From contig MEDY01000223.1 in assembly GCA_001724265.1 (NCBI GenBank), forward strand, positions 47,964-67,963: 20,000 nucleotides of DNA, given 5' to 3'. The notes beneath the pieces are model-generated. The model did no database searches. It saw only the letters and a list, made by a program, of their open reading frames with translations, and was not told the DNA's origin. The DNA comes from Rhizaria sp. SCN 62-66 (lineage: Eukaryota). The translations under genes and the position numbers were made by a program. Positions 1 to 20,000 of this stretch are shown here, in pieces. Position 1 is the stretch's first letter, and every line of letters begins with the position of its first letter.

Positions 1-1
1 T

Positions 2-3000
2 CAGCGCGTGTCGAGACTCGAGGGCCAGCTCGCTCGTCTGGCTGCCACTACGGCCGCCGCCTCGGCCGCCGCCAGCGAGGCAATCGCGGCCGGCACCGCG
101 GCCACCGAGGTCATCGCTGCCAGCAACAGCAACAACAACAACAACAGCAACAGCAACCACAGCGGAACACATGAGGGTAAGCATGACTCTGCGTCGAGTA
201 CTCATGACGACGCGAGCGCCGCGAGTGCCGCTGAGATGGCCTCCGCGGTGGCCACGGTGAGTGCCGCCTACGACTCTGCGGCCGTCTCGGCGCTCTCAGC
301 CTCGCTGTCGTCCCTCAGCAACGTCGTCTCGGACCTCAGCGCCACGCTACACGCCCGCACCACAGCGCTTGAGACGGCGGCCACCGAGCTCGACTCGCGC
401 ACCGCCAGCCTAGAACAACTCCAGACCGCCGCCAAGGCCGCGGCTGAGGCCGACAAGGCTGCTGCCGAGGCCGAGGCCAAGGCTGAGAGTGAGGCTGAGA
501 TTGCGGTCACCATGAGCGTCGTCAATAGCGTTCTCGAGAAGGCCGAGGCTGCGTTTGAGCTCGCTAGCACCACCGCGGTGACTGTGGGCAAGCTCGAGGA
601 CGGCTTAACTTCCGTCCAGGGCGACCTAACTTCCGTCCAGAGTGGCTTGGCTTCCGAGGTTGAGTCCCTCAAGAGCAGCGTAGCTTCCCTCGAATTCCAG
701 CTCGACGACGGCTTAACTTCCGCGCACAGCGCCCTAACTTCCGCCGAGGACGCGCTCTACGCCGCGATCGACACCGTGCAGAGCGAGGCCGACGCCGCGA
801 TCGCGAAGCTCGCGGCGCAGTCCCGCGCCAGTGACGAGGCCGCGCGCGCCCGCATCGCCGCCGTTGCTGATTCGGCAGCGGCGTCCGCCACTGAGGCAGC
901 GACGGCGGCCGTGGCTGCCGTGAGCGAGGAGCTGATGGAGGAGCTCGGCAAGGCCAACGCTGGACTGATGCAGACCTCGACCGACGTGGACACCTACGTC
1001 GCGGTCATCAAGGACCTCGCGGGCCGTGTCACCAAGACGGAGCGCGTCGTCGAGGCCGGCAACGCGGCCTTCACGCTGTACGCCGAGAACAGCACGGCTC
1101 GCCACGAGGCCGCCGTCGCCGCCGCCGCCGCCGCCACGGGCGCCGTGGCCGCCGCTCTGGCCGCTGCCACCGCCGCCAACGAGACTGCCGCAGAGGCTGC
1201 CGCTGAAGCTGCCGCTGCGAACGCCGCCACCGCGGCTGCCGAGGCCACTGCCGCTGCCGAGGCCGCCTCTGCTGCAGTGGCAGCTCTCTCTGCCACTGTC
1301 AACGACAACAAGGTTGTGACTGAGCAAGCGCTCGCGGACTCGGCGGTGCGGGTAAGTACCCTCGAGGAGGGTCTAAGTACCCTGCTCACGGTCACCGAGG
1401 CCATCCCCGCCCTCACGGCCACAGTCGCCACCGTCGAGACTGCGGTCACCGCAGCGCAACACGCTGCCGAGTCAGCACAGCTCATTGCTGAGACCGCTCA
1501 GGCGACTGCCGAGACCGCTCAGCAGACTGCCGAGTCGGCGCAACAACTCGCCGACTCTGCCCAGGCCTCTGCCGACACCGCCCAGGCGACTGCGGACACC
1601 GCGCAGCAGCTCGCCGAGTCCGCCCAGACCGCGGCCGAGACGGCGCAAGCGGCGGCCGACTCTGCGCAACACTCCGCCGAGGCGGCCGCTGTGACCGGGA
1701 GCAAGACCCGCGGCGAGCTCGACTTGGTGGTTGACTCGGTCGCCGCTGTTGAGGGCGACGTCGCCAATCATGGCGAGGCCATCACCGTGCTCAACGGCAC
1801 TGTCACGGCCTTCACGGCCACCGTGCAGGCCAGCGTCGGCGCGCTCAACGCATCGGTCGCGCGTTCGGTCGCCGAGGTCGACGCTAAGGCCACCACCATC
1901 GAGGGGGCGTTCGCGGCGGCCAGCGCGCAGTACAAGGAGATGGAGCAGAAAGTGGAGGTGGTGACGCTGGAGCAGCAGATGACGCGGCAGGAGTACCTCA
2001 AGGTGTTGGTCAAGCTCCGCTCGCAGGAAGAAGGCGGCGACCTGTCTCGCCGTGTCGAGGAGCTTGAATCGTCGATCCACCTCAACAACACCATGACCAG
2101 CGCGAACATCAACGCCGACGCCGCTGTGCCGCCCCATCCCCGTGTTAGTGCCGTTGGTGGCACGAGTGCAGGCCTGCTTGCGATGCGTTCAGGCTCCCCG
2201 TTCCGTCCCCCGGCCTCCGCCCTCGCCGCCGCCGCCGCCGCTGCGAATGCTAATAATGCAAACGCTCTGTCTCACGGCGACGGCGGCAGAGTCGCGGCCA
2301 GCGAGCACCACCAGCAGCAGTCGCTGTCTGACTTGTCGTTCGTCGACGGCATCGTGACCACGCACAACGAGCTCACCGCCAACGCCGCCGGAACCGGCAG
2401 CAACGCCTACAATATCAATGGCAGCGGCAGTGGCGGCAATGGTAGCGCCACCAGTAGCATGGTTGGGGACATGCCGCTCACGCCGCGCCAGCAGCAGCAG
2501 GCGCAGCACCTCATGCAGCTTCAGCAGCAGTCCCAGCAGCAGCAGCAGCAGCAGTCTCACGTGATGCGGTCCCCGCTGCGTGCAACCATCGCTGCTGCGC
2601 GCGCCAACAGCAGCAACAACAACAGCGCGGCGTCGTCGTTCGTGCACTTCCCCATCGCGACCGACGCCGCCAACACGCACAGTGTTAGCAATGGTGACGT
2701 GACGGTGACTGATGTGCTTGAGCTGGCCAGTGAGGCCCTCAATAGGGCCAACGAGGCCGAGATGGCGCTCACCGCGTTCCAGGTATGTCTCAATAACTAA
2801 AATCAACGACTTCACATTAAACACATAACGATTCTACTGTATGCCACTATTTTTACTCTAAATGCTACCTCTACATTTTGACTTTCATACTCACAATATT
2901 CCGTGTTATATCTCTCTGTTTGTAATGCCTATGAAGGCCGACGTCGAGGCCACTCTGGCCAAGCTCGCGGCCCAGAGCAAGGAGACTGTGGAGGAGACGG

Positions 3001-3846
3001 TGGCCCGTGTCACCGTGCTTGAGAACCGCATTGAGTCGGCTGAGACCCGCAGTGACGAGCTCGAGGACAAGATCGAGGCGCTTGCGGAGGAAAGTCAAGC
3101 CGCCATGAGTACCATGGGTTCCGCGAACAAGTTTACCCCGAAGCCCAAGTCCAAGAAGGATAGTAGCAACCTCGACGACGAGGATGAGGAGCTTGACGAG
3201 AGCCTCCCTGGCGCTGGCGCTGGCGCGGACGATGTAAGTGCCCGTCTAAGTGCCCTCGAGGCCCAGCTTGCGGACTCAGCTGCCCAGATCTCTGACGCAG
3301 CGGCCGAGCAGGTTGATATCCTCTCTCGTCTCGACGCCTATGACGTGCGGCTTGACTTCCTGACCTCTAGCACCACCGGCAACAACAACGACAACAACGC
3401 CCACAGCAGCAGCAGCAGCAGCAGCGCCGAGAGCAACGGCCACTCGATTGTGGCTGTGACGATGCACGCGGCGACCGAGGCCCGTTTCGCTGAGATCGCC
3501 GGTGACATCGAGGGCCTTATCTCGGGCCTCGACTCAGTGACCGACCGGGCAGATGTGGCCCACAGCAAGGCCGAGGCCGCGCTGGCCAAGGCGGACGCCG
3601 CCGCGGCCGCTATCGCCGTCCACAAACAGCAGCAGCAGCAGCAGCAGCAGTCTAACAATAACAACAGCGCGAACAACAACTCTGACGAGGCTAACAAGAG
3701 TGTCCATGGGGATGATGAGAGCGGTCACAGTAAGATCGACTCTCTGTCCGAGCGGCTTAACTTCCTCGAAGACGACTGTGAGCAGCTCGGCCGCCGCGCT
3801 GCCGCCGCCGCCGAGGCCGCCGCGCTGGCGCAGTCGGCTGCCGCGT

Positions 3847-3878
<32 letters not shown>

Positions 3879-4403
3879 GGTGTCGCCGCTGTTGTGGAGG
3901 GGCTCGGCGGCAATGCGGCAACTGTGCTGGTCCGGCTTGAGGAGGCTGAGGCGGCGGTGAGCAAGCTTGAGGCGACTGTGACGGTCAACGACACGCTTCT
4001 CAATACGAGCGTCAGCAACGTCAACACAACCAGTGATTCCAACGCGAACGCTGCGGCGAGTGCGAGTGAAATTAGTGGCGTTAAGGCTGAGTTGGCTGCT
4101 TTGCAGTCGAGCGTCACTGCCCAGTTGTCTCAAAGTCAGGCCGTGCTCGAGAGCGAGATCGCCGGCGTAAAGGTGACTGTGGGCGAAGTGGCCGGCAATG
4201 TGGAGCTGGTTTACGAAGAGCTGATGGAGGCCAAGGGGCGGCTTGACTTTGTATTTGGGGAGGTTGACGGTGTGAAGGGACACACGGGGTATGTGGGTGG
4301 TACTTACGACGCCGCCGCTGCGAACTATGACAACAACAACGCTGACAGCGCTGATGAGATCAGCAACGGTGCGGCGGTTGAGGCCAAGCAGCATGCTGAG
4401 TAA
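2..4403 (+). CDS. 5'-truncated long Ala-rich coiled-coil protein of unknown function; exons <2..2782 and 2937..4403 (>=1415 aa in window)
   Basis: Frame open from position 2. CAG|GTATGT donor at 2783 and AAG|G acceptor at 2936 join ORFs 8..2800 and 2862..4403 in frame (..AFQ|ADVEAT..) across an AT-rich intron. Heptad Ala/Glu/Gln pattern, polyN/polyQ tracts, stop TAA 4401-4403. Confidence 0.8.
1441..1685 (+). repeat. Degenerate 21-nt / 7-aa tandem repeat (A-E/D-T/S-A-Q-x-x), about 11 copies
   Basis: Translation AESAQLI AETAQAT AETAQQT AESAQQL ADSAQAS ADTAQAT ADTAQQL AESAQTA AETAQAA ADSAQHS. Confidence 0.9.
2783..2936 (+). other. Spliceosomal intron (phase 0, 154 nt)
   Basis: GTATGT...AAG, AT-rich, contains in-frame stop, removal restores the frame. 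Confidence 0.8.
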
Positions 4404-5472
4404 AGCTCAAGCTCAAGCTGAAATTACCAACAGTAATATCAAAGCCAAAAGCTAATCTTATCTCAGCAACTTGAAGCGATTGCTCCTCTCAGTCGGCCAA
4501 TCAGCAACAGTGTTGTTCTTGACGTCGATTGATTTTTGATACCTAACACATGCCCTAAGCCCTGACTTGTTTGTATTTTGTTTCTTTTGTTTGTTTCCAA
4601 GGAAAGAACGTGAAAAGAATTCTTTCTTTTGATTTGTTTTTTCATATGACTTAAAAAGTCTACATGTAAAATATGTTTTTGTATACTTTGTTTTTTTCAA
4701 ATTCGTTTTAATGATAGTTTGATCTGAAAAATGGGGGGAATTATGAGAGAGCTTGCTCGCTTTTGCAAACCTGCGCATATCAATGGCTTTAACAAACTGT
4801 TGGGATAATAATATGCTATGACGCTGATGCTGATATCACTGCCTGCGACTGCTGCTGCGACTCTGACTGGTGCAACGACTAGCAAATGGCTTTGTATGTG
4901 CTACTTTGACAATAAAATACGTATACTTTGATTCATATGCAGTCCTTCTATGATGAGTTTGTTAGACTTGTTGGCATCTCTGCGTTTATGCATCTGAGAT
5001 CTGCTATATATCGGCCTTGCACTGGCCTCTGCAACCTTGACTTGTCTTTTGGTCCCTCGACGAGGCCAGGGTGGACAAAAGCCAATGCAGAGCCGTGTAG
5101 TCCGCGCGCCAACGACTTGAGCTGCGTTGTCTGGAACAGCGCGGCGATTTTGTGTATTAATTTATTCGTATAGATGCATGTATAGGCTTGCGCTTATCTA
5201 ATGTGATGATTTAGTGCGTGTTCGCTTGGCGCCTGTCGAGACTCTCGGCGCCTGCCTTTCCTCAACTGTTACGCTCTCAAATTTCCGTCAACCAAGATAT
5301 CGTCATTATCAAGAGAACAAAACATTCAATTCTATTTGTTTTTATAATATCATATTTAGTCTTCTAAATTACATGCTTAAATCATCATTTTTTTAATCGC
5401 CCTCTTCACTCACTCTCGCCCTCTTGCCTGCACTCTAATGAACACCATCGGCCCAGAGACCAACGAAGGGCA

Positions 5473-6639
5473 ATGCCAGCGTGGTTTCTGCTATTGAGTT
5501 TCCTCGCGCTCGCTGTGCTTGGACGCGTTGCCCAGGTCGTTCTCGCCACAATGTCCCGCCGCAAGCGCCGCCAAACAGCTTTCGCCGCCTCTCAACAACG
5601 TTCCAATAACTCCAGCAACAACAGCTCCAACACCTCCAGCGCGAGCGTTAGCCAAACCAACAGCAACACGACTGGCGCTAAGACCTCATCTGCGTCTAAG
5701 AGCAAGTGGCGTGTGATGGCTGTGTTGGGCTCTGGAGGCCACACGTCTGAGCTCATGGCTGTGCTTTCCGCCGTGCCAAGGTGCGATTTCACACAATGTC
5801 GCCATATATTCGACATATATCACATGTATAATGTAACTACGTTCTTTTTCTTGAGAAACATTGTCTAACTCTAGACGCCGTATTTGTCGCTCTTTTTGTT
5901 TGTTTTACTGTTTCTTTAGGTCCAAATTCGCCTCTCTCGAGTATATCCTTGCAGAGACTGACAAACTCTCCCGCACCCGCATCGAAGCCTACGAGGCCTC
6001 ACTCGCACTCGCACACCCTCAACAGTCTCAGTCTGCTGTGAGATCTAAGAACGCTTCTGCGACTGCCGATGTGTCTGCGATCGCGGATGCACCGAAGATC
6101 AGTTTCACAACACTGCCCCGCAGCCGCGAAGTCGGGCAGTCTTTCCGCTCGAGCATCCTCACAACGGCCAAGGCGACATTATTCGCGATGAAACTCGTTT
6201 TTAGCAATGTACGTCTTTTCTTTACATCTCAAGACCCCAATCGTCACATAATCAAGTTCGCATGATGTCTCAATTGACTTTATAATCGCTACTATGAGCT
6301 TTAAACAATGAATACGCCTGAGATAACACAGAACAACTCACTTTTGTTATATAATCTAAATCTTTGTGTTTCTGCGTGCTGTATTCCCCGCCAAAGACGC
6401 CCGACTTGCTCGTGGTCAACGGCCCCGGCACATGCGTCCCCCTATGTTGGTCTGCTTTTGCCCTCCGCCTCCTCGGCCTCCGGTCGCCGCGCGTCGTCTT
6501 TATTGAGTCCTTCGCGCGCGTCTCGCGACTCAGTCTCTCGGGGTATTTGCTGTACCCGATCGTGGACAGGTTCGTAGTGCAGTGGCCGCAGCAGGCCGAG
6601 AAGTTCGCTTACTCAGAGTATATCGGAACCATCTGCTAA
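5473..6639 (+). CDS. ALG14: UDP-N-acetylglucosamine transferase subunit ALG14; exons 5473..5780, 5920..6208, 6397..6639 (279 aa)
   Basis: N-terminal hydrophobic anchor; family motifs VLGSGGHTSEL, PRSREVGQS, PDLLVVNGPGTCVP, FIESFARV..LSLSG..LY..DRFVVQWP. Introns 5781..5919 (GTGCGA..TAG, phase 2) and 6209..6396 (GTACGT..AAG, phase 0) give one continuous frame. Confidence 0.95.
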
Positions 6640-6972
6640 GAGAGACAAAACAATGACTTTACGCAATAATGCCGACATCAGAATATTTATCTTGTCTTTT
6701 TGGATACTTCATATTGTTTTTGGTTCAATTAGTGATTATTACTGGTTGTTTCACGCTTGTTTTATGATGAGTTTTGGTTCAAGAGTTACTTAGCTTCACG
6801 TTGAATATGATACATAGCACACGTATACGTTGCCTTGTCCGAGTAACACATTTAAATAATGGAAACTTGTGTAATTTTGTGGAACATATTCGCATTCTGT
6901 TTTATTTTGTCTTTATTTACGTGAACTGGTGTGTTTTCAGTGTGCTGACGTGTTGGCGCGTGTGGGATCGAG

Positions 6973-7001
6973 GTGACCGTGAGCAGCAGTGACCGTGAGC
7001 A
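6973..7001 (+). repeat. 13-bp direct repeat GTGACCGTGAGCA x2 upstream of ARP2
   Basis: Copies at 6973-6985 and 6989-7001. Confidence 0.8.
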
Positions 7002-7362
7002 CAGCCGAGCGCGAGCTTGAAGCAAGAGAGAAGGGTAGTCGTACTTAGCAGACGCCAGAAGATATCACCTTCGAAGGCTTCGCACGGCTGCCAGCATGGT
7101 TCTTTCGGTCCAGGATTACTAGGTTAGCGAGAGCAAGTGGTGTTGGTTTCGCGTATTTGATACTATGAGCGGGGGACGTTGTTGATAGGGTCTATTTTCG
7201 ATTCCCAGTGTGGCCGCGACGTCACCTCTCGTCCCCTCCAGCGCTTGCTCTTTCCGCCTCTTTCTGCTCCCGGCATCCTTTTCTAGCTTAATTCCCCCCG
7301 ACTACTAGGTAGCTCACTCTTTTTACTTCCTGCTTGTTTTGTTTTTTGCGTTTTCCAGAAGC

Positions 7363-9290
7363 ATGTCGAAGCGCACCATTGTCTGCGACAACGGCACGGG
7401 CTACTGCAAGGTCGGCTACGCCGGCTCCAACTTCCCCGAGCACATCTTCCCTTCGATCATCGGCCGCCCGATGATGCGCTTCGAGGAGGAGTTCAAGGAC
7501 GTCCAGCTCAAGGAAATCATGTGCGGCGATGAGGCTGCCAAGTACCGCTCCATGCTCAAGACCAGCTACCCCGTCGAGAACGGCCAGGTACGACACTACC
7601 ACCCTTCCTTTTATCTGCATCTTCGAGCAACGATATCTCCGCCCATCCGCACTCCCTCTTGATATCCCCACGCCAATTAAACGCAATATCGCCATGTAGA
7701 TCTGTGTTTTCAGTTTTAGTTCTTCGATCTCACTTCTTGTGCTTCTATCTTCTCCTTCTTTGCGCTGTCTCGCCGCCTCGCGCCCCTTGTCTCGCTCCGC
7801 TGGCTTCTCTGTGATTACTCGCCCTCCCCAGGTTCGCGACTGGGATGGCATGCGCGCCCTCTGGGACTACACCTTCCACGAGCGCCTCAACATCGACCCC
7901 TCGGACCACAAGATCCTGCTGACGGAGCCCCCGCTCAACCCGCTCGAGAACAAGAAGAAGATGCTCACCAACATGTTCGAGACCTACGGCTTCGCCGCCG
8001 CTAAGGTCGAGATCCAGGTACGTTCCCTTCCCATTATATAGCACCATCTTGCCATCGTCATGTTGCGGTCTAAGATAACTTAAAGATAGATGATCTCTTT
8101 TAACACCTGAAATATTATCTCTCTTCTCACCTCGATTTTATCTTGGCTCTCTATATCCTCCCGCTTTCTCGCTCCTTTTCCTCTTGCTCGACCACAGGCT
8201 CTTCTCGTGCTCTACGCCCAGGGCCTCATCAACGGTGTCGTTGTCGACTCCGGTGACGGTGTGACCCACATCGTGCCTGTCTGGGACAACACCTGCCCCA
8301 CGCACCTCATCAAGCGCCTCGATGTCGCTGGCCGTCACGTCACCCAGTACCTCATCAAGCTCCTCCAGGTACGCCTTCTACCCTCTTCACTTTCGCAAGA
8401 GATATATCGCCACGATAACATTCTTGTGACATTAATTCTGTATAACTTCATATATTTACTCAACATCTATCTATGAGTTTAAATTTATCGCTAACAAAAT
8501 CTATCTTGTGCCTTTATATTCGCTTTTGTTCTGTTTCTGTGCTTTTCTTCTCACTCTTAGGCCCGCGGCTACAACTTCAACCGCACTGCCGACTTCGAGA
8601 CTGTCCGCCAGATCAAGGAGAAGTGCTGCTACGTTGGCTACGACCTCGAGGTCGAGAAGCGCCTTGCTCTCGAGACCACGACCATGCTCGAGACCTTCGT
8701 GCTGCCCGATGACCGCGAGATCAAGGTCGGCATGGAGCGCTTTGAGGCGCCTGAGGTGCTGTTCAACCCCGCGCTCGTCGACTGCGAGCGCCCCGGTGTC
8801 CACAAGATGCTCTTCGACATGATCCAGGTCCGCATCTATCTCCAATAACATCTACCAGCTCCTTATTTTTACTTTTATTAGACCTTTTTCTTCCTTTTAC
8901 TCTTTTTACACTCTACTGACACTCACTCATCTTTGCCTCTATTTACTCGTCCTATTTGCGCTTCTACAGGAGGCCGACATCGACCTGCGTCCCGCCTTCT
9001 ACAAGCACATCGTCCTCTCCGGCGGCACCACCATGTTCCCCGGTCTCCCGTCCCGCATGGAGAAGGAGATGCGTTCCCTGTACTCTGACCTCGTCAAGGG
9101 CAACCCCACGAGCATCAAGAAGTTCCAGCTCCGCATCGAGGACCCCCCGCGCCGCAAGCACATGGTCTTCCTGGGCGGCGCCGTGCTGGCCGACATCATG
9201 GACAAGAGCCCCGAGTTCTGGATCACCAAGCAGGAGTGGGATGAGAACGGTGCGTCCATCATCCAGCGCAAGTTCGGCGGTGCCATCTAA
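7363..9290 (+). CDS. ARP2: Actin-related protein 2 (Arp2/3 complex); exons 7363..7587, 7832..8017, 8198..8368, 8561..8827, 8970..9290 (389 aa)
   Basis: Arp2-type motifs [103 protein letters not shown]. Four GT-AG phase-0 introns (7588..7831, 8018..8197, 8369..8560, 8828..8969). Strong C-ending codon bias. Exon 4 is not in the supplied ORF track. Confidence 0.97.
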
Positions 9291-9957
9291 GAATCCCCTT
9301 AGACGGGACGGACGCAGCGGTTCGGCGGCGGCGGCGACGGCGGCGGCAGCGGCGAAGAGCCTCCCCCGCACGTGTTGTGTGATCGCCGTGAGGATGTAAT
9401 TGCTTGCTGGAAGGTGCTCAATGTAAAGTAGTTTTCAAAGTCGCTCTTGAACACGGCGCGGTAAAACCAACGTAAAAATATGTAGTATAGATCAAGGTCT
9501 AAGTTCAAAGTATTGTTGTTTTGTAAAAAAATGTATATGTGTTTATCATTTCTTTTGTTCGATAAAAAGCGAATACAAATGATTTCGTTTCAAAAACGTC
9601 TGTTAAAGCCAACCGAGTTCGCCTGTGTGACAGTGACGCGACAGCCAAAACTGCTGACAGTGATGATGGTCAGTCATACTAGCTCTGCGTGTAGATAAGT
9701 ACAAGTCCGTTGTTTTGAAATGTGGCGGTGGTCTTTGAATAGATCGTTGTGGTTTTTACTATCCTTGTTAATTGTATCTCACCAGCCCCTACTTGTCGCG
9801 TGTATATCCTCTTTCCCCATCCCTACTTCCCCTCTCCGTGGTGCTCGGCCAAAGCTACCTTCCTTCGCTCACCAGGTCACACTGACCTCACTGAAACCTA
9901 GATAGGTCACGCTGCTCGTATAGCCCTTGCCTTCGAGTATCTGCAGACGACCGTCTG

Positions 9958-10072
9958 ATGCCTGTCACTGCCGCTCCAGGCACACACGGAGGCCCCCGCG
10001 CCCTCACGAGCTCAACAGCGACCGCACACTCCAACCCACACGCTGCCAGCTCAAGCTCCACAGCAATGTCAG

Positions 10073-10104
<32 letters not shown>

Positions 10105-11404
10105 TCCACAGCCGCATCTTCCGCATATAGCCCCCCGGTGGCGTCGCCCACGTTTGTGTTTGACTCCGCAGCCTTCTTCAAGCCCCGCTTCAACGAAGAC
10201 GCCTTTATCGCAACCTACCTCTCCAACGCAGCCAATGTCACCGCCACAAGCAACGCCAACGCCGCAACGGCGACATCTAGCGCCAGCGCGAACTCGGCCT
10301 ACGTTAGCGGCGTTAAGGCCCGCTACGAGCGTCTGCTCTCCGACCTCAAGCGCTGCCACTCCCACTTCACAGCGCAGTTCAGCGCTCTGCTTAACACAGA
10401 GTACGCCGCCTTCATCGGCCTCTCACAGTCGCTCGACGGCATCGCGCCGGCCGCCGCCGCGATCGCCGCGCGCGCCGACGCCCTGCTGCTGCGGCTTTCG
10501 CGCGCGCGCGCCGCGGTTGCGGTCGTGCTGGGCAAGGTTGCCGCAGCGGCGGAGGCGGCTGGCGCGGCGGCCGGGAAGGAGGAGACGCTGCGGCGGCTGG
10601 AGAGGGTCTGGGGCGAGTGCGACCAGCTGGAGGCCCTCCTGCTGCAGCGGGGCACGGGAACTGGAGAGGTGACCGTGACCAGCAGCGGTACCAGCGGTGC
10701 TCGTGATGCGAGCGGTGACTTGAAGGACGACAACGCAAGTAACCCAGCCAACAATGCAAACAATGCAAACACTGCGAGTGCGAGCGTGAGTGCATTGTTG
10801 TTCACGACCGCCGCTGCTGCAACTACTGCTACTTCTGACAGTCGCAGCCGCGGTTACAGTTGCAGCAACAACACGCTTTCTGATGCTAACGACTGTGCTT
10901 CGAATGACGAGGACGAGGACGATGACGGCGACGACTCCGATTATGGTGATGTTGATGGTGATGAATGTGTGTATGAGGCTTACCTTAAAAACGCAGACCC
11001 TCAAAGTTATGCCCCGTCCGCTGCCCATTTGACCGCCAACCCGAACAAGACTCCTGCTGTTGCTGCTGTTGCAAACGCTGCTGCTGTCTGCTCTGTTTCT
11101 CGTGTAGATATTAACGTCAGTACTCCTCAGATGCTGATGCGGGAAGCGTTGCTGCTGCTGGAGGCAGCGCAACACCTAGTGCAGGCGCACGCTACTCTAA
11201 GTACCCCCTTAGACGACGGCGGCGTCATAAGTGCGCAGGTGCAAAGCGCGGTGAAGTTGCAGTCCCAGCGGTACTTGAAGTTAAGCCGCCAGTTCCATGT
11301 AAGGGCCTCGAAGGCGCTGACGCAGACGCTGACTCTGCTCACGGAGACGTACATCTATAACCAAGACAGCAACAACACTAAGCACAACAGCAACAACAAC
11401 AGCT

Positions 11405-11441
<37 letters not shown>

Positions 11442-13155
11442 CAACAGCGGTAACAGCGGTAGCAATCGCACCAATGCACTATTCATGCAATTTCTGCGCA
11501 CTGCGCGCCTCATCCTGGCTGCTACCGCAACTGCTCCTAACACAAACACTAATGCGAACAACAGCTCGAACACTTTCAACATGTGGAGTACTAACTCTAG
11601 CACGACAGGCGCTAGTATTAGCTCTAGTGCGTCTGCGTTGGACTCAGATCCCGCCAGTGTCCGTGTGCTTGGCTGCGCAAGTGCTGAGACACTGTGCTCG
11701 AGTCTAAATACCTACTTACACAGCCTTGGCACAAACAGCATTCATGCCACCGCCTCTGCGTCTGTAGTTGCGGCCAATACGACTGCGGTTCGGAATGTAA
11801 GTAGCCCCTTGCTGGTGTCGGGCGACGGCACTTACATCTCCGAAGGTACTGACACGGACGCGGCTTTAATTCGCCTTGTCGTAGCTTGTGTGCTCCGCAA
11901 GCAACTCAAGCGTGCTCTCAGCTCGAGTGCACACGCAAGTGTCAGTGGCAGTGCCAGTGTCGCTGCAAATGCGAGCACGAGCGCGAGCAGTGTGCTGGTT
12001 GAGTCACTGGCTATTGCAGCTGAAGCTACTCTTAACAACAACAACACCAACAACAACGCCTCTAACGCTAACAGTGTGAGTGAGGTGGCCGCAAAGCTTG
12101 CGTCTGCGATGTGTCACACGGTCGTGGGCCTCCTGCCTTTGCTCGCACTCCTCTGCTCACAGTCACTCAGCTCACAGTCACTCAGCTCACAGTCCCCGAA
12201 CTCGCAGCCGCAGTCGCTGTCACGGCTTAGCTCTCAGCCGCTCTGCTCAGAGTCTCAGGCGCAGTCGCCGCTGTCCCTGGTGTCATTGTGCATCCATGGA
12301 GTCTGGCCTGAGGTGCTGCTCGCCCTGCACAACGCCTCGGGTACGTGGCGCTCACAGTCATCAGCGGCACAAAATGTAAGTACCCCTGCTGGGCCACAGC
12401 CACGCAGCAGCAACAACAACAGCAGCTCGAAGGCCAACAACACCACCACCACCACGATCACCTCCGACGGCAACGCCGCGAATGCAGGCGCAGTTGTTTT
12501 TCGGTCCTATTGGACGAACGCCGCCAACCATAAGCCGCATATCGTGCTTGCGCACTGCCACGCTCTGCAAGCCGTCGCACACGCCCTCGCGCGGTCACTT
12601 ATTGGCGGCGAGGGCGCTGCTAGCCGTACTGACGCGGCTAAACTTCTCTCCGACGTGTTCCTGTCGCACAGCAGCACGGTCGCGCTCACGCAGAGCTGGG
12701 GTGTGAAGCTCGCGTTTAGCTTGCTGATGCAACAGCCGTTGACAGCGGTCACGACAACCGCGAGCAAAATCACATCCAATGCCGCTGCCATTGCTCGCTC
12801 GAGTCTTGTGAGCGTTAGCGACAAGAGGAGCTCTAGTTCTAGTGCATCGCAGTCGTCTAAGTGGGTGTCGGGGTCAGATCTAAGTACCTTGCTTTCACCT
12901 CTGAACAACAGCACGAACGTCAATGCCCCCGCTAGCGCCACGACTGGCGGCTACTTAGACTCGACCAAGGTACTTAGCGCGGTACTTACATCCGCCTTCT
13001 CAGCCCTTACACCGCACGAACTCGTGCCCGTCGCAGCTTCGACAATGGCAACTGCGCTAGCGCCTGCGTCCGTTGCGCTGGCGGCCGCCGTCTCGGCTTT
13101 GCCGTTACTCATGCCTACAGCAACAACAACAATTCTCACTAACAATAACAATAGC

Positions 13156-13205
<50 letters not shown>

Positions 13206-14834
13206 CGCTGATGCTGGTCGTGATGCTGACGACAACGACAGCGACGGCGACTTCGACAATGACACAGGCAGTGATGCTCCGGGTGATAACGACGCAGCCG
13301 CTGTTGTTCTGCTCGCCTCTGCGTTCGCTGCGACTGCCCCGGGGGCCAACCTAGCCACCGTCACTGCCGCCGCAGCCGCCGCAGCCGCCGCCCTCTCCAA
13401 CGCCAACGCCACCTCCAACGCCAATGCCAATGTCAATGTTAACGCGAACCTGATCACTGCTGGACTAGGTGTAGCTGGTGATGGTGGGTACTGCGGCATT
13501 CCGACCATCTTACCGCCGCTCAACGGCGCCGCTGCAGCCACGGGTACCCAGAACCCACAGCCCGCCCCCCTCACGGGTACACACACGGGTACCGGTGCCA
13601 GCGCGGCGGCGGCGGCGGCGGCGGGCGGCGGCGGTGGCGTGGGCGTGGGGCTCGGCCGGCGGCGGTGGCGCTCTGCGCTGCTGCTGGCGCTGGCATTGTG
13701 TCATGACGCGACCAAGCTCGCAGTGATGGTGCCGAACGCGACGGCCGCCGCGACTGCGCGCATCCTCAACCTCCACACGGGCACGGTGAGCGTCAGCGCG
13801 GTGGTGGCCGCAGTGGCGCAGCTGACCGCGGCGGCGCGGCACAGGGCGGCCTCGGCAGCGTGGCGGGGCGGGTTGACGCTTGCGCTGGCTGCGGCGGCGA
13901 CGGCAGCGCAACACATCAATGCGGGCATCTCGCAGCAAAAGATGGAGATGATGCTCGGCAATCTAAGTACCACTCCTGGAAGTAGAAGTACCGCCGCCGC
14001 TGCTGATTCTGCGAAAGTGAAGCCGCCGAGGTGGGTTCAGGGCGTGACGGCGCTGGTCCGTGACATCGCAGCTCTAAGTACTCCTTTAGACTTAGAAGAT
14101 AACAGCATTCTAAGTACTGCGCGCGTGCCAGTGCCGCTGCCGCCCTATAACGCCCCCCGTGCGTCGCGTTTCACCGGAGTTGAGCTCGAAAATGCATTTG
14201 CGGCCTTTTTCGCGAACTGCGGCGCGGCGACAGGCTTGAACGCAACTGCAACCATGACAGCAATCTCCAACAACACCAACAACGGGATGAGTACTGCTGG
14301 CGCCGCTAGTAGTCCTAGAAGCAATATCACCGAGTTATGCGACTTGACTGGCAGCACCAACACTCCGGCGACCGGCGTCTCTGGCTCTGTCTCTGGCTCA
14401 GCCTCAGCCACTAGCACGTCTGCGTCTGCGTCCGCTGGTCCGTTGATGTTGTCGCTGCTGCTCTGGGTGATTTCCCGCAGTGTGACGACGGCGCTTACGA
14501 CGGCACTGTATGAGACGATCACGACGACGAAAGCGCTTGAAAACTCACTCTTATCCCTCAACTCTTCTCGTAACCCGATCAACACGAACATCGCTAGCGC
14601 AGCGAGCTCTAGCTCTGGTGTAAGTAGCGGCTCTGCTGCTGCGGCTGCGGTGAGTGCGCGGCTTCACTTAAAGGAGAATAGGCGGCTTAACTTGGCGCAT
14701 TGGGCTGAAGGAGGGCTTGACGTCGTTTATGACACCAAAGTCGCCACTGCTGCCATGAGCTTTGCCAGCCATAGCCGTACGATTGCGCTTTCTCTTGCAA
14801 AGGCTCGCTCTGCCGTTGTATCACTGGAACAACA

Positions 14835-14877
<43 letters not shown>

Positions 14878-15573
14878 GTTGGCAGTGGCGGTGAACAGAA
14901 GCTGGAAGGGCTGGGCTTGGGTGGTGAGCTGTTGTCTCAGCTGACGAGTGAAAAGGACGTTACTACAAAGCCGTTCAGTCTGACTCGTCATAGTAGCACC
15001 GACCGCAGCAATAACGCCACCACTTCCGACGCAAGTGTTTTGTGGTCGTTACTGATTACTCCTGACCCTCCTCTGCTCCACAGCGTTTCCGCCAACACCA
15101 AGGCCGGATGGGTCGCTATTTGCGCTCACCCTCAGTACTTCGCCACAGGAGCTGCCACCGCCACCAGTCCCTCGCTCGGTGGCGGCGGCTTAACTTCAGC
15201 CGCGGGGCGCGAGACGCGGCTTGTGTACTGCGTGGCCACGACGGGCGCAGCGGGCAAGAAGAACAGTGTTGCCTTCCATGCTGACTCGGCTGTGACAAGC
15301 ACGAAGTTTGCCTCGGTCGCGACAGCGAACCCGGCTTTACTGTTCACGGTGCCTCTCGATAAGTTCTCACTTGTGTATAGCAACGATGCGGGCGCAAGCA
15401 ATGCCAACGCGAGCGCTGTAATGAACGCTGGTAGCAACAGCAGCGCTAGCCGCAATTGGTTCGACTTAGTCCCTCTTTCTGCTGCTGGTGATGATAACGA
15501 TGCTTCTGTAATGACTGTGGTTTGCCGTAGTAACACCGAAGCAAGTCAGTGGGTGCAGGCACTGTTGCGCTGA
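9958..15573 (+). CDS. COG2: Conserved oligomeric Golgi complex subunit 2-like protein, 1871 aa, single exon, many low-complexity inserts, PH-like C-terminus
   Basis: N-terminal FVFDSAAFFKPRFNEDAFI...LLSDLK...LLNTEYAAFIGLSQSLDG resembles the COG2 N-terminal pattern (F..DF..D.F / L..DL / LIN.DYADF..LS..L.G). Later blocks HGVWPEVL, QSWGVKLAF, PPRWV, ETITTTKALENSLLSL follow the order of COG2 blocks as I recall them. Identified by eye, not by search. Confidence 0.75.
11386..11448 (+). repeat. Coding (AAC)n/(AGC)n microsatellite (polyN/polyS)
   Basis: Trinucleotide runs encoding NSNNNSCSSSSSSSSSNNNNS. Confidence 0.9.
13156..13206 (+). repeat. Perfect (AAC)17 coding microsatellite (polyN)
   Basis: Direct read of the sequence. 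Confidence 0.95.
14830..14874 (+). repeat. (CAG/CAA)15 coding microsatellite (polyQ)
   Basis: Direct read of the sequence. Confidence 0.95.
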
Positions 15574-16116
15574 GTGCGACATAGTGCTACAGTAACACTT
15601 TTGCTGTGGGCTCTCGTCTCACAGCAAGGAAAGGCTCACAGTCACTCCATGCATTGTTCCCGAACGAACTTGACACTTACATTGCAACACTACATTGAGG
15701 GTGATATACTCACGTAATAACGCCCGCCGCTATCTATTTCTGTACATTTACACTTAATACATATCTTTTCTGTATTATTACTTTAAAACTACTCTTTTCA
15801 ACGGAGATATAGCGAGGATAAGTGTGCTGGCCACAATTGCATTCCGCGGCAGCGGGGCCGACCAACCGCGACGTCAATCAGTTCGGGAAGCGTTCCATTG
15901 TCGAAACCATATCAAACATTAAAACACGTGTTAATCTCCGACGGTAGTACTAAAACATGGTTAAATCGTGTTTTACTGATTGTATATTAATTATATTATT
16001 ATATGACAGCATGAAACCTGCATATATGCACTATATCCACCCATCTGACTTTCGTGTCATCTCCGCATCTTGCGCCCCTTTGCATACCGTCCTTCCTACC
16101 CCCAGAGTTCTTTTCC

Positions 16117-18001
16117 ATGTCCGCCTCCGCTGTTGCGAAGCCGACCCTGACGACCCCGATTACTGTGGGCCGCCTCTCGCTGACGCACCGCGTCGTTCTG
16201 CCCCCGCTCACGCGTGTGCGCTCTGACCCGGCGACGCTGGCTCCCAACGCCATGATGGCCGAGCACTACAAGCAGCGCGCCACCAAGGGCGGCCTGCTCA
16301 TCTCCGAGGTACGCAGGCACTCTCAAATCAAAACATAATCAACTCTTATATAATATATATCTTTGTTTTATTTGATATAAGTGTATCTATGCCGTAATAT
16401 CTTCACTTTTGTGTCGCAGCAAGCGCTTTTCGTTATTCTCCGAGCTTCCCTTCCGCCCCTCTCTCACACTCTCCATCCTCACTCTTTCCCTCTGCTTTTA
16501 CTTTGCGCTCGTCTCTCAGGCGACATACATTTCCCCCGAGACCATCGGCACCAACTTCGCGCCCGGAATCTGGTCCCCCGAACAAATCGCCGGCTGGAAG
16601 CTCGTGACCGATGCAGTCCACTCGAAGGGCGGCTACATCTACTGCCAGCTGTGGCACATCGGCCGCATCGCGCACGCGTCTTTCAACGAGCACCACCTCG
16701 TCAAGGGCTCCGGCTACCAGGTCAACCGCTCTGCGTCGGATATCCCGCAGGAGGGCGAGACCAATACCACCCTCGACGGCTCGATGCAGCCTCATGTGAA
16801 GCCGGTGCCTTTCACTATCGAGGACATCGCCCGCCTCCGCAAGGACTATGTCCACGCCGTACGTTCCTCAAAACCTCAAGCAAAAATGAGAAACATTACT
16901 TGAATAAGACAGTCGGGTTTTTGCAGTCGTTTGTCGCAGCGCTTGCTAACTTGTTTTTCTTCCTCTTTTTTTTCTTCTTTTTTTGTGCACGTGTCACAAT
17001 TCCAACCGTCTCATTATGATATTTGCTTGTTCTATATATACGTTATCCAGGCCAAGAACGCAATCGAGGCCGGTTTCGACGGCGTTGAGCTGCACGGCGC
17101 GCACGGCTACCTTATCGACCAGTTCCTCAACTCGGGCACCAACATCCGCACCGACGCGTACGGCGGCTCGGCTCTCAACCGATGCCGTCTCCTCAACGAG
17201 GTGCTCGGCGACCTCTGCGCGGCCGTGGGCAACGACCGCGTTGCGCTGCGTCTGTCCCCGCACGTCAACAAGCCGCCGATGTTCTTCGGCATTACCTGCA
17301 AGAACGCTGTGGCGACTTATAAGACTGCCTTCGCGACGGCGGCGACGCACAAGCTGGCGTATCTGCTTGTGACTGAGTCTCGCTGGATCCCTAGCGCCAG
17401 TGACAGCGACAACAACGCGCTCATGCAGCAGCCCTGCGCGGCCTCGCTCATCTTCAAGTCCGCCTACGCTAAGGACGCGACCCCGGAGAGCGTGGAAGTC
17501 GAGTCCGACGACGAGGCCATCTCTAAGGCGACCGCCGAGAACGCCGCCGCCACGGCCGCCGCCATGGCCGGGCTCGAGCTGGCCGGCCCCGTCATCGGCG
17601 CGGGCGGCTTTACGCCCGTCTCCGCCGCCGCCGCCGTGAACGACCGCGTGTATGATCTCATCGGTGTCGGCCGTTACTTTATCAGCAACCCCGACCTGCC
17701 GTATCGCATCACCAAGGGGCTTCCGCTTAACACATACGTGCGTGAGAAGTTCTACGGGCAGACCGCCGACGGGTACACCGATTACCCGACGTTCGCCGAG
17801 GTGTGCGCTGAACTGGGCGTGTCCGAGGCCGATTACCTGCCCCAGGCTGAGGGTGAGGCTGCTGAGACTGAGGAGGCCAAGGCTGAGCGGCTGGCCAAGA
17901 TCGAGGCTTTGGTGGAGTTGAGTAAGACCAAAGGGGTTAAGTACCCGCTTATCTCGGCGCAGAGCATCGGTGTTAGCACGTCTTCGGCCACCCGCAAGTA
18001 A
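16117..18001 (+). CDS. Old Yellow Enzyme family FMN-dependent NAD(P)H ene-reductase (NemA/OPR-like, classical type); exons 16117..16308, 16520..16858, 17051..18001 (493 aa)
   Basis: Motifs [102 protein letters not shown]...GYTDYP. Phase-0 introns 16309..16519 and 16859..17050. Confidence 0.95.
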
Positions 18002-19007
18002 GTAGCTGTGAAGGGTATATTTAGGGTAAGCTCATCTAGAATGTTGATCAAATTCCAAGGTTTTTCCCTGAATAACTGGCTTTTCAAGCCTCAAAACGCC
18101 AATTTCTCGTCCTGTTTTAAGACTTTTTAGATTTCAAGCTTTTTACCCTCGAAAATAGGGGATTTTCAAACCATTTATCGAGATTTATTTGGGACGTCGT
18201 GTGTGTTTGGTACTCTTAGGACAGACAGTTGGATCCAAACACATGCCAGATATCTTTGAAAGTGGGTTCGCGAATCTTTTTATAGATAAACTATGTAAAT
18301 GAACCTTGATGAATTTTTCATATCAATCGCTCCGCTTCGAACGATTCTGTAATATTTTACCGTAAACAACATTCATACAGAGCTTAGGAACATGATAGAA
18401 TTGAATATGATATTGACTATCGCGTGCTGCAGTTTGTTCTCAGACGTGGTACTATCTTAAAGAAGATTCATGAAGTCACATAGTTTTCTCAGAAACCGTT
18501 CATGAAATCTTATGTTGACGAGAGAATGGATAATCTTCGTAACGTAAACAACTTAAAGTAGCTGACCACATGATGAAAATCATTTTAAGCTTACAATCGG
18601 AGTTAAATTTATCTTTACCAAGCTGCTTGATCTGTGTTGGTGAGAGCTCCATGATATCAATAATAATTATTATTATTATCATTAGAATCATAATCATAAT
18701 TCTAAGCAAGTAGAGGGTTAGAACAGAAATCCACAAGGCAGAGAGAGACTTGAAGAAACAACAAGGCAAGCAATCTAAGTGATAGGAAGTCTACGAATAA
18801 TCGTTGAAACTGTCAATAAGATGCAGGATTGGTTGACGTATGTCCCTAGTTTGGTTTCTTTGCTGCTCACGGTCACTCAGCACTTGGAGGCACAGTCTCT
18901 CTGTCTTCAGTAAATTCAAACTGCGCGCAAATAATCACAAAACAACACTACATAGGGTTAACCCAAAAGAGGTTCTGTTACAGCCGACATTCTGCATAAA
19001 ATCTCCT

Positions 19008-20000
19008 TCACACAACAATTTCCGGCCGCGCAATGTCCGAATATATTCGGTAGTGACTGTGTTGGCTCTGCGCTCTGCAGCCTGCAGCGCGTAGCAGCAG
19101 CTCGTGCATCAGCACGCGGCAGCTGGCGTCGCGAGCGGTCTGATCGCGCAGCAGCTCAGCTACACGCGCGCGCCGGCGGCCGCCAGCAGCTCGTCGCGCG
19201 CGCGCAGCCGCGCCTCCTGCTCTTGCATCTGCGCCTGGTGCCGCACCTCCTGCTCCTGCAGACGCGCATCCTTCTCCTGAAGCTGCGCCTCTTGCTCCCG
19301 GAGCCGCGCCGCGTTGGCCAGAACCTGAGCGTCCTGCACGCGCAGCTGCTCGGCACGCCAAGCAGCTGCGAAGTATGTCAAGCGCTCGCTCGAGGCGCGC
19401 AGGTGGCCCTTGCTACGCATGAGCAGCGCGTCGCGTTGTTGAAGCTGCTCCGAAAAGCGCCACCAGCTCCGCCCACAACCGCTGCAGCTCAGCCGCTGTC
19501 GCCGCGTCAGGCAGCGCCGAGGCGCTCTGAGCCCCCGCGCTATGCGTCGATACGCTCGGTGTCGCGCTGTGGGCAGCTGCAGTCGCAGGGAACGATGATG
19601 TAGCGGCGTCATGACAACCTACGCCACCATTGCCATAGCCGTCACTGTTACCATGGTCGTTACCGGCCTCACCGGTGACGTCGGAGAAGTCAGCGAAGGC
19701 GGACGCCTGTATTAGCGAGTTGCCACTGCACTCGCGGTCGTTGTCAGTCTTGACGCGGTCGAGCCAGCGCGAGACCGCACGTTCGGGCCAGAAACACAGC
19801 GTTGCGCGCACAAAATCGCCGAGCACGCGCCGCAGCAGCAGCCCGCAGCCCTTGATGCCGCGGAACGCCAGCCGCGGATCCGTGAGGTTGTAGACCGGTT
19901 TTATCGGCTCCAACAGCGCCCGGAGCTGCGCCGGCAGCGGCTGCGAGCCACCGCGGGCGTGCGGCAAGAGCGCGCCGAGCGTGGACGTGAGCGGCGCAAG
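19008..20000 (-). pseudogene. 5'-truncated minus-strand gene for an unknown protein with a C-terminal Gln/Glu coiled coil, interrupted by two apparent frameshifts (pseudogene or sequence error)
   Basis: GC-rich frame open from 20000 (LAPLTSTLGALLPH...AELQRLWAELVAL). Coding-like text continues in a second frame (SEQLQQRDALL...EQEAQLQEKDARLQEQE..ELLAAAGAR) and a third (VAELLRDQTARD..). Shifts at the A4 run 19453-19456 and a dinucleotide repeat at 19161-19165. Confidence 0.55.

Follow-up and report, generated by a model that had tools for sequence, protein, structure and literature searches.

The window, by which we mean the whole stretch of 20,000 nucleotides analysed, comes from a wastewater eukaryote and carries two long, GC-rich and intron-poor genes alongside ARP2, ALG14 and OYE. 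The two reading frames of gene 1 are probably joined by one intron, while gene 2 consists of the single frame ORF3. Searches for homologues of ORF3 gave none at near length and none among 1.84 billion representatives, and a search against prokaryote genomes returned no match. The ARP2 of the window is 89% identical to its best relative and at most 75% identical to the others; its PDB matches were uninformative.

The two long genes hold 30 sites of two short DNA words, 11 exact copies of word A and 19 sites of word B (Table 1). All of these lie within the three long ORFs, which together represent 49.8% of the window, at a combined density of about 3 sites per kb. The other exons of the window, equal in GC content to the long ORFs (0.618 vs 0.619), contain 0 of the 30 sites. 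The introns and spacers, around 6.5 kb of non-coding DNA, contain no word A site, no word B site and three ACTTASA heptamers. The initial annotation of this DNA had reported word A to be absent from ARP2, ALG14, OYE, introns and spacers, and this was borne out, every copy falling in ORFs 2-2800, 2862-4403 or 9958-15573.

Table 1 Host genes and word sites in the window.
Feature	Position	Strand	Sequence or reading	Basis or context
Host gene 1	2..4403	+	alanine-rich coiled-coil, low-complexity protein; ORFs 2-2800 + 2862-4403	extends past the 5' end of the window
Host gene 2 (ORF3)	9958..15573	+	single 1871-aa low-complexity ORF	without detectable homologue
Word A	601..611	+	CGGCTTAACTT, G-L-T	inside 108-nt internal duplication with 709
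Word A	709..719	+	CGGCTTAACTT, G-L-T	inside 108-nt internal duplication with 601
Word A	3092..3102	-	N=G, antisense to gene; sense E-S-Q-A	within RNA-library contig X7 2935-3370
Word A	3348..3358	+	N=G, R-L-D-F	motif scan, register read; RNA contig comparison
Word A	3753..3763	+	N=A, R-L-N-F	motif scan, register read
Word A	4239..4249	+	N=G, R-L-D-F	within polyA RNA contig X11 4086-4314, 0 differences
Word A	11278..11288	-	N=A, antisense; sense K-L-S-R	motif scan, register read
Word A	14015..14025	-	N=C, antisense; sense K-V-K-P	within RNA contig X10 13936-14414
Word A	14659..14669	+	N=C, R-L-H-L	within polyA RNA contig X11 14510-14766
Word A	14683..14693	+	N=A, R-L-N-L	tandem partner of 14659; RNA contig comparison
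Word A	15186..15196	+	N=A, G-L-T-S	motif scan, register read
Word B, two copies	1351..1381	-	sense GTAAGTACC-N12-CTAAGTACC (V-S-T...L-S-T)	
Word B, two copies	3233..3254	-	sense GTAAGTGCC-CGT-CTAAGTGCC	
Word B	4299..4308	+	sense-strand copy	
Word B	11196..11205	-	sense CTAAGTACC, L-S-T-P-L-D unit	
Word B, four-copy cluster	11703..11854	both	11703-, 11796-, 11827+, 11845+	
Word B	12375..12384	-	sense GTAAGTACC	
Word B, four-copy cluster	12879..12990	both	12879-, 12950+, 12969+, 12981+	includes inverted 12-nt pair
Word B, three copies	13962..14118	-	13962, 14073, 14109	flank word A at 14015
Word B	14619..14628	-		40 nt upstream of word A at 14659

Two families of over-represented words

Word A, CGGCTTNACTT, occurs 11 times in the window vs 0.08 expected. 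All copies listed in the initial annotation, eight on the + strand and three on the - strand, were recovered, and its rough expectation of well below one copy agrees with dinucleotide shuffles (mean 0.08, maximum 2; at least 11 copies in 0/200). The excess also survives the synonymous-shuffle and Markov checks that it had suggested, run here within the window. A synonymous-codon shuffle, which preserves each protein and its codon usage, gave a mean of 0.37 (maximum 3; at least 11 in 0/2000), and a frame-aware order-5 Markov model gave 0.08 when the sites were masked in training and 2.96 (maximum 7 in 200 runs) when the word A copies were included. Each strand is enriched alone, with eight sense copies vs 0.29 expected and three antisense copies vs 0.08, either count being reached in 0/3000 shuffles.

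Word A is sharply defined, since CGGCTTNAC occurs 14 times and is followed by TT in 11 of the 14. A one-mismatch search adds just five sites to the 11 exact copies, so that exact copies outnumber near ones. The variable base N is A in six copies, G in three and C in two. The flanks resemble a position weight matrix, with G at -1 (9/11 copies) and -2 and with Y then C after the word; variable-length identity is absent, and the longer form of the word is GGCGGCTTNACTTYC. These bases are the only ones that the 11 copies have in common over 40 nt of flank, and no longer shared unit was seen. A transposon, MITE or other dispersed repeat was ruled out, since its copies would share a longer unit that has termini or target duplications.

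Reading each copy gave five of the six codon registers, as originally described: GGC-TTA-ACT (G-L-T) is used three times, CGG-CTT-NAC (R-L-D/N/H) five times, and E-S-Q-A, K-L-S-R and K-V-K-P once each. The suspicion that 601 and 709 stem from one internal duplication also proved correct. The duplication spans 108 nt, and within it the words form a conserved island in a diverged surrounding unit. Because 601 and 709 share this duplication and 14659 and 14683 are a local tandem pair, we count about nine independent copies of word A.

The initial annotation had described word A alone. Word A is real, but at least two word families exist, and the stronger one, GGTACTTASA (= TSTAAGTACC; word B), had been overlooked. 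Word B has 19 sites at one mismatch or fewer vs 0.97 expected. In an unbiased 7-/8-mer scan against synonymous shuffles, trinucleotide repeats aside, the top ranks are taken by the word A and word B families only, with word B above word A. Observed and expected counts were 10 vs 0.37 for ACTTAGA (exact copies in the long ORFs), 7 vs 0.08 for CTAAGTAC, 9 vs 0.27 for GGTACTTA and 5 vs 0.15 for TTAACTTC. The most enriched tetramer is AAGT/ACTT (68 vs 37), and ACTT, preceded by T or C, is common to words A and B. Each strand of word B is likewise enriched separately, the observed counts being reached in 0/3000 shuffles.

Sense copies of word B contain GTAAGT or CTAAGT, and of the 14 TAAGT copies on the sense strand of the long ORFs, 13 stand in the frame xTA-AGT. 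The L-S-T tripeptide is encoded CTA-AGT-ACY in six of six cases, thus word B produces the peptide and not vice versa. Both words are written with codons otherwise rare here. The enrichment of words A and B exceeds what protein sequence, codon usage and dicodon statistics predict. A third word, CTCACRGTCA (word C), was seen eight times vs 0.07 expected, partly in tandem, and a 21-nt unit at 11196 is found again at 14073.

Placement, RNA contigs and other sequences

The first 1.2 kb of ORF3 is free of word A and word B sites. The word clusters of ORF3 lie about 565 bp apart (Rayleigh R 0.98, with 1/5000 random placements as regular, in a test applied post hoc), and this spacing is weaker in gene 1. 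Tracks of TA and AT content lack the spacing, and simple compositional periodicity was rejected. Orientation leans sense (word A 8:3, word B 13:6, together 21 to 9), and five of the six sense-strand copies of word B (+ in Table 1) have an opposite-strand copy within about 100 nt. Selection for off-frame stop codons was rejected, the words making up 49 of the 564 off-frame stops. An inverted-repeat excess was rejected as well, since the scan output was mostly low complexity.

We compared the word sites with RNA-library contigs from runs X2, X7, X10 and X11. The four contigs delimited in Table 1 are colinear with the DNA, with 0 gaps, and cover 10 of the 30 word sites; most sites lie outside the listed contigs, and our statements on RNA concern the covered ones. 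No splice joint was found at a word in these contigs, while the four ARP2 introns are skipped in RNA-library contigs. Thus, words A and B are not introns. The runs come from other, independent studies, and at the covered sites their sequence is identical to that of the window (0 differences).

Of nine intron starts in the window, four are RNA-confirmed (ARP2); GTACG is found in 6/9, GTNCG in 8/9 and GTAAGT in 0/9. Real branch-like sites in the window have CTAAC or CTGAC with T as the next base. An AG lies 5-19 nt after every word A copy, near the chance rate and not specifically as YAG. A hairpin candidate at 12850-13000 did not exceed shuffled sequence in stability (z = -1.1), and an Rfam search matched no family. 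What the 20-kb window shows is a genuine, non-random set of words that occur irrespective of strand and frame, only in the long ORFs, and without being spliced out.

We looked for the words in other sequences. Twenty ARP2-bearing metagenome loci (151 kb), retrieved with a relative's ARP2 as query, contained 0 copies of word A; the window's own contig is not among them, and the closest relative is represented by a cDNA-like contig and a 3.3-kb contig, both without long genes. Prokaryote loci (448 kb) also contained 0 copies, and viral loci (1.04 Mb) gave 120 chance matches to the 14-mer and four extra word A copies. The pair-of-motifs pattern matched 31 loci in viral contigs, all of them unrelated phage tandem repeats, and the composite word B pattern matched nine unrelated viral loci, of which L176 contains phage repeat arrays. 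The L-S-T-P-L-D unit, used to search for further DNA of the organism, gave 0 matches. The tandem word C pattern gave 0 loci in viral contigs and 59 unrelated loci in bacteria. A literature search on the word strings returned primers only, and one on the phenomenon returned only a paper on bacterial uptake sequences (PMC2817400) and none on such words in eukaryotic exons.

Proposed DNA-level recognition and its alternatives

A DNA-level signal overlaid on weakly constrained coding sequence, as first suggested for word A, is supported within the window by the excess over synonymous shuffles and over the masked Markov model, and by the enrichment on each strand. We tentatively propose, with somewhat less than even confidence, that words A and B are DNA-level recognition sites kept by selection in weakly constrained long exons, with a type IB topoisomerase (Top1) as the candidate reader. 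A sequence-specific DNA-acting protein would recognise both words, and selection would retain them where protein constraint is weak enough. The reading frame would determine nothing but the base at N, since stop codons have to be avoided. We infer recognition at the DNA level and upkeep by selection; Top1 as the reader is speculative, by analogy with known Top1 sites. If Top1 is the enzyme, long GC-rich transcription units would carry the words as strong swivel points every ~0.5-0.6 kb.

The data base for this proposal is 20 kb of the organism's DNA and two host genes. The sites of DNA-binding factors usually occur in promoters and spacers too, and the promoters and spacers of the window hold none, which speaks against DNA-level sites. 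The sense lean and the nearby opposite-strand copies of word B are equally compatible with an element acting in RNA or with local copying in inverted orientation. A broader version, in which a eukaryote has a genome-wide vocabulary of 10-13 bp words in long GC-rich exons, in any frame and on either strand at about half-kb spacing, serving as Top1 or chromatin entry points or as an uptake-like drive, we regard as unlikely.

The preferred site of Top1 works in either orientation, and the Tetrahymena rDNA hexadecamer is the standard Top1 substrate. Top1 sites are said, by Bonven 1985 and Andersen 1985, to cluster in rDNA spacers; the words differ in lying in exons. According to PMC1636438, the preferred Top1 substrate has the core GACTT/AG, with T strongly preferred at -1. 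Measured against this core, word B contains the core ACTT/AGA of the classical preferred substrate, the over-represented ACTTAGA heptamer, and ACTT, which ends word A and lies within word B, would place T at the preferred -1 position (PMC1636438). The words differ from the classical site in lacking its downstream A/T tract (27 ACTTA[GC] flanks tallied) and in having T or C before ACTT, where the classical site has G or A. The conserved CGGC/GGCGGC of word A and GGT of word B have no Top1 explanation. The long ORFs already abound in generic WSWT tetramers of the Top1 type (44 per kb), thus they show no obvious lack of such sites. Many known motifs had been compared by eye before this one, which leaves the 7-nt match no more than suggestive, and the Top1 link is a lead rather than a demonstration.

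It is also possible, though unlikely, that functionless words are accumulated by a drive or mutational process, through biased repair or gene conversion in their favour, in the way that Chi and uptake sequences build up in bacteria, or through templated copying or template switching of 10-20 nt patches, inverted ones included. Such a process would account for words that sit where the protein is little constrained, in either orientation and in several frames, for the 11 to 5 ratio of exact to one-mismatch copies of word A, for the repeated 21-nt unit and word C, and for the local inverted pairs 12879/12969 (12 nt) and 11796/11827. Tripeptides specified by the words are roughly doubled, with every L-S-T word-encoded, as PMC2817400 describes for uptake sequences. 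A function-blind process should hit unconstrained DNA at least equally, yet the introns and spacers hold no word A, and to this absence pure drive is a poor fit. The flanks are without the variable-length identity expected of copied patches, and BLASTP shows no internal repeats in ORF3. We know of no drive of this kind in eukaryotes.

As RNA-level elements, the words could recruit snRNPs or an RNA-binding protein to long intron-less exons while remaining unspliced, or could pair with their inverted copies, which we consider rather improbable. The GTAAGT or CTAAGT of sense word B (UGUAAGUACC or UCUAAGUACC) makes it similar to a 5' splice site bound by U1, and word A (CUUNAC, core TTNAC) resembles the yUnAy branch point with its variable base exactly at n. 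The restriction of the words to transcribed coding sequence of long, intron-poor genes, the word-free start of ORF3, the lean to the sense strand and the presence of words in RNA contigs all fit such elements. However, antisense copies of both words are enriched in their own right, the organism's own 5' splice sites are GTNCG rather than GTAAGT, and the contigs run through the covered words unspliced. The hairpin and Rfam results and the near-chance frequency of AG downstream of word A also argue against RNA elements.

Protein repeats or short linear motifs ([LV]-S-[TS]-P, G-L-T-S, R-L-x-F), with codons alike through recent duplication, are very unlikely to have given rise to the words. The duplication of 601 and 709, the 8-codon tandem pair 14659/14683, the shared xTA-AGT frame, the several ORF3 copies that give L-S-T-P, V-S-S-P or V-S-T-P, and the three sense word A copies of ORF2 that all read R-L-D/N-F are what such an origin would produce. 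However, a biased frame is what avoidance of stop codons and the scarcity of K and Y in these proteins would lead one to expect. The words yield unrelated peptides across five of six registers and both strands, BLASTP within and between the ORFs found no repeat at E below 0.8, and DNA similarity ends at the word edges. A protein-repeat origin is largely refuted for the whole word set, and protein repeats account only for 601/709 and 14659/14683. Chance, post hoc choice or an assembly artefact is hardly credible, for although the motif was chosen after inspection of one metagenome contig, no shuffle reached the observed count, the unbiased k-mer scan returned the same words, and the independent runs agree at the covered sites.

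Relation to known DNA words and biological meaning

We compared words A and B, which we tentatively read as DNA-level recognition sites, to known word systems. Like Chi and other orientation-biased recombination words, they are short and over-represented in coding DNA regardless of frame. Chi is strongly polar relative to replication, and its sequence is unrelated to the words here.

The USS of Pasteurellaceae and the DUS of Neisseria belong to naturally competent bacteria with a sequence-specific uptake receptor, and occur in hundreds to thousands of copies genome-wide, intergenic DNA included. As in these systems, word A is strongly over-represented against composition- and codon-aware nulls (11 vs 0.08-0.37, window only). 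By contrast, the window has two or more unrelated words side by side and no copy of word A in its ~6.5 kb of non-coding DNA, and since the host is eukaryotic, with spliced genes (ARP2, four introns), the uptake machinery is inapplicable to it. Further likenesses, as far as PMC2817400 describes USS and DUS, are a word of 9-12 bases over-represented in both orientations and several frames, the use of poorly conserved protein positions and the inflation of encoded tripeptides.

If the words are confined to these two genes, they would be a mere curiosity of low-complexity gene evolution. The reading as DNA words would explain the persistence of the rare codons TTA, CTA, AGT and ACT in such genes and, if true, would mean that selection may favour strong sites for Top1, or another factor, at intervals in long GC-rich transcription units. 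If the words occur genome-wide, they would be a clear eukaryotic DNA-level signal that shapes which codons hundreds of genes use and even which amino acids they encode, a pattern known from bacterial uptake sequences and not from nuclear exons. They would then constitute a second, non-protein code over coding sequence, so far described only in bacteria.

Two word families and the codons that carry them

All 11 copies of CGGCTTNACTT (word A, an 11-bp motif) were found at exactly the positions reported in the initial annotation, against 0.08 expected from dinucleotide shuffles of the window, and the codon registers described for them were correct on re-reading. The word is sharply bounded. CGGCTTNAC occurs 14 times in the window and is followed by TT in 11 of these; allowing up to one mismatch adds only five sites. 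The variable base N is A, G or C, as the frame tolerates. In nine of the 11 copies G stands just before the word, and the two bases after it are often Y and C, giving a fuller form, GGCGGCTTNACTTYC. The pair at 601 and 709 is accounted for by internal duplication and 14659/14683 is a tandem pair, thus about nine copies are independent.

The excess survived synonymous shuffling, in which codons were permuted inside each ORF with proteins and codon usage preserved (0.37 expected, maximum 3, 2000 shuffles). Each strand is significant by itself, sense (8 vs 0.29) as well as antisense (3 vs 0.08), and none of 3000 shuffles was as high. A frame-aware 5th-order Markov model with the sites masked gave 0.08 expected copies, and the same model trained on the word A copies themselves gave 2.96 (maximum 7, 200 runs).

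The single motif of the initial annotation is real, but at least two word families are present and the phenomenon is broader than described. We scanned all 7- and 8-mers without bias against synonymous shuffles; trinucleotide repeats aside, two families lead, word B (GGTACTTASA, or TSTAAGTACC), which is the stronger, and then word A. ACTTAGA was observed 10 times (0.37 expected), CTAAGTAC seven times (0.08 expected) and GGTACTTA 10 times in the window (0.18 expected). With up to one mismatch, word B has 19 sites in both orientations (1351-14628), against 0.97 expected. The most enriched tetramer, ACTT (68 vs 37), is contained in both words.

All six L-S-T tripeptides in the long ORFs are written CTA-AGT-ACY (1373, 11197, 12880, 13963, 14074, 14110), with codons that are rare (CTA is 6.5% of leucine and AGT 18% of serine codons). 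A composite, GTAAGTRCC-(N3 or N12)-CTAAGTRCC, is found three times (1352-1381, 3234-3254 and, inverted, 12969-12992), and G always begins its first half and C its second. The long ORFs are poor in GGCTC/GAGCC (9 vs 24), CGGCTC (2 vs 8.7) and AGCACT (1 vs 7.5) and enriched for GGCTT and AGTAC, the versions with C changed to T; GC-rich synonymous spellings of the words are thus avoided. A 21-nt L-S-T-P-L-D unit lies at 11196-11216 and 14073-14093, 2.9 kb apart, differing only at two synonymous C/T positions; it contains an inverted repeat of 6 bp, TCTAAG...CTTAGA, with T-TTAGA in the second copy.

Gene context, location and spacing

Every recognisable gene of the window is carried on the + strand. 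The two ORFs of gene 1 are probably a single gene joined by a short intron, because the first ends near an intron-like start (CAG/GTATGT at 2783; region 2783-2930) and the second has an unlikely N-terminus. Gene 2 (ORF3) has a weak COG2_N-like match in its N-terminal region and nothing else; 1.84 billion cluster representatives include no homologue of its C-terminal 572 residues, and BLASTP found no internal protein repeats. Among 5.8 billion proteins, the nearest match to ARP2 has 89% identity and all others have at most 75%; two loci (L032 and L047) attest a relative with an ARP2 about 90% identical. The window comes from an uncultured eukaryote, and parts of it recur in 16 rows from 8 studies, in runs sampling bioreactors, wastewater and activated sludge.

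Genes of the window and sites of word C
Feature	Position	Strand	Description
Gene 1	ORFs 2-2800 + 2862-4403	+	5'-truncated, alanine-rich coiled-coil
ALG14	~5473-6640	+	
ARP2	7364-9290	+	4 introns
Gene 2 (ORF3)	9958-15573	+	low-complexity ORF, 1871 aa
Old-yellow-enzyme gene	~16119-18001	+	
Word C	1385, 6974, 6990, 12156, 12171, 12351, 15635, 18866		coding + non-coding

Word A had been described as embedded in long exons, and all 11 of its exact copies, like all 19 word B sites, lie inside the three long ORFs, which together occupy 49.8% of the window. The remaining exons, whose coordinates were placed by eye with RNA joints for this comparison, have no word A or B site despite equal GC (0.618 vs 0.619). 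Non-coding DNA of the window has no word A site and three ACTTASA heptamers, and neither word occurs in the initial 1.2 kb of ORF3.

Words A and B co-cluster. In ORF3, cluster centres are 537, 601, 555, 1105, 616 and 535 bp apart (11196-15196), a period of 565 bp (Rayleigh 0.98) that was equally regular in one of 5000 random placements (p ~2e-4, post hoc). For ORF3 and gene 1 combined, the periodicity has p = 0.006 (post hoc). One lattice position, near 13495, is empty; rare CTA, GTA and TTA codons are still grouped there. The TA and AT content tracks have no period of ~565 bp.

Elsewhere, word A is absent from metagenome loci encoding ARP2 relatives (151 kb) and from prokaryote loci (448 kb), and viral loci totalling 1.04 Mb contain four extra copies. 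Searches of metagenome, prokaryote and viral sequences recovered no other DNA of the host, nor long genes from a close relative. A phage-like contig (L176) carries GGTAACTACTTAGG-type repeat arrays with 14 copies of GGTACTTA (3284-3438, 8093-9110, 13001-13143). These arrays, which are AT-rich, intergenic and tandem, appear unrelated to the window.

A further word, CTCACRGTCA (word C), was observed eight times in the window against 0.07 expected, partly in 15-16-nt tandem units. Contig depth in one matching sequencing run (X2) is ~8600 at 6987 and ~6 nearby, thus tandem word C is very abundant in that sample.

Readings of the words

The feature is real and statistically robust, and is documented in just two genes on one contig. 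Within the window, our results uphold the proposed DNA-level signal over weakly constrained coding sequence, a proposal that had missed the second family. They support a word that sets the codons, and sometimes the residues, and not the reverse.

Alternatively, a functionless drive resembling that of uptake sequences may have spread the words. This would match their placement across frames and at poorly constrained positions, as described for uptake sequences (PMC2817400), and would leave their absence from introns and spacers unexplained. An RNA-level element also matches, since the words keep to transcribed long exons and favor the sense strand by 21:9, but it leaves unexplained the independent enrichment of antisense copies. 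Rfam gave no match, and a hairpin from the inverted pair 12879/12969 folds no better than shuffled sequence (z = -1.1).

Sense word B resembles a 5' splice site, and TTNAC, the core of word A, a branch point. Introns of the window are 140-245 nt long and pyrimidine-rich, with 5' ends GTACG/GTNCG (7584-8967; 5783, 6209, 16310, 16860), and the nine readable starts are GTACG (six), GTCCG, GTGCG and GTATG. All four ARP2 introns are spliced out, with no differences, in a 1336-nt RNA contig (record 23 of run X7). Words as introns, or word B as the host 5' splice site, can be dismissed: RNA-library contigs are colinear and gapless over 2935-3370, 4086-4314, 13936-14414 and 14510-14766, spanning 10 of 30 word sites in libraries where ARP2 is spliced, and none of the nine starts reads GTAAGT.

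We tentatively favor DNA-recognition sites as the general reading, at somewhat less than even probability. Topoisomerase I (Top1) is the only concrete candidate reader, though an improbable one. The standard preferred Top1 substrate (PMC1636438) has the cleavage core ACTT/AGA with T strongly favored at -1. Word B shares this core, a match reached after trying many motifs. The words lack the A/T tract that lies downstream in the classical site. Also against Top1, the GGCGGC and GGT flanks are without explanation and generic Top1-type tetramers are already frequent in the long ORFs (44 per kb). If Top1 were the reader, the words would act as strong points of swivelling, spaced out along GC-rich transcription units that are long, and such sites would be indifferent to orientation and frame.
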